Below are positions 1-64,000 of a DNA stretch of 64,000 bases, one piece after another. Origin of the DNA: Novosphingobium sp. UBA6272 (GTDB lineage Bacteria; Pseudomonadota; Alphaproteobacteria; Sphingomonadales; Sphingomonadaceae); assembly GCF_002440635.1 (NCBI RefSeq), contig NZ_DJUW01000006.1, positions 29,016 through 93,015 of the forward strand, in the 5' to 3' direction. Numbering within the stretch: the first letter of the stretch is position 1; each line of letters starts with the position of its first letter. The position numbers were made by a program, and so were the translations under genes. The notes under the pieces were generated by a model. That model worked only from the letters and a program-made list of their open reading frames with translations, was not told where the DNA came from and did not search any database.

Positions 1-48
1 AGCGCTTTGCCCTTGACCCTGCGCGGTCGCAACGCCACTTGTCCCCTC

Positions 49-531
49 ATGAGCGACACCGCCCCCGACAGCCTGATCCCCTATGACGAAATCGTGCAGG
101 AGGCGCTGCGCGCCGTGGTCGGCCGGGTGCTGGGCCAGGTCGTCGCTTCGGGCGGAACGCTGCCCGGCAGCCATCACTTCTACATCACCTTCAAGACGGA
201 GGCCCCGGGGGTCGAAATTCCCGCGCATCTGCACGAGCGCTTTCCTGACGAGATGACCATCGTGCTGCAGAACAAGTTCTGGGACCTGGTGGTCGAACCC
301 GAACAGTTCTCGGTCGGGCTGTCGTTCAACCAGATGCCGGCCAAGCTGGTAATTCCGTTCTCGGCGATCACCGCCTTCGTCGATCCGGCGGTCGATTTCG
401 GTCTGCAGTTCCAGGCCGTGGTGGCCGAGGAAGATGCCCCCGAACACGACGAGGCGGAGAATGACGGGCCGCCGGTCGGTGCCGACGACGGCTCCAACGT
501 CGTCAGCGTGGATTTCGGCCGGAAAAAGTAA
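49..531 (+). CDS. sspB: SspB-like ClpXP adaptor (stringent starvation protein B homologue)
   Basis: ORF 7..531. The core 'HHFYITF...DEMTIVLQNKFWDL' resembles alphaproteobacterial SspB. Acidic C-terminal tail. Start moved to the ATG at 49 (MSDTAPD). Confidence 0.65.
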   Translation: MSDTAPDSLIPYDEIVQEALRAVVGRVLGQVVASGGTLPGSHHFYITFKTEAPGVEIPAHLHERFPDEMTIVLQNKFWDLVVEPEQFSVGLSFNQMPAKLVIPFSAITAFVDPAVDFGLQFQAVVAEEDAPEHDEAENDGPPVGADDGSNVVSVDFGRKK

Positions 532-803
532 TGGCCGACAACCGCCTGATTGCGCGGATCGTGCGCCAGAATGGCGGCAAGCTGCTTAATGCCGCGATCG
601 ATACCCTGTTACCGGTCGATGCCGCAGCGGTTGGCAAGAAGTCGCTGCTGGGCGGCGTCATCGGGGCCGTTGCGGTCCGGGTCGCTACCCGCTCGGTGCC
701 CGGCGCGATCGTGGTCGGCGGGGCGGTGATCGCCAAGCGGCTCTATGACAAGCGCCGCGCTGCACCTGCCAAGAGTGCGCAAAAGCGCAAGTCCAAGGCT
801 TGA
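531..803 (+). CDS. small hypothetical protein (Gly/Ala/Val-rich hydrophobic core, basic tail)
   Basis: 90-aa ORF whose ATG overlaps the sspB stop (TAATG). No recognisable family. Confidence 0.4.
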   Translation: MADNRLIARIVRQNGGKLLNAAIDTLLPVDAAAVGKKSLLGGVIGAVAVRVATRSVPGAIVVGGAVIAKRLYDKRRAAPAKSAQKRKSKA

Positions 804-834
804 TTTGTCCCCCCGCGATGCGGCATCAGCGCGC

Positions 835-1488
835 ATGGCCGAAACTAGCAAGCATACAGGCGACCAGCTCCATCGCCGCGGGCTGATGCTCATCCTCTCT
901 TCGCCCTCGGGCGCGGGCAAGACCACGATCAGCCGGATGCTGCTTGATCGGGATGCCGAGATCGCCCTGTCGGTATCCGCCACCACCCGGCCCAAGCGCG
1001 CGGGCGAGGTTGACGGGGTCCACTATCACTTCGTCGAACAGGCCGAGTTTGACCGGATGGTCGAGGCCGACGAGTTCTACGAATGGGCCCGGGTCTTCGG
1101 CCATTGCTATGGCACCCCCAAGGCCCAGATCCGCGCTGGACTGAAAGAGGGGCAGGACTTCCTGTTCGACATCGACTGGCAGGGCACCCAGCAGCTTTAT
1201 CAGAAGGACCAGCAGGACGTGGTCCGGGTCTTCATCCTGCCCCCCAGCCTGGACGAACTGCAGCGCCGCCTGACCGGCCGCGGCACCGACAGCGCCGAAG
1301 TGATCGCCGCGCGGATGGACCGCGCCCGCGCCGAAATCAGCCACTGGGACGGCTACGACTATGTCGTGGTCAACGACGATGTCGAACTGTGCTTCGAAAA
1401 GGTTCGCGCCATCCTCCACGCCGAGCGGATGAAACGCGCGCGCCAGACCGGCCTGATCGGCTTCGTGCGGGAACTGATGCGGGATTAG
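835..1488 (+). CDS. gmk: guanylate kinase
   Basis: P-loop 'SSPSGAGKTT' and typical Gmk body. Start set at the internal ATG 835 (MAETSK) of ORF 745..1488. Confidence 0.9.
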   Translation: MAETSKHTGDQLHRRGLMLILSSPSGAGKTTISRMLLDRDAEIALSVSATTRPKRAGEVDGVHYHFVEQAEFDRMVEADEFYEWARVFGHCYGTPKAQIRAGLKEGQDFLFDIDWQGTQQLYQKDQQDVVRVFILPPSLDELQRRLTGRGTDSAEVIAARMDRARAEISHWDGYDYVVVNDDVELCFEKVRAILHAERMKRARQTGLIGFVRELMRD

Positions 1489-2369
1489 GGCCAGCCGGCC
1501 CGCGCCGTATCCACCTCAACCACCAGCACCTTGCCGAGCGGTGCCTTGGCCGCTTCGGTGGCATCGCTGCTCGGTGCGACCAGCATGAACAGGTGTTTGC
1601 CGTCCGGTCCGCCCAGCATGCAGGCGAAACAGGGCAAGCCGGTTTCGATCAAGTCCAGCACTTCGCCGCCGGGCGCGATCAGCGCGCATTCGGGGGCGAG
1701 CGGATTGGCGATCCAGACCGCGCCGCTGGCATCCAGGCAGATCCCGTCGGGCACGCGCGGCCAGGTCGGGGCGAAGAGGCGGCGGCCGGTCAGCGTGCCG
1801 TCGGCGCCGATGTCGAACAGGCTGAGCCGCCCGCCCAGCGTTTCGGCCACCACCATGGTCAGCCCGTCAGGCTTGATCACCATGCCGTTGGGAAAGCTGA
1901 AGCGTTCGCCCGGCGCCGCATCGCTGACGCTGCCATCCGCCTGGACCAGCGCGAGGCAGGTCTGCGGATGGTCGGCGATCACGCTTTCCGGCCCGCGGGC
2001 ATGCAATTCGGCGTCGAGATCGAACCCGAAGTTGCCGACATAGGCGCGGCCCTGCCCGTCAACCACCATGTCGTTGCAGAGGAAGGCGGAATGGCCGGTC
2101 AGGTCGGCATGGCGTTCGAACCGGCCGTCCGGCCAGCGCCGCCAGACTTCGCGCAGTTCCATCCGCACCACCAGCAGCGAACCGTCGGGCATCCAGCCCA
2201 GGCCCGATGGGCGGCCTTCCAGTTCGAGCTCGGTGCGCAGGTCGCCGTCCAGCGAGACCGAGCAGACCCGGCTTGAATAGAAGTCCGAAAGCCACAGCCG
2301 CCCGTCATGCCAGCGCGGCCCTTCGCCGAAATGAATACCTTCAGCGACGGTGCGGACCGCGCGGCTCAT
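1485..2369 (-). CDS. SMP-30/gluconolactonase/LRE-family (lactonase-like beta-propeller) protein
   Basis: N-terminus 'GEGPRWHDGRLWLSD' and repeated propeller-like blades. Start at ATG 2369 (MSRAVRT). Confidence 0.8.
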   Translation of the reverse strand: MSRAVRTVAEGIHFGEGPRWHDGRLWLSDFYSSRVCSVSLDGDLRTELELEGRPSGLGWMPDGSLLVVRMELREVWRRWPDGRFERHADLTGHSAFLCNDMVVDGQGRAYVGNFGFDLDAELHARGPESVIADHPQTCLALVQADGSVSDAAPGERFSFPNGMVIKPDGLTMVVAETLGGRLSLFDIGADGTLTGRRLFAPTWPRVPDGICLDASGAVWIANPLAPECALIAPGGEVLDLIETGLPCFACMLGGPDGKHLFMLVAPSSDATEAAKAPLGKVLVVEVDTARAGWP

Positions 2370-2370
2370 C

Positions 2371-3186
2371 TCAATGCCCCGAAGGATCGTTGAACACTTC
2401 CGGGATCCAGGCGTTGACGATCCCGCCGTCGATCGGGATCGTGGTGCCGACAACATAATCGCCGGCCCGGCTGGCGAGATAGATCGCGCCGCCGGCGATA
2501 TCCTCGGCCACGCCGATCCGCTTGTAGGGGATACCCTTGGCGCTGCCTTCGGGGTTCTTGGCAGCGGCCTTGTTCATCTCGCTGGGGTAGGCCCCGGGGG
2601 CGATGCAGGTGACCACGATGTTATCCTTGATCAGCCGTGCCGCCATCCGCTTGGTCAGGTGGATCACGGCTGCCTTGGAGGCCTGATAGCTGTAGGTTTC
2701 CCACGGATTGGGGCGCAGCCCGTCGATCGAGGCGATGTTGATCACCTTGGCCGGGCGGTCAAAGCTGGCGGCGGCATTCAGCAGCGGGTGCAGCTTTTGC
2801 GTGAGGAAGAACAGCGACTTGACGTTAAGGTCCATGACCTTGTCCCAGCCCGCTTCGGGGAACTCGTCGAACTCCGCGCCCCAGGCCGCGCCAGCATTGT
2901 TGACCAGTACGTCGAGCCGGGTTTCGCGCTCGGTGAGCGCGTCGGCGACACGCTTGATCTCGTCCATCTGGGAAAGATCGCCGGGCAAGCCGATCACCTT
3001 GCCGGGGTATTCGGCCTCGAACTCGGCCAGCGTCTCGGCGATCTGTTCGCGCTTGCGGGCGGTGATGTAGACCTTCTCGCAGCCGGCGGCGAGGAAGCCT
3101 TCGAGCAGCATCTTGCCGATCCCGCGGCTGCCGCCGGTGATCAGCGCGATCTTGCCTTCAAGGCTGAACAGTTTGGTGAAATCCAT
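2371..3186 (-). CDS. SDR-family oxidoreductase
   Basis: 'TGGSRGIG' cofactor motif and 'YQASKAA' catalytic YxxxK. Confidence 0.85.
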   Translation of the reverse strand: MDFTKLFSLEGKIALITGGSRGIGKMLLEGFLAAGCEKVYITARKREQIAETLAEFEAEYPGKVIGLPGDLSQMDEIKRVADALTERETRLDVLVNNAGAAWGAEFDEFPEAGWDKVMDLNVKSLFFLTQKLHPLLNAAASFDRPAKVINIASIDGLRPNPWETYSYQASKAAVIHLTKRMAARLIKDNIVVTCIAPGAYPSEMNKAAAKNPEGSAKGIPYKRIGVAEDIAGGAIYLASRAGDYVVGTTIPIDGGIVNAWIPEVFNDPSGH

Positions 3187-3201
3187 TGTTTCTCTCCTAC
3201 T

Positions 3202-3223
3202 CCCCTCCCGCTTGCGGGAGGGG
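3202..3223. repeat. REP-like GC hairpin CCCCTCCCGC-tt-GCGGGAGGGG
   Basis: Perfect 10-bp stem between two co-oriented genes. The same stem sequence recurs at 4463..4484, with a variant at 53162..53182. Confidence 0.8.
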
Positions 3224-3232
3224 GATTGCGGA

Positions 3233-4372
3233 CTAATACCCGCTCAGTTGCGCAACCTTGTCGGCGTGATAGTACAGGTCGCCCATGAACTCCGCCAGCG
3301 CGCGGTCGCGCTTCATGTAGAGGCCGATGTCGTATTCGTCGGTCATGCCGATCCCGCCGTGCATCTGCACGCCTTCCTTGACCGCCAGCCCGGCCGCCTT
3401 GCCGGCCTTGGCCTTGGCGACCGAGACCATCAGTTCGGCCTTCTCGCTGCCGGCATCGAGCAGCTGCTGGGCCTTGATCACCGTGGCGCGGGCAATCTCG
3501 AGTTCGGAATAGAGGTGCGCCGCACGGTGCTGCAGCGCCTGGAATTCGCCGATCAGCTTGCCGAACTGCTTGCGCTGCTTGAGGTAGGTGGTGGTCATTT
3601 CGAAGCTGCCCATGGCAACCCCGACGCTTTCCGCCGCCGCGCCGACCCGGCCGGCATTGAGCACGCGATTGAGCACCGCGCGCCCGCCATCGACCTCGCC
3701 GATCACCGCATCGGCATCGAGCTGGACCGCGTCGAGCTTCACATGCGCGCCCTGCGACGAATCGACCAGCCGGACCACGTCCATGCTCAGGCCCGCCGCA
3801 TCCTTCGGCACCGCGAACAGGGTGACGCCGTCCTGGTCATCGTCCGCTCCGGCCGTGCGCGCGGCGACCACCAGCATGTCGGCGCTGCCACCCTGGACCA
3901 CGAAGGCCTTGGAGCCTGACAGCTTGAAGCCGTTGCCTGACCGTTCGGCCCGGGTGGCGATCCGCTCGGGCCGGTGCTTCGGCCCTTCGTCGATCGCCAC
4001 GGCGAAGACGCTGTCGCCGGCCAGCAATCCGGGCAGATAACGGCCCTTGAGATCGTCCGAGGCGGCGGCCAGCGCCGTCGCGGCCATAACCGAGCTGGTC
4101 AGGAACGGCGAGGGGGTAAGATTGCGGCCGATCTCCTCGAGCACGATCCCGGCCTCGACATTGCCCATGCCGAGCCCGCCATCGGCCTCGCCCACGAGGA
4201 TCCCGGTAAAGCCCATTTCGGCGAACTGCTTCCACAAGGCGTGGCCGAAACCGTCCTTGCAATTGATGTCGCGGAAATGGCGCAGCTGCTTGGCGATATT
4301 GCCTTCATCGGCCATGAAACCGCGCGCGGTATCGGCCAGCATCGCCTGATCTTCGGTGTGGTAGAGCGGCAT
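3233..4372 (-). CDS. acyl-CoA dehydrogenase family protein
   Basis: ACAD fold signature through the sequence ('GGIGMTDEYDIGLYMKR' C-terminal region). Start at ATG 4372 (MPLYHTEDQ). Confidence 0.85.
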   Translation of the reverse strand: MPLYHTEDQAMLADTARGFMADEGNIAKQLRHFRDINCKDGFGHALWKQFAEMGFTGILVGEADGGLGMGNVEAGIVLEEIGRNLTPSPFLTSSVMAATALAAASDDLKGRYLPGLLAGDSVFAVAIDEGPKHRPERIATRAERSGNGFKLSGSKAFVVQGGSADMLVVAARTAGADDDQDGVTLFAVPKDAAGLSMDVVRLVDSSQGAHVKLDAVQLDADAVIGEVDGGRAVLNRVLNAGRVGAAAESVGVAMGSFEMTTTYLKQRKQFGKLIGEFQALQHRAAHLYSELEIARATVIKAQQLLDAGSEKAELMVSVAKAKAGKAAGLAVKEGVQMHGGIGMTDEYDIGLYMKRDRALAEFMGDLYYHADKVAQLSGY

Positions 4373-4387
4373 TTTGGTCTCTCCAGT

Positions 4388-4484
4388 CCCCCTCCCGCAG
4401 GCGAGAGGGGTTAGGGGTGGGTCTGTGAAGGGGTGTGCGTCGGCTGACTGGCCCACCCCCGACCCCTCCCGCATGCGGGAGGGG
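4388..4484. repeat. composite REP-like element (two CCCCTCCC/GGGAGGGG-type hairpins plus GGGGTGGG/CCCACCCC)
   Basis: Imperfect hairpin at 4388..4410 and a perfect CCCCTCCCGC-at-GCGGGAGGGG hairpin at 4463..4484, in the gap between two ACAD genes. Confidence 0.75.
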
Positions 4485-4493
4485 AGAATGCGG

Positions 4494-5654
4494 TCACGCT
4501 CCCGGCAGATCGAGAATGCGTTTGGAAATCACGTTGAGCATCACCTCGCTGGTGCCGCCCTCGATCGAATTGGCCTTGGTCCGCAGCCACGAACGCGCCT
4601 TGCCGCCGTGGTTGGAACTTTCGCTTTCCCATTCGAGCGCGGCCGAGCCGCCGGCCGCCATCAGCAGTTCGTGGCGGCGCTTGTTGAGTTCGGTTCCGGC
4701 GTATTTCATCATGTTCGGCTGGGCGGGGTGCGCCTTGCCGACCTTGATTTCATCGAGGAACTTTTCGCCCATCGCGCTGAAGGCCAGCGCATCGACATCG
4801 AACATCGCGAGTTCCGCGCGCAGCAGCGGGTCTTCGAGGCCATTGCGCTTGGCAAAGGCGCCGATGGTGTTGAGCCGGTCGTTGCCGCCCGCGCCCGAAA
4901 TCATCTCACGCTCATGGCCGAGCAGGTACTTGGCGACGTCCCAGCCGCGGCCCACCTCGCCGACGATCTGGTGCTTGGGCACCGAGACATTGTCGAAGAA
5001 GGTTTCGCAGAACGGCGAATTGCCGCTGATCAGCAGGATCGGCTTGGTCGAGACGCCGGGGCTTTCCATGTCGAACAGCAGGAACGAGATGCCCTGGTAC
5101 TTGTTGGCCTTGTCAGTCCGGACCAGACAGAAGATCCAGTCAGCCTTGTCGGCGTAGCTTGTCCAGATCTTCTGGCCGTTGACCACCCAGTGGTCGCCCT
5201 TGTCTTCGCCGAAAGTCTGCAAGCTGACGAGGTCCGAGCCCGAGCCGGGTTCCGAATAGCCCTGGCACCAGCGAATTTCGCCGCGGGCGATCTGGTTCAG
5301 GTAGTGGACCTTCTGCTCTTCGCTGCCGAACTTGAGCAGCGCCGGGCCGAGCATCCAGATCCCGAACGAGGACAGCGGCGGACGCGCGCCGATCCGGTTC
5401 ATTTCCTCGCGCCAGACCTTGGCCTGGGCCGGATCGAGACCCGCGCCGCCATAGGGCTTGGGCCAGTCGGGCACGGTGTAGCCCTTGGCCGCGCAGCGCT
5501 CCAGCCAGAGCTTCTGGGCTTCGTTCTTGAACTTGAACTTGCGGCCGCCCCAGCACACGTCGTCATCGTCGCGGACCGGCTCGCGCATTTCGGGCGGGCA
5601 GTTTTCTTCAAGCCAGGCGCGAATTTCCGCGCGGAAGGCATCAAGGTCTGACAT
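4494..5654 (-). CDS. acyl-CoA dehydrogenase family protein
   Basis: 386-aa ORF with ACAD N-, middle- and C-terminal domain-like sequence. An AGAGGAG RBS precedes ATG 5654. Confidence 0.85.
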   Translation of the reverse strand: MSDLDAFRAEIRAWLEENCPPEMREPVRDDDDVCWGGRKFKFKNEAQKLWLERCAAKGYTVPDWPKPYGGAGLDPAQAKVWREEMNRIGARPPLSSFGIWMLGPALLKFGSEEQKVHYLNQIARGEIRWCQGYSEPGSGSDLVSLQTFGEDKGDHWVVNGQKIWTSYADKADWIFCLVRTDKANKYQGISFLLFDMESPGVSTKPILLISGNSPFCETFFDNVSVPKHQIVGEVGRGWDVAKYLLGHEREMISGAGGNDRLNTIGAFAKRNGLEDPLLRAELAMFDVDALAFSAMGEKFLDEIKVGKAHPAQPNMMKYAGTELNKRRHELLMAAGGSAALEWESESSNHGGKARSWLRTKANSIEGGTSEVMLNVISKRILDLPGA

Positions 5655-5671
5655 GGATCAAGACTCCTCTC

Positions 5672-5687
5672 TTAATCGAGAGGTTAA
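5672..5687. promoter_or_regulatory. operator-like palindrome TTAATCGAGAGGTTAA (site S1)
   Basis: AT-rich 16-mer in the divergent ACAD/SDR intergenic region. It shares 11/16 invariant positions with the sites at 8116 and 38195. Confidence 0.55.
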
Positions 5688-5813
5688 AGGGACTCGGGGC
5701 CAGCGTGCAAGCGCGGATTTCTGCGCCCCGCTTGCCGTAGCGTAAAGGCGAAGAGCGTTGACCGGGACGCTTGCCGTCCTAAGCTGGACGCAAACAAGGG
5801 ATAAGGAGAGGCC

Positions 5814-6668
5814 ATGCGATTCTCGGGCAAATGCGTCGTCATCACCGGTGCGGCGTCGGGTATCGGCCGGGCGGCGACGCTGCTGTTTTCGCGCGAGGGT
5901 GCCACGGTTTTTGCCGCCGACCTCAACCTGGCCGGAGCCGAAGCCGTAGCGCGCGAGGGCGAGAATATTATCCCTGCTTCCTGCGATGTCTGCGACGTGG
6001 TCCAGATCAAGTCGCTGATGGACCATGCCGCCGGAACCTGCGGCGGAATCGATGTGGTATTCAACAATGCCGCTGCGGGCGGAGCCCGCGGAACGATCGA
6101 AGAAGTCGATGCCGAGGGGTGGGATCGCACCATGGATTTGGTGCTGCGCTCGGTAGCGATGGGGATTCACCATGCCGTGCCGCATATGAAGCACCGCAAA
6201 GGGGCCTCGATAATCAATACCAGTTCGGTTGCGGCGATCAGCCCGGGCTTTTCGCCGACTGCCTATGCCGTGGCCAAGGCCGGGGTCTTGCACCTGACCA
6301 AGTGTGCGGCGGCTGATTTGGCCAAGCATGGAATCCGCGTGAACGCGGTCCAGCCCGGCTTCATCAATACCAACATCTTCACCTCAGCGCTCGAAATGCC
6401 GGCTGAAATGGTCGAACAGGCAAGGGCGATGATCCTGCAGATGACCTCAAATGCCCAGCCGGTTGCCCGGCCCGGCATGCCCGATGACATTGCCAATGCA
6501 GTCGCCTTCCTGGCCAGCGATGCCGCTGGTTTCATGACAGGCGTTTCATTGGTCGTCGATGGCGGGATGACGGTCGGCCCCAGGCATAGCTGGGATCCGG
6601 AAGCGCCCAGACTGTTCGATGCCTTGCAGGGCATGGCCGAAGCCGCCGGGGTGGCCCCGGCCCAGTGA
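5814..6668 (+). CDS. SDR-family oxidoreductase
   Basis: 'TGAASGIG' motif and 'YAVAKAG' YxxxK. An AAGGAGAGG RBS lies upstream. Confidence 0.85.
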   Translation: MRFSGKCVVITGAASGIGRAATLLFSREGATVFAADLNLAGAEAVAREGENIIPASCDVCDVVQIKSLMDHAAGTCGGIDVVFNNAAAGGARGTIEEVDAEGWDRTMDLVLRSVAMGIHHAVPHMKHRKGASIINTSSVAAISPGFSPTAYAVAKAGVLHLTKCAAADLAKHGIRVNAVQPGFINTNIFTSALEMPAEMVEQARAMILQMTSNAQPVARPGMPDDIANAVAFLASDAAGFMTGVSLVVDGGMTVGPRHSWDPEAPRLFDALQGMAEAAGVAPAQ

Positions 6669-8119
6669 CCGCAACCCACTTTGTCCCCGCAGCCGAGCGG
6701 CTGCCGCTGCGCATCAAGCTGGGCAATGGCCTGGGCTCGATGGCCTATGGCGTAAAGGACAACGGTTTCGCCACGCTGCTGCTGCTGTTTTACAGTCAGG
6801 TTCTGGGGCTGGATGCGCAGCTGGTCGGGCTGATCCTGCTGGTTGCCTTGCTGCTCGATGCGATGATCGATCCGCTGGTCGGCTATTGGAGTGACAAGAC
6901 CCACAGCAAATGGGGCAAGCGCCATCCGTGGATGTATGGCGCGATCCTGCCGATGGCGGGCGCATGGGTCATGCTTTGGCATCCGCCCACTACCAGCGCC
7001 GGCTGGCTCTATGGCTACCTTCTGCTGTTTGCTTTCCTGATGCGCGCCGCGGTGTCGTGCTACGAGATCCCGGCGCTGTCGGTGGTTCCCGGCCTGACCA
7101 GCGACTACGACGAGCGAACTTCGATTACGCGCTGGCGCTTTATTTTTGCCTGGGCCGGAGGCCTTGCCATGCTGATGCTGGCCTTCGGCGTGTTCCTGGT
7201 GCCATCGGCGCGCTATCCGGTCGGCCAGCTCAACCTTGATGGATACGGCTATTACGGCTGGACCGGAGCGGGCATCATGGTCTTCGCGGCGCTGATTGCG
7301 GCGCTTTCCACTCACCGCCGGATTGCTCGGCTCGATAGCGAGCCGCCGGTCCATCTGCCGCTGGGCAAGACCGTCCGCAAGATCGGCCGAACCCTGGCCA
7401 ACCATGCCTTTCTGGTCCTGCTGGCAACGACTTTGTTTGGCTACATCAACCTCGGCATGGCCTATTCGACCGCCACCTATATCCTGACCTATTATTGGGA
7501 AATGCCGCAGGCCGGGTTCCTGGTATACTCGGTCTCGCTGTTCGTGGGGGTAATCGGCGCGTTCCTGCTGATCGGGTTCCTGCAAAGCCGGATCGAGAAG
7601 CGCACTGGCGGCGTTGTCTGCTTGCTGCTTTCGCTGGCCTTTGGGCTTTCGCCGTACCTGCTCCGCTTTGCCGGATTTTTCCCTGAGAACGGGCATGCAG
7701 CCTTGATCCCGGTGCTGTTCACACTGGTGACCGTGTCCAACGGTCTGGCAGTGGCGGCCGGGATGCTGATCCAGTCGATGGGGGCGGACATCATCGAGGC
7801 CTCGCAGGAACGGACCGGAGAGCGGACCGAGGGCCTGTTCTTCTCGGCCTATTTCTTCACCCAGAAATGCGCGACCGGGGTCGGGATTTTCCTGGCCGGA
7901 AGTATCGTCAGCGGTTCGGGGTTCCCGGCCCAGGCGCGACCGGGGGAAGTGTCTGCCGCCGTGCTCGACCAGTTCGCGATCTATTTCGTGATCGCCTATG
8001 CCGTGCTGACCGTGCTGGGTATCGCAGCGATCTCGCGGTTTCCGATCTCACGGGCCGATCATGAACGCCGGATCGCAAACCTCGCTACAGCAAGGTCGGC
8101 CAGTGACAATTCGACTTAA
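6665..8119 (+). CDS. MFS transporter (glycoside-pentoside-hexuronide-like)
   Basis: 484 aa with about 12 hydrophobic segments. The N-terminal 'LGSMAYGVKDNGFATLLLLFYSQVLG' is typical of GPH/MFS_2. 4-nt overlap with the upstream SDR gene. Confidence 0.8.
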   Translation: MTATHFVPAAERLPLRIKLGNGLGSMAYGVKDNGFATLLLLFYSQVLGLDAQLVGLILLVALLLDAMIDPLVGYWSDKTHSKWGKRHPWMYGAILPMAGAWVMLWHPPTTSAGWLYGYLLLFAFLMRAAVSCYEIPALSVVPGLTSDYDERTSITRWRFIFAWAGGLAMLMLAFGVFLVPSARYPVGQLNLDGYGYYGWTGAGIMVFAALIAALSTHRRIARLDSEPPVHLPLGKTVRKIGRTLANHAFLVLLATTLFGYINLGMAYSTATYILTYYWEMPQAGFLVYSVSLFVGVIGAFLLIGFLQSRIEKRTGGVVCLLLSLAFGLSPYLLRFAGFFPENGHAALIPVLFTLVTVSNGLAVAAGMLIQSMGADIIEASQERTGERTEGLFFSAYFFTQKCATGVGIFLAGSIVSGSGFPAQARPGEVSAAVLDQFAIYFVIAYAVLTVLGIAAISRFPISRADHERRIANLATARSASDNST

Positions 8120-8131
8120 CCGAACGATTAA
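8116..8131. promoter_or_regulatory. operator-like palindrome TTAACCGAACGATTAA (site S2)
   Basis: Overlaps the MFS stop codon and lies 75 nt upstream of the ACAD at 8206. It differs from site S3 at only 2 of 16 positions. Confidence 0.55.
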
Positions 8132-8205
8132 TTCGTCCTTGGCGCGGCCCTCGGGTCGTGGCAGGGAAGCCACCGAGACTCGACAGTATCAGGAAAGGAT
8201 GACCG

Positions 8206-9489
8206 ATGGATTTTGATCCCACCGAACGCCAAGTCTACTGGCGCGACCGCGTCCGTGATTTCATCGAGGCGCATGTCCGTCCGCGCGTGAGCGACTACAA
8301 GCGCGAGGATGCGCAGGGCGAGCGCTGGAAGGTGCTGCAGGTCGTCGAAGAGGAAAAGGCCAGGGCCAAGGCCCAGGGCATCTGGAACCTGTTCATGCCG
8401 CCGCAGATGGGCCGCAGCCATGTCGACGATACCTTCGAATTCGAAGGCCCGGGCCTGACCAACCTCGAATATGCGCTCTGCGCCGAGGAAATGGGCCGGG
8501 TCGGCTTTGCCAGCGAAGTGTTCAACTGCTCGGCCCCCGACACCGGCAACATGGAAGTGTTCCATCGTTACGGCACGCGCGAGCAGAAGGAACAGTGGCT
8601 CAAGCCCCTGATGAACGGCGAGATCCGTTCGGCCTTCCTGATGACCGAGCCGCAGGTTGCTTCGTCAGACGCGACCAACATCGAATGCTCGATCAAGCGC
8701 GAGGGCGATGAATACGTGCTCAACGGCACCAAATGGTGGTCGTCGGGCGCCGGCGATCCGCGCTGCAAGATCGCGATCGTGATGGGCAAGACCGATTTCG
8801 AGGCCAAGAAGCACGCCCAGCAATCGATGGTGCTGATGGAACTCGATTCCCCCGGCGTCGAAATCGTCCGCCACCTGCCGGTGTTCGGCTATGACGATGC
8901 GCCCCACGGGCACATGGAAATCAAGCTCAACAACGTCCGCATCCCCGCTTCGAACATGCTGCTGGGCGAAGGCCGCGGGTTCGAGATCGCGCAAGGGCGC
9001 CTCGGGCCGGGCCGCATCCACCACTGCATGCGCACCATCGGTGTCGCCGAAGAAGCGCTGGAGCGGATGGTTCGCCGGCTTTCGAGCCGTGTCGCTTTCG
9101 GCAAGCCGATCTCGACCCACTCGATCTGGGAACAGCGCATCGCCGAAGCCCGGATCGAGATCGAATGCTCGCGGCTGCTCTGCCTCAAGGCCGCCGACAT
9201 GATGGACAAGGTCGGCAACAAGGCCGCCCAGGCCGAAATCGCGATGATCAAGGTCAAGGCGCCCAACATGGCGCTCAAGATCATCGACGATGCGATCCAG
9301 GCCCACGGCGGCGGCGGTGTCTCGGAAGACTTCGGTCTCGCCAAGATGTACGCCGGCCAGCGCACGCTGCGCATCGCCGACGGTCCGGACGAGGTCCACA
9401 ACCGCTCGATCGCGCGGCTGGAAATGGGCAAGTATGCGCCGCAGGCACCCTCGGGCCCGAGCTCGGGTGATCTTGGGGTTGCGCGGTAA
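8206..9489 (+). CDS. ACAD10/ACAD11-type acyl-CoA dehydrogenase
   Basis: Long collinear similarity to the ACAD domain of ACAD10/11 as I recall it ('GIWNLF', '[14 protein letters not shown]', '[11 protein letters not shown]', '[13 protein letters not shown]', '[10 protein letters not shown]'). Confidence 0.9.
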
Positions 9490-9521
9490 GCAAATGTAGC
9501 GTGCGGGGTTGACGTTCGGTC

Positions 9522-9600
9522 GCCTTCGGCCCGACAGGCTCAGCCGGAGCGGGTGTGGTGCTGAACTCCATTTCCCGCTCAGCCTGAGCCTGTCGAAGGC
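9522..9600. repeat. long imperfect palindromic intergenic element
   Basis: CGACAGGCTCAG (9532..9543) pairs with CTGAGCCTGTCG (9584..9595), and GAGCGGG pairs with CCCGCTC. This is a common alphaproteobacterial REP-type sequence. Confidence 0.7.
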
Positions 9601-9629
9601 CCCTCGTTTTACGAATGGGAGTTGAAGTG

Positions 9630-10718
9630 ATGAAAGCCGCAGTCCTGGTCGAACCGAACAAGCCGCTCGAGATCGAGCAGCTGCAGATCAGCAAGCCCGG
9701 CCCGCACGAGGTGCTGATCCGCACTGCGGCCTGCGGCCTGTGCCATTCGGACCTGCATTTCATCGAAGGGACCTATCCGCACCCGCTTCCGGCCGTGCCG
9801 GGCCACGAAGCAGCCGGGATCGTCGAGGCGGTCGGCAGCGAAGTGCGCACGGTCAAGGTCGGCGATGCGGTGGTCACCTGCCTTTCGGCCTTCTGCGGGC
9901 ACTGCGAATTCTGCGTCACGGGCCGCATGTCGCTGTGCCTGGGTGCTGACACCCGCCGCGCGCCCGGCAGCGAGCCGCGCCTCAGCCGCCCTGATGGCAG
10001 CCCGGTCGGGCAGATGCTCAACCTTTCGGCCTTTGCCGAAATGATGCTGATCCACGAACACGCCTGCACCCGGATCGACCCGGAAATGCCGCTCGATCGC
10101 GCTTCGGTGATCGGCTGCGCGGTGACCACCGGGGCCGGTACGATCTTCAACGCCTGCAAGGTGACGCCGGGTGAAACCGTGGCCGTGGTCGGCTGCGGCG
10201 GGGTTGGCCTCGCCGCGATCAACGCCGCCAAGATTGCCGGAGCGGGCAAGATCATCGCCGCCGATCCGATTGCCGAGAAGCGCGATCTGGCGATCAAGCT
10301 GGGAGCGACTCACACCGTCGATGCCCTGGCCGATGATGCCGCCGCGCAGATCATTGAACTGACCAAAGGCGGGGTCGATTATGCGATCGAAGCCGTCGGC
10401 CGTCCCGCCTCGGGCGAGCTGGCGGTCAAGTCGCTGCGCCGCGGCGGCACCGCGACGATCCTCGGCATGATGCCGCTCGGCCATTCGGTCGGCCTCAGCG
10501 CGATGGACCTCTTGTCGGGCAAGAAGCTGCAAGGCGCGATCATGGGGATGAACCACTTCCCGGTCGACATGCCGCGGCTGGTTGATTTCTACATGCGCGG
10601 GCTGCTTGACCTCGACACCCTGATTGCCGAGCGGATCCCGCTTGAGCGGATCAACGAAGGCTTCGAAACGATGAAATCGGCCACGGCCGCGCGCAGCGTG
10701 ATCGTGTTTGACCAGTAA
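9630..10718 (+). CDS. zinc-dependent alcohol dehydrogenase
   Basis: 'CGLCHSDLH' and 'GHEAAGIVEAVG' zinc-ADH signatures. A GGGAG RBS lies 9 nt before ATG 9630. Confidence 0.85.
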   Translation: MKAAVLVEPNKPLEIEQLQISKPGPHEVLIRTAACGLCHSDLHFIEGTYPHPLPAVPGHEAAGIVEAVGSEVRTVKVGDAVVTCLSAFCGHCEFCVTGRMSLCLGADTRRAPGSEPRLSRPDGSPVGQMLNLSAFAEMMLIHEHACTRIDPEMPLDRASVIGCAVTTGAGTIFNACKVTPGETVAVVGCGGVGLAAINAAKIAGAGKIIAADPIAEKRDLAIKLGATHTVDALADDAAAQIIELTKGGVDYAIEAVGRPASGELAVKSLRRGGTATILGMMPLGHSVGLSAMDLLSGKKLQGAIMGMNHFPVDMPRLVDFYMRGLLDLDTLIAERIPLERINEGFETMKSATAARSVIVFDQ

Positions 10719-10729
10719 GCGAGGCAGCG

Positions 10730-11803
10730 ATGACTGAAGCGATCAACGCCGACGAGGCCTTTGTCGGCACGGTCGAGCCCGAAGGCGCCGACAAGCTCGA
10801 CGAAGGCAAGCTGACAGAATGGATGCAGGCCAATGTCGCGGGCTTCGAAGGCCCGTTGCACCTGACCAAGTTCAAGGGCGGGCAATCGAACCCGACCTAC
10901 AAGGTCGAAGCGAAGAGCGGCAATTACGTGCTGCGGCGCAAGCCGTTCGGCCCCTTGCTGCCCAGCGCCCACGCGGTTGACCGCGAATACAAGGTCCAGA
11001 ACGCGCTCAACAAGGCGGGCTTTCCGGCGGCGAAGCAATATGGCCTGTGCACTGACGACAGCGTGGTCGGATCGTGGTTCTACATCATGGACATGGTCGA
11101 CGGGAAAACGATCTGGGACGGTGCCATGCCCGGCGCCGATCCGGCCTATCGCCGGGCGACCTATTTCGCGATGATCGACACGCTGGCGCAGCTTCACAGC
11201 GTCGATGTCGAAGCCGCCAGCCTGGCCGATTTCGGCAAGCCCGGCAATTATTTCGGCCGCCAGGTCGATCGCTGGACCAAGCAGTACAAGCTCTCCGAAA
11301 CCGAGCACATGCCCGACATGGAGCGGCTGATCGAGTGGCTGCCCGCGACCCTGCCCGAGCAGACCCGGACCTCGGTGGTCCACGGCGATTATCGGATCGA
11401 CAACATGATCTGGGCCAGGGACGAGCCCAAGGTTCTGGCGGTGCTGGACTGGGAGCTTTCGACCCTGGGCGATCCGCTCGGCGATTTCTCCTACGTCTGC
11501 ATGGCCTATGTCACCGAGAACGGTGGGCGCTCGGGCGTGCAGGATCTCGATCGCAAGGCGCTCGGCATTCCGGAGCTGGAGGAAGTGGTCGAACGCTATT
11601 GCGCCGCTACCGGCCGCAGCAGCGTGCCTGACATGAACTGGCTGTTCGCCTACAACTTCTTCCGCCTTGCCGGGATTCTGCAAGGCATCAAGAAGCGCGT
11701 GATCGACGGCACCGCCAGCTCCGCCCACGCCAAAGCCCAGTCCGACCGGGTCCAGCCGCTGATCGACCGCGCGACCGAGTTTGCGAAGAAGGCGGGGATG
11801 TAA
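10730..11803 (+). CDS. APH-like phosphotransferase (ACAD10/11 N-terminal kinase-domain homologue)
   Basis: 'GGQSNPTY', 'LPSAHAVDREY', 'VVHGDYRIDN' and 'LDWELSTLGDPL' are collinear with the kinase domain of ACAD10/11. Confidence 0.85.
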   Translation: MTEAINADEAFVGTVEPEGADKLDEGKLTEWMQANVAGFEGPLHLTKFKGGQSNPTYKVEAKSGNYVLRRKPFGPLLPSAHAVDREYKVQNALNKAGFPAAKQYGLCTDDSVVGSWFYIMDMVDGKTIWDGAMPGADPAYRRATYFAMIDTLAQLHSVDVEAASLADFGKPGNYFGRQVDRWTKQYKLSETEHMPDMERLIEWLPATLPEQTRTSVVHGDYRIDNMIWARDEPKVLAVLDWELSTLGDPLGDFSYVCMAYVTENGGRSGVQDLDRKALGIPELEEVVERYCAATGRSSVPDMNWLFAYNFFRLAGILQGIKKRVIDGTASSAHAKAQSDRVQPLIDRATEFAKKAGM

Positions 11804-11822
11804 TCCGCGCCGGCAGGCCCGC

Positions 11823-13079
11823 TTACCCCTGCTTCACCACACCGCGCGTTTCCAGCGCGTCGAGCGCAGCCTTGTCGAGACCCAGCCATTCGCCCAGCAG
11901 CTCGCGGGTCTGCTCGCCCACCTTGGGCGGGTGATAGCGATAGTCGGCCGGGGTGGCGGAGAGCTTGCCCGGATAGGCCACGCTGGGAATTTCAACCCCG
12001 TCCGCACGCGTGAAGCGGTGGACCGTATGGCGCGCCTCGACAAACGGATCGGCGAACACGTCTTCGACCGTGTTGACCGGGCCGACCGGCACACCCGCCG
12101 CCTCAAGCCGGGCGATCAGGCCGTCGCGGGTCTGATCACGCACCAGACCGCGCATGATCTCCTCGATCGCATCGCGGTTGATCACCCGGGCCGAGGCAGT
12201 GGCAAAACGCGGATCGCTGCCCAGCTCGGCCACGCCCATTTCCTCGCAGAAAGCGCGGAACTGGCTGTCGTTGCCGATCGCGATGATCACCGTGCCGTCG
12301 GTCACCGCAAAGGTGGTGTAAGGCACCACGGTGGGATGGCGATTGCCCATCCGCCCCGGTACCACCCCGCCGACCAGATAACTTGAAGCCTGGTTGGCCA
12401 GCATCGCGATCTGGGTATCAAGCAGCGAAATGTCGATCTGCTGCCCCTCGCCGGTCCGCTCGGCATGGCGCAGCGCGGCGAGGATCGAGACCGTGGCGTA
12501 CATGCCCGTCGCCAGATCGGCCATTGCCACGCCGACCTTGAGCGGCGGACCATCAGCCTCGCCGGTCACGCTCATCAGCCCGCCCATGCCCTGGGCGAGG
12601 AAATCGTATCCCCCGCGCGCGGCATAGGGGCCGTCCTGACCGAAACCGGTGATCGAACAATAGACGATTGCCGGGTTGATCGCCCGGATGCTGGCATAGT
12701 CGAGCCCGTATTTGGCCAGCCCACCGGTCTTGAAATTCTCCACCAGCACGTCGGCTTCGGCAGCGAGGCGTCGGATCAGTTCGGCCCCTTCGGGCGCGGC
12801 AATATCGATCGCGGCCGAGCGCTTGTTGCGGTTGGCGCAGAGGTAGTAGGCGCTTTCGCGGGGGTCGTCGCTGCCATCGGGCAGCTTCAGGAACGGCGGA
12901 CCCCAGCCGCGGGTGTCGTCGCCCTTGCCCGGCTGCTCGACCTTGAACACGTCGGCCCCGAAATCGGCGAGGATCTGGGTCGACCACGGCCCCGCCAGCA
13001 CCCGCGACAGATCGAGCACTTTAACCCCTTCGAGCGCGCGCGGCGCGGCCTGGCTATCGGCTTGCAGCTGTTCGTTCAT
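11823..13079 (-). CDS. CaiB/BaiF family (class III) CoA-transferase
   Basis: 'LEGVKVLDLSRVLAGPW...LADFGADVFKVE' N-terminus. Start at ATG 13079 (MNEQLQ). Confidence 0.85.
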   Translation of the reverse strand: MNEQLQADSQAAPRALEGVKVLDLSRVLAGPWSTQILADFGADVFKVEQPGKGDDTRGWGPPFLKLPDGSDDPRESAYYLCANRNKRSAAIDIAAPEGAELIRRLAAEADVLVENFKTGGLAKYGLDYASIRAINPAIVYCSITGFGQDGPYAARGGYDFLAQGMGGLMSVTGEADGPPLKVGVAMADLATGMYATVSILAALRHAERTGEGQQIDISLLDTQIAMLANQASSYLVGGVVPGRMGNRHPTVVPYTTFAVTDGTVIIAIGNDSQFRAFCEEMGVAELGSDPRFATASARVINRDAIEEIMRGLVRDQTRDGLIARLEAAGVPVGPVNTVEDVFADPFVEARHTVHRFTRADGVEIPSVAYPGKLSATPADYRYHPPKVGEQTRELLGEWLGLDKAALDALETRGVVKQG

Positions 13080-13185
13080 GGCCGATCCCATGCCGCCGGG
13101 CGGTGGCGAGCGCAAGCACTCGCTTGCCCCGGCGGCGCGCAGGCTCTAGGCCGCAAGCGCACTGAACTCTGGGAGCCTGCCTTAC

Positions 13186-14046
13186 ATGTCTGCCGAACTA
13201 GCCGCCGCCATCGAACAAGCCTGGGAGGCCCGCGATGGGGTAACCCCCGCCAGCGCCGATGTGCGCGAAGTGGTCGAAGCTGCGCTGGAACTGCTCGACA
13301 ATGGCCAGGCGCGTGTGGCGGAACCGGACGGGAGTGGCGGCTGGAAGGTCAACCAGTGGCTCAAGAAGGCGGTGCTGCTCAGCTTCCGGCTGAACGATAA
13401 CGTGCTGGTGGAGACCATGCCTTCCTACATCGGCGCGAAATGGACACCTGGCCCATGGTTCGACAAAGTCCCGTCGAAGTTCGCTGGCTGGGATGAAGCG
13501 CGCTTTCGCGCCGCCGGAATCCGCGCCGTGCCCGGTTCGTTCGTCCGGCGCGGCGCGCATATCGGCCGCAACGTCGTGCTGATGCCCAGCTTCGTCAACC
13601 TTGGTGCACATGTCGGCGAGGGGACCATGATCGATACCTGGGCCTCGGTCGGCTCCTGCGCGCAGGTTGGCAGCAATTGCCATATTTCCGCCGGGGCGGG
13701 GATCGGCGGGGTGCTGGAGCCGCTCCAGGCCAATCCGACCATCATTGGCGACAACTGCTTCATCGGCGCGCGCTCGGAAATTGTTGAAGGGGTGATCGTC
13801 GGCGAGGGCTGCGTCGTAGCTATGGGGGTGTTCATCACCGCGACCAGCAAGATCGTCCACCGCGAAACCGGAGAGGTGATCACCGGCCACATTCCGCCCT
13901 ACAGTGTGGTTGTGCCCGGCGCGATGCCCGGAAGGCAGCTGCCCGACGGCAGCCCGGGACCCTCGCTGGCCTGCGCGGTGATCGTCAAGACCGTCGACGC
14001 CCAAACCCGCGCCAAGACCGCGATCAACGACCTGCTGCGCGATTAG
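13186..14046 (+). CDS. dapD: 2,3,4,5-tetrahydropyridine-2,6-dicarboxylate N-succinyltransferase
   Basis: Full-length DapD-like sequence with hexapeptide repeats. Confidence 0.9.
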
Positions 14047-14049
14047 GCA

Positions 14050-14484
14050 ATGCCCCCGCTGATCGCCCAGTTTGCCGTCTCGACCATGATGGCGGTGGCG
14101 TGCGTGGTGATCCATGGGGTCGGGCTGTTCAGCCTCGCCCGCGCGCTGCGGACCGAGGCAGCGGTGGAGCGGCTCAAGCGGATCGCCCCGCTGAGCCCGC
14201 GCGGGGTGGCCTTTACCCTGGGCATCGTGGTTGCGATCCTGGCGCTGCACGGGCTGGAGATCTGGCTGTTCACCTTCGTCTACCTGGGTCTGGGGGCGAT
14301 CTCGGGGCTGGAAGACGCGCTCTATTTCTCGACCATCAGCTATTCGACCGTCGGTTACAACGATACCCATATCGATCCGGCCTGGCGCTTGCTGGGGGCG
14401 TTCCAGTCGATCCTCGGGATGGTCCTGATCGGCTGGTCGACCGCGTTCTTCTTTCGGATGCTGGGGCGGATCGAGGCGCACTAA
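14050..14484 (+). CDS. small two-TM ion-channel protein (K+ channel-like pore)
   Basis: The pore-loop-like 'YFSTISYSTVGYND' lies between hydrophobic helices. The filter reads TVGYN rather than TVGYG. Confidence 0.65.
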   Translation: MPPLIAQFAVSTMMAVACVVIHGVGLFSLARALRTEAAVERLKRIAPLSPRGVAFTLGIVVAILALHGLEIWLFTFVYLGLGAISGLEDALYFSTISYSTVGYNDTHIDPAWRLLGAFQSILGMVLIGWSTAFFFRMLGRIEAH

Positions 14485-15200
14485 AGCGCGTAAGGCAGCA
14501 TTGCTTCGTAATAGAACCGGCACTGCCGGGCGAGTTCGGCCGCTGTGCCGCCTAGCTCCGGCAAAGGTCCCGGCGGCGGGCCGAAACCGGTCGAGCGGGC
14601 GACCTGATCGTACCAGTGGCTCGCCCAGACCCCGTCCTCGGGATGGATTCCGGGTTGCCATGCCAGCATCGCCGGATCGCGGGCGATGCCCAGCCGGTTG
14701 CAAAGCAGGCCAAGCTTGGTCGCCGGATCGGCGAGGAAGCTGGTGGTATCGATCACCGGCGGATCAAGCCCTTCACTGAGCGCCCATTCGAAATATTCGA
14801 GGAGCCGGGCATAGCCGAGATCCTCGAACCGCGCTTCGCCCCGCTTGACGCCATAACTCGCGATCACCCGCTCCGGCTCGCGGATCAGGAAGGCGTGGGC
14901 GTGCCCGGGAAAGTCACGGATCGATATCGGCCCTTCCATGTGATGGGGCATGTGCTTCTGATACCAGACTGTCTTGCTGCCCGGGGCAGGGCCGCGCAGC
15001 GTTTCGGCGACGCTGGCCCAGTCGCAGTCCATTGCCGCGATCACTTCGGCGGCCATCGGGTGGTCGGCTCCGGTTTCCTTCAGGAACGCGCCATAGAACG
15101 GCTCATCGCTGACCGCGCAATCGGCGCGTGCGCCAAAGCTGCGCATCATCGTGGTGGAGATGTTGCGCGGGCCCGACCACATCGCGATGCGCAGGGTCAT
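14481..15200 (-). CDS. sulfotransferase-like P-loop protein (uncharacterised)
   Basis: Starts MTLRIAMWSGPRNISTTMM (PSB-loop-like). The ATG overlaps the upstream stop (ATGA at 15197..15200). The remainder of ORF 14481..16175 is an out-of-frame artefact. Confidence 0.6.
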   Translation of the reverse strand: MTLRIAMWSGPRNISTTMMRSFGARADCAVSDEPFYGAFLKETGADHPMAAEVIAAMDCDWASVAETLRGPAPGSKTVWYQKHMPHHMEGPISIRDFPGHAHAFLIREPERVIASYGVKRGEARFEDLGYARLLEYFEWALSEGLDPPVIDTTSFLADPATKLGLLCNRLGIARDPAMLAWQPGIHPEDGVWASHWYDQVARSTGFGPPPGPLPELGGTAAELARQCRFYYEAMLPYAL

Positions 15201-16123
15201 GCGGCGTCGCGGTCCATCAGTGCCTTGTAGAGCCCCTGCAGCCGCTCGACCATCGGCCCGCGCCCGTCGGTCAGCTTGCGGCCGTCGATTTCGGTAACCG
15301 GCACCACCCCGGCAAAGGTCCCGGTCACGAAGGCTTCGTCGGCGCCGTGGACTTCGGTCAACGAGAAGTTCTTCTCGAACACCGGGATCCCGGCCTCGCG
15401 GCAGACCCGGATCACGTTGGCGCGGGTGATGCCGGCGAGGCAATAATCCCCGCTCGACGTCCAGACCTCTCCCTTGCGGACGATGAAGAAGTGGGTCGAA
15501 TTGCAGGTTGCGACGAAGCCGTGCGGATCGAGCATCAGTGCCTCGTCGGCCCCGGCCTGGGCGGCCTGGATGCAGGCGGTGATGCAGTTGAGCTTGGAAT
15601 GCGAATTGAGCTTGGGGTCCTGCACTGCAGGATCGCCGCGGCGGACATGGACGGTGAACAGGCGGATGCCCTTTTCGATCGTCGCGGGTAGCGGCGCCTT
15701 GAATTCGGGGATGATGACGACCGTCGCCGGAGAGATCACGACGCGGGGATCCTGATAAGGAGTCGAACGGATCCCGCGTGTCACCATCAGGCGGATATGC
15801 ACGCCCTGTTCGCCGCGCATCGCATTGGCATCGATCGTCTCGTCCAGCCGCTGGATCAGTTCCTCGCGGCTCAGGCCAACGTCCATCATGATCGCCTTGG
15901 CCCCTTCGTAGAGCCGGTCGAGGTGGGCATCGAGGAAGGCGAAACGGCCCTTGTGCAGCCGCAGCCCTTCCCACACCCCGTCGCCCAGCATGAAGCCCGA
16001 ATCGAACACCGAGACGACAGCCTGGGGGCGCGGCACCAGATCGCCGTTGATATTGATCAGGATGCCCGCGTTGCGCGGATCGTCGTGATAGCTGTGCGTG
16101 CCCAGCGCCTGCTGCTCGGCCAT
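15197..16123 (-). CDS. class IV (branched-chain / D-amino-acid) aminotransferase
   Basis: 308 aa starting at MAEQQALG with a fold-type IV pattern. ATGA overlap with the dipeptidase stop at 16123. Confidence 0.85.
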   Translation of the reverse strand: MAEQQALGTHSYHDDPRNAGILININGDLVPRPQAVVSVFDSGFMLGDGVWEGLRLHKGRFAFLDAHLDRLYEGAKAIMMDVGLSREELIQRLDETIDANAMRGEQGVHIRLMVTRGIRSTPYQDPRVVISPATVVIIPEFKAPLPATIEKGIRLFTVHVRRGDPAVQDPKLNSHSKLNCITACIQAAQAGADEALMLDPHGFVATCNSTHFFIVRKGEVWTSSGDYCLAGITRANVIRVCREAGIPVFEKNFSLTEVHGADEAFVTGTFAGVVPVTEIDGRKLTDGRGPMVERLQGLYKALMDRDAA

Positions 16124-17397
16124 CAGAAGCTGACCGGATTTTCGTATGGAACCACCCCGCGCTGGCTGGCGGCATAGGCTTCGGCCGCCTTCAGCACCCG
16201 CATCATATTGCGGCTGGCGAGCTTTTCGAGGTCCTGCTGGCTCCAGCCGCGCCGGGCGAGTTCGGTGAACAGCGCGGGATAGGCCGAAGCATCTTCCAAC
16301 CCGGCAACTGCAACCTCGATCCCGTCGAGATCGCCGCCAAGTCCGACGTGATCGACGCCGATCCGCTTGGCGATGTAATCGAGATGGTCGGCGACATCCG
16401 CAACCGAACCGCGCGGCATCGGGTTGGCCTTGTCCCAATCGGCGAGCGCCGCCTTGACCAGATCGGGCCGGCCGCGGTTGAGCGCCTTGAAGCGGGCTTC
16501 GGCGGCGTCGCGTTCTGCGCCCCACAGCCGGGCCGCTTCGACCACATAGGGCGGGTAGAAGTTGACCATCACGATCCCGCCGTTGGCCTTGATCGCATCG
16601 AGCACGCCGTCGGGGACGTTGCGCGGATGGTGGTTGAGCGCAAAGGCGTTCGAATGGCTGACGATCACCGGCGCCTTGGCCACCTCCAGCGCGTCGTACA
16701 TGGTCTTCTCGCTGACGTGGGCCAGATCGACCAGCATGCCAAGCCGCTGCATTTCCCGCACCACATCCTTGCCCAGCGGGGTCAGCCCGTTGTGCGCCGG
16801 AGCGTCGGTCGAGGAATCGGCCCAGGCGTTGTTCTTGAAATGGGTCAGCGTCATGTAGCGCGCGCCCAGCGCATACATCTGGCGCAGCACGGCCAGACTG
16901 CCGCCGATCGAATGGCCGCCTTCCATGCCCATCAGGCTGGCGATCCGGCCCTTTTTCCAGGCCGCTTCGACACAGGCCGAATCCATGCACAGCATCAGCG
17001 CATCGGGATAGCGCGCGACCAGCCGCTTGGTCACGTCGAGCTGTTCCAGCGTGGCCTGCACCGCCTGCTGGTCGGTCAGGTTGGCCGAGACATAGACCGA
17101 CCAGAACTGTGCCCCGATCTTGCCGGCGCGCATCCGCCTGAGGTCGGTTTGCATCGCGCCGACGTTGGCGGCCGGATCGGCGGTGTTGGTGGTATCGGTG
17201 AAATCGAAATTGCCGAGCACGTTCTTGCGCCGGTCGCGGAGCTGCTCGGGCACGTCGTTGTGCCCGTCCCACACCGGCGCGGCGGCCAGCGCGGCCATGG
17301 CGACCTGCTCGGGCGAGCGGGCCGGGGCGGCGGGCAGGGCCGCGCCGAAGGCAAAGGTGGCAAGCAGCGAGCCGGCAAGCAGCAAGGGATGGCGCAT
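16123..17397 (-). CDS. M19 membrane/renal-type dipeptidase with signal peptide
   Basis: 'VWDGHNDVPEQLR' metal-binding motif and a hydrophobic N-terminal leader. Confidence 0.85.
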   Translation of the reverse strand: MRHPLLLAGSLLATFAFGAALPAAPARSPEQVAMAALAAAPVWDGHNDVPEQLRDRRKNVLGNFDFTDTTNTADPAANVGAMQTDLRRMRAGKIGAQFWSVYVSANLTDQQAVQATLEQLDVTKRLVARYPDALMLCMDSACVEAAWKKGRIASLMGMEGGHSIGGSLAVLRQMYALGARYMTLTHFKNNAWADSSTDAPAHNGLTPLGKDVVREMQRLGMLVDLAHVSEKTMYDALEVAKAPVIVSHSNAFALNHHPRNVPDGVLDAIKANGGIVMVNFYPPYVVEAARLWGAERDAAEARFKALNRGRPDLVKAALADWDKANPMPRGSVADVADHLDYIAKRIGVDHVGLGGDLDGIEVAVAGLEDASAYPALFTELARRGWSQQDLEKLASRNMMRVLKAAEAYAASQRGVVPYENPVSF

Positions 17398-17430
17398 GAT
17401 GTTCTGGTCCCGGATGGTTTCGGGCCGAAC

Positions 17431-18591
17431 CTAGCCAAGCTCTCCGGCCAGGTCGAGCAGCTTGAGCATCACCGCGCCGCCGCATTGCTTGGAGCGGGCA
17501 TTGGGATCGAACTTGCCATCTGCAACGAACTTGCCGCGGCTGTACAGCGAGGAGAATGACCACAGATAGGGGCTGGCCCGCCCGGCCCGGCGATAACCGA
17601 AACCGTTGTAGGCTTCGAGCCGGTGCAGCATGCGCGGCACCGACCAGTCGCTCTGGCCGGCGAAGCCAAGCAGCCGCAACGCATCGGCCGCGCTCGATTC
17701 CCAGTCGCTTGGCGGCAGCCAGACCGAAGGCCGCCCGGCCGGAACCTGACGGGTTCGCTGGCTTAGTGGGAAATCGCCGTTGTGGAGGTGCGCGCGAAAG
17801 TTGAAGCTTGCTTCCAGCCCGTGAATCGCGGCGATGAACGCCCAGGGAATGGCGAAGCGTTTGCCAAGCCGTTCATAGCGGGGCCGGGCCTGCTTCATCT
17901 GGGCCAGATGCCAGTCCGTACTTTCCTTGTATTCCGGACGCAGCCGCGCGGCGGCGAACCAGGCAGCATATTCATCGGCCAGCGCGTCGAATTTGATCGC
18001 GGTCGTGACCGGCGGCAGCGCGGTTTCGATCGGCGGGGGCGTGGTGCCGGGCAATTCAATCGGGCCAGTGATGACCGGCTGCGGCTCGACTTCTTCGGGT
18101 AGCAGTGGCGCGGCCAGCCGGGCCGGGCGGTAAGCGGACGGGAAAGACAGCCCGGCATTGGCCTGAGCCGACGCAGGGGAGGAGAGGCTTTCGCCGAACC
18201 ATGCGTCGGGCGGATCGTATTCACTCCGATGGAGTTTGGCGAGCAGGCCGCCGGCCCGCTCGGCCAGCAAGGGCGCGCGGCGCTCTGACCGGTCGATCAG
18301 GGCGACCAGCCGCGGCATCGCGATCTGGTAAAGCTGGTCGGGCGAGACCTGCAGCTGGCCTTCGTGGAACGACAGCGGCGAAGCGGGCAGGCGCAGCGCC
18401 TTGGCCTGCTGCTCCAGCTGGGCGATCTCGCCGATCAGGCCGACTGCTTCGAGCGCTTCGCCCGGAACCAACGAGCGCAGCGGCGCGGGCAGTTTGGATT
18501 CCAGCACGCCGCGCAGATCCGGTGCGGCCAGCGCGGCGGCCATCGCCGCGCCGCCGGTCAGGAACTGGCGCCTGTCAGAGCGTGATTGCAT
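17431..18591 (-). CDS. Tat-signal secreted protein, function unknown (possibly cell-wall active)
   Basis: Twin-arginine leader 'SDRRQFLTGGAAMAA'. The C-terminal region has no firm family call. Confidence 0.55.
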   Translation of the reverse strand: MQSRSDRRQFLTGGAAMAAALAAPDLRGVLESKLPAPLRSLVPGEALEAVGLIGEIAQLEQQAKALRLPASPLSFHEGQLQVSPDQLYQIAMPRLVALIDRSERRAPLLAERAGGLLAKLHRSEYDPPDAWFGESLSSPASAQANAGLSFPSAYRPARLAAPLLPEEVEPQPVITGPIELPGTTPPPIETALPPVTTAIKFDALADEYAAWFAAARLRPEYKESTDWHLAQMKQARPRYERLGKRFAIPWAFIAAIHGLEASFNFRAHLHNGDFPLSQRTRQVPAGRPSVWLPPSDWESSAADALRLLGFAGQSDWSVPRMLHRLEAYNGFGYRRAGRASPYLWSFSSLYSRGKFVADGKFDPNARSKQCGGAVMLKLLDLAGELG

Positions 18592-18640
18592 CGACTCGTC
18601 TCCGGGGCGAAGTCTAGCACTGACAAGCGCTTATGCCGAG

Positions 18641-18895
18641 TCAGCCTTCGGCTTCGCGCTCGAACGCAGCGCCGCCGCCGACCTTTGCGGCCAATCGGCC
18701 CAACATCGCCAGCACCACCACTGCGATTACGGTGGCGAGAATGGCATAGGTGTAAAGCCCGGCCAGGTCCTCTCCCAAACCCATTAAGGCCAGTGTGGTC
18801 TTGATGGCTTCGTTCCAGGCGAGTGCCGCCACCAGCCCCAGCGAGGCAGAAGCGAGCGAGATCATGGTTTGCACCATTGCGCGCGGATCGGTCAT
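18641..18895 (-). CDS. small two-TM membrane protein (DUF5654-like)
   Basis: 84 aa. 'LVAALAWNEAIKT' resembles DUF5654 as I recall it. Confidence 0.55.
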   Translation of the reverse strand: MTDPRAMVQTMISLASASLGLVAALAWNEAIKTTLALMGLGEDLAGLYTYAILATVIAVVVLAMLGRLAAKVGGGAAFEREAEG

Positions 18896-19008
18896 GGTAA
18901 TGCTCCCCTTGGTCAGTAAAATCCGCCGGTCAACCTATTCGCAGCCGCGCGCCGGGCAAGCCGTCAAATGCGCTTGCGCACAGGGAATTTCCGTGGCTGG
19001 GGTGCAGG

Positions 19009-19761
19009 ATGGACTTACTGGCCGATCCCTTCACCCTGACCATGGCGGTGCTGGCCGTCATGATCCTTGGGCTCGCCAAAGGCGGTTTTTCCGGACTTGG
19101 CGCGCTGGCGACGCCCTTGCTGGCGCTGGCCTTGCCGCCGGTCACCGCCGCTGCGGTCTTGCTGCCGGTGTTGCTGGTCCAGGATGTGGTCAGCGTCAGG
19201 TCTTACCGGAAAAGCTGGGACGGCTGGATCATCGCCTGGATTCTGCCCGGCGCGCTGGTCGGGGTGGCGCTGGCCGCACTGCTCGCCTCGGCCGTGCCCG
19301 AGGAACGGCTGCTGGTGGTGCTCGGCGCGATCACCCTGGCCTTCGGGCTCTACCGGTTGTGGATCGAGCGCGGCGGGCGGATCGTTGCCGCTTCGAATTC
19401 GCCCGGCTGGGTCGGAACCCTGTTCGGAGTAGCGACCGGCTTCACCAGCCAGATCGCCCATGCCGGCGGGCCGCCGTTCCAGATGTGGGTCACCCCGCGC
19501 CGCCTGCCGCACCAGACCTTCGTCGGCACCAGTTCGCTGACTTTCGCCGCGATCAACTGGATGAAGGTGCCGAGCTACCTGCTGCTCGGTTCGTTCGACC
19601 GCAGGGTGCTGGAGGCTTCGGCACTGCTGGTGCCGCTGGCGATCGTCGCGACCCTGGCCGGGGTCTGGCTGATCCGAAGGCTCGACAGCGCACGATTCTA
19701 TACGCTGATCTACCTGCTGATGGTCGCGCTGGGGGCACGGCTGATCTGGCAGGGTTTCTAG
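19009..19761 (+). CDS. TauE/SafE family sulfite/anion exporter
   Basis: 250-aa polytopic protein with the internal repeat typical of TauE. Confidence 0.8.
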   Translation: MDLLADPFTLTMAVLAVMILGLAKGGFSGLGALATPLLALALPPVTAAAVLLPVLLVQDVVSVRSYRKSWDGWIIAWILPGALVGVALAALLASAVPEERLLVVLGAITLAFGLYRLWIERGGRIVAASNSPGWVGTLFGVATGFTSQIAHAGGPPFQMWVTPRRLPHQTFVGTSSLTFAAINWMKVPSYLLLGSFDRRVLEASALLVPLAIVATLAGVWLIRRLDSARFYTLIYLLMVALGARLIWQGF

Positions 19762-20240
19762 GCTATTCTGCCGAGTAGCCCGCTGGCATTGCGGGCCAGG
19801 CTGGGCGAATCCATCGCCCCTGCCTCACGCGCGACGCTGGCGGCCGTACTGCAGAACTTCGCCGGATTGCGCTGGTTCGAAAACCGGTTGTAAAGCTGCG
19901 TCTGGTGGCGATCGAGCCCCTTGCCGTAGCGACGCTGCTCATTGCTGTAGGCTTGCGCAAGCAGCGCCTTGTGGTGCGAAAGCAGGCGCGCATAATGTGC
20001 TGCAACCGGGGTCCGCCCGCTTCCCCGGCAAGACAGCGCCGCAACGTTGAGCCCGGCGCGCAAGTGCCAGACCGCCTCGCTTGGTTCGACCTGCGGGGCC
20101 GGGCGCATGGCCTGCGTTGGGGGCGGGGCCGAGGTCGCGCGCGGTGGCAACGAATAGCCGCCGTTGACTTGACGATGCGGCTCACCGGCACAGCCGGCCA
20201 GCGCGGCCAGCAGGCCGATGGCGAGTGCGACCCTCGACAT
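19758..20240 (-). CDS. hypothetical lipoprotein
   Basis: Lipobox 'LLAALAGCAG' at the N-terminus. Confidence 0.55.
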   Translation of the reverse strand: MSRVALAIGLLAALAGCAGEPHRQVNGGYSLPPRATSAPPPTQAMRPAPQVEPSEAVWHLRAGLNVAALSCRGSGRTPVAAHYARLLSHHKALLAQAYSNEQRRYGKGLDRHQTQLYNRFSNQRNPAKFCSTAASVAREAGAMDSPSLARNASGLLGRIA

Positions 20241-20355
20241 AACCCTCTCCCTTTTCCCGAGCCTGTGATGCGCGCCGACGGACCGGCGATCAAGCTGGAG
20301 GGAGAATGCCTGCGTCTGGTTGCCCCGCGGTTGCGGTGAATGCTGAATCGCGGAT

Positions 20356-20802
20356 TCAGGCTGCCGATTGGCGGCCCTTGATCAGGCCAATCAGCACCAG
20401 CGCGATCCCGGCAATCGTCGCCAGGGACAAGGCGATCAGCAGAGCGGCCACAAGACCTTCCCGCCATGGCGCGGCGCTGTGTCCGGCCCCGGCGATAGGC
20501 ATGGTCTCGCTGCCCGCGCCCCACATGGCGGCCAGCAAGGTGGCCAGCCAGTTGGCCGTGAAGCCGAACCCGAGCAGGCCCACGGCCCAGCCCCCGGCCC
20601 TTGGCGAAAGCCGCACCATGGGCCAGATCGCGGCCAGGGCGAGCAGCAGCGTCCCGCCCATCATTCCTGCGAGATGCGAGGACAGCCCCATCCGCGGATT
20701 GGCCATCTGTCCCGAAACCAGCCCGGTCAGCAGGCCAATCAGGACCAGAGCCGCACCCAGTATCGCCAGCTGCCGCGCAGATTTACCAGAATTCAGAGCC
20801 AT
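20356..20802 (-). CDS. hypothetical 4-TM membrane protein
   Basis: 148 aa with four hydrophobic segments. No firm family call. Confidence 0.5.
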   Translation of the reverse strand: MALNSGKSARQLAILGAALVLIGLLTGLVSGQMANPRMGLSSHLAGMMGGTLLLALAAIWPMVRLSPRAGGWAVGLLGFGFTANWLATLLAAMWGAGSETMPIAGAGHSAAPWREGLVAALLIALSLATIAGIALVLIGLIKGRQSAA

Positions 20803-20875
20803 TGCCCCGCTCCCCCCAGGTTCGGATATTGCGCCGACTATGCCGGGAAACGGGCAGCGTTGAAAGATGAGGGCT

Positions 20876-22108
20876 TCAATTGTCGCGGACTGGGCTGGTG
20901 CTGTCCATCTGGGGCGTAGTTTTGAGCAGGGCCAGCGCGGCCAGCGTGATCAGTGCGGCGATCGCATAAGGTACGCCCGGGAACTGGAACGGCGCGGCGG
21001 GAGAGGTGAACCAGGCCATCGGCCAGACCAGCACCATCGGGCCCAGGATCGATCCCAGACCCATCATCATCGCGGCGAGGCCCTGCACCTCGCCCTGCGT
21101 TTCCGGAGTGGCCCGGCGCGAAAGCATGGCCATCAGGCTTGGCTGGACCAGCGATTGCACCGCTACCGCCGCCAGCAGGGCGAAGGCGAGCGAGGTCGTC
21201 GAGGTGAAGGCATAGCCAACAAATCCGGCTCCGGCCCCGATCATCCCGACGGTCGCCGCGCCGCGCTCACCCAGACGCCGCACCACGCGGCCGGTCAGCA
21301 GCGTCTGGCTGATGGCAATAACGATCCCGACCGCAGCCAGGCTCAGCCCGATCATCTGGTCCGACCAGCCCAGCGCGGCGATCCCCCAGAAGCTCCAGGT
21401 CAGCGGATAGACCAGGCTGGCGAGCTGCCACAGCAGTAGCACAAGCGCGATCCGGCGCATGCCCAGCGCTTGCCCGGCGGTCTTCCACGCCCCGAACGGG
21501 TTGGCCCGGGCGAGGGTGAAGCGGCGGCGCAGTTCCGGCTTCAGCGTTTCGGGAAAGGCGACCAGGCCATAGAGGAAATTGCCCAGCGACAGCGCGAGGG
21601 CGACCCAGAATGGCGCGCGTTCGCCGTACTGGGCGAGGAGTCCGCCCAGCGCCGGTCCGGCGACAAAGCCAAGCCCGAACCCGGCGGAAACCAGTGCGAA
21701 ATTCTTGGCCCGATCCTCGGGCGCGGTAACATCGGCGATGGCGGCCTGGGCCGGTCCATAGGAGCCGCCGAAGACGCCGGTCAGCACGCGTCCGATCACG
21801 ATCAGCGTCACGCTGCCCGCTACTGCCAGCACCGCATAGTGCGCCGCCATTCCGCCCAGCGCGATCAGCAACACGCGCCGCCGGCCGAACGAATCCGAGA
21901 GGTTCCCCAGGATCGGCGCCGAGAAGAACGCGGCCAGCGCCATCAGCAGGCTCATCCAGGCACCGATCTCGATCGCGGCGTTGAGCTGGATATCGCCGAC
22001 CCGCATCAGCAGCCGCGGCAGCACCGGCATGATCAGTCCGAAGCTCATCGCATCGAGCAGGATCGTGGTGAAGACGAACGGCATCACATGGCGGCGCGGC
22101 TCGATCAT
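20876..22108 (-). CDS. MFS transporter (TetA/TCR-like)
   Basis: 'LDAMSFGLIMPVLPRL' and 'GNLSDSFGRRRVLL' MFS motifs. ATG 22108 overlaps the GNAT stop (ATGA). Confidence 0.8.
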   Translation of the reverse strand: MIEPRRHVMPFVFTTILLDAMSFGLIMPVLPRLLMRVGDIQLNAAIEIGAWMSLLMALAAFFSAPILGNLSDSFGRRRVLLIALGGMAAHYAVLAVAGSVTLIVIGRVLTGVFGGSYGPAQAAIADVTAPEDRAKNFALVSAGFGLGFVAGPALGGLLAQYGERAPFWVALALSLGNFLYGLVAFPETLKPELRRRFTLARANPFGAWKTAGQALGMRRIALVLLLWQLASLVYPLTWSFWGIAALGWSDQMIGLSLAAVGIVIAISQTLLTGRVVRRLGERGAATVGMIGAGAGFVGYAFTSTTSLAFALLAAVAVQSLVQPSLMAMLSRRATPETQGEVQGLAAMMMGLGSILGPMVLVWPMAWFTSPAAPFQFPGVPYAIAALITLAALALLKTTPQMDSTSPVRDN

Positions 22109-22698
22109 CGGCCCGTTGCCATGGTCCAGAAATGGGGTCCGCCACCCGCGACGTCCCATTCGCTGATGATCGCATAGCCAAGCCGCTGGTACAGCCCGAC
22201 ATTGGAGGGGGTCGCCGTTTCCAGCACCGAAGGCACTCCGCGTTTCGCGCCCCGCGCCAGTCCGGTGCGGATCATCGCCCCGCCCAGGCCCTTGCCCTGG
22301 TGCTCGGGATGGACCCCGGCCATCTTGAGATAGATCCACTCCTCGCCCTTCGGGAGGTGCGTGGTGATCCCGTCATCGGTCCGCAGTGCACGCGGCAGGT
22401 GCCTTCCGAAGATCGGCAGGAAGCGCACCGCGCCCGGATGCCACAGCGGTTCGTGGTAATGGACCCGGCCCGGCTCGCGCCACAGCGTCACCGCCGAAAC
22501 CTCGGGCGTGCCCAGCACCAGCCCGATCTTGAGATGCTGATCGACCATCCAGCCGATCAGCCGCGCCAGCCGCCGCGCCCGGCTGGCCGGATCGGGCAGC
22601 ATGTAAACCATCGCCGGATCGTCGTGAAAGGCCGCGGCAAGTGTCGCCACCGCACGGTCACGGTGCGCCGCGCCCAGCTGGATGATCTCGGGTTCCAT
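22105..22698 (-). CDS. GNAT family N-acetyltransferase
   Basis: 'HQGKGLGGAMI' acetyl-CoA binding motif. Confidence 0.75.
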   Translation of the reverse strand: MEPEIIQLGAAHRDRAVATLAAAFHDDPAMVYMLPDPASRARRLARLIGWMVDQHLKIGLVLGTPEVSAVTLWREPGRVHYHEPLWHPGAVRFLPIFGRHLPRALRTDDGITTHLPKGEEWIYLKMAGVHPEHQGKGLGGAMIRTGLARGAKRGVPSVLETATPSNVGLYQRLGYAIISEWDVAGGGPHFWTMATGR

Positions 22699-22752
22699 CG
22701 GCTTGACCTGCCAGCCTTGCAGGACGAGGGCAACCGCCCTAACGAATTGGCC

Positions 22753-23247
22753 ATGGCTTTCCGCTCGTTCCGCCCGCGTCTGCGCGCCTTTCAGTCGATG
22801 CGCGGCTCACCGCCCGATCCGGGCTTCGTGGCCGATCTGGAGTTTCTGGAGAACCGCGATCTGGATCTGTCGATCCGGCTTGGCGCGATGCTCGGCTTCA
22901 ATGCGCTGCTGATCACCATCGGCACCCATCCGGTCTCGGCCAGCCCCGGCGCGCCGCTCAGCCTCGATGCCGCCAGCCAGCCGCTGCTGACCCTGCTCAG
23001 CCTCGTCGGGCTGCTGCCGATCGTCGCGTCTTGTGTTTTCGCGCTCAGGGCCTTGATGCTGGGCGAAGAGTTCGACAGCGAAGGAATTGCCGACGACGAC
23101 GCAGCGCGGCAAAGGCTGTTCGCGACCTTCATCCATTCGATCGACGTCCAGGCCCGCTATCTCGGCCTCGCCATCCGCTCCACTCTCGCTGGCGGAGCAC
23201 TGACCATGCTGTGCTGGGCCGCCATTCTTCTGGTCAAGATCGGATAA
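22753..23247 (+). CDS. hypothetical membrane protein
   Basis: Only the last third of ORF 22132..23247 (from ATG 22753) does not overlap the GNAT gene, and it has 3 hydrophobic segments. Confidence 0.45.
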   Translation: MAFRSFRPRLRAFQSMRGSPPDPGFVADLEFLENRDLDLSIRLGAMLGFNALLITIGTHPVSASPGAPLSLDAASQPLLTLLSLVGLLPIVASCVFALRALMLGEEFDSEGIADDDAARQRLFATFIHSIDVQARYLGLAIRSTLAGGALTMLCWAAILLVKIG

Positions 23248-23250
23248 GCG

Positions 23251-23553
23251 ATGAGCGACGAAGACTATGTCTATGACGAAGATAGCGGCGAATGGCTGCC
23301 GGCTTCGGAACTGGCGGCCAAGCGCGCTGCCGAGGATAGGGTGGAAGTGCGCGACGCGGTCGGCAATCTGCTGGCCGATGGCGATGCGGTGACGCTGATC
23401 AAGGACCTGACCGTCAAGGGCGCAGGCCAGACGCTGAAGCAGGGCACAGTCATTCCCTCGATCCGCCTGACCGGCGATGCGCAGGAGATTGACTGCCGTT
23501 ATCCCGGGATAAAAGGCCTGGTCCTGCGCGCCGAATTCGTGCGCAAGCGCTAG
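23251..23553 (+). CDS. PhnA/YjdM C-terminal-domain protein
   Basis: 'VRDAVGNLLADGDAVTLIKDLTVKG...LRAEFVRK' matches the YjdM C-terminal domain. No N-terminal zinc ribbon. Confidence 0.75.
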   Translation: MSDEDYVYDEDSGEWLPASELAAKRAAEDRVEVRDAVGNLLADGDAVTLIKDLTVKGAGQTLKQGTVIPSIRLTGDAQEIDCRYPGIKGLVLRAEFVRKR

Positions 23554-23557
23554 GTTT

Positions 23558-24487
23558 TCAGCCCCGGCCGAGCAGCCGCCGCATCAGTCCCGGGGTTTCA
23601 GTCACCTCATCGATTGCCTCGGCTTCGGCGCTTTCGAGGCGGCGGCGCAGCGCTGTGCCGGCCGGGCTGACATCGTCTTCGGCTACCAGGCGGCCGCGCT
23701 GGATCAGGTTGAACCGCGACAGGACCGGCAAGGCATCATCTTCGGCTTCGTCCGCGTCATTGACTGGCTTTGCCGCCGGAGCCTGGCGAACCACCGGCCA
23801 GTGGACCGAGACCACTTCAGGGCGCATGTCGATCATGCCGGAAATTACCGGGATCGTTCCGCCCAGGCCATGCCGGTCCAGTTGGACCGCAACCGCCTGG
23901 TGAAAGCGCAGCGCGCGCCACCAGCAGCCCAGCACGAACTCGACATAGCGCAGCGGAGCCGGGGCGGCATCGTTCTCGCGAATGAAGTGGCGCTGCTTGT
24001 GATGGATCAGCGCGGTATTGAGCTCGTCGAGCCCCTCGATCTCGAGGAACGCCTCCAGATCCTCGTCGCGGCCGGCCCAGGCCGGGCTCTCCTCGCGGCA
24101 TTGCTGCAGTGCTTCGCCCGGCTCGGCCCGGGACCAGTCCCAGGCTTCATCGGTGTAAAGGCCCAGCATCATGTAGGGGCGGTGCGTTGACCCCTTCTCG
24201 AAGGCCAGATCGCTTTCGTTGCCCATGGCCACGGTTGCGCCGGTGATCGCTTCGCCTTCGTGAGCGGCCACGGCATCGGCGAGCTCTTCCCAGCCGATGA
24301 TCGCGACCCGGTCGAGGCTGGCCTGGCGGCACAGCCGCATCATCTCGCCGCCGGTCTGGACCAGCGCGCTGCGCAGGATCCGCTCTGCCTCGGCCAGCTC
24401 GCGCCGCTCGAACAGGGCGCGCAGCGTCTCTTCCCAGGCGGCTTCGCCTGCGGCGCTGGCAAATGTGGTTTGCAAGACGTGAGTCAT
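23558..24487 (-). CDS. hypothetical protein (309 aa)
   Basis: ORF at native GC. Start set at ATG 24487 (MTHVLQ). No recognisable family. Confidence 0.5.
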   Translation of the reverse strand: MTHVLQTTFASAAGEAAWEETLRALFERRELAEAERILRSALVQTGGEMMRLCRQASLDRVAIIGWEELADAVAAHEGEAITGATVAMGNESDLAFEKGSTHRPYMMLGLYTDEAWDWSRAEPGEALQQCREESPAWAGRDEDLEAFLEIEGLDELNTALIHHKQRHFIRENDAAPAPLRYVEFVLGCWWRALRFHQAVAVQLDRHGLGGTIPVISGMIDMRPEVVSVHWPVVRQAPAAKPVNDADEAEDDALPVLSRFNLIQRGRLVAEDDVSPAGTALRRRLESAEAEAIDEVTETPGLMRRLLGRG

Positions 24488-24708
24488 GCCCGTTCCCTTC
24501 ACGGCTGGGCCCCAAGCCCCGCCTTTGCGCGCAGGGTAAGGCAAAATGGTCAGCGCCCGGTTAACCGCAGCAAAATTCCTGCCCGGCTGCCGCCTGCTCA
24601 GCGGCGGGGCGCCAGTCAAATTTCCCCCGCGACGCTGCCGTTTGGCCGTGTTAGGCTTCGCGCGCCGGGGCAATCGGGCGATACGGCGCAGCGGGGGAAA
24701 TTCCGGAA

Positions 24709-25065
24709 ATGAGCGAATGGAAAATGGCCAGCGCGCCGTACAGCGACGGCGCGCGCGACCTGACGATGGACCTTAATGCCGATGGCGTATCCGGCACGAT
24801 CGCGGGCAGCGTGGTGTTCAAGGGCACTACCTTCACCGTCTCGGGCGTCTGGGCCGCCGCCGGCAGCGAGCCTGACCGCGACTATACCGTGATCGGCCTG
24901 TCCGGCGCCAATGCATCCAGCCCGACCCGCACCATCGCCCTGGTCGCCACCGTGGTGATGGGCGGCGGCTCGGCCCAGGGCATGGACGTCAACCTGGTCA
25001 CCGCGTCCAGCGCGGATGACACCGAACGCACCTGGGGCGGGGCGGTGCAGGCGATCTCGTACTGA
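24709..25065 (+). CDS. hypothetical small beta-rich protein
   Basis: 118-aa ORF at native GC. No recognisable family. Confidence 0.4.
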   Translation: MSEWKMASAPYSDGARDLTMDLNADGVSGTIAGSVVFKGTTFTVSGVWAAAGSEPDRDYTVIGLSGANASSPTRTIALVATVVMGGGSAQGMDVNLVTASSADDTERTWGGAVQAISY

Positions 25066-25130
25066 ACCTGCCGCGGCAGCGCGGAAGTTCACACAGTTCA
25101 CAGGGTCCATGGCGCGGGAAACACCCTGCG

Positions 25131-25439
25131 TCATTCCGCGTCACCCGCTGTCACCGGGTGTAACCCTGCGTCACCCGGGGTGATCGGCGCGGCGGCCGGA
25201 GGCAGCCCGCGCCCGGCCCGCTCGGCCATGGTCCAGAGCACGGCCAGCTCGGGCCGCCGCGCCCGCAGCCGATAGGCCGATTGCCGGCTCATCCCCGCCG
25301 CCGCCACCGCCGCGCCGACCGATCCGGTGGCATCGAGCATCGCCAGAAACACCTGCAGCCGCAGCGGCGTCCAGCGCCGTGGGTGGAGCGGGTGGATCGA
25401 AGGGTGCTGGCGGGGCGGGCGCTGAGAATGGGCTGGCAT
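25131..25439 (-). CDS. small helix-turn-helix protein
   Basis: 'FLAMLDATGSVGAAVAAAGMSRQSAYRLRAR' is HTH-like. Start at ATG 25439. The upstream part of ORF 25131..25901 is an artefact. Confidence 0.5.
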   Translation of the reverse strand: MPAHSQRPPRQHPSIHPLHPRRWTPLRLQVFLAMLDATGSVGAAVAAAGMSRQSAYRLRARRPELAVLWTMAERAGRGLPPAAAPITPGDAGLHPVTAGDAE

Positions 25440-25641
25440 GGCCCGGATTAAGGCAGATTCGCGCGGTGTAGGAAAATGGATTTCAGGCGATGCGGTGCGG
25501 CGTTGGCCCGCCACGACCAGCTGGGCATCGCTCGCCAGCAGGGCATGGCCGTTGATCGCCCCGATCTCGGCAAGCCGCAGCGCGGCGGATCGGGCCGTCT
25601 GCACGGCTCCGACCCTGCCCCGCCTTTGCTTCGCTGCTGCC

Positions 25642-26211
25642 CTAGTCGGCGATTTCGCAGACCGACATCCGGCCTTCCTGGGTGGTGCGCCATTGCCCGG
25701 TCCAGCGCCCGCCGACGGCATAGGCCGCGACCGGGCATTTGTTCTGGGCGTCGGCCTGGTTCCAGATCGGCCCGGCGTTGACCAGGCGAACCCGCGGCGG
25801 CGGGGGCGGGGGAGGCGGCGGCGGAGCGCTGGCCATGCCGCCCCCGCGGCTCGCCCCGGTAATATCGTAAAGATCGCTGCGCGGACCGCCGCCGGTGCCA
25901 TAGCTGATCTTGCGGCGGAACAGGTCGAGCTGGATCTGCACGTTGCGGCTGGGGTCGTTCAGATAGACCGACCATTCGTCGCGCTGCATCTCGGCAAAGC
26001 GGAACGCCACCTGGCCGCTCCGGTTGAGCTCGGCCCAGCTGCCGTCGGCCTGCCGGACATACTGACCGCCGGCGAACCAGACCGTCCGTACGTTCCAGCC
26101 GTTGACGTCGGTCCCCGGCTGCGCCGCAACCGGCCCCGCCGCCGCCAGCATCAGACCCGCACTGCCCAATCCCGCCAGCGCAAGCGCCAGCGCACCATGA
26201 ATTGCCTTCAT
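25642..26211 (-). CDS. secreted protein with poly-Pro linker and C-terminal Cys-containing lectin-like domain
   Basis: Signal peptide 'MKAIHGALALALAGLGSAG', a P11 run, and C-terminal 'GPIWNQADAQNKCP...WTGQWRTT...MSVCEI', which resembles a mannan-binding-lectin-type domain as I recall it. Confidence 0.6.
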   Translation of the reverse strand: MKAIHGALALALAGLGSAGLMLAAAGPVAAQPGTDVNGWNVRTVWFAGGQYVRQADGSWAELNRSGQVAFRFAEMQRDEWSVYLNDPSRNVQIQLDLFRRKISYGTGGGPRSDLYDITGASRGGGMASAPPPPPPPPPPRVRLVNAGPIWNQADAQNKCPVAAYAVGGRWTGQWRTTQEGRMSVCEIAD

Positions 26212-26331
26212 TCCGGAATTCCCCGTTGTGCCGACGTTGCAGCTGCTTGCGCCTCGTGACCGCAGCCTAGACGGAGCCGTGTGATTGGCAAGTGTGGTGG
26301 GGGAGGGGGTGTTAATGCTTCAAGCGAGGCG

Positions 26332-26640
26332 TCAGGCTGCGTCTTTCAGATCAGCCTCACACTTCAGCCGCATCCCCAGCGCCGCCATCACCTTGAGCAG
26401 CGTGTCGAGCGTCGGATTGCCGTTCTCGCTGAGCGCCGTGTAGAGCGCCTGGCGATTGACCCCGGTCTTGGCGGCCAGCTTGGTCATCCCTTCGCTGCGT
26501 GCGATTACCCCCAGCGCATGGGCGATATAGGGCACATGCCCGCTTTCCAGCGCATCGTTGAGCAGATCGATCACGCCATCGGGCGTGGTGATGTATTTGG
26601 CCGCATCGAACGGCGTGGTTTCAAGCTTTGCCATCATCAA
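26332..26640 (-). CDS. HigA-like addiction-module antidote protein (HTH)
   Basis: 'IAHALGVIARSEGMTKLAAKTGVNRQALYTALSENGNPTLDTLLKV' is typical of the TIGR02684 type. Confidence 0.8.
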   Translation of the reverse strand: MMMAKLETTPFDAAKYITTPDGVIDLLNDALESGHVPYIAHALGVIARSEGMTKLAAKTGVNRQALYTALSENGNPTLDTLLKVMAALGMRLKCEADLKDAA

Positions 26641-26688
26641 TTCCTTTGCCCTGTACTTCCCAAGGGACGGGCTGCCCCTCGCCTGATT

Positions 26689-26931
26689 TCAAATTTCCTT
26701 CGCCAAACGCTTCGCCAGCTTGATCGCCCGATCCTGCCCGCGCTTGTCGCTGCCGCACAGCAGGAACACGATCACCCGGCCGCGGATCGTGTAGTAGAGC
26801 CGATAGCCCGGCCCAAAATCGACCCTGAGCTCGCTGACTCCGTCACCAACCGTCTTCCAATCGCCCAACAGCCCTGACCGCACCCGAACCAGCCGCGTGG
26901 CGATCTTCTCCTTGGCCCGCACGTCGGGCAA
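26689..26931 (-). CDS. RelE/ParE-superfamily (HigB-like 'addiction module killer') toxin, 5' end defective
   Basis: 'GVSELRVDFGPGYRLYYT...LLCGSDKRGQDRAI' toxin core. The homologous frame stays open to 26985, but there is no ATG or GTG, only a TTG at 26931. Confidence 0.6.
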   Translation of the reverse strand: MPDVRAKEKIATRLVRVRSGLLGDWKTVGDGVSELRVDFGPGYRLYYTIRGRVIVFLLCGSDKRGQDRAIKLAKRLAKEI

Positions 26932-27239
26932 ACCATCGAGCCATTCGGCGAACTCGGCGGTTTGCTCGATCTGATATATTGTCGGTTATACACGACGAAT
27001 TGGAGTTTGGGTCAAGGGATGTGCCTGGAGGTTTGGCGAATTGTAACCGAAATCCAGGTGCCCCCGCATCGTCATCCGACATCGGGTCGGTCGATCTGGC
27101 GAGACGACCTTGAACAGCCGGGGGCTGTTCAACCCGTTGCCCTCGACCCGGGATCCCGCTTCCTTCTGCGACGTTGGAATAGGCAGCTGGACCCCGGATC
27201 AAGTCCGGGGTGACGAGTTGGGTTTGGGGGTTGTTGCGG

Positions 27240-27254
27240 CTGTCACCGTTACCC
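27240..27254. repeat. left arm of inverted repeat CTGTCACCGTTACCC
   Basis: Its reverse complement matches 29038..29052 at 14/15 positions. It abuts the stop codon of the 181-aa gene. Confidence 0.55.
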
Positions 27255-27799
27255 TAAGCTGTAAATCTATGGGGAACAGGAAGTAGGACGCGAGACAGAA
27301 AATTAGCGAACCGGAGTTGAAAATTCTCCCGATACATGTCGTTTAGGATGCAGCGCCGCTGAACCTCCGCAGCGTTGATCTGACGATAGAGTTCGTTCGT
27401 TGCTAAGCAAAAAACAGACCTGAAGTCAAAAGTCAGACTCGGCAACCCAACGGCGGCAGAATCTCTCTCGGGGGGTACCGCAGAGAACAATTGAAACCGC
27501 TCGTTCTTGTTATTCTCGACGGGCTTCCAAAGATCCCGACCGCCGATGCTAGCTTTTATGGATGTTGATAGCTGACCTTCAATCAACAGGATATACTCTA
27601 GATTACCAGCGAGGCCAGATTTTCTCTTATCAAAATCTTGCAAGAGATCGCAGTCTTGATTGACTATTATAGCATATCTCTTAATTTTGGGCTGCACCTC
27701 GTCTTCTTGGGGCAGATAGTCATGAATTGTCAGTCCGCTAAGAATCTCACCTTGGCGAAGTTCCAAATTACCGGAAGGGGAAAATGCCTCTACCGCCAT
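27254..27799 (-). CDS. 181-aa orphan protein (cassette gene C)
   Basis: Low-GC ORF whose ATG lies 3 nt after the gene B stop. It has 'LRQGEIL...YAIIVNQDCDLLQ' and no family I recognise. Confidence 0.7.
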   Translation of the reverse strand: MAVEAFSPSGNLELRQGEILSGLTIHDYLPQEDEVQPKIKRYAIIVNQDCDLLQDFDKRKSGLAGNLEYILLIEGQLSTSIKASIGGRDLWKPVENNKNERFQLFSAVPPERDSAAVGLPSLTFDFRSVFCLATNELYRQINAAEVQRRCILNDMYRENFQLRFANFLSRVLLPVPHRFTA

Positions 27800-27802
27800 C
27801 CG

Positions 27803-28276
27803 TCAATCTGCAGAAAACACTTCAGATTCGCTTGCTTCGCGAATCCTTTTTGCCTTCTTGCGCTCTAACAGTCCATATACGCCAGCGTTCTCGACCTCGA
27901 GTGATCGATAGTGCTGATGAATATCCATTAGAGTTGACGCTGCTTCTTTAACAGCATTGTCGCCCAAATAAGACAGAATATAGAGGGACACAATTCTCGA
28001 ATACGCGGCATCTGTCAGATGCTCAAGCCTATTGTGGTCACCCAAACTCACATTTGCAGTGCAAAGAACTCCGCCATGAGAATCGTCGTCCCAGCTGTGA
28101 AAGCTAAGGTGCCCGCGGTCCCAGAGCGTCGTGCAGTCGATCTCTGATCGCCCACCGAAATGCCCTACCGATGCGCCGATTATAGATGGCAAAGAGGTTG
28201 TGAACTTCGCACGCCTCAATTCGTCCACCGCGATAGAAGTCGAAGTCAATGATGTATTGGGTTTCATCGGAATCAT
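27803..28276 (-). CDS. small helical protein (cassette gene B), start uncertain
   Basis: Maximal ORF of 157 aa. Its first 173 nt overlap the well-supported 3' end of gene A, so the real start is probably internal (e.g. GTG 28051, giving 82 aa). Confidence 0.45.
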   Translation of the reverse strand: MIPMKPNTSLTSTSIAVDELRRAKFTTSLPSIIGASVGHFGGRSEIDCTTLWDRGHLSFHSWDDDSHGGVLCTANVSLGDHNRLEHLTDAAYSRIVSLYILSYLGDNAVKEAASTLMDIHQHYRSLEVENAGVYGLLERKKAKRIREASESEVFSAD

Positions 28277-28892
28277 CCGTTTCTACAATGCCATGTTGAA
28301 AGAAAAGTCCATCTCCAGTCTCATGATCCAAGCATCTCACCTGATGCTGAGCTTCATCTACCAACCCTTCCCAATCAGAAGACACCAGCTCAGACACAAC
28401 TGGTTCTGACAGCAGTTCAGACCAAGCGATTTCATCCAGACCTAGCGAACTTCTCGTAATTACATTGCGGTATCTTAGGCCAATCCTGTTGTAAAATACT
28501 GGTCTATAGAGCTCGCTTAGTGCTGCAAATGCTGCTTCACATGTATCCCAGAACACCTCCCACCGCGCGTATGCTTTCGTCGAGATTGTAAGTGCATCAG
28601 CGAGGAGCGTGACTGATACTACATTATCTTCGTCACGAAATGTATACCCCGTACCGGCAGTTGGTGCTCCGATCGCCTGGAGCAATTCCTGCGGAATCTG
28701 CTGCGCCGCCCGACTGGCAGATCGCTCCAATATGGGGAGCCGATCTCGCAGCCGCTCTTGAAAATCAGCTGGCGGCTGCGCTTCAATTTTCAAGATTGTT
28801 GGGTAGCGAACCTGACAAATGACCTCGCGCAGCGGATTTCGCTCATAAACGGTTCGTGGCGCATCTGGAAAAAGATTATCAATTCCAGGCAT
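28104..28892 (-). CDS. TIGR04255-family protein (cassette gene A, function unknown)
   Basis: The N-terminal 'YERNPLREVICQVRYP' and central 'NRIGLRYRNVI' fit my recollection of the TIGR04255 model. 262 aa is a typical length. Confidence 0.75.
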   Translation of the reverse strand: MPGIDNLFPDAPRTVYERNPLREVICQVRYPTILKIEAQPPADFQERLRDRLPILERSASRAAQQIPQELLQAIGAPTAGTGYTFRDEDNVVSVTLLADALTISTKAYARWEVFWDTCEAAFAALSELYRPVFYNRIGLRYRNVITRSSLGLDEIAWSELLSEPVVSELVSSDWEGLVDEAQHQVRCLDHETGDGLFFQHGIVETDDSDETQYIIDFDFYRGGRIEACEVHNLFAIYNRRIGRAFRWAIRDRLHDALGPRAP

Positions 28893-29037
28893 CTATTTTC
28901 TTTTCCAACGGGTTTTCCACATTCTGGATATCTTCATGACGAATGCAGATTGCAAGGTCTAGTCTGAAATTGTGTTTTTCCAGAGCATCAGCACCGGCTT
29001 CGCTGCCTCACCTGGCTCGGTGCAGTGGGCGCTGCGC

Positions 29038-29052
29038 GGGTTACGGTGACAG
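29038..29052. repeat. right arm of inverted repeat GGGTTACGGTGACAG
   Basis: See 27240..27254. Confidence 0.55.
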
Positions 29053-29110
29053 GTCGTAAACCCCCAAAACGCCCAGTGAATTAGATCTTCGGCCAACTTC
29101 GCCTGGAAAC

Positions 29111-29966
<856 letters not shown>

Positions 29967-30445
29967 TTAGGCAGCCCAACAAACCCGACAAGTTCTGTTA
30001 CATCTTACACGCTGCGCAGCGGTTAGCGATGTTGCCGTCCTGCTACTCGCTCGGCGAATTTTTTGTCGGCGATTCCGTTTCGTCGGTCAGATTGACGCCC
30101 AAACCATGACGTTCCCGGCCATGTGCGCAAATCGTACCATTGTTACTGGTATTGCTGCAAAGACCGCTCGCCTCACCCCAATATTCGGGGCAACTACAAG
30201 AGCTGCATCCATGGGCCATACGCCTATCCTTCCATATTTGAGCTCACGTCGATCAAATATCTCATCACCAAGAGCCGTATCATATAAGCTTCTTGCGGCA
30301 ACCCTAGGTGATTTCACAAGCCCGCACCTGAAAATGAGGCACGAATCGCGTGCAAGTAATATTCACCTAGGTGCAGGGTATATTTGCAACAGAGGTTTTG
30401 CAATAGTCCTGAGAATAGGCGCCGCCTATTCTCACGCTACGTACT
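29967..30445. mobile_element. low-GC insert between the thiC direct repeats (probable relic of an integrated element)
   Basis: 479 bp that is AT-richer than its flanks and bounded by the 294-bp direct repeats. It has no convincing ORF and is dense in short palindromes and repeats. Confidence 0.45.
30411..30433 (-). terminator. perfect hairpin just downstream of thiC stop
   Basis: GAGAATAGGCG-c-CGCCTATTCTC, an 11-bp stem, 13 nt after the stop. No T-tract follows, so terminator function is uncertain. Confidence 0.4.
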
Positions 30446-32462
<2,017 letters not shown>

Positions 32463-32487
32463 GGCTGGTTCTAGGCGCGCGGAGCGG

Positions 32488-33249
32488 TCAGCGCAACAGG
32501 ATGTAGGCGGCGACCGCGATCACCAGCCCCGCGAACAGCTTGCGCGCCAGCGGGGCGCGGCTGGCGAGGCGGTTGGCGAGCGGCAGGGCGGCTAGGGTGC
32601 CCAGGCCGCCGCCCAGTACCAGCGCGAAGAACAGCGGCCATATCACCTTGCCGGCCAGCGCATAGCTTGCGCTGGTCGCTCCGCCGAACAGCGTGACCGA
32701 AACCAGCGAGCTGGCCCCGGCATTGGCAAGGGTCATGCCGGTCGAGGCCATCAGCCCCGGCGCGATCAGGAACCCGCCGCCGATCCCGAAGAACCCGGCG
32801 GCAAGGCCGGTGACAAGGCCCACGGGAGCGAGCTTGAGGATCATCGGCGGGGTCAGGTGGACGGCGGGATCGCCCTCATTCTTGCGGGGCAGCAGCATCG
32901 ACAGCGCGATCGCGATCATCGCGAAGGCGAACCACATCAGTAGCGCCTGGCCGTTCACCCGCTTGCCCAGCTCTGCGCCCAGCAGCGCGCCGGCCAGCCC
33001 GGCTGCGGCAAAGACCGTGGCGCAGGGCCACTTGACCCGCCCGGCCCGCGCCTGTCCGGCCAGCCCGGTCGCGGCATTGACCGCCACCGCCGCCGCCGAC
33101 GTGCCGATCGCGGCGTGGACATCGGTCAGGCCGACGACATAGATCAGCCAGGGCGTGGCCAGCACCGATCCGCCGCCGCCGAACAGGGTCAGCAGCAGGC
33201 CGATCAGCGCGCCGCCCAGCGCGGCAAGAAGAAGCGGTTCCCAGCCCAT
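32488..33249 (-). CDS. TauE/SafE family sulfite/anion exporter
   Basis: 253-aa polytopic protein, paralogous in type to 19009..19761. Confidence 0.8.
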   Translation of the reverse strand: MGWEPLLLAALGGALIGLLLTLFGGGGSVLATPWLIYVVGLTDVHAAIGTSAAAVAVNAATGLAGQARAGRVKWPCATVFAAAGLAGALLGAELGKRVNGQALLMWFAFAMIAIALSMLLPRKNEGDPAVHLTPPMILKLAPVGLVTGLAAGFFGIGGGFLIAPGLMASTGMTLANAGASSLVSVTLFGGATSASYALAGKVIWPLFFALVLGGGLGTLAALPLANRLASRAPLARKLFAGLVIAVAAYILLR

Positions 33250-33267
33250 GCGATTGGTCCTTTGCCG

Positions 33268-33801
33268 TCAGGCGGCCTGTGCCCGGTTCCATGGCATGAG
33301 CATAAGCAGCCGGGCCATGCCGCAAAAGCCGGTCGCCCCGGCAAAGGTCAGGCCCGCACCGACGAAGCCGGCCAGGCCATACCACGGCGCGGCCACGAAA
33401 GTGCCCAGCAGCACGCCGGTCAGCACCAGCATGCCGGCAGCGATCTGGACCTGGCGCATGATTTCGAGCGGGGCCTTGCGGTCTTCGTGTACCGGCAGCC
33501 CGGCCTTGGCCCAGGCGTTGAGCCCGCCTTCGAGGACATAGGCATCGCCCTGCACGCGCGCCGCCAGCCGGTCACAGGCGCCGTGGGTGCGCATGCCGGA
33601 GCGACAGGTGAAGATCACATCGGCAGCGGGATCGATCGCAAGGTGCGCCTTCTCCCACTGCGAGAGCGGCTGCGAGACCGCGCCTTCGACATGCAGGCGG
33701 GCAAATTCGTCAGCCTCGCGGATATCGACCAGAACGGCCATGCCCGCAGCCAAGCGGGCGCGGACTTCGGCCGGAGCGAGGGGGTGGAGCTTGGCAGTCA
33801 T
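33268..33801 (-). CDS. YgaP-like membrane rhodanese (rhodanese + DUF2892)
   Basis: Active-site loop 'CRSGMRT' and a C-terminal two-TM 'GFCGMARLL' segment. Start at ATG 33801. Confidence 0.75.
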   Translation of the reverse strand: MTAKLHPLAPAEVRARLAAGMAVLVDIREADEFARLHVEGAVSQPLSQWEKAHLAIDPAADVIFTCRSGMRTHGACDRLAARVQGDAYVLEGGLNAWAKAGLPVHEDRKAPLEIMRQVQIAAGMLVLTGVLLGTFVAAPWYGLAGFVGAGLTFAGATGFCGMARLLMLMPWNRAQAA

Positions 33802-33873
33802 CTCTTGTCGGGTCCTTTCAAGGGTGCGAGACGGGCCGGTGGGGGATGGCCCGCCTCGCACCCGCTATATATG

Positions 33874-33895
33874 ACTTGCATCTAAAGTAGCAAGT
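33874..33895. promoter_or_regulatory. inverted repeat ACTTGC-N10-GCAAGT in AT-rich divergent promoter region
   Basis: Lies in a 117-bp gap between the rhodanese and MBL genes, flanked by TATATA-like runs. Confidence 0.35.
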
Positions 33896-33918
33896 GCTAA
33901 TATAAGTGCAAAGGAGAA

Positions 33919-34791
33919 ATGACCATGTCACCCCATCCGCACGTCAAGGGCTTCTTCGATCCGGCGACCTTCACGATCAGCTATATCGTTCACGATCCGG
34001 CGACGAAGCAGGCGGCGATCATCGATCCGGTCCTCGATTTCACCCCGCGCAATGGCCGCACCGCGACCCGCTCGGCCGACCTGCTGCTCGATTACGTTGC
34101 GTCGGAAGGGCTCAAGCTTGCCTGGCTGCTGGAAACCCACGCCCATGCCGATCACCTTTCGGCCGCGCATTACCTGAAGGAACGGACCGGCGCGCCGATC
34201 GTGATCGGTGGCCAGATTACCCAGGTGCAGGAAGTCTTCGCCGCGCTGTTCGAAGCGGACGATGTCACTCCCGATGGCAGCCAGTTCGACCGGCTGGTCA
34301 GCGAGGGCGAGGAACTGCCGCTGGGCGAACTGGCGATCCGGGTGCTCCACACCCCCGGGCACACCCCGGCCTGTGTCAGCTATCTGATCGGCGATGCGGT
34401 CTTCGTCGGCGATACGCTGTTCATGCCTGACTACGGCACTGCGCGGAGTGATTTTCCCGGCGGCAGCGCCGCGGCGCTCTATGCCTCGATCCGCAAGATC
34501 CTGGCGCTGCCGGGTGATACGCGGATGTTCGTGGGCCACGATTACCTGCCCGAAGGGCGCAGCGATTTTCGCTGGGAAACCAGTGTGGCCGAGCAAAACA
34601 AGGCCAACATCCACATCCATGCCGGGGTGAGCGAGGCGGACTTCGTCGCCCTGCGCCAGGGCCGCGACGCCAAGCTCGAAGCGCCGCTGCTGATCCTTCC
34701 CAGCCTGCAGGTCAATATCCGCGCCGGGGCCATGCCGCCGGCGACACCGGGTGGGCACACCTATCTGCGCCTGCCGATCAACGCGATCTGA
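33919..34791 (+). CDS. MBL-fold hydrolase, persulfide-dioxygenase-like (ETHE1/Blh type)
   Basis: 'THAHADHLSAA' HxHxDH motif. Sulfur-gene context. Confidence 0.75.
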   Translation: MTMSPHPHVKGFFDPATFTISYIVHDPATKQAAIIDPVLDFTPRNGRTATRSADLLLDYVASEGLKLAWLLETHAHADHLSAAHYLKERTGAPIVIGGQITQVQEVFAALFEADDVTPDGSQFDRLVSEGEELPLGELAIRVLHTPGHTPACVSYLIGDAVFVGDTLFMPDYGTARSDFPGGSAAALYASIRKILALPGDTRMFVGHDYLPEGRSDFRWETSVAEQNKANIHIHAGVSEADFVALRQGRDAKLEAPLLILPSLQVNIRAGAMPPATPGGHTYLRLPINAI

Positions 34792-34836
34792 TCGGAACGG
34801 TTGGTCCGGCAGCCTTACCGGGCTAACCGGTCCGGG

Positions 34837-35457
34837 ATGACCGTGCTTTACCGCCTTGCCGCCGATGCCGCCGCGATCGCCGCGCGGTTCGGCGCGCAGG
34901 CGGCAGCGGCGGATCCCTGGGCCGGCGGCACGATCGCGCCGGGGCAGTTCGCTCCGGTGCTGACCACCGGGCGGGAGTTTGTGGCGGGTCCGCGCGGGGA
35001 GCGTCAGCCCATGCGGATGGTTCCCCGCCAGTGGGGCGTGCCTCCGCCGCCCGCGGCCGGCGATCCGGCGCGCGGGGTGCTGACCGTGCGCAATCCCGAC
35101 AGCCCGTTCTGGATCGGCAACCTGCGCAACAGCGAGTTCCGCTGTTTGGTTCCCGCAACCTCTGTGATGGTCTGGGGCCGGGTCGATCCCACCACCGGCA
35201 AGCGCCGCCAGCTGTGGCTGAGCCCAACGGACCAGCCGCTGTTCGCGATTGCCGGGGTGTGGAAAGATAGCGAAGTGCCCAGCTTCGCACTGCTGACCTG
35301 CGAGGCCAATGCCGCCTGGCGCCAGGCCGGGCAGCAGGCCATGCCCGCGATCCTGCCGGGCGAGCCGGAGGTCTGGCGGACCTGGCTGCGCGGCGACTGG
35401 AAGCGGGCAGAGGCGCTGCTGGTGCCCTATCCGTCTTCGCTGATTTGCGGGGGTTGA
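34837..35457 (+). CDS. SRAP/YedK-like (DUF159) protein lacking catalytic residues
   Basis: Collinear with YedK ('IAPGQ', 'RCLVPATSVMVW', 'PLFAIAGVW', 'MPAIL'), but it starts MTVLY with no Cys2. Confidence 0.6.
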   Translation: MTVLYRLAADAAAIAARFGAQAAAADPWAGGTIAPGQFAPVLTTGREFVAGPRGERQPMRMVPRQWGVPPPPAAGDPARGVLTVRNPDSPFWIGNLRNSEFRCLVPATSVMVWGRVDPTTGKRRQLWLSPTDQPLFAIAGVWKDSEVPSFALLTCEANAAWRQAGQQAMPAILPGEPEVWRTWLRGDWKRAEALLVPYPSSLICGG

Positions 35458-36878
35458 GACGGAACCGGCAGCCGGATCACGGCTCCGATCGAGAGCATAT
35501 TGGGGTCATCGATCCGGTCCCGATTGAGATCGAACAGTTCCTTCCAGCGTTTCGGATCACCCAGTCTGGCTTTGGCCAGGCGGCTGAAGGAATCCCCGCG
35601 GCGGACCGTGTAATCTTCCAGTTGCGGCGGATCTCCCTTCCATTCGATCTGGCATTGCGCCGCCCATTCGGCGATCTGGTCCGCGCACCCCTTCAGCGCG
35701 ACAGGGCGGTATGCCTTGCCTTCGGGCAGTGATCCCGGATCGGCATGCCAGCGGCGCAAGGCAGAAAGCGAAACCTGGTCCAGCCCGGCAGGACCATTTG
35801 GACGGGCACTGCGGAACAGCCTTCGCAGCGCGCCCAGCGGACCGCGCATCGACCAGGGCACCTTGGGCTCGTTCTGCAGGGCATCGAATGGGTCCGGCCG
35901 CAGTTTGTATGCCGGGTTGTCCACCTCGTCGCGCAATTCCAGACCAGCCTGGCGGGCGCCCTGCAGGACCCACAGCAAGGCTTCATCCGAAAGCCCATGC
36001 CGCGCTCCGCCGCCGCCAACCGCTCCGTGAACGCCGGGAAACCACTTCTCCTGATAATGCAGCTTCCAGTCTGGCATCGGCTCTTCGCCGCTGCGCTGGT
36101 TGCGGGAGTTGAGTTCGCGAACCTTTTCCGGGCCGAACAGCGTTGCGCGAAAGGTCGCCCGTTCTTCATCGATTGCCACGGCATGTCGCGCCGCCCTGAT
36201 CTTGCTGGTCAGAACTGCGTTGTGGAAGCTGTATTTCCGGTTGATTGCACCTGCCAATGGCAGAAAATCCGGAATTCCCAGCGCCCGGACGGTATCCCAG
36301 ACACCAAGGTAGCGGATCGTCAGGATCGGGACTTTTTCCGGGTCAAAGCCCGGCAAGTTCTGCTTGCGATAGTCGCGATCAGCGGCGCTGACGCAGACCC
36401 CGCGGCAATACTCGCTCCGGAACCGCAGGCCTTCCTCCGATTCCACGCCTTGCCCGGCTTCGGCCGACTTGTAGATCGCGATCGCCCGATCGATCACGTT
36501 GGCGTTGGTCACATCCAGAATGCCGGCGTGCCGAATGAAGCCGACAAACGAACGCGCAGTGTAGGCCCCGCGCGAGAACCCGAAGGCATAGATCTCATCG
36601 CCGGGTTCATAGTTGAAGATCAGGAACCTGTAGGCCTCACGCAAAATGGTCAGCATTCCCCGCCCCAAGGCTCCGGCGATATGCTGCCTCAACCAATTGG
36701 TGTTCGTTCCGATCCCCTCGTCGTAATAGACGATCTGCGGTGTTCCGTCCTGCGCAACCGGAACGAGCATTTGCGCGAGTTGAACGACGTTGGTGGGCCG
36801 ATCGGCTGAAAGTTGATTCCAGGTTCCGTCGAAACAGAACACCAAACGCTTGGGCTTTCTTGATCCGGTTTCTGGCAT
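35427..36878 (-). CDS. DUF2235 (Tle1-like alpha/beta hydrolase) protein with C-terminal LysM
   Basis: 'LVFCFDGTWNQ' and the 'GFSRGA' nucleophile elbow. C-terminal 'YTVRRGDSFSRLAKARLGDPKRWKELFDLN...IRLP' is a LysM. Confidence 0.75.
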   Translation of the reverse strand: MPETGSRKPKRLVFCFDGTWNQLSADRPTNVVQLAQMLVPVAQDGTPQIVYYDEGIGTNTNWLRQHIAGALGRGMLTILREAYRFLIFNYEPGDEIYAFGFSRGAYTARSFVGFIRHAGILDVTNANVIDRAIAIYKSAEAGQGVESEEGLRFRSEYCRGVCVSAADRDYRKQNLPGFDPEKVPILTIRYLGVWDTVRALGIPDFLPLAGAINRKYSFHNAVLTSKIRAARHAVAIDEERATFRATLFGPEKVRELNSRNQRSGEEPMPDWKLHYQEKWFPGVHGAVGGGGARHGLSDEALLWVLQGARQAGLELRDEVDNPAYKLRPDPFDALQNEPKVPWSMRGPLGALRRLFRSARPNGPAGLDQVSLSALRRWHADPGSLPEGKAYRPVALKGCADQIAEWAAQCQIEWKGDPPQLEDYTVRRGDSFSRLAKARLGDPKRWKELFDLNRDRIDDPNMLSIGAVIRLPVPSQPPQISEDG

Positions 36879-36970
36879 CTTGGCGGTCTCGATTCTGTGG
36901 TTTGCGAATCGATACTAGGCCAGGCGCACAAAATCTCCAGTGATGGCAATCACGCGGTTGGCCCGACCGG

Positions 36971-37372
36971 TCAGGCCAGCCGCGCCCCGCCCAGCGCGGT
37001 CAGCGCCAGCCCCAGCGCGATCGTGCTCAGCGCCCAGCCGCGGTGCATGAAGGTCAGGTTCTTGAGCCAGAACTGGGTGTAGATATCGACGAAGCCGAGG
37101 ATCGCCAACGCCTCGACCATCATGAGACCGCCCAGCGTCTTCATCGCGCAGGCAGCAAGGTCAGCCGGGATCCAGGGGTTGGTCAGATAGACCACTGCTC
37201 CGATCACCAGCTCCATCAGACCGCAGAGGAATTGCAGCGCCGGCGAACGCTCCACCTCGTCCAGCATGATCCGCCAGGCACCCGGCTTGCGCAGCGCGCC
37301 GATCCCGGCAAACAGCGCGGTCAGCCCCAGCAACAGCGCCGACCAGGCGGTAGGATCAAGGGTAGGGGACAT
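36971..37372 (-). CDS. hypothetical 4-TM membrane protein
   Basis: 133 aa, hydrophobic throughout. Confidence 0.5.
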   Translation of the reverse strand: MSPTLDPTAWSALLLGLTALFAGIGALRKPGAWRIMLDEVERSPALQFLCGLMELVIGAVVYLTNPWIPADLAACAMKTLGGLMMVEALAILGFVDIYTQFWLKNLTFMHRGWALSTIALGLALTALGGARLA

Positions 37373-37554
37373 GCATAGGCTCCATCAGGCGGCCCGGCGA
37401 GCGGACCTGTCGCTAGCCTCGGCCTAGCGGGTGATCGCGCAAGGAACCTTGCGCCAGGTCAAAACGGCGCCGGTGACTATCCATTTGGGTAGCGCAAGGG
37501 CCAGCGCTTCGCTCCAGACTGCAAGGCATGTTCGGCAAGATCCGAGGACAGGCC

Positions 37555-38172
37555 ATGAAACGAGCGCTGGGTTTTGTGATGTTGGCCGCCGCCAGCCAGG
37601 CTGCGCTGGCCCAGTCGGTCCATTGGTCAACCAAGCCGGCCAATGACTATTCGCGTTACAACAGCGGGGCGGTAACCGGCCCACCCGATGGCACCGCTAC
37701 CGCGCTGACCTGGTTCGACACCACCTGGGTGCGCGATTTCCAACCGGGCAAGATTACCGTCGCCGCGCTGGAACGCGGGCTCAAGCTTCCGGCCGGCGAG
37801 CTGGTCAAGTGGGACATCATCGCCTTCGAAGCGCACCATGCCGATGCGCACGGCCAGCCGTTCGACAGCGCGCTGTGGATGGCCAGCGACCTCAAGTCCA
37901 TCATTGCCAGCTCCTATGACCCGGCAACCTCGGGCGGGACCTATGCCGATCCGCGCAGCGGCTGGAAATTCCGTTCCGGACCGCTGTCCGCCGCAGAGTA
38001 CAAGGCCCTGTTCCCGGGGGCAAAGAACGCCGGCCCGATGGGCTGGATCCTGATCAAGCTCCCGCCGGGGGTGGACAAGACCTCGCCGATGTTCAGCGTC
38101 TGGGTTTCGGAAAACTTCTCGCAAAGCGCCAACGGCGTACCCGCGCCCGATGCGATCGGCGTGATCCGCTAG
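37555..38172 (+). CDS. secreted hypothetical protein
   Basis: Signal peptide 'MKRALGFVMLAAASQAALA'. No recognisable family. Confidence 0.5.
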   Translation: MKRALGFVMLAAASQAALAQSVHWSTKPANDYSRYNSGAVTGPPDGTATALTWFDTTWVRDFQPGKITVAALERGLKLPAGELVKWDIIAFEAHHADAHGQPFDSALWMASDLKSIIASSYDPATSGGTYADPRSGWKFRSGPLSAAEYKALFPGAKNAGPMGWILIKLPPGVDKTSPMFSVWVSENFSQSANGVPAPDAIGVIR

Positions 38173-38194
38173 CCTGCCAAGACACCACTGGACT

Positions 38195-38210
38195 TTAATC
38201 GGACGATTAA
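38195..38210. promoter_or_regulatory. operator-like palindrome TTAATCGGACGATTAA (site S3)
   Basis: 7-bp perfect arms (TTAATCG/CGATTAA), 51 nt upstream of the FMO ATG. Confidence 0.6.
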
Positions 38211-38260
38211 ACATACTCGCCCGCAGCGGCCCGTCAGTGGCCCAGGGAGAGTCGAGAACG

Positions 38261-39640
38261 ATGGTCCACAATCCGGCTCTGCCGCGCGTCTGCATCATCG
38301 GGGCCGGCTGCTCCGGTTTCACCACGGCCAAGCGGCTCAAGGACTTCGGCATTCCCTTCGACGTCTATGAGGCGTCGGACGATATCGGCGGGACCTGGTA
38401 CTACAACAATCCCAACGGGATGAGCGCCTGCTATCAGAGCCTGCACATCGACACCTCGAAGTGGCGGCTGGCGTTTGAGGACTATCCGGTCCCGGCCGAC
38501 TGGCCCGACTATCCGCACCATTCGCTGCTGCTGCAGTACTTCCACGATTACGTCGATCACTTCGGCCTGCGCGAACACATCCGCTTCAATACCCGGGTTG
38601 AAAAGGCGGAGCGCAAGGCCGGCGGCGGCTGGGCGATTACGCTCTCAACCGGCGAGGTGAAGCACTACGATGCCCTGGCGGTCGCCAACGGCCATCACTG
38701 GGCGGCGCGGATTCCGGACTATCCCGGCCATTTCGATGGCGCCCAGATCCACAGCCACAATTACCGCACCCCGTTCGAACCGGTGAACTGCATCGGCAAG
38801 CGGGTGCTGGTGGTCGGCCTGGGCAATTCGGCGATGGACGTTGCGAGCGAGCTGTCGCAGCGGCCGATGGCCGAAAAGCTGTTCGTTTCGGCCCGCCGAG
38901 GCGTGTGGATATTCCCAAAGTACTACCGCGGCCAGCCGCTCGACAAGAACCCGGCCCCGGCCTGGCTGCCCAAGTCGGTCAAGCAATGGCTCGGCGCGCG
39001 GATGATCAAGGGGCTGGTCGGCAAGATGAGCGATTACGGCCTGCCCGAGCCGGAAATCGGCCCGTTCGAAAGCCACGGCACCGTTTCGGGCGAGTTCCTG
39101 GTCCGCGCGGGTTCGGGCGACATCACGATGAAGGGCGGAATCGAGCGGCTGGACGGCAAGGAAGTGGTATTCAGCGACGGCAGCCGCGAGGCGATCGACG
39201 TGATCGTCTGGGCGACCGGTTATGACATCAGCTTCCCGTTCTTCGATGAACCAAGCTTCAAGGCCGATGCCGATAACCGCCCGCCGCCGCTGTACAAGCG
39301 GATCCTGAAGCCGGGGGTGCCCGACCTGTTCTACATGGGGCTGGCCCAACCGCTGCCGACGCTGGTCAACTTTGCCGAGCAGCAGAGCAAGCTGGTTGCG
39401 GCCTATCTGGCCGGACAGTACCTGCCGCCCGAACCGGCCGAAATGGAACGCGTGATCCAGGCCGACGAGGACTATTACACCGGCCAGTATTATGCCGCGC
39501 GGCGCCACACGATCCAGCTCGATTTCGATCACTACGTTCGCGCGCTGAAGAAGGAGCTGGCGCAGGGCGCCAAGCGTGCTGCGGCGGCTGGTAACGCACC
39601 GCCGGTCCAGCCTCGCGACGCAGAGGAGATTGCCGCATGA
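38261..39640 (+). CDS. flavin-containing monooxygenase (class B)
   Basis: 'GAGCSG' FAD motif, 'FDGAQIHSHNYR' (FxGxxxHxxxY/F FMO fingerprint) and 'GLGNSAMD' NADPH motif. A GGGAGAG RBS precedes ATG 38261. Confidence 0.85.
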   Translation: MVHNPALPRVCIIGAGCSGFTTAKRLKDFGIPFDVYEASDDIGGTWYYNNPNGMSACYQSLHIDTSKWRLAFEDYPVPADWPDYPHHSLLLQYFHDYVDHFGLREHIRFNTRVEKAERKAGGGWAITLSTGEVKHYDALAVANGHHWAARIPDYPGHFDGAQIHSHNYRTPFEPVNCIGKRVLVVGLGNSAMDVASELSQRPMAEKLFVSARRGVWIFPKYYRGQPLDKNPAPAWLPKSVKQWLGARMIKGLVGKMSDYGLPEPEIGPFESHGTVSGEFLVRAGSGDITMKGGIERLDGKEVVFSDGSREAIDVIVWATGYDISFPFFDEPSFKADADNRPPPLYKRILKPGVPDLFYMGLAQPLPTLVNFAEQQSKLVAAYLAGQYLPPEPAEMERVIQADEDYYTGQYYAARRHTIQLDFDHYVRALKKELAQGAKRAAAAGNAPPVQPRDAEEIAA

Positions 39641-40848
39641 CTGCCCGTGCCCTGACCCCGGTCGATCTCAGTGACGCCGCGCTCTTTACCGAGGACCGCT
39701 GGCGCGAACCCTTCGCGCAGCTGCGCGGCGAGGCACCGGTATCCTGGCGTGAGGACAGTCCCTATGGTGGCTATTGGTCGGTGGTCAGCCACCAGCTGAT
39801 CCAGGATGTCGAGCTCGATACGGCAACCTATTCCTCGCAGATCGGCAATATCACCATCGCAGACGGCGTGGCCGGATCCGAGTTTCCCAACTTCATCGCG
39901 ATGGATCCGCCGCGCCATACCGAACAGCGCCGGGTGGTGGCCGCAGCCTTTACCCCCAGCCAGATGCAGAAGCGCGAGCGTCAGGTGCGCGCGCGGACCA
40001 AGGAACTGTTCGATGCGCTGCCGGTGGGCAAGACCTTCGACTGGGTGGCCGAAGTCTCGATCCCGACCACCATCGCAATGCTGGCGATCGTGCTCGACTT
40101 CCCGTGGGACGAGCGGATGTCGTTACGCAAATGGTCGGACATGGCGAGCAATGTCTCGCCCGAGGTGATGACCGAAGAATATTCGGCCCAGTTCTTCGCC
40201 GAAATGGGGGTGATGCTGGCCCGCTTCGATGCCCTGCTCGAAGCGCGTCGGCTGGAGGAGCCGGCCGATGACCTGCTCAGCCGGATGATCCATTCCGAAG
40301 CCATGGGCAATCTCACCGCGCTGGAACGCATTGCCAATATCGCGCTGCTGATCGTCGGCGGGAACGATACCACCCGCAACTCGATCAGCGGCTTTGTCGA
40401 AGCGCTGCACAGGTATCCCGACCAGCTTGCGCGGCTGCGCGCCGATCCATCGCTGATCCCCAATGCCGCACAGGAAATCATCCGTTGGCAAAGCCCGGTT
40501 ACCCACATGCGTCGGACCATGACCCGCGATGTCGAACTGGCCGGGCAGAGCCTCAAGGCCGGGGAGAAGAACGTGCTGTGGTACCTCGCCGCCAACCGAG
40601 ATGAGACGGTGTTCGGCGATGCCGAGCGCTTCGACGTCGGCCGCGAGAATGCTCGCCGGCACCTCGGTTTCGGCCACGGTATCCACCGCTGCGTCGGGGC
40701 GCGACTGGCCGAAATCCAGATCTGCACGGTGATCGAGGAGATCATCGAGCGCGGTTGGCGGATTGTGCCGCAGGAAGCTCCCAGCCGGCTCGCCAGCCCG
40801 TTCCTTCACGGCATCACCGCCTATCCGGTGCGGATCGAACCGGCGTGA
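39637..40848 (+). CDS. cytochrome P450
   Basis: Heme loop 'FGHGIHRCVGARLA' and 'GGNDTT' I-helix. ATGA overlap with the FMO stop. Confidence 0.9.
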   Translation: MTARALTPVDLSDAALFTEDRWREPFAQLRGEAPVSWREDSPYGGYWSVVSHQLIQDVELDTATYSSQIGNITIADGVAGSEFPNFIAMDPPRHTEQRRVVAAAFTPSQMQKRERQVRARTKELFDALPVGKTFDWVAEVSIPTTIAMLAIVLDFPWDERMSLRKWSDMASNVSPEVMTEEYSAQFFAEMGVMLARFDALLEARRLEEPADDLLSRMIHSEAMGNLTALERIANIALLIVGGNDTTRNSISGFVEALHRYPDQLARLRADPSLIPNAAQEIIRWQSPVTHMRRTMTRDVELAGQSLKAGEKNVLWYLAANRDETVFGDAERFDVGRENARRHLGFGHGIHRCVGARLAEIQICTVIEEIIERGWRIVPQEAPSRLASPFLHGITAYPVRIEPA

Positions 40849-41708
40849 ACGCGCCCTATGCGACCATGCTGGTCGAGCAGGAAGGCCCGATCCTGTGGGT
40901 CCGGCTCAACCGGCCCGAAGTTCTCAACGCCTATACCAGCCAGATGGGAGCCGAGCTGGTCCGCGCGATCCGCCAGGCCGATGGCGATGACAGCGTCAAG
41001 GTGGTGGTCTTGACGGGGACTGGCCGGGTGTTTTGCGCTGGGGCCGACGTCTCGGCCGGGGCGGGGGCATTCGATACCGAAAGCGGGGAAGGGGCCAAGA
41101 ACTTCGGCAGCCGCGATGGCAAGCGCGAGAATTCGAACTTCGTCGGGGCGATGATGGACAGCGTCAAGCCGCTGCTGGTCGCCTACAACGGCTCGGCCGC
41201 CGGGGTCGGGCTGACCCTGACCCTCCCGTGCGATATCCGCATCGCGGCAGACAACGCGAAGTTCGGCTGCGTCTTCACCCGCCGTGGACTGGTGCCCGAA
41301 GCCGGCTCGGCCTGGTTCCTGCCGCGGCTGGTCGGGCTAGCCACCGCGCTCAAGTGGTGCATGACCGGGGCGCTGGTTCCGGCCAAGGAGGCGCTCGCCG
41401 CCGGGCTGGTCAGCGAGCTGGTCCCGCCCGAGGCGGTCGAAAGCCGCGCCCGCGAACTGGCGCTGGAGATCGCCGCCAATTGCTCGCCCGTGGCGCTGGC
41501 GCTGACCCGGCGGATGCTGTGGCACTTCTCGGCGCAGGATGGACCCGAAGGCGCGCTTTCGGTCGATGCCCCGCTCAACATCGCGCTTGGCGCACGCGGC
41601 GACGTTCACGAAGGCGTGGCGGCCTTCCTTGAGAAACGCAGCCCGCAGTTCCCGCTTTCGGTCAACGCCGACCTGCCGGCAACCCCATGGTACTCGCCGC
41701 GGACCTAG
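40845..41708 (+). CDS. enoyl-CoA hydratase/isomerase family protein
   Basis: Crotonase fold ('VLTGTGRVFCAGADV'). GTG 40845 overlaps the P450 stop (GTGA). ATG 40866 is an alternative start. Confidence 0.8.
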   Translation: MNAPYATMLVEQEGPILWVRLNRPEVLNAYTSQMGAELVRAIRQADGDDSVKVVVLTGTGRVFCAGADVSAGAGAFDTESGEGAKNFGSRDGKRENSNFVGAMMDSVKPLLVAYNGSAAGVGLTLTLPCDIRIAADNAKFGCVFTRRGLVPEAGSAWFLPRLVGLATALKWCMTGALVPAKEALAAGLVSELVPPEAVESRARELALEIAANCSPVALALTRRMLWHFSAQDGPEGALSVDAPLNIALGARGDVHEGVAAFLEKRSPQFPLSVNADLPATPWYSPRT

Positions 41709-42562
41709 AAGCTGTAGGACAGTCCGGCCACGGCAAAGACCTGGCTGGCGCTGCCCGCGTCGCGCACGATCGGGCTATCCGCGAACTGGCCGAGCAGGCG
41801 TTTGTAGTTCGCCAGTCCGAACAGTCCCAGCCCCTTGCGCGGGTTGCCGCCCAGATCATGGGTATAGAGCAGCGATCCGCCCAGGCTCTTCCAGCCGGCG
41901 CCGGTCGTCGCATAGGGGGCCAGCGTGTTGCCCGGGGCGACATCGAAATAGGTCCGGGCATAGCCCTTGCCGACGTAGTCCGCCGAGATGCCCAGCCGGG
42001 CAAAACTGCGTTGCGATACCGGCGAGCTCAGCGACAGCGCCGGGGTGACGATATAGCTTTTGTGCGCCCCGGCCATGTCATGCAGGAAGGTCACGTCGAA
42101 GTTGAGGCTGGCCGGCGGGATCAGCACTCCGCGCTTGCCGATCCCGGCGGTCAGACCCACTTCGACCGCAGTCTTGCGCTCACCCAGCTGGGCAACGCGG
42201 GGATCCTCGATCCCGTTGCTCCGGTCGAGCCGCAACTGCACCACCGGGCCGAGCACCAGCCGGGTCTTGCTGCCCGGCTTGTCCGGCACGAAATCGGTAT
42301 AGAGGTTAAGCCCGCGCATCTGGAACTCGACCCCGGAAACCCGGCCCTGAAAGATCCCGCCGGGTTGCAGCTCGTAATCGTCGGAGCCTTCGTAATCGGG
42401 CGCGATGCCCATGCCGAAGCCCACGGTCACCCGGTCGCTGCCATCGTCACGCATCCCGGCGGGCGGGCCGGATGGCGGACCAGCGGGTGGACCTTCCTGC
42501 GCGAATGCGGGCGTGGCGCCAAGCAAGGCGGCGGGCAGCAGGGCGGCGCGGATCAAGAACAT
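41705..42562 (-). CDS. MipA/OmpV family outer-membrane protein
   Basis: Signal peptide and terminal 'AGLSYSF' beta-barrel signature. Confidence 0.75.
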   Translation of the reverse strand: MFLIRAALLPAALLGATPAFAQEGPPAGPPSGPPAGMRDDGSDRVTVGFGMGIAPDYEGSDDYELQPGGIFQGRVSGVEFQMRGLNLYTDFVPDKPGSKTRLVLGPVVQLRLDRSNGIEDPRVAQLGERKTAVEVGLTAGIGKRGVLIPPASLNFDVTFLHDMAGAHKSYIVTPALSLSSPVSQRSFARLGISADYVGKGYARTYFDVAPGNTLAPYATTGAGWKSLGGSLLYTHDLGGNPRKGLGLFGLANYKRLLGQFADSPIVRDAGSASQVFAVAGLSYSF

Positions 42563-42642
42563 GACTTTACAGTACTCCAGAAGTCGCCCCACAGCGGCGA
42601 TATAGGGCAAGGAGCCAAACGCTCAACGGTACGAAAGGACAG

Positions 42643-43632
42643 GTGGCGGACATGACCTACAAACTCTTCGGTGCGCTCGGTTCGCCCTATTCGCAAAAGC
42701 TGCGCGCGCTGCTGCGCTATCGCCGGATCCCGCATCTGTGGATCGACGGGACGGCGACGCGCGAGGCGCTGGGCCAGGTCCGCGCCCCGGTGATCCCGGT
42801 GCTTCAGTATCCCGACGGGCATTTCGACAATGACAGCACCCCGGTGATCTACGACCTCGAAGCGCGTCATGCCGAGCGGCGGGTGGTGCCGGATGATCCC
42901 GCCCAGGCCTTCATTGCTCACCTGCTGGAAGATTTTGCCGATGAATGGCTGACCAAGGCGATGTTCGGTTACCGCTGGCTGCAGGAAGTCGATCAGATCC
43001 AGATGAGCCGCTGGCTGGCCTTCGACAACCTCAAGGGCGGCGGGCTGGAGGTGAGCCAGAAATTCGCGGCGATGTTCCGCGATCGGCAAGTCTCGCGGAT
43101 GGCGCTGGTCGGCTGTACGGCCGAGAACTTCCCGCTGATCGAGGCCAGCACCCGCGCCGTGCTGGCGGCGCTGGAAGAGCATGTAGTGAACCGCCATTGC
43201 CTGTTCGGGACCCGGCCGAGCCTGGCCGAATTTGGCATCTTCGGCCAGCTGTCGCAGCTTGGCACCGATCCTACGGCGCAGGCGATGATGCGGGCCGACT
43301 ATCCCTATACCTATCGTTGGCTGGCCCATATCGATGACATGAGCGGGCTGGAGGGCGAATGGGAGCCTGGCTTCGCCGCGGTCGTTGCGGAACTGGTCCG
43401 GATCGCGGGCGAGGTCTACGTCCCGTTCCTGCACGCCAATGAGCAGGCGGCCGAAGCTGGAGCGGAAACGTTTCGGATGGAGGCGATGGGGTTGCCCTAT
43501 GAGCAGGGCGTGTTCAAATACCAGCTCAAATGCTTGCGCGAACTGCGCAGCCGCCTCGCCGCGCTGGACGGCGCGGCACGGGCCCAGGTCGATCCGCTGA
43601 TCGGCCCGGCCTGGCTTGGGCTGCTGGCCTAG
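42643..43632 (+). CDS. glutathione S-transferase family protein
   Basis: Thioredoxin-like N-terminus 'KLFGALGSPYSQKLRALL' and a helical C-terminal domain. Confidence 0.7.
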   Translation: MADMTYKLFGALGSPYSQKLRALLRYRRIPHLWIDGTATREALGQVRAPVIPVLQYPDGHFDNDSTPVIYDLEARHAERRVVPDDPAQAFIAHLLEDFADEWLTKAMFGYRWLQEVDQIQMSRWLAFDNLKGGGLEVSQKFAAMFRDRQVSRMALVGCTAENFPLIEASTRAVLAALEEHVVNRHCLFGTRPSLAEFGIFGQLSQLGTDPTAQAMMRADYPYTYRWLAHIDDMSGLEGEWEPGFAAVVAELVRIAGEVYVPFLHANEQAAEAGAETFRMEAMGLPYEQGVFKYQLKCLRELRSRLAALDGAARAQVDPLIGPAWLGLLA

Positions 43633-43744
43633 GGCAAGCGTTTCTGCAAGTGATTCTCAAAGAGTTCCGAGCGCTTGCGCCCGCTTCCCCCCTTGGCAAG
43701 CCACTGCGTGGGCAGTTAGGATCGCCGCGTATGAAAGGGGCCTG

Positions 43745-44902
43745 ATGGGCGATCTGCTGAGCACCGCCGATTTCAGTGCGGTTGTTTCCGATATCTACGA
43801 AGCCTCGCTCTCGCCGGCCCATTGGGATCTGGCGCTAACCGGGCTGGTCAGCCGGTTCGGACCGCCGCGCTGGGACGTGGCGATGCTGGTGTGGGAACGG
43901 CTCGATCCGGGCGGCGGGCGGTTCGTGGCCAGCGCCGGGGTCAACGACATGGCCCGCGCGGTCTATCTCCAGCATTTTGCCGGGCGCAACGAATGGTCGG
44001 TCCGCGGCCATGATCTGGCGATCGGCAGTCTGGTTCATTCCGACCATCTGATCGACCGGGCCGATTTTCTCCAGACCTCGTTCTCGCGCGAGTTTCTGGG
44101 CCTGTTCGGCATGGAAGTTGGTCTGATCGGCGCGCTCGACAAGCATGGCCGCGATCACCTCGGGCTGTGCCTGCCGGGCCCCGACGCCGGATCGACCGAA
44201 ATGCTGCAGGAAGCGGTGCGGCTATGCCTGCCCCACGTCCAGCGAGCAGTTCGGATCGCGCGGCGGATCGGTGAGGCAGAGCTGGGCCAGGCCCGCTCGA
44301 CATCCGCTCTCGACCTTGCGCCGTCACCGGTGCTGATGCTGACCGAGCGGTTCGAACTGGCTTTCGCCAATGCCGCCGGCAAGGCACTGATCGAAAGCTA
44401 CCGGTTGGAAAATGGCGGAAAGCTTCGGCTTGGCCCCGCAGCGCTGCATGAGGACCTTTCCCGGCTGCTCGATCCTGCCGCCAAGGCCCATTGCCGCCCA
44501 TTCCGATTGGCCCAGGGCACGCCCAGCGAGCGCGCAGCGATGGCGATGCGGGTCGATCCCGACCGGATCCATGGCGCCCGGACCGAAAGCGGGGTGGCGC
44601 GGTTGATGATCGTCGCTGCGCACAATCCGGCGGTAACCGAAGAACACATCGACCGGCTGCGCGACTGGTTTGGCCTTACCCACGCCGAAGCGCGGCTGAC
44701 CGCGCTGCTTGCTGACGGCGGTTCGACCGAGGACTATTGCCAGCTGCGCGGGGTATCGGCCAATGCCGCGCGGTTCCTGCTCAAGGGGATCTTCGCCAAG
44801 ACCGGGGTCAACCGCCAGGCCCAGCTGGTCCGGATGGTCAGTCAGGCTCCGCTGTTCTGGGCGCGCGAATTGCCCACTGGGGATCTGCCCGCACCGATTT
44901 GA
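43745..44902 (+). CDS. LuxR-family transcriptional regulator
   Basis: C-terminal 'LTHAEARLTALLADGGSTEDYCQLRGVSANAARFLLKGIFAKTG' HTH. Start at ATG 43745. Confidence 0.7.
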   Translation: MGDLLSTADFSAVVSDIYEASLSPAHWDLALTGLVSRFGPPRWDVAMLVWERLDPGGGRFVASAGVNDMARAVYLQHFAGRNEWSVRGHDLAIGSLVHSDHLIDRADFLQTSFSREFLGLFGMEVGLIGALDKHGRDHLGLCLPGPDAGSTEMLQEAVRLCLPHVQRAVRIARRIGEAELGQARSTSALDLAPSPVLMLTERFELAFANAAGKALIESYRLENGGKLRLGPAALHEDLSRLLDPAAKAHCRPFRLAQGTPSERAAMAMRVDPDRIHGARTESGVARLMIVAAHNPAVTEEHIDRLRDWFGLTHAEARLTALLADGGSTEDYCQLRGVSANAARFLLKGIFAKTGVNRQAQLVRMVSQAPLFWARELPTGDLPAPI

Positions 44903-44984
44903 ACCGGCCCTACCCGTTGGGGTAGGGTGGCCGCCCCCGAATTCGGACAGGACGGCTTGGTGCAACCCGTCAGGAGTCCGGTTC

Positions 44985-45917
44985 ATGCCCAAATCTTTCA
45001 AAGGCCACGGTGTCAGCATTGTCTTTGCCGTTTCGGCCGTTCTGTTGCCCTCAATGCTGCTGGCCGGGCCGTTCGCCGGTCCGGAACTGTGGACCGATCC
45101 AGCCCCCGGCTTCCACCAGATCAGGGCCGAGGGAACCAGTCTCTGCGTGCAGCGGGTCGGCGGGGCGATCCGCACCCAGTTGCCCCACCTTGAACTGCAG
45201 AACTGCGATACCAGCCTGTTCGATCAGCAAATCGAAATGGCCCCCAGCGGCGTGCTTACCAGTCCGCCGCTGGGGGCCACGCCGGTCACCTGGCGAATGA
45301 TGACCCGCGAAAAATGCCTGACTGCGGCGCGCGGCGTGGTGTTCGGCGCGCCGGCGGTGGATGAACTGACCTGCGATCAGGTCTCCAGCAGTTCACGCCC
45401 GACCCTGTTCGGCGCGGCCGACCAGACCTGGTCGCTGGTCCGGGTGCCCACGCCGGGCCATGTCCTGATCGCGGGCGGCGACCGACGCTGCTGGACCGCG
45501 CAGGGCGGCGAAGCACGAGCCGGGGTGCAGCTGGTGATGGAACCCTGCGGCTCGTCGCGGGGGCAGAGCTTCAAGGTCGGTCCAGTCGCAGGCGACGTCA
45601 GCACTGTCTTCAACGTGCCTGCCGCCGAACAGTTCGGCTGGCAGCGCCTGACCAGACCGCTGCCAGCCGGGGTCGCCCGGTTCCGTTCCATGCCGGCGCA
45701 AAACCTGCCATCGGGCGACTATACCCAAGGGATCGCGACCGCCAACGATCAGGGCGCGGCCTGCGCCCAGGCCTGCGCCGACGATGCGCAGTGCCGCGGC
45801 TTTACCTGGGTCGATCCGCGCGCCCGGGGCGGGACGCCGATGTGCTACAAAAAGAACACGCTGAATTCCCCGGTTGCGGACAATTTCACCCAATCGGGGA
45901 TTGTCCGCCCCGGCTGA
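44985..45917 (+). CDS. secreted protein with C-terminal PAN/Apple-like domain
   Basis: Signal peptide from ATG 44985. The C-terminal 'CAQACADDAQCRGFTWVDP...MCYKKN' is PAN-like. Confidence 0.55.
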   Translation: MPKSFKGHGVSIVFAVSAVLLPSMLLAGPFAGPELWTDPAPGFHQIRAEGTSLCVQRVGGAIRTQLPHLELQNCDTSLFDQQIEMAPSGVLTSPPLGATPVTWRMMTREKCLTAARGVVFGAPAVDELTCDQVSSSSRPTLFGAADQTWSLVRVPTPGHVLIAGGDRRCWTAQGGEARAGVQLVMEPCGSSRGQSFKVGPVAGDVSTVFNVPAAEQFGWQRLTRPLPAGVARFRSMPAQNLPSGDYTQGIATANDQGAACAQACADDAQCRGFTWVDPRARGGTPMCYKKNTLNSPVADNFTQSGIVRPG

Positions 45918-45975
45918 GCTTCCTGATCAAGGTTCGTCCGCCACCATTTGCGACCCTGCGTGGCGGGCGGGATCT

Positions 45976-46011
45976 GCCGGAAGAGCGCCGAGTCGTTCTT
46001 CCGGCATTTTT
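45976..46011 (+). terminator. Rho-independent terminator
   Basis: GCCGGAAGA..TCTTCCGGC stem followed by ATTTTTG, 59 nt after the stop at 45917. Confidence 0.65.
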
Positions 46012-46139
46012 GTCCAATTGCTACAAGCCAAAGTCGTGCATTCAGGCTAGCGCAACGCTTGAAGCGCGACGGCTATGACGGCATTACTGTCATGACCGCC
46101 GTTCAACGCAGACAGGCGGCATATGATTTGGAGCGAAAA

Positions 46140-47504
46140 ATGATCGTGCGGGGCAAATATCGTCTGGGCTTTGGCCTTTCGATGGCACTGGGGCTGACTT
46201 CGGCAGTGGCCTATGCTGCCGTTCAACCGGAGAATATCCTGCCCAGCCCGGCCGCTTCGCCGACCGTGACCCCTGCGCCGACCGCAATGCCTGCACCGGC
46301 GCCGACCATTCCGGTTCAGGTGCCGATCGACGAACCGAAAATCAGCTGGAGCGTCGACGATGCCCGCTCGCTGCTCGGTGTGATCGAGGGGATCGATGCC
46401 GACGGCCTGATCCCGGCCGATTATCAGCCCGCGGCATTGCGCACCGCCATTGCGGGCGGAGCCGGGGCCGCGTTGGACGCCCAGGCCAGCAAATCGTTTG
46501 CCTGGCTGATCGAAGACATGCGCGACGGGCGAACCCGGATGGAATCGCGTTTGCAATGGTTCGTGGTCGATACCGATGTCGAAAAGAGCCCGACCTCGGC
46601 GGTGATGGCCAAGGCGCTGGCCAGCCGCGACATTCCTGGCGCGGTGGCCGATCTGGCACCGACCGCGCCTGACTATGCCACGCTCAAGGGCTTGCTCGCG
46701 GTCACCCCGCGGACCGAAAAGGCCAAGCGCAACCTGATCCGGATCAACATGGACCGCTGGCGCTGGCTGCAGCGCGATCTTGGCAAGTTCTATCTGCTGA
46801 CCAATGTGCCCGAATTCCAATTGCGGCTGACGGTCGATAACTCGATCATCCGCTCGTACCGCACGATCGTCGGCAAGGTCGGCAAGACCGCCACCCCGCA
46901 GCTCGCCGAAGTGGTCGAAGGCGTGGTCTTCAACCCGACCTGGACGGTTCCGCAATCGATCGTCAAGGGCGAAGGGCTGGGCGCGCGGCTCTATGGCAAT
47001 CCGGCCCAGGCAGCCCGCGAAGGCTACAAGGTGACCAAGTCCAAGGACGGAACCTATACCGTGGTCCAGCAGCCCGGCCCCAAGAACGCGCTCGGCTTCG
47101 TCAAGCTCGACATGCCAAACGAGCATGCGATCTTCATCCACGATACCCCTTCGCGCGGGCTGTTCGGCAATGCCTATCGCGCGCTCAGCCATGGCTGTGT
47201 GCGGACCGAGCGGGCGATCGAACTGGGCATGACCATGGGGATCCTGGGCGCGGGCAAGTCGACCGACGAGATGGTCGGGATCGTCAAGTCCGGGGTCTAT
47301 ACCCGGGTCCCGATGACCAAGACTTTCCCGATTTATATCATGTACTTCACCATGGCGACCGACATCAACGGCAAGATGGGCACTTTCGCCGATCTGTACC
47401 AGCGCGATGCCCCGGTGCTGGCCAGCTTCGCCGCGCCGCGCAAGCCCTGGGACGGCAAGCGCAAGAGCACCGAAAAGGTGATCAAGCTCGACAATCCGCT
47501 GTAA
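46140..47504 (+). CDS. YcbB-type L,D-transpeptidase
   Basis: 'HDTP...LSHGCVR' catalytic motif. Start at ATG 46140 (alternative 46092). Confidence 0.8.
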   Translation: MIVRGKYRLGFGLSMALGLTSAVAYAAVQPENILPSPAASPTVTPAPTAMPAPAPTIPVQVPIDEPKISWSVDDARSLLGVIEGIDADGLIPADYQPAALRTAIAGGAGAALDAQASKSFAWLIEDMRDGRTRMESRLQWFVVDTDVEKSPTSAVMAKALASRDIPGAVADLAPTAPDYATLKGLLAVTPRTEKAKRNLIRINMDRWRWLQRDLGKFYLLTNVPEFQLRLTVDNSIIRSYRTIVGKVGKTATPQLAEVVEGVVFNPTWTVPQSIVKGEGLGARLYGNPAQAAREGYKVTKSKDGTYTVVQQPGPKNALGFVKLDMPNEHAIFIHDTPSRGLFGNAYRALSHGCVRTERAIELGMTMGILGAGKSTDEMVGIVKSGVYTRVPMTKTFPIYIMYFTMATDINGKMGTFADLYQRDAPVLASFAAPRKPWDGKRKSTEKVIKLDNPL

Positions 47505-47511
47505 GGCTGGG

Positions 47512-47874
47512 TCAGCCGGCCGCGCAGCTCTCAAGCTGTGCGGTCTCGCCCGCAGTCAGTGCGCCGCCTTTTCCGGTCCACGCCCGGATCGCATGTCCGC
47601 TCCCGCGCGGTTCGATCCGCACCACGATCCCGCGAGCCGGATCGGTGAAATGGTTCTCGGCCATGATGGTCAGCTTGAGCCCGCCTTCGGGGCGGTGAAC
47701 CAGGCAACCGAGCAGGTCCTTGACCGGGCGCTGGCTGGGCGCATCGAAGGCGGCGACCTTGCCGTTCAGCTCGTGCCCGCTGGTCCAGGCCTTCCACAGG
47801 AACGGCGCAGAAAGCAGCAGGCCGCCCAGCAGCAGCACCCCGATCAGGGCGCGGCGGGATTGATTCTGGTTCAA
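47512..47874 (-). CDS. small membrane-anchored hypothetical protein
   Basis: A TTG start directly follows the upstream stop. One TM segment ('LIGVLLLGGLLLSAPFL'). Confidence 0.4.
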   Translation of the reverse strand: MNQNQSRRALIGVLLLGGLLLSAPFLWKAWTSGHELNGKVAAFDAPSQRPVKDLLGCLVHRPEGGLKLTIMAENHFTDPARGIVVRIEPRGSGHAIRAWTGKGGALTAGETAQLESCAAG

Positions 47875-47875
47875 A

Positions 47876-48604
47876 TCAGGCGTCGCCGATCCGGTCGGCA
47901 AACAGCAGGCGCCCGCCCGAAAGGTTCCACAGCGCCTCGTTGAAATTCTCCGGCCCCATCGCGAAGCAGCCTTCGCTGCGGCCAAGCTTGCCGAACTTGG
48001 CAATGTGGCTGGCAGCGGCATAGGCGGCCGGGTGCATCACGATCGCGCGTTCCAGCGCGGTGTAATTGTCCTGATCTAGCCCGAGCAGGCGGATCGAGGT
48101 GCCGTATTTGCCCTTGTACCACTCGGCAGTGAGGTAAGCCCCGCGCGAGGTCGCCTCAGACCCCGGGACGCCGGAAAACTGTTGCAGGAAACCTGAGTGC
48201 GCCGGATCGGACCCGCGTCCATGGCTGACATGGAACGAACGGATCGTGCCGCTTTCCAGATTGACGAAGTGGAACCGCGGCAGGGTGCTGGCCCGGGCGA
48301 AGTCAGCGATTCCGACGATGTCCTGGCGCCAGACCTGCGCACCGGCGCGTTCCAGCTCGCGCTTGGCGATGCCGATCAGCTTGGCGTCATAGGCCGGATT
48401 GGGCACGGCAAAGGTCGGCAGTGCCGGCTCGACCGGCGCGGCGGGTGCCTGCGGCGTGGTGACCAGGCCGAAAGCCTGGTCGAAATCCTGCGCAAGGGAG
48501 CCGTCCTGCGCGGCCCGCGCCAGCGCGCGACCAGGCAGCGAGAGCGCAGCCCCCGCAGCCAGACCTCCAAGAATCAGGTCCCGTCTTTTCATGACCCCCG
48601 TCAT
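47876..48604 (-). CDS. YkuD_2-type L,D-transpeptidase catalytic-domain protein (Tat signal)
   Basis: 'KRRDLILGGLAAGA' leader and 'GRSEGCFAM' active-site-like motif. Confidence 0.7.
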   Translation of the reverse strand: MTGVMKRRDLILGGLAAGAALSLPGRALARAAQDGSLAQDFDQAFGLVTTPQAPAAPVEPALPTFAVPNPAYDAKLIGIAKRELERAGAQVWRQDIVGIADFARASTLPRFHFVNLESGTIRSFHVSHGRGSDPAHSGFLQQFSGVPGSEATSRGAYLTAEWYKGKYGTSIRLLGLDQDNYTALERAIVMHPAAYAAASHIAKFGKLGRSEGCFAMGPENFNEALWNLSGGRLLFADRIGDA

Positions 48605-48646
48605 AGTGCCCTGTGGATAACCGGACGCTTAACGAGTCGCCAAGCC

Positions 48647-49144
48647 CTAATCGGCGGAATCGCGCCTGAGTGCGCCGAGTTGTGCGAGATTTCCGCCGTC
48701 GAGCCGCATCACGGTCCATTCGTCCATCAGCCGCGCGCCAAGCTTGCGGTAGAATCCGATTGCCGGTTCGTTCCAGTCCAGCACCGACCATTCGAGCCGG
48801 GCACAGTCCCGCTCAATCGCCAGGGCCGCCAGTTCGGCCAACAGCGCCTTGCCAAGGCCCGAGCCGCGCGCTTCGGGCCGAACGAACAGGTCTTCGAGGT
48901 AAATCCCCGGACGCCCTTCAAAGGTCGAGAAGTTGTGGAAGAACAGCGCGAACCCCTGCGGCGTGCCATCAAGCTCACCGATCAGCACTTCGGCATAGGG
49001 CCGCGCGCCGAACAGCTTCTGGCCGAGCACAGCCTCGTCGAAGCGGACTTCATGGGCAAGGCGTTCGTATTCGGCCAGATCGCGGATCAGCTGGGCGATC
49101 AGCGGCAGGTCAGCAGGGGCGGCGGAGCGGATCGCGATGGTCAT
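48647..49144 (-). CDS. GNAT family N-acetyltransferase
   Basis: 'RGSGLGKALL' motif. Start at ATG 49144. Confidence 0.8.
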   Translation of the reverse strand: MTIAIRSAAPADLPLIAQLIRDLAEYERLAHEVRFDEAVLGQKLFGARPYAEVLIGELDGTPQGFALFFHNFSTFEGRPGIYLEDLFVRPEARGSGLGKALLAELAALAIERDCARLEWSVLDWNEPAIGFYRKLGARLMDEWTVMRLDGGNLAQLGALRRDSAD

Positions 49145-49186
49145 GGCGGCGCCCATAACCCGGCGCGGCACTGATGCAAACAGGCC

Positions 49187-49684
49187 TTACTTGGCCTTTA
49201 TCACCATCTTGTCGCCCTTGAGCTCGATCCCGCCAAGCTGGCGCAGCGCCGATTGGCCGAGCAGGTTGGTGCCCAGATCCTTGACCACCACGGCCTCGAC
49301 ATCGTGGAGCCGCTGGCCGGCGATCTCGACCTCGTCGAGCACTACCGGAGCGGCATAGCCGGTGCCCGAAGCGGTCTGCATGGTCGGCTGGAACTCTTCT
49401 TCATCGGGCAGGATGCCCAGGTTCGCGGCTTCCTCTTCGGTCAGCGCGACCATGTCGGCCCCGGTATCGACCAGGAATTCCACTTCGCTGCCGTTGACAT
49501 CGATCCGCAGGGTAAACTGCCCCTGCCCGTCGCGGTTGAGGGTCAGGACCTTTTCTTCCTCGGCCTTGGGTTTGGCCTGCGGCGCGGCAGCGACCGGCGC
49601 GGCTTCGGGCATCGGCGCAAGGAACGCAGCGGCGATGCTCATCAGACCGACAGCGGCCAGCGCGATGATGTAGATCCGGTTCAT
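49187..49684 (-). CDS. retropepsin-like (TIGR02281-type) aspartic protease, membrane-anchored
   Basis: 'FLVDTGADMVALT' active-site motif and an N-terminal TM segment. Confidence 0.75.
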   Translation of the reverse strand: MNRIYIIALAAVGLMSIAAAFLAPMPEAAPVAAAPQAKPKAEEEKVLTLNRDGQGQFTLRIDVNGSEVEFLVDTGADMVALTEEEAANLGILPDEEEFQPTMQTASGTGYAAPVVLDEVEIAGQRLHDVEAVVVKDLGTNLLGQSALRQLGGIELKGDKMVIKAK

Positions 49685-49721
49685 GACGCAATCACCCTAG
49701 CGCCAAGGGGTTACCGATTGC

Positions 49722-50861
49722 TTAGGCGGCTTTCCCGTGAGTCACATCCATGCTGACCGACAAGCCAGCGTCGATTTCCGCCGCCTTGGCTTCGACCAGT
49801 TCGACGATGTGGGCGATCATGTCGGCATCCTGGACGTGATGGTCGGTCACGCCCGAAAGGTAGACCATGTGCTTGCCGTTGCCGCCGCCGGTGATGCCGA
49901 TGTCGGTTTCCCGCGCCTCGCCGGGGCCGTTGACGACGCAGCCAAGCACCGAGACCGACATCGGGGTCTTGATGTGGCTCAGCGCCGCTTCCAGCTTTTC
50001 GACCGTGCGGATCACGTCGAAGCCCTGCCGCGCGCAGCTGGGGCACGAGACGACCCGAACCCCGCGGGTGCGCAGGCCCAGCGACTTGAGGATCTCGTAA
50101 CCGACCCGCACTTCCTCTTCCGGCTCGGCCGAGAGGCTGACCCGGATCGTGTCGCCGATCCCGGCCCACAACAGGTTGCCGATCCCGATGCTCGATTTGA
50201 CTGTGCCGCCGATCAGCCCGCCGGCTTCGGTGATTCCCAGGTGCAGCGGGCAGTCGACCGCTTCGGCGAGGCCCATGTAAGCGGCGACGGCGAGGAACAC
50301 GTCGCTGGCTTTCACCGCGACCTTGTATTCATGGAAATCGTGATCTTGCAGCAGCTTGATGTGATCGAGCGCGCTCTCGATTAGCGCCTCGGGGCAGGGC
50401 TCGCCGTATTTCTCGAGCAGATCCTTCTCGAGACTGCCGGCGTTGACCCCGATCCGGATCGCACAGCCGTTGGCCTTGGCGGCGCGGACCACTTCGGCGA
50501 CACGTTCGCTCGATCCGATATTGCCCGGATTGATCCGCAGGCAGGCCGCACCGGCATCGGCGGCTTCCAGCGCGCGCTTGTAGTGGAAATGGATGTCGGC
50601 AACGATCGGCACCTGCGCGGCGCGGACAATCGCCGGCATGGCGGCGGTGCTTGCCTCGTCCGGGCAGGAGACCCGGATGATGTCGGCCCCGGCATCCTCG
50701 CAGCGGCGGATCTGGTCGATCGTCGCGCGGGCATCGCTGGTCAGGGTATTGGTCATGGTCTGCACGGTTATCGGCGCGCCGCCGCCCACCGGGACCTTGC
50801 CCACCATGATCTGCCGGGACGTGCGCCGCGCGATATCGCGCCAGGGTCTGATTGAAGACAT
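49722..50861 (-). CDS. ispG: 4-hydroxy-3-methylbut-2-enyl-diphosphate synthase
   Basis: Full-length IspG ('[10 protein letters not shown]', 'SCPSCARQ'). Start at ATG 50861. Confidence 0.9.
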
Positions 50862-50937
50862 GCGCGGCATATAGGTGCGTGAGCGGCGGGGCGCAAATGG
50901 AGCTGTCGTGCAGGGCCAGCGAGCGGCCGCTTCGCGG

Positions 50938-51453
50938 CTAGAGCATCCGCGCGAACAGGAATTCCGGGTCGATGTGATCCCCGACCCGGAAGGTAATGTC
51001 GGCCACCTTCTCAAACCCGTAGCGCGCGTAGAAACGGTGCGCACCGTGGTTTTCGGCATAGACCGAGATCTGCACCTCGTCCGAACCACGCGCGGCAAAC
51101 TGGTCCATCGCCCAGTCCATCAGCAAGGCACCGATCCCTTGCCCGGTGGCATCGGGGGCGGTGTACAGCTGCTTGAGCTCCATCACCCGGTTGCCCCGGG
51201 CCTGGTCCGGGAAGCCGCAGGTCAGGCCGATCTTGGCAAAGCCAAGCAGCGCGCCCGATTCGTCGGCGGCCAGCTGGTAGAGCCGCGTCGGATCGGCCAG
51301 TTCGGCCAGGATCGCCGCTTCGGACAGGCTTTCGGTCAGGAAGGCATCGAGGTTTTCGGCGCTGTAAAGGTGCCCGAACTTGGCGATGAAGGCCTCGCTC
51401 GCCAGCCGGGACAGGGCCGGGACGTCTGCCGGGTTCGCACCGCGCAGGATCAC
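50938..51453 (-). CDS. GNAT family N-acetyltransferase
   Basis: '[10 protein letters not shown]' motif. Confidence 0.75.
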
Positions 51454-51914
51454 AGTTCCCTCGTCATGAAAAAGCTGAACGGATCGGGGCGGTAATCCCC
51501 GAACGGATCGCAGGGGGTGAAGCCGTTGGCGGCATAGAGCGTGCGGGCCGGCAGGAATTCATCCGTGCCGCCGGTTTCAAGGCTGACCCGGCCATAGCCA
51601 CGCGCGCGGGCCACCGCGATCAGGTGATCGAGCACCGCCTTGCCCGCGCCCTTGCCGCGGTAGGCGGGATGGGCCCGCATCGATTTGATCTCGCCGTGAT
51701 GGGGGTCAAGCTGCTTGATCGCCCCGCAGGCCGCCAGTGTTTCCCCGTCCCAGACCGAATAGAAGGTCACATCGCTTGCGCGCAGCCGTTCGATCGGCAT
51801 GGCGTGGACGCTTTCGGGCGGCGACCACTGGTGCATTTCATCGAGATGCAGCCGCAGCAGCGCGGCAATCGCCGGGCCGGTCAGGTCGTCTTCGCGGATC
51901 GAGTATTCCCCCAT
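51450..51914 (-). CDS. GNAT family N-acetyltransferase
   Basis: 'RGKGAGKAVL' motif. 4-nt overlap with the downstream GNAT gene. Confidence 0.75.
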   Translation of the reverse strand: MGEYSIREDDLTGPAIAALLRLHLDEMHQWSPPESVHAMPIERLRASDVTFYSVWDGETLAACGAIKQLDPHHGEIKSMRAHPAYRGKGAGKAVLDHLIAVARARGYGRVSLETGGTDEFLPARTLYAANGFTPCDPFGDYRPDPFSFFMTREL

Positions 51915-51939
51915 GGCGCTGCTCTGCTATCGTCGCGCC

Positions 51940-53064
51940 ATGAAGGCAAGCATGATGCGCCGGGTTCTCTCCGGCTTCGCCCTTTCCCTCGCCGTTCTGG
52001 CGGCACCTGTCCAGGCTCAGGACGCTGCGGCCGAGCCGGCCCCGGCCAAGCCGGTGCGCTGGTCGATCGCGATCCATGGCGGGGCCGGCACGATCACGCG
52101 CGAAGCGATGACGCCCGAGAAAGAGGCTGAATACCGCGCCGCGCTCGATCGCGGGTTGGCCGCCGGGATCGCGGTGCTTGAAAATGGCGGCTCGTCGCTC
52201 GATGCGGTGACGGCGGTGGTCGTCACGATGGAGGACGATCCCCACTTCAACGCCGGGCGCGGCGCGGTGTTCACCTGGGACGGCACCAATTCGCTCGACG
52301 CCGCAATCATGGACGGGCGCACCCGCAAGGCCGGGGCCGTGGCCGGGCTGACCCGGATCAAGAACCCGGTGAAGCTGGCCCGCGCGGTAATGGAAAAGGG
52401 CCCGCACGTGTTCCTGACTGGCGAAGGCGCCGAACAGTTCGCCAAGCTGCACGGGATCGAGGAAGTCGATCCATCCTGGTTCTACACCCAGGAACGCTGG
52501 GACCAGCTGCAAAAGCTCAAGGCCGAGAACCTGACTCACCGCGATGTCGACTACAAGTACGGCACGGTCGGCGCGGTTGCGGTTGACAGCGAAGGCCATG
52601 TCGCCGCCGCGACCTCGACCGGCGGGCTGACCGGCAAGCGCTGGGGCCGGGTTGGCGATACCCCGGTGATCGGGGCCGGGACCTATGCCGATGACCGGGC
52701 CTGCGCGGTTTCCGCCACCGGCACCGGCGAGTTCTTCATCCGCGAAGGCGTGGCGCACGAGATTTGCGCCCGGATCCGCTTCACCGGCGAAAGCCCGCAG
52801 ACCGCCGCCGATGCGGTGATGCTCGAAACCGGCGAAATGGGCGGCGATGGCGGCGTGATCGTGGTTTCGCCCGATGGCCAGGCAGTGTTCTCGTTCAACA
52901 CCCCCGGCATGTATCGCGGCCGCGCCACCAGTGAAGGACTGCGCCAGATCGCGATCTACCGCGACGATGGCCCCGGCGGCATCGCTCCGCCCAAGGCGAT
53001 CGAACCGGAGCCCGCAACTCCGACCGAGACTACGCCGGCGCCCCGGATCGAACCCAAGCTGTAA
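51940..53064 (+). CDS. isoaspartyl peptidase / L-asparaginase (Ntn hydrolase)
   Basis: 'IAIHGGAG' and 'GTVGAVAVD' autoprocessing-site motifs. Signal peptide from ATG 51940. Confidence 0.85.
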   Translation: MKASMMRRVLSGFALSLAVLAAPVQAQDAAAEPAPAKPVRWSIAIHGGAGTITREAMTPEKEAEYRAALDRGLAAGIAVLENGGSSLDAVTAVVVTMEDDPHFNAGRGAVFTWDGTNSLDAAIMDGRTRKAGAVAGLTRIKNPVKLARAVMEKGPHVFLTGEGAEQFAKLHGIEEVDPSWFYTQERWDQLQKLKAENLTHRDVDYKYGTVGAVAVDSEGHVAAATSTGGLTGKRWGRVGDTPVIGAGTYADDRACAVSATGTGEFFIREGVAHEICARIRFTGESPQTAADAVMLETGEMGGDGGVIVVSPDGQAVFSFNTPGMYRGRATSEGLRQIAIYRDDGPGGIAPPKAIEPEPATPTETTPAPRIEPKL

Positions 53065-53161
53065 AACGAGAGTTTTCGGCTGATTTGGAAGAAGCCCTTC
53101 CCCCTGACGAAGGGTTGGGATGGGGGTGTACCCCCTCGTGGCCGGGAACCCCCGCCCCCGG

Positions 53162-53182
53162 CCCCTCCCCGCCGGGGAGGGG
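53162..53182. repeat. REP-like GC hairpin CCCCTCCCC-gcc-GGGGAGGGG
   Basis: Same family as 3202 and 4463. It sits in a 144-bp repeat-rich gap. Confidence 0.7.
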
Positions 53183-53208
53183 AGAACGCTTCGGCTGCCG
53201 GAATTTTC

Positions 53209-54132
53209 TTACGACGTGAACTTGTTGGCCTTGCGCTTGCCCATCCGCATTCCGGATTCAAGCCGGTGGCGCAGCTGGGTGTAATAGGCCTCAAGGAAGG
53301 CGCGCTCGTCGCCCGCGCCCGGGTTCCAGCCGATCTTGCGGCAGATCGCCTCATGCACCGCGACCATCGCTTCGTGCCGGTCGTCGCGCAGGACGCGCTC
53401 CAGCGTCTGGAGCTCGTATTCGCCATAGACCGCCAGTTCCTCGTCGCTGAAGCGATAGGACGCACCGGTGTACGTGCTGGTCCCGCTGGCCACGCTTTGC
53501 CCGGTTGAGAGCACCTGCTCGAGCTTGATCCGCGGTGCTTCGACCACCCAGGTTCCGGCGACCAGATCGCCGGCGCGCATCCGGTCGCGGTTGAAGAACG
53601 GGAACAACGAGAAGGCCAGGATCCAGGCCAGCATCGGCCATTTGGACAGGCTGTCATCCCCGAACAGGCTGGTCAGCCCGGCCAACGGAAGCAGGATCTC
53701 GACATCGCGCATCAGGTTGCGGGCCAGCACCATTTCGGTCGTGAGCCGGCCGCCGCCGCGCGCCGCGACGCGGATCCCGGTCAACCGCTTGCCCGGGGTC
53801 GCGCCGCGCGGGCCCAGTTCGAAAGCCAGGAAATAGCCATAACGGAACAGGAAGGCCGCAGCGATGATCAGGATGATCACGAATTCCAGCGCGGCGGGCA
53901 TGTCCTTGCCCTTTTCGCCGATCTTGTCGATCCCGCCCGGAATCAGGCCGGAGCCGATGTAGCTCAGCACTGCGATGACCGCGATCATCGCGAAGGTGAT
54001 GATCATGAAATCGAGCAGCAGCGCGCCGAGCCGGCTGCCGCGGCTGGCCAGCTTGACCGGCATGGCGATCCCTTCCGGGGTGACCAGCACCCGGGCCGGA
54101 TCGTTGCGGGCCGGCGGGGCGAGGCTGGCCAT
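53209..54132 (-). CDS. RDD family membrane protein
   Basis: RDD-like N-terminal TM region. Last gene of the MoxR cluster. Confidence 0.7.
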   Translation of the reverse strand: MASLAPPARNDPARVLVTPEGIAMPVKLASRGSRLGALLLDFMIITFAMIAVIAVLSYIGSGLIPGGIDKIGEKGKDMPAALEFVIILIIAAAFLFRYGYFLAFELGPRGATPGKRLTGIRVAARGGGRLTTEMVLARNLMRDVEILLPLAGLTSLFGDDSLSKWPMLAWILAFSLFPFFNRDRMRAGDLVAGTWVVEAPRIKLEQVLSTGQSVASGTSTYTGASYRFSDEELAVYGEYELQTLERVLRDDRHEAMVAVHEAICRKIGWNPGAGDERAFLEAYYTQLRHRLESGMRMGKRKANKFTS

Positions 54133-55178
54133 CAGTCCTCGCTCCCCTGCGGCACGTGACGGAACAGGAAGAAGTAGATCAGCCAGAACACCAGCATCCC
54201 GCCACCGATTGCGAGGCGGGTTGCGGTGACATCGACCAGCTGGCGGCCCAGCCCTTCAAGCATCCCGGCGCAAAGCAGCATCAGCACCACCCCGGCCATT
54301 ACCGTCGCGGTTCGCTGTCCGGCGGCGGCGGCAGCTTCGGCTACCGACAGTTCGCCCGGAAAGGCCATCGAACGCCCGACATGCAGCCCGGCGGCCCCGG
54401 CCAGCAGCAGCGCAAACAGCTCGGTCGTGCCGTGGATCGCCAGCCAGCCGGCGATCTCGTAGTCGAGCCCGACCCCATTATAGAGCCACAGGATCGCACC
54501 CAGCATGGTGGTGTTCTGCACCACCAGCATCAGCGTCGGCACGCCGAAGGCGAAACCCAGCGCGTACATCAGGATCGAGACGCTGGAATTGTGGCTGAAC
54601 AGGCTGGCTGCGAAGACCGACAGGCCATCCTCGTTGGCCTTGCCGAACAGCCCTTCGCGCAGCACCTCGCGGGTTGCGCCGGGGACCCGCTCGCCGGCCA
54701 GCTCGGGCGAGACGAACGCGTAGAACCAGTCCGGATCCTGTGCGCAGAGCATCCAGCCAACCACGGTGCCCGCCACCATCAAAGCCAGGGCGACCAGGAT
54801 CTCAGGCGTGATGGCCCGCACCGCGCGGCTCCATTCGCCGCCGAAGAAGCGCCGCAGCCATGACCACAAGGTGGTGCGCGGGCCATAGACCAGGAACCAG
54901 GCGCGCTGGACCAGGCTGTCGAGATAGGCGAGCGTCGCCGCATCGAGCGAAGTCTCGCGGGCGACCGAGAGGCTGGAGGCGACCGTGCGGTAGAGCACCG
55001 GCAGTTCGAGCAGATCGGCATCCGAGAGCTTGCCAATCCGGCCCTTCTCCATCCGGGTGACGATCAGTTCCAGCCGCTTCCAGTCCGGCTCGCGCTCTTG
55101 CCGGAAGCGGTCGGAGCGCAGCGCGGCCGCTTCGATCGCCGCTTCGGTATTGCCGCGCGTCATCGAAATCAGGGCCAT
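54132..55178 (-). CDS. SpoIIM-like (DUF95) membrane protein
   Basis: Polytopic. Start at ATG 55178. Confidence 0.65.
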   Translation of the reverse strand: MALISMTRGNTEAAIEAAALRSDRFRQEREPDWKRLELIVTRMEKGRIGKLSDADLLELPVLYRTVASSLSVARETSLDAATLAYLDSLVQRAWFLVYGPRTTLWSWLRRFFGGEWSRAVRAITPEILVALALMVAGTVVGWMLCAQDPDWFYAFVSPELAGERVPGATREVLREGLFGKANEDGLSVFAASLFSHNSSVSILMYALGFAFGVPTLMLVVQNTTMLGAILWLYNGVGLDYEIAGWLAIHGTTELFALLLAGAAGLHVGRSMAFPGELSVAEAAAAAGQRTATVMAGVVLMLLCAGMLEGLGRQLVDVTATRLAIGGGMLVFWLIYFFLFRHVPQGSED

Positions 55179-55218
55179 CGCCGCCTGCTCCCTGTCATCC
55201 GATCGGTCTTCTGAACCA

Positions 55219-56547
55219 TCATCCGATCGACCCCTTGCGCTTGATCGCCAGGTAGGCATCGAGCAGCCGGGTCCCGATCCGGTCCCACGGCGCCTCGATC
55301 ACATCGACTCCGATCTGGCGCAACTTGCCCAGCACCAGCGCGCGCTGGCGCAGCAAGCCATCGGCGCTGACCGCCATGGCGAGGTGCTGCATGTCGTCGG
55401 GCGCGGCGGTGGCGAGACTGGTAAGTTCCTCATCGGCCATGGTCACGAACAGCACCAGGTGCCGGTTGGTCAGCCGCGAAATGCTTTCGACCATCAGTTC
55501 GGCGCTGGTCGGATCGGTGAAGTCGGAAAAGACCACCACCAGGCTGCGGCGCTGCAGCCGGCTGGAGAGGCTGGCGAGGGCCAGGGTGAAGTTGGGTTCC
55601 TGCGCGTGATAGTCGAGCGCGGCAGCAGCGCGGTGCAGTCGCTGGAAATCGCGCGGGTCGGTGACGAACGGCGTGAACAGCTCGGGCCGGGCGGCAAAGC
55701 CGAACAGCGCGGTCCGGTCCCCGCCTTTCAGCGCGACATAGGCGGTCGCCAGCGCGGCCGAAACCGCCCGGTCGATCCGCGGCAGCCCGGCGACCGGTTC
55801 GGACATCGCCGCGCCGCAATCGAAGGCGAAGACGATCTGGTTGTTGCGATCGGCCTCATACTCCTTGGCATAGAGGTGGGCGTGGCGGGCGCTGGCCTTC
55901 CAGTCGATCCGGCGCTTGTCCATCCCCGGCTCGAATTCGGCGAGCGCCTCGAACATGGTCCCTTCCCCGCGCATCCGCCGGGCCAGGATGCCGAACTGGG
56001 CATCGCGCAGAAAGGTCTGCAAAGCGGGGGAACGGACCGGGGCCAGGTTGGGCCAGACCCGCACCGGCCGCTCGATCGCGCGCTGCAATTGCCGCGCGCC
56101 CAGGCCCAGCGGACCGGTCCAGCGCAGCCACAGGTCTTCGACTTCGCCGGTCCCGCGGCGGACCGGGCGGAAGGGGATCGCCGCGTGCCAGGCGTTGCCG
56201 CCCGTTCGCTCCAGCGCGGCCTCGGCGCGGCCGCCGGGGAGCAGGCGCGGATCGGCGGCGAGCGCGCAATCGACCCGGCTGCGCAGGCCCCCGGCGAACA
56301 GCGCATCAAGCCGCAGCCAGCCTTCCTCGCCCACTTCGACATCGCCCTGAACATTGAGGTCGGCCGAGCTGATCCGCCCGGCCAGCACGGCATCGAGCAG
56401 AACCAGCGCGAGCACCGCCGTGCCGAGCGCCGGGGCCAGCGTCCACAACGCCGGGGCCAGCACCGCCAGCAGCAGTGCCAGCGGGGCCGCAGCCACCACC
56501 AGCAGCGCGGCCCGGCCGGTCGGGATCAAGGCGGCGCGTTCGCTCAT
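55219..56547 (-). CDS. DUF58 domain protein
   Basis: N-terminal TM pair and 'RRIDWKASAR' DUF58 motif. Confidence 0.8.
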   Translation of the reverse strand: MSERAALIPTGRAALLVVAAAPLALLLAVLAPALWTLAPALGTAVLALVLLDAVLAGRISSADLNVQGDVEVGEEGWLRLDALFAGGLRSRVDCALAADPRLLPGGRAEAALERTGGNAWHAAIPFRPVRRGTGEVEDLWLRWTGPLGLGARQLQRAIERPVRVWPNLAPVRSPALQTFLRDAQFGILARRMRGEGTMFEALAEFEPGMDKRRIDWKASARHAHLYAKEYEADRNNQIVFAFDCGAAMSEPVAGLPRIDRAVSAALATAYVALKGGDRTALFGFAARPELFTPFVTDPRDFQRLHRAAAALDYHAQEPNFTLALASLSSRLQRRSLVVVFSDFTDPTSAELMVESISRLTNRHLVLFVTMADEELTSLATAAPDDMQHLAMAVSADGLLRQRALVLGKLRQIGVDVIEAPWDRIGTRLLDAYLAIKRKGSIG

Positions 56548-56552
56548 CCGTA

Positions 56553-57524
56553 CTAGCGCGGGGCCTCGGTGCTTTCGACCATTTCGGCGACCAGCGCCTC
56601 AACCTGCTTGCCTTCGATCTCGGCCGCGGGGGAGAGCAGCAGGCGGTGGCGCAGCACCGGCGCTGCCAGCGCCTTGACATCGTCGGGCACGACATAGTCG
56701 CGCGCTTCCAGTGCGGCGCGGGCGCGGGCGGCGTTGGCCAGCAGCACCGCAGCGCGCGGGCTGGCACCCGCGGCAAGATCGGCGCTGTCGCGGGTCGCGC
56801 GGATCAGGCGGACGACATAATCGATCACGGTTTCGGCCAGGGTGACGGTCTTTACCGCCCGCGCTGCCGCAGCAATTGTCCCGGCATCGGCGACCTGCTC
56901 CACCCCCATTTCGGCGGCGCGCGGCGGGCCGGCCTGCTGGCCGAACGTGGCGACGATCTTCGCCTCTTCCGCCGCGCTGGGATAGGCCACCAGCAGCTTG
57001 AACAGGAACCGGTCCAGCTGGGCCTCGGGCAGCGGATAGACCCCCTGGCTTTCGATCGGATTCTGGGTTGCGACGACCAGGAAGTTGTCGGGCAGGCTGT
57101 GCGGCTTGCCGTCCAGTGTCACCCGGCGTTCCTGCATCGCCTCGAGCAGCGCAGCCTGGGTCTTGGGCGGAGTGCGGTTGATTTCGTCGGCCAGCAGCAG
57201 CTCGGTAAAGATCGGGCCCCGGGTCAGGGTGAACTGGCTGGTCTGGAAGTTGAACAGGTTCGACCCCAGAATGTCCCCCGGCATCAGATCCGGGGTGAAC
57301 TGGATCCGCGCGAACTGGAGCCCCAGGCTGGCCGAAAAGCACTGCGCGAGGAAGGTCTTGGCCGTCCCCGGCGGACCTTCCAGCAGGACGTGGCCCTGGG
57401 CGAGCAGCGCCACCAGCAAGGCGTCGACGGTTTCGGTCTGGCCGACAATCGCCTTGCCGATCTGGCCCCGGATCTGGGCGGCAAGGTGGCTTACCTCGGC
57501 CAGGGTCATTTCTTTTGCACTCAT
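56553..57524 (-). CDS. MoxR-family AAA+ ATPase
   Basis: Walker A 'GPPGTAKT' and Walker B 'LLADEINR'. Confidence 0.9.
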
Positions 57525-58825
57525 CGCGTCAGGGTCCTTTCCAGCGCATGGAGTTGCCGCGCGGCGCGCAGCATGTCGGTGGGTTTGCGGGCCGCGCGCA
57601 TCTGGGCGGCGGCGGCGGAGAACGCAGGCGATCCCGGCGCGCGCCCGGCCAGCGCGCGGTCGATCGCCTTTTCGGCCTGCTCGTGGCTGAGCCGGGCGGG
57701 CAGCGCCAGCGCCTTGACCAGCCGCTCACGCGCGGCATCGGCATAGGGAATGCCAAGCAGGTGGAGGCGGCGGGCACGGTGGATCAGCCCGGCGGAATTG
57801 GTGACCAGCGCGCGCTTGCCGAAAGCGACCGCGCGCCCGCCCAGCAGCGGCGGTCCGAACCGGCAATAGGCCCGCCACAACGCGACGGCGATACCAAGCA
57901 GCAGGCAGACCGTCGCGGCCAGAAACGGCGGGGTAAAGGCCAGGCTCAGCAGGTTGGGCGAGCGGCCATAACCGACCATGGTCAGGTCAAACACAACCTT
58001 GCCCTCTTCGCCGTCCAGTCCCGCTTCGATCAGCTTTTCCGCCAGCAGGGCGTTCTCCTGCCGGTTCATGCCCCAGTTGTTGAACAGGTCGGCATCGAAA
58101 ACGAAAATGACCGGATATTGCCAGTTGAGATCGTCGTTGAGCTCGCTTTCGTCGGCCCACAGCGCCATGTCGCGCAGCGCCGGATAGTCACCGCCGTCGG
58201 CGATATAGGCGGCGAGCGGACGCCGGGTGTTTTCGCCCAGAACGAGCGGAATCACGGTCTCGCCAGAACCGGAGAAGACCTTCCTGGGTTCAGGCATCGC
58301 CCCGCTCAGCCCCTGCGCTTCCCAGGCCCCGGGCTGCGCACCGGTCAGCAGGGCGCCGCGCTCCAGCCGAATTTCGTCGTAGAAGCCTTTCCAGTCCGGC
58401 GTGTCAGCGTCGACCAGCTGGACGTAGCCCTCCTTGACCTTGTCCGTCTTCTTCGGCGCGGCCACTGCCCGCCATTTCGGCAGGACCACAATCGTCGGCC
58501 CGAACTCACGGTGGCCGCTGACCACTTCCTCAAGCTCCTTCGGGTCGGCCGAATGGAGCGGGGTCAGGATCAGCAACCCTCGCTGCTTGAGCGCATTGCG
58601 CGACTGGACCGAGCTGACCTGATAGCCACGCTTGCCCAGATACTGGTAAAGCGCGGCATAGCCGTTAAGCGACTTGCCCTGGGCGTGCGAACCCAAGGCG
58701 CGCGGCCCCGGATCGCCGATCCCGGTGCCGACCATCCACAGCAGCACCACGAACGAGACGATCCCGAACAGCGCCAGCCCCAGCGCGATGCGAGGCGAGA
58801 ACGGGCTGGCATTGGCCCGGCTCAT
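57521..58825 (-). CDS. DUF4350-like membrane protein
   Basis: N-terminal TM segment. 4-nt overlaps on both sides. Cluster context. Confidence 0.6.
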
Positions 58826-59523
58826 CCCACGATCCGTTCCAGCGCGAAGCGGGCATAGGCCTCGCGCGCGGCTTGCCAGTCATCCGCGCCCAATGCCCGC
58901 AGTGCGAACAGGCTGCGCTCAACCCGGGTGGCGATCAGGCCGAAGGTGCTGCGCGCGCCTTCGGACAGGCCTGGCAGCAAGGCGATTTCGCGCGCGGTGC
59001 TGGCCTTCTGGACCCAGCCGGGGCGGACATTGACGATCTGCTGGACCGAGCGGCGCAGCAGCAGGTGGGTTGCTTCGTCATAGCGGCCCTCGGCAGCAAG
59101 ACGGTCGGCATCCTCGAGCAGGGCGCGCGCCTCATGCTCCTGCGGGATCCATTCCTCTTCGCCCGGCGCCGCCTTGCCCTTGTTGCGGCGCCCGGCCAGC
59201 GCCGGTTCGAAGATCCGGACCAAGGCATAGATCACGGCAACCGCGAACAGCGCGATCAGCACCCACATCAGCACGTTCCAAGTCATGCCGAGCGCCTGGC
59301 CGATCGGTTCGAAAATCGCCCGCAGGACATCGCCGATCGCTTTGAGCCAGCCGGGCGTTTCGGACGGCTTGGCATCGATATTGATCGGGGTGAACTGGAT
59401 CGACTTGTCGGCATGCACGGCCTGCCAGTCGCGCGCGGCGTCCTGTGCTGCGGTTGCCCCCTCAATGGCCGGTGCCGGTGTGCTCACGCGGGCAGTGTTT
59501 GCACGGCGGCGAAGCCGGGGCAA
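58822..59523 (-). CDS. DUF4129-like membrane protein
   Basis: Central TM segment and C-terminal helical domain. First gene of the cluster. Confidence 0.55.
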   Translation of the reverse strand: MPRLRRRANTARVSTPAPAIEGATAAQDAARDWQAVHADKSIQFTPINIDAKPSETPGWLKAIGDVLRAIFEPIGQALGMTWNVLMWVLIALFAVAVIYALVRIFEPALAGRRNKGKAAPGEEEWIPQEHEARALLEDADRLAAEGRYDEATHLLLRRSVQQIVNVRPGWVQKASTAREIALLPGLSEGARSTFGLIATRVERSLFALRALGADDWQAAREAYARFALERIVG

Positions 59524-59547
59524 GCCATGGTTGCGGCTAAATTCCGC

Positions 59548-60441
59548 TTAACCGCGAACAAGTTCCTGACGATAGGTGCCCAGCAGGCGCAGTTCCTTGC
59601 AGTGGAACGCCAGTTCTTCCAGCGCCCGGTCAACAGACGGATCGCCTGGCGCGCCGATGATATCGGCATAGAACATGGTAGCGGCAAAGCTGGCGCCCTT
59701 CTGATAGCTTTCCAGCTTGGTCATGTTGACGCCGTTGGTGGCGAAACCGCCCATCGCCTTGTACAAAGCGGCGGGGATATTCTTCACTTCGAACACGAAA
59801 GTGGTCATCGCCGGCGCACCATCAAGGCTGGCCGGATCAAGCGGTTCGCGCGCCAGCACGACGAAGCGGGTCATGTTGTCGGCCGCATCCTCGACATTGT
59901 CGTCGATCACCTTCAGCCCATAGAGCTCGGCAGCGATGCGCGGCGCGACGGCGCAGGCCTGTGGATCGCCCTGCTCGGCCACATAGGCCGCGGCCCCGGC
60001 GGTATCGGCATAGCTGATCGGCACGATCCCGCGTTCCCGCAAATAGAACCGCGACTGGCCCAGCGCCTGCGGATGCGAATAGGCCACCGCGAAGGGCCCG
60101 TCGCCCAGCGCCATCAGCGCATGGTTGATCGCCATGAAATGCTCGCCGACGATGTAAAGCCCGCTTTCCGGCAGCAGGAAGTGGATGTCGGCGACGCGGC
60201 CATGCTGCGAATTCTCGATCGGAATGATCGCCCGCGCGGCGCGCCCGTCCTTCACCGCTTCCAGCGCGTCCTCAAAGCTGAAGCAGGGCAGCGGCAGGCA
60301 GGCCGGATCAAGCTCGGTCGCGGCGCGGTGCCCGTTGCAGCCCGGCGCGCCTTGAAACGACACCGCCCGCGCCGGATCGGCAGCGGCGGCCTTGGTCATC
60401 TCCTCGACACGGGCGAGCGCAGGGGCGGGGTAGGAATGCAT
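59548..60441 (-). CDS. pheA: prephenate dehydratase
   Basis: PDT domain ('SFQGAPG') plus an ACT domain ('TTFVFEVKNIPAALYKAMGGFA'). Confidence 0.85.
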   Translation of the reverse strand: MHSYPAPALARVEEMTKAAAADPARAVSFQGAPGCNGHRAATELDPACLPLPCFSFEDALEAVKDGRAARAIIPIENSQHGRVADIHFLLPESGLYIVGEHFMAINHALMALGDGPFAVAYSHPQALGQSRFYLRERGIVPISYADTAGAAAYVAEQGDPQACAVAPRIAAELYGLKVIDDNVEDAADNMTRFVVLAREPLDPASLDGAPAMTTFVFEVKNIPAALYKAMGGFATNGVNMTKLESYQKGASFAATMFYADIIGAPGDPSVDRALEELAFHCKELRLLGTYRQELVRG

Positions 60442-60474
60442 ATTGCGCGTGCCCCTAGGGCGCGTTGCGGAAAA

Positions 60475-61056
60475 TTACAAATCCGAACTCTTCATTCCGA
60501 AGATCGGCGTGTGCGGCTCATGCGCAGCCATGCGGGTCAGCAGCAGGTCGAGCTCGGGCTCGGCGATGATGATGCCCTGGTGGGCCGGACGGATGAAGCC
60601 GACCTGGATCATGTGGTGGTTGAAGGCGATCAGGTGATCGAAAAAGCCCAGCGCGTTGAGCAGCCCGACCGGCTTGGCGTGATAGCCAAGCTGGGCCCAG
60701 CTGACCGCTTCCCACAGCTCGTCCATCGTTCCGACCCCGCCGGGGATGGTGACGAACCCGTCAGACAGGCGGGTGAAGGCGGCCTTGCGCTCGTGCATGT
60801 CCTTGACCACGATCAGCTCGGTGCATTCGCGGTTGGCAACCTCGCTGCTGACCAGGGCTTCGGGGATCACCCCGATCACCTCGCCGCCTGCCTGCAGCGC
60901 TGCCGTGGCCACCGCGCCCATCAGGCCGAGCCGCCCGCCGCCATAGACCACCCCGATCCCGCGCTCGGCCAGGGTCCGCCCGACCTCTGCCGCCAGTTCG
61001 ATATAGCGGGGATCGTCCGGCGTTGCCGAACCGCAATAGACCGCAAGGCGCTTCAC
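60475..61056 (-). CDS. LOG-family (TIGR00730) nucleotide phosphoribohydrolase
   Basis: 'VVYGGG' and 'PGGVGTMDELWE' motifs. Confidence 0.85.
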   Translation of the reverse strand: MKRLAVYCGSATPDDPRYIELAAEVGRTLAERGIGVVYGGGRLGLMGAVATAALQAGGEVIGVIPEALVSSEVANRECTELIVVKDMHERKAAFTRLSDGFVTIPGGVGTMDELWEAVSWAQLGYHAKPVGLLNALGFFDHLIAFNHHMIQVGFIRPAHQGIIIAEPELDLLLTRMAAHEPHTPIFGMKSSDL

Positions 61057-62579
61057 CGCTTTGTCTCCACAATCAACCGGGCGGTCGCCTTAGCACCGGC
61101 CAGCACGGCTGCAAGCCCCGCGCCCGGATGGGTTCCGGCCCCGACCAGATAGAGGTTGGCCAGCTTGCCGTCGCGATGATGCGGGCGCAGCGGGCCGGAT
61201 TGCAGCGGGCTGGCCTCCAGCCCCCAGCCGGCCCCGGACCAGGCGTTGAAATCGAGCGCCAGATCGCGCGGCGTGGTGTGGAACGCGGTGATGATCCGGT
61301 CTTCGATATCGGGCACCAGTCGCCGCCCCACTTCCTTCAGCACCCGCCGCTGCAGCACCGGGCCGACCGTGTCCCAGTCGATCGGCAGCTTGGCCAGGTT
61401 GGCGACCGGCACGGTGGCGCTCAGCACGCTTTTGCCCGGCGGGGCCAGACCGGGATCGGTCAGGCTGGGGTGCGACAGCAGGATCATCATGTCCTGCGGC
61501 AGGACGCCGTGAGTGAAGATATCGTCGATCAGTCCGGCAAAGCGCGGGCCGAACAGCGCCATCCGGTGCGGGATCCCCGGCCAGGTCCCTTCCAGCCCGA
61601 AATGGACCGTAAAGGCCGAGGGGGAGAAGCGCTTCTCGACCAGGCTGCGGGCCATGGCCGGGCCGCGCTGGGTACCGCGCAGCAAGTCGCGATAGGTGTG
61701 GACCACATCGGCATTGCTGGCCGCCAGCGTCACCGCGCTGCGCCAGCCGCTGGCGCATTCGATCTCGGTCACGCGGTTGCCGACCGTGTGGACCCGCACC
61801 ACCGGATCGTGCAGCCGCAATTCTCCGCCCAGCTTCTGGAACCGTTCGGCCAGCACCTGGGCCAATCGTCCGATCCCGCCTTCGGGCCACCACGCCGGAC
61901 CCAGGCCAGCCGGGATCTGGCCAAGCAGGCCGAGCGCCGAGCTGCCGAACGGATTGGCCCCCGAAAGCAGCGCCTGAAAGGCCAGCGCCTCGCGCAGCTT
62001 CTCGCTCTTGACGAAATGGGCAGCCAGCCCCGCCGGGCTGCGCCAGCCCTGGTGGCGGACCAGCGGGCCGATGGCTTCGAGCGCGGCGAGCGGCGAGCCC
62101 TGGGCCTGTTCGGCCAGCCGCTGCCAGGCGTCGCTGCGGCTGGCGGCGCACCATTGCACGAATTCTTCGTAACCCGGCAGGTCCTGCGGGGCGAGCCGTG
62201 CCAGCTGGGCCGCGTCGGCCGGCAGATCGAGCACCGTGCCGTCGGGCCAGTTGCAGCGCCAGGCCGGCGCAACTTCAAGCAAGGGCAGGTCATCGGCGAG
62301 GTCTTCGCCGGTCAGGCTCCACAAATCGCGCAGCGCGGCGGGATCGGGAAGCGCACCAGGTCCGGCATCGAAGGTGAAGCCGTCACGCTGCCAGCTGCGG
62401 ATCAGCCCGCCAACCTGTTCGCGCGCCTCGACCAGGACCGTTGCCTGCCCGGACGCCTGCAACCGGATCGCCAGCGCCAGCCCGCCGATCCCGCCGCCGA
62501 TCACGCAGGCGCGTGGGGTCACCGGGGCCAAGGAAGCGGCCGGAGTTGAAGGCTGTTGAGTGGACTTGCGCCGCGCCAT
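61053..62579 (-). CDS. CrtI/phytoene-desaturase-family FAD-dependent oxidoreductase
   Basis: 'VIGGGIGGLALA' dinucleotide motif and CrtI-like length. Start at ATG 62579. Confidence 0.75.
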   Translation of the reverse strand: MARRKSTQQPSTPAASLAPVTPRACVIGGGIGGLALAIRLQASGQATVLVEAREQVGGLIRSWQRDGFTFDAGPGALPDPAALRDLWSLTGEDLADDLPLLEVAPAWRCNWPDGTVLDLPADAAQLARLAPQDLPGYEEFVQWCAASRSDAWQRLAEQAQGSPLAALEAIGPLVRHQGWRSPAGLAAHFVKSEKLREALAFQALLSGANPFGSSALGLLGQIPAGLGPAWWPEGGIGRLAQVLAERFQKLGGELRLHDPVVRVHTVGNRVTEIECASGWRSAVTLAASNADVVHTYRDLLRGTQRGPAMARSLVEKRFSPSAFTVHFGLEGTWPGIPHRMALFGPRFAGLIDDIFTHGVLPQDMMILLSHPSLTDPGLAPPGKSVLSATVPVANLAKLPIDWDTVGPVLQRRVLKEVGRRLVPDIEDRIITAFHTTPRDLALDFNAWSGAGWGLEASPLQSGPLRPHHRDGKLANLYLVGAGTHPGAGLAAVLAGAKATARLIVETKR

Positions 62580-62642
62580 GCCCCAGGTTGTAGAACCACC
62601 GCGCGCCAATGGAAAGCGCACCGGACAGCGCGCGCCGGTTGA

Positions 62643-63401
62643 TCAGTTGGCCATGGCCTTTTCGAACAGGGTGCGAAGGGCCTGCCCAAAGGCTTCCCGC
62701 TCTTCCGGGGTCGACATTTCGTCGATCTTGGGCTGCTCGATGCCCTGCATCGCCTGCGAAATCAGCCCGAGCTTGGCAAAGACGGGCCGCTTGCTCATGC
62801 GAATGAACTCCTCTTTTTCAGCCGGGCTCAGCGTTGGCAAGAACCTCGCCAACCCGGCATTGAGGCTTTTGTCCACATCGGCATTGACCATCGGCTGGCT
62901 CGAACTGCCTGACTGAAGCGCCTGATCGACGGTTTTGTCGAATGTCATGCTGCCTGAGAACGCTTTCATCAGTTTGCGCCCGACCGGGGAATCATAGAAC
63001 TGTCCGAGTTCCGCTGCCTCGGCTGCGGTATAGTGCCGGGCAAAGCGCGCCGCGACCCGCTCACGCATGATGGAGGTGGAACGGGTCATCCAGGTCTTGA
63101 GAAAAGGCATGGCCATGGTGCGGAACTCGGCCCGCATCCCGGGGTTGCGCTCAGCGAGCTGCGCCATGCGCGGCTCGTTGCGGACCAGCCCATCAAAAAT
63201 CGAATCCGCTCCCGCCTGGGCCATCGCCTGGATATCGACCCCGCCCAAAATGACATCGTAAAGCCGCAAATGGGCCTGATCGACTGCGACGGTCGCGGTC
63301 TCGGCCGGCTTTGCTGCCGCGTCGGTCTGGGCGGCAAGCAACCCGGGCTGGGCCAGGGCGAGGACTGAGAAAGCGGCGAGAGCTTTGAAACGGCGAGTCA
63401 A
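62643..63401 (-). CDS. DUF2059-like periplasmic protein
   Basis: TTG start after a GGAGA RBS. Signal peptide. 'ELGQFYDSPVGRKL' motif. Confidence 0.5.
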   Translation of the reverse strand: MTRRFKALAAFSVLALAQPGLLAAQTDAAAKPAETATVAVDQAHLRLYDVILGGVDIQAMAQAGADSIFDGLVRNEPRMAQLAERNPGMRAEFRTMAMPFLKTWMTRSTSIMRERVAARFARHYTAAEAAELGQFYDSPVGRKLMKAFSGSMTFDKTVDQALQSGSSSQPMVNADVDKSLNAGLARFLPTLSPAEKEEFIRMSKRPVFAKLGLISQAMQGIEQPKIDEMSTPEEREAFGQALRTLFEKAMAN

Positions 63402-63491
63402 ATTTGTTCTCCATTGCCTGCAAAGCCAGGTCCGACCGGGGGCGGCCCGAGTCTGTTGCGCGAACGATAGCAAGGCCTTAGCCTGTTGACC

Positions 63492-64000
63492 ATGACCCAG
63501 CCCCAACCCAGCCTCCTGCCTGAACGTCGCGGCCTGCTGCTCAGCCTGTTTGCGGCCCTGGCGACCGGAGCGGCCCTGCTCGCCATGGGCCGCACCGCGA
63601 TCTGCCAATGCGGCACGGTCAAGCTCTGGCACGGGGTGGTCCAGTCGAGCGAGAACAGCCAGCACATCGCCGATTGGTACAGCTTCAGCCACGTGATTCA
63701 CGGGCTGCTGTTCTATTTCTTCGCGCATATCCTGTGGCGGCGCTGGAAGCTGCTGGGCGGCAAGCCGGCGATCTGGGCCTTGCCGATCGCGATCGCATTC
63801 GAAGCGTTCTGGGAACTGCTGGAAAATTCGCCACTGATCATCGATCGCTACCGCGCGGTGACGGTCAGCTTCGGTTACGAGGGCGACAGCGTGCTCAATT
63901 CGCTGTCGGATATCGGTTTCATGGCGCTGGGCTTCTGGATAGCCAGCAAGCTGCCGTGGAAGGTCAGCCTGGCCATGGCAATCGTGTTCGAGCTGTTCAC
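63492..64000 (+). CDS. DUF2585 (UPF0314) membrane protein, 3'-truncated by window end
   Basis: Open from ATG 63492 to the window edge. 'KLWHGVVQSSENSQHIADWYSFSHVIHG' motif. Confidence 0.6.
   Translation, partial: MTQPQPSLLPERRGLLLSLFAALATGAALLAMGRTAICQCGTVKLWHGVVQSSENSQHIADWYSFSHVIHGLLFYFFAHILWRRWKLLGGKPAIWALPIAIAFEAFWELLENSPLIIDRYRAVTVSFGYEGDSVLNSLSDIGFMALGFWIASKLPWKVSLAMAIVFELF

Follow-up and report, generated by a model that had tools for sequence, protein, structure and literature searches.

What occupies the trough of low GC content that interrupts this otherwise GC-rich Novosphingobium sequence? The window, meaning the whole stretch of 64,000 nucleotides analysed here, drops from a GC content of 0.65–0.75 on either side to 0.43–0.53 over approximately 27250–29050. 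The ORF list places three minus-strand genes inside this trough, herein termed A, B, and C. An initial annotation, made from the sequence alone, took them for a self-contained accessory module of the toxin-immunity or abortive-infection type. The reading favoured here, with a probability of roughly 55%, is that the cassette represents, in intact form, a widespread and so far unnamed three-gene conflict module resembling toxin–antitoxin systems, with A as the hub, B as the adaptor or antitoxin, and C as the toxin.

Composition and boundaries of the cassette

The GC drop described in the initial annotation is borne out by composition, with 0.489 for the cassette (27255–29037) versus 0.652 for the whole window. 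The three same-strand ORFs are packed in the manner of an operon, at the coordinates given earlier (Table 1). The source record annotates neither B nor C. None of the three is a chance ORF, as dozens of genomes have homologues of all three in this order.

Table 1. Features of the cassette, with positions counted from the first nucleotide of the window
Feature	Position	Strand	Description
Left inverted-repeat arm	27222..27254	.	core 27240–27254; abuts the stop codon of C
Gene C	27254..27799	-	181 aa, putative toxin/effector; predicted MazF/PemK-type SH3-like barrel with helical insertions
Gene B	27803..28219	-	138 aa from TTG 28219
A/B overlap	28104..28219	-	116 nt; B in +1 frame relative to A
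Gene A	28104..28892	-	262 aa, TIGR04255 family protein
Shine-Dalgarno–like GGTGGA	28224..28229	-	4 nt upstream of the TTG of B, within the coding sequence of A
Leader 5′ of gene A	28893..29037	-	145 nt, GC 0.503
Right inverted-repeat arm	29038..29070	.	33 nt, 73% complementary to 27222–27254; core 29038–29052

The leader 28893–29037 presumably holds the promoter of the module. It had been called AT-rich, which its composition contradicts, the leader being no more AT-rich than the genes. A promoter scan of the leader gave no match to the sigma-70 consensus, and the same scan returned terminator-like matches at chance level only. No Rfam family was found in the leader; a sub-threshold Rfam match to sX13 inside A was dismissed.

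The inverted repeat said to bound the cassette was confirmed. Its core CTGTCACCGTTACCC (27240–27254) pairs with CTGTCACCGTAACCC (29038–29052, minus strand) at 14 of 15 positions, and the pairing extends to 33 nt at 73%. Both arms coincide exactly with the GC transitions. No further copy of the 15-mer occurs in the window at up to one mismatch; with two mismatches allowed, the expected number of matches is 0.10, a test that is circular because the pattern was derived from the same data.

Gene A, the constant component

Gene A reaches 143.4 bits against the NCBIfam model TIGR04255.1 (cutoff 30, E 1.1e-41), with residues 16–258 aligned to profile positions 2–252 of 252. The earlier assignment to this family is thereby upheld, at nearly five-fold over the cutoff and with near full-length coverage. 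The AF2 model of A (pLDDT 92.5, pTM 0.88) predicts a duplicated TBP-like fold of the type β-α-β4-α that has no close solved relative. Foldseek searches with this model returned weak matches only, namely, to AdoMetDC, TBP, guanidino kinases, and CYTH proteins, and no resemblance to a known chaperone, sensor, or regulator. Pfam yielded no match for A, SecB included, and the sole match returned by a search of its profile against the PDB, an Sp100 helix, was rejected as spurious. The only match of A, B, or C in PADLOC-DB 2.0.0 was AbiEi, for A, at an E-value of 0.017, and none of the three proteins had a match in PHROGs. In the collection of papers searched, none mentions TIGR04255, IPR026349, or CHP04255.

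Conservation of the three-gene order

For comparison, 80 loci were collected as the best tblastn matches, fetched with an alignment of 22 closer A sequences; because the best matches were kept, this set is biased toward the subfamily of the window. Of these 80 genomes, fetched with A alone, 53 have a C-family ORF approximately 300–400 nt beyond A; they comprise Proteobacteria, Planctomycetes, Chloroflexi, Cyanobacteria, Acidobacteria, and Actinobacteria. The co-occurrence of A, B, and C homologues that the initial annotation set as a test is hence found, and in the same order. In the loci examined, every C found by searching with the C profile lay downstream of A. Most other loci have a B–C gap of roughly 1–25 nt; in the window, the frame of B ends at 27803, its stop lying 3 nt before the ATG of C.

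The GC content of the module is below that of its host in 63/63 loci, and the flanks of the module are unrelated between loci. Low GC thus characterises the module family and does not prove recent arrival.

Gene B, a gene overlapping A

B had been described as a small ORF confined to the gap between A and C. This description does not hold since the frame of B is open for 179 nt upstream of the stop of A, the ORF spanning 27803–28276, and the likely start lies inside A. The most likely start is TTG 28219, which places the first 38 codons of B within the overlap; alternative in-frame starts are GTG 28228, ATG 28267, and ATG 28276, the longest product having 157 aa. The sequence upstream of this start at −116 reads 'tcgcggtggacgaa', and the equivalent site in other loci is ACGGAGG or GGAG. 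Expression of B in the window is less certain because a TTG with a weak GGTGGA takes the place of an ATG with GGAGG.

Relative to A, B lies in the +1 frame in 52/53 loci. This frame is stop-free in 77/83 loci, compared with 31.9 expected, and the last 35 codons of A contain 13 +1 stops, compared with 78.6 expected. The +2 frame, which serves as a control, shows no depletion (9 stop-free loci versus 7.4 expected). B starts with ATG in 68/74 loci, mostly after a GGAG-type motif. The starts cluster at −107 and −110 from the stop of A and at alignment columns 82 and 85, and this ATG cluster lies right after the last +1 stops. Both the ribosome-binding site and the start of B are located inside A in 71/80 genomes. 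Synonymous conservation in A peaks (0.43–0.46 versus 0.34 upstream) in two 36-codon blocks that span the ribosome-binding site and start of B, with a modest excess across the overlap proper (0.38 versus 0.34). A 104-nt A/B overlap has been annotated independently by RefSeq/PGAP in a homologue on a Rhizobium plasmid. These patterns indicate that B is a real overlapping gene. Long out-of-frame overlaps kept across bacterial phyla are rare.

Beyond the overlap, B keeps the motif R..C......LP...L.EA.E.L.....FY and a C-terminal RP..F tail followed by acidic residues. A search with the B profile found only 7 proteins in 5.8 billion; B has largely been missed by annotation because it begins approximately 110 nt inside the preceding gene. 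No match to B was found in Pfam, NCBIfam, or PADLOC, nor was a recognisable antitoxin or DNA-binding domain of the RHH, HTH, AbrB, or Phd type. Its profile gave a single match in the PDB, at an E-value of 0.42, and nothing usable.

The near-constant +1 frame, open for at least 105 nt before the stop of A, and the lack of a strong start of B in the window could also be explained by a programmed +1 ribosomal frameshift near the end of A, by which an A–B fusion is made instead of a separate B. Such a mechanism is very improbable, as the in-frame ATG sits at one alignment position with its GGAG-type motif mostly at the usual spacing, and as the junction in L019 and the FPDNC-type loci (L067, L069, L073, and L078) is a simple ATGA, with the other frame in use. 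Moreover, no slippery or hungry-codon motif is conspicuous in the junctions as displayed.

Gene C, a predicted MazF-type fold

The AF2 model of C (pLDDT 91.2, pTM 0.85) predicts a MazF/CcdB SH3-like barrel with a C-terminal helix. In a Foldseek search of the PDB with this model, MazF, EndoA, and MoxT structures account for all of the top 50 matches, with E-values from 2.7e-3 to approximately 7e-2, probabilities of 0.93–1.00, and target-normalised TM scores of 0.54–0.68. As modelled, the likeness to MazF-type toxins is at the fold level only. No Pfam family matched C at E-values up to 1, and so there was no PemK_toxin match; its profile matched no PDB chain at E-values up to 10, and hhalign of this profile with Bacillus subtilis EndoA gave a probability of 0.4%.

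The family alignment reveals the invariant motifs QGEIL (16–20) and DCDLxQD (49–55), and the invariant residues are Q16, G17, E18, D49, C50, D51, Q54, D55, N97, D125, R139, Q140, R148, E158, R163, and R170. All of them are kept in the C of the window. This set, with its acidic DCD and QD, does not resemble the Arg and Thr that form the catalytic pair in MazF RNases.

C is not the orphan it was taken for: the family comprises 1,964 representative clusters by an exhaustive search, and the 53 genomes mentioned above have a C homologue after A. A near-orphan status suggested by a word-indexed search with 15 matches was overturned by the profile search of the loci fetched with A and by the exhaustive search. 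In agreement with the initial annotation, searches of NCBIfam, Pfam, PADLOC, and PHROGs matched C to no housekeeping family; the opinion that the activity could not be deduced from sequence was too strict because the fold points to a toxin. C as a polymorphic or contact-dependent toxin was considered and rejected, the protein having 181 aa and neither a trafficking domain nor a trafficking signal.

Exchange of effectors and co-evolution

The position of the third gene is not always occupied by C. It is taken by a PtuB-like HNH protein in L022 (60 bits), by a PDC-M32B-like protein in L082 (26.5 bits), and elsewhere by a PIN (40.9 bits) or Peptidase_C39 (62.4 bits) domain, as well as by several unrecognised families. 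B varies along with the type of the third gene, and A is constant across at least eight different B–C types. The C-terminal domain of the L082 B matches PDC-M32A (30.9 bits); hence, the tail of B and the effector travel as a pair. In L056, A shares 71% identity with its counterpart in MazF-type loci, yet the third gene encodes a C39 peptidase, which suggests a recent effector swap. Pairwise identities correlate at 0.76 for A–C, 0.73 for A–B, and 0.69 for B–C, and mean identity is 19% for B, 33% for C, and 36% for A, B being the fastest-evolving component. By these comparisons, A, B, and C co-evolve, and B and the third gene are exchanged together.

These data bear on two alternatives. By the first, B and C are an ordinary two-gene type II toxin–antitoxin pair, and A is functionally separate, e.g., an enzyme or ligand-binding protein that only shares the operon. 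The 3-nt gap is the classic antitoxin–toxin layout, the fold of A gives no hint of a toxin–antitoxin role, some Firmicutes TIGR04255 genes are followed by GNAT/pncA/pncB and lack B- or C-type partners, and the C-terminal domain of the L082 B together with its effector resembles a two-gene PADLOC candidate that has no A. Against this stand the ribosome-binding site and start of B inside A, in a frame held open by selection, the attachment of at least eight B–C types to one constant A, the correlations of 0.73–0.76 that tie A to both partners, and the recovery of C only downstream of A. A separate role of A is thus quite improbable.

By the second, the module is not based on a toxin; it would be a non-lethal regulatory, stress-response, or nucleic-acid/small-molecule-handling complex with the barrel of C as a binding domain. 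C indeed lacks the catalytic residues of MazF and does not resemble known toxins in sequence, SH3-like barrels often serve as binding folds, and the neighbours are mostly housekeeping genes. The third genes found in place of C, however, encode domains typical of toxins or effectors (PIN, PtuB-like HNH, and C39 peptidase), B evolves very fast, and the consistently low GC, unrelated flanks, and presence on phage and plasmid also disfavour this reading, which is rather improbable.

Genomic context and mobility

The toxin–antitoxin pair with a damaged toxin start and the thiC duplication, interpreted earlier as an integration scar, are both real. The Gp49-like toxin of this pair has ATA where ATG is expected. 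Relatives lie in P2-like Burkholderia phages between the toprim/integrase genes and the portal gene gpQ, beside a HigBA pair. This position is the P2-like phage defence hotspot of PMC9122126. On the Rhizobium plasmid, the relative adjoins a multiubiquitin/ThiF/DUF6527 operon and IS110. A general defence-island context, as initially envisaged, does not emerge: most of the immediately adjacent genes have housekeeping roles and few belong to defence systems, and among the two nearest ORFs per locus, no enrichment of defence genes was seen. The self-contained accessory module fits the effector-type third genes and the phage defence hotspot, as it does the unrelated flanks, the low GC throughout the family, and the MazF-type fold of C. 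The GC trough of the window would be a self-contained conflict cassette beside a decaying HigBA-type pair downstream of thiC.

The cassette itself might be a decaying remnant in which B is no longer properly expressed, the family being functional elsewhere. Such a state would agree with the best start of B being a TTG after GGTGGA, where most homologues have ATG after GGAGG, with the ATA start of the adjacent toxin, and with damaged copies in other genomes (an IS1595 insertion in L001, a split C in L028, and a split A in L063). It is improbable given that the three ORFs are intact and of full length, that every invariant residue of C and all invariant columns of the family alignment of A are kept, and that an identical A with the same layout occurs in several independent assemblies. 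Furthermore, if C is toxic, an intact toxin with an unexpressed antitoxin would be counter-selected.

A further question is how the cassette moves. It may be a non-autonomous mobile element with terminal inverted repeats that is mobilised in trans, a reading that concerns movement and is compatible with the conflict module. Besides the coincidence of the repeat arms with the GC transitions, similar bracketing is seen for the modules of L043, by an inverted repeat of 75 nt or more, and of L062, by a 42-nt terminator hairpin present twice; in both, the repeats also enclose a leader of roughly 30–120 nt 5′ of A, as measured from the longest A ORF. Bracketing repeats exceed all 20 shuffles in 9/64 loci, compared with approximately 3 expected. 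Most loci, however, have no such repeat, and the bracketing sequences are unrelated between loci and thus point to host palindromes rather than element ends. Neither a transposase nor, as had been noted, a recombinase is present in or beside the cassette. In the window, no direct repeat flanks the arms as a target-site duplication would; two metagenome pattern scans found no empty site, and an exact look-up of the neighbouring 189-aa protein returned the source contig only. Mobilisation in trans is rather unlikely.

Proposed mechanism

In the conflict module, C would be the toxic effector, in this copy of the MazF/CcdB-type fold. B would be its cognate neutraliser or adaptor, translated in the +1 frame from a start codon within A, approximately 116 nt from its 3′ end, with a fast-evolving body and a conserved C-terminal tail that may be matched to the particular effector. 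A would act as the constant hub, either as the sensor of a trigger or as a stabiliser or regulator of B. Once A–B is perturbed, e.g., when a phage infects or the element is lost, C would be released, and the pay-off would be phage defence or addiction. The toxicity of C, its neutralisation through binding by B, the role of A, and the nature of the pay-off are what we infer. The gene order and the A/B overlap, with its frame and ribosome-binding site, are conserved, and the module has effector families in common with known or candidate defence systems. B followed by C with a 3-nt gap is the usual antitoxin-then-toxin order, and the two genes have the adjacency, co-orientation, tight spacing, and correlated identities (0.69) of type II toxin–antitoxin pairs.

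With this proposal, TIGR04255, long labelled 'sporadically distributed, function unknown', gains a testable setting as the fixed partner of interchangeable toxin–adaptor pairs, a hidden gene is exposed in an overlap with clear signatures of selection, and the GC trough of this genome would be explained by a conflict cassette. If the module serves defence, a new fold for a sensor or hub would join the catalogue along with several new effector families, including a MazF-fold C family of approximately 2,000 clusters, and the L056 locus would offer a clean natural experiment in effector swapping, with a similar A and a different third gene.

A bolder version is possible but tentative, namely, that TIGR04255 modules form a new phylum-spanning, three-component class of anti-phage or abortive-infection systems. 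Herein, the hub would detect an infection cue and control, via the nested adaptor, a plug-in toxin such as a MazF-fold, PIN, PtuB-type HNH, or C39 peptidase effector, among others. If so, the overlap of approximately 110 nt would serve as an inbuilt means of setting or coupling the ratio of hub to adaptor, and it would also explain why annotation pipelines missed the system.

Comparison with known systems

An organisational parallel is found in the toxin–antitoxin–chaperone (TAC) systems, in which HigBA, MqsRA, or HicAB is combined with a SecB-like chaperone. Both comprise three genes with a constant third protein and variable toxin–antitoxin pairs, and in both an extra segment would tie the antitoxin to the constant partner. 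TACs are reported to mediate antiphage defence (bioRxiv 10.1101/2024.02.24.581848). However, A is not SecB-like, lacks a Pfam match, and has the predicted duplicated TBP-like fold; the order is hub–adaptor–toxin instead of toxin–antitoxin–chaperone; the hub-proximal segment of B is N-terminal and encoded within A; and no protein of the module is homologous to a TAC component.

MazEF, PemIK, and CcdAB share with the module the predicted MazF/CcdB barrel topology of C and an upstream partner that ends 3 nt before the toxin start. The acidic C terminus of MazE occupies the groove of its toxin, and by analogy, the conserved tail of B, with RP..F and acidic residues, could do the same. These systems differ in showing no sequence similarity. 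C is approximately 65 residues longer, with helical insertions, and carries DCDLxQD where MazF has its Arg/Thr pair. An AbrB or RHH domain is absent from B, and the module contains an obligatorily linked third gene, which is larger and more conserved.

The HNH effectors of Septu (PtuB) and of retron type I-A serve as the third gene in some modules, as in L022 with PtuB, and the PADLOC candidate PDC-M32 has its counterparts in L082, where the third gene is similar to PDC-M32B and the C-terminal domain of B to PDC-M32A. The B and C of the window match no PADLOC model, and the ATPase PtuA is absent. The link to Septu and PDC-M32 is one of shared effectors, not of membership.

In type II Gabija, GajC is a split MazF-like effector of a validated defence system (PMC13069673). 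It sets a precedent for an effector in which a MazF-like fold bears a helical insertion; its partner is the UvrD-type helicase GajB and not a TIGR04255 protein.

The hyperpromiscuous PanA/DUF4065 antitoxin networks (NetFlax; PMC10440598) also have one conserved partner domain, many unrelated toxin families, and rapid partner swapping. In those two-gene systems, the antitoxin is the promiscuous domain itself, whereas in the TIGR04255 module, the constant component and the variable adaptor are two proteins, the genes of which overlap out of frame.

Architecture of the cassette

The GC content falls to 0.43-0.53 across approximately 27250-29050, compared with 0.65-0.75 outside (mean of 0.489 for the cassette and 0.652 for the window). 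The ORF scan and the GC profile agree with the initial annotation on a three-ORF cassette on one strand within this trough. A decaying copy in the window was considered as well; the intact ORFs count against it. In 63/63 loci, the AT content of the module exceeds that of its host, by a mean of 9 points; hence, the trough is a family trait.

Both GC transitions coincide exactly with the arms of an inverted repeat. The repeat search recovered the 14/15 pair described initially as the core of a 33-nt imperfect one. Two of the loci compared with the window (denoted by L numbers) are bracketed similarly, L043 by arms of at least 75 nt (5820-5894 / 7785-7859) and L062 by a duplicated perfect bidirectional terminator hairpin (5825-5866 / 7701-7742). 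Since these bracketing sequences are unrelated among the three loci and most loci have none, they point more to palindromes of the host into which the cassette inserted than to ends specific to the element. Metagenome pattern scans and an exact-protein look-up of the 189-aa neighbor found no empty site.

Neither B nor C is annotated in the identical record DPEK01000005.1 (assembly GCA_003534535.1). The public annotation herein shows a 1.1-kb gap (L085 10789-11914, corresponding to window 27000-28104), and gene C is called in one Logan assembly.

Features of the cassette and its neighbors in the window
Feature	Position	Strand	Remarks
189-aa protein	25642-26211	minus	secreted-looking; poly-proline run; C-terminal MVL (mannan-binding) domain, PF12151, 42.9 bits
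HigBA-type pair	26332-26979	minus	
HigBA-type antidote	26332-26640		PF21716, 81 bits
Gp49/HigB-like toxin, expected start-codon position	26977-26979		ATA; annotated in source record as 96 aa from ATA
Gp49/HigB-like toxin, canonical start	26931		TTG; 80 aa only
Inverted repeat arms	27222-27254 / 29038-29070		33 nt, imperfect
Gene C	27254-27799	minus	181-aa ORF
B reading frame	ends 27803, open back to 28276	minus	ORF scan
Terminator-like hairpin	27824-27846	minus	8-bp stem, then short T-rich stretch; inside B 3' end
B start, best candidate	28219	minus	TTG; GGTGGA upstream; 138 aa; 116-nt overlap with A
B starts, alternatives	28267, 28276	minus	ATG
Gene A	28104-28892	minus	262-aa ORF
thiC end copies	29681-29966 and 30454-30739		last 286 nt of thiC; 96% identity
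Insert between thiC copies	29967-30453		487 bp; GC 0.505
Cys-rich ORF in insert	30043-30219	minus	58 aa; no Pfam match
TPP riboswitch	32360-32466	minus	upstream of thiC; RF00059, 58.8 bits (gathering score 54.3)

Gene A

The assignment of A to TIGR04255 holds, with 143.4 bits against TIGR04255.1 (cutoff 30) and the full profile covered. No Pfam, no PHROG, and no meaningful PADLOC match was obtained. The AlphaFold2 model built from 64 homologues is confident (pLDDT 92.5, pTM 0.88) and shows two beta-alpha-beta4-alpha repeats, and Foldseek returns distant look-alikes only (TM ~0.3: AdoMetDC, TATA-box binding protein, guanidino kinases, and CYTH). Hence, A is predicted to be a duplicated TBP-like fold without a close solved relative.

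Gene C

A word-indexed search with C yielded 15 relatives only, which misleadingly made it appear a near-orphan; profile and exhaustive searches found many more. A profile built from those 15 relatives was run on 80 genomes fetched by A alone (best tblastn matches and thus biased towards the subfamily of the window). It detects a C homologue in 53 of these, ~300-400 nt downstream of A, and the 53 span many phyla. The exhaustive search gave 1,964 representative clusters at E <=1e-3 and 1,122 at <=1e-10, so that C is not the orphan it had been taken for.

In the confidently predicted structure (pLDDT 91.2, pTM 0.85), the best 50 PDB matches by Foldseek are all MazF/EndoA/MoxT toxins, with target-normalized TM scores of 0.54-0.68 against MazF-type chains and a best E value of 2.7e-3. 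Pfam, profile versus PDB, and hhalign comparisons revealed no sequence-level similarity to MazF, and the residues invariant in the family alignment (QGEIL; DCDLxQD; N97; D125; R139 Q140) differ from the MazF catalytic pair. Taken together, the model places C in the MazF/CcdB fold, by fold only and not as a demonstrated MazF family member.

The proposed start of gene B lies within gene A

The boundaries first given for B require the main correction, as its frame is open upstream inside A, where we propose the start. Relative to A, the gene between A and C occupies the +1 frame in 52/53 loci, and this frame is open for at least ~105 nt upstream of the A stop codon. The last 35 codons of A contain 13 +1 stops compared with 78.6 expected from synonymous resampling, and 77/83 loci have none at all (31.9 expected). 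The +2 frame, serving as control, shows stops as expected, and further upstream in A, +1 stops are common (5.7% per codon).

Start codons of B concentrate at two neighboring alignment columns: an ATG occurs at -107 or -110 from the A stop in 68/74 loci, in most cases with ACGGAGG or GGAG upstream of it. Synonymous conservation in A peaks in two 36-codon blocks spanning this ribosome-binding site and start. A fusion of A and B by frameshift was considered; the conserved start and ribosome-binding site of B count against it. Likewise, the overlap counts against a plain two-gene toxin-antitoxin pair to which A is unrelated. In a Rhizobium plasmid homologue, a 104-nt overlap is annotated by the RefSeq pipeline, and the +1 frame recurs in a phage homologue. 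This conserved out-of-frame overlap is an unusual feature of the module.

Beyond the overlap, several motifs of B are conserved, as is its C-terminal tail. Its homologues are very divergent, with 12-25% identity to B of the window, and gene callers almost always miss B: its profile finds 7 proteins among 5.8 billion. The hairpin within its 3' end, ~25 nt upstream of the C start codon, could either lower read-through towards the putative toxin gene or occlude the C ribosome-binding site; terminator-like matches of this kind occur in the region at chance level.

Exchange of the third gene

Of the 27 loci lacking a C homologue, several end at a contig edge, and others carry a different third gene: an HNH nuclease matching Septu PtuB with 60 bits, a PIN domain with 40.9 bits, a Peptidase_C39 with 62.4 bits, a PDC-M32B-like protein, or a member of at least four unknown families. 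This effector repertoire counts against a nontoxic function of the module, which was also considered. B varies together with the third gene while retaining its embedded start. In L082, PDC-M32A is matched by the C-terminal domain of B, which indicates that adaptor tail and effector travel as a unit. L056 (5992-7757) is apparently a recent effector swap: its A shares 71% identity with the A of cyanobacterial loci with a C homologue (MazF-type), and its third gene is a Peptidase_C39. Its B keeps the MazF-type core motif with an extra C-terminal domain added. A, B, and C coevolve (r 0.69-0.76), B being the fastest evolving.

Genomic context

Flanks of the module are unrelated between loci and mostly consist of housekeeping genes, with a few integrases and restriction-modification genes. 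In a related genome, L001 (3599-7742), the module lies directly downstream of thiC, as in the window; identity between both is 88% for thiC compared with 58% for the adjacent A and 45% for C. Between A and B-C, this locus has an inserted IS1595-family transposase together with three small genes, which separate the embedded start of B from its body. In the window, the insert between the thiC copies looks like the scar or remnant of a small element integrated at the thiC 3' end that supplied its own end copy.

Seven P2-like Burkholderia phages carry TIGR04255 modules with a 216-aa effector type between toprim/integrase genes and the portal gpQ, adjoining a HigBA pair. The same position is a defense hotspot of P2-like phages (PMC9122126). 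On a Rhizobium plasmid, the module adjoins a multiubiquitin/ThiF/DUF6527 operon. Damaged copies comprise L028 (1114-2679), with C split into two ORFs ~940 nt apart, and L063 (5923-6789), with A split into two ORFs. TIGR04255 without B/C-type partners in three Firmicutes loci (L077, L080, and L081; Oscillospiraceae, Pseudoflavonifractor) is a separate architecture. L080 and L081 continue with a GNAT-like ORF (by eye) and nicotinamidase-like and NAPRT-like ORFs, and the downstream ORFs of L077 are unlike these.

Comparison with known systems

The best-supported reading of the cassette is a tripartite toxin-antitoxin-like conflict module, in which C would be the toxin, B its cognate adaptor or antitoxin, and A a constant hub. 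The toxicity of C, its neutralization, the role of A, and the choice between defense and addiction are herein what we infer. The literature searched contains no mention of TIGR04255, and PADLOC 2.0.0 does not include an A-B-C system. Toxin-antitoxin-chaperone systems come closest in logic, whereas none of A, B, and C is homologous to their components. We rate the module as belonging among the toxin-based modular conflict systems, a known class.
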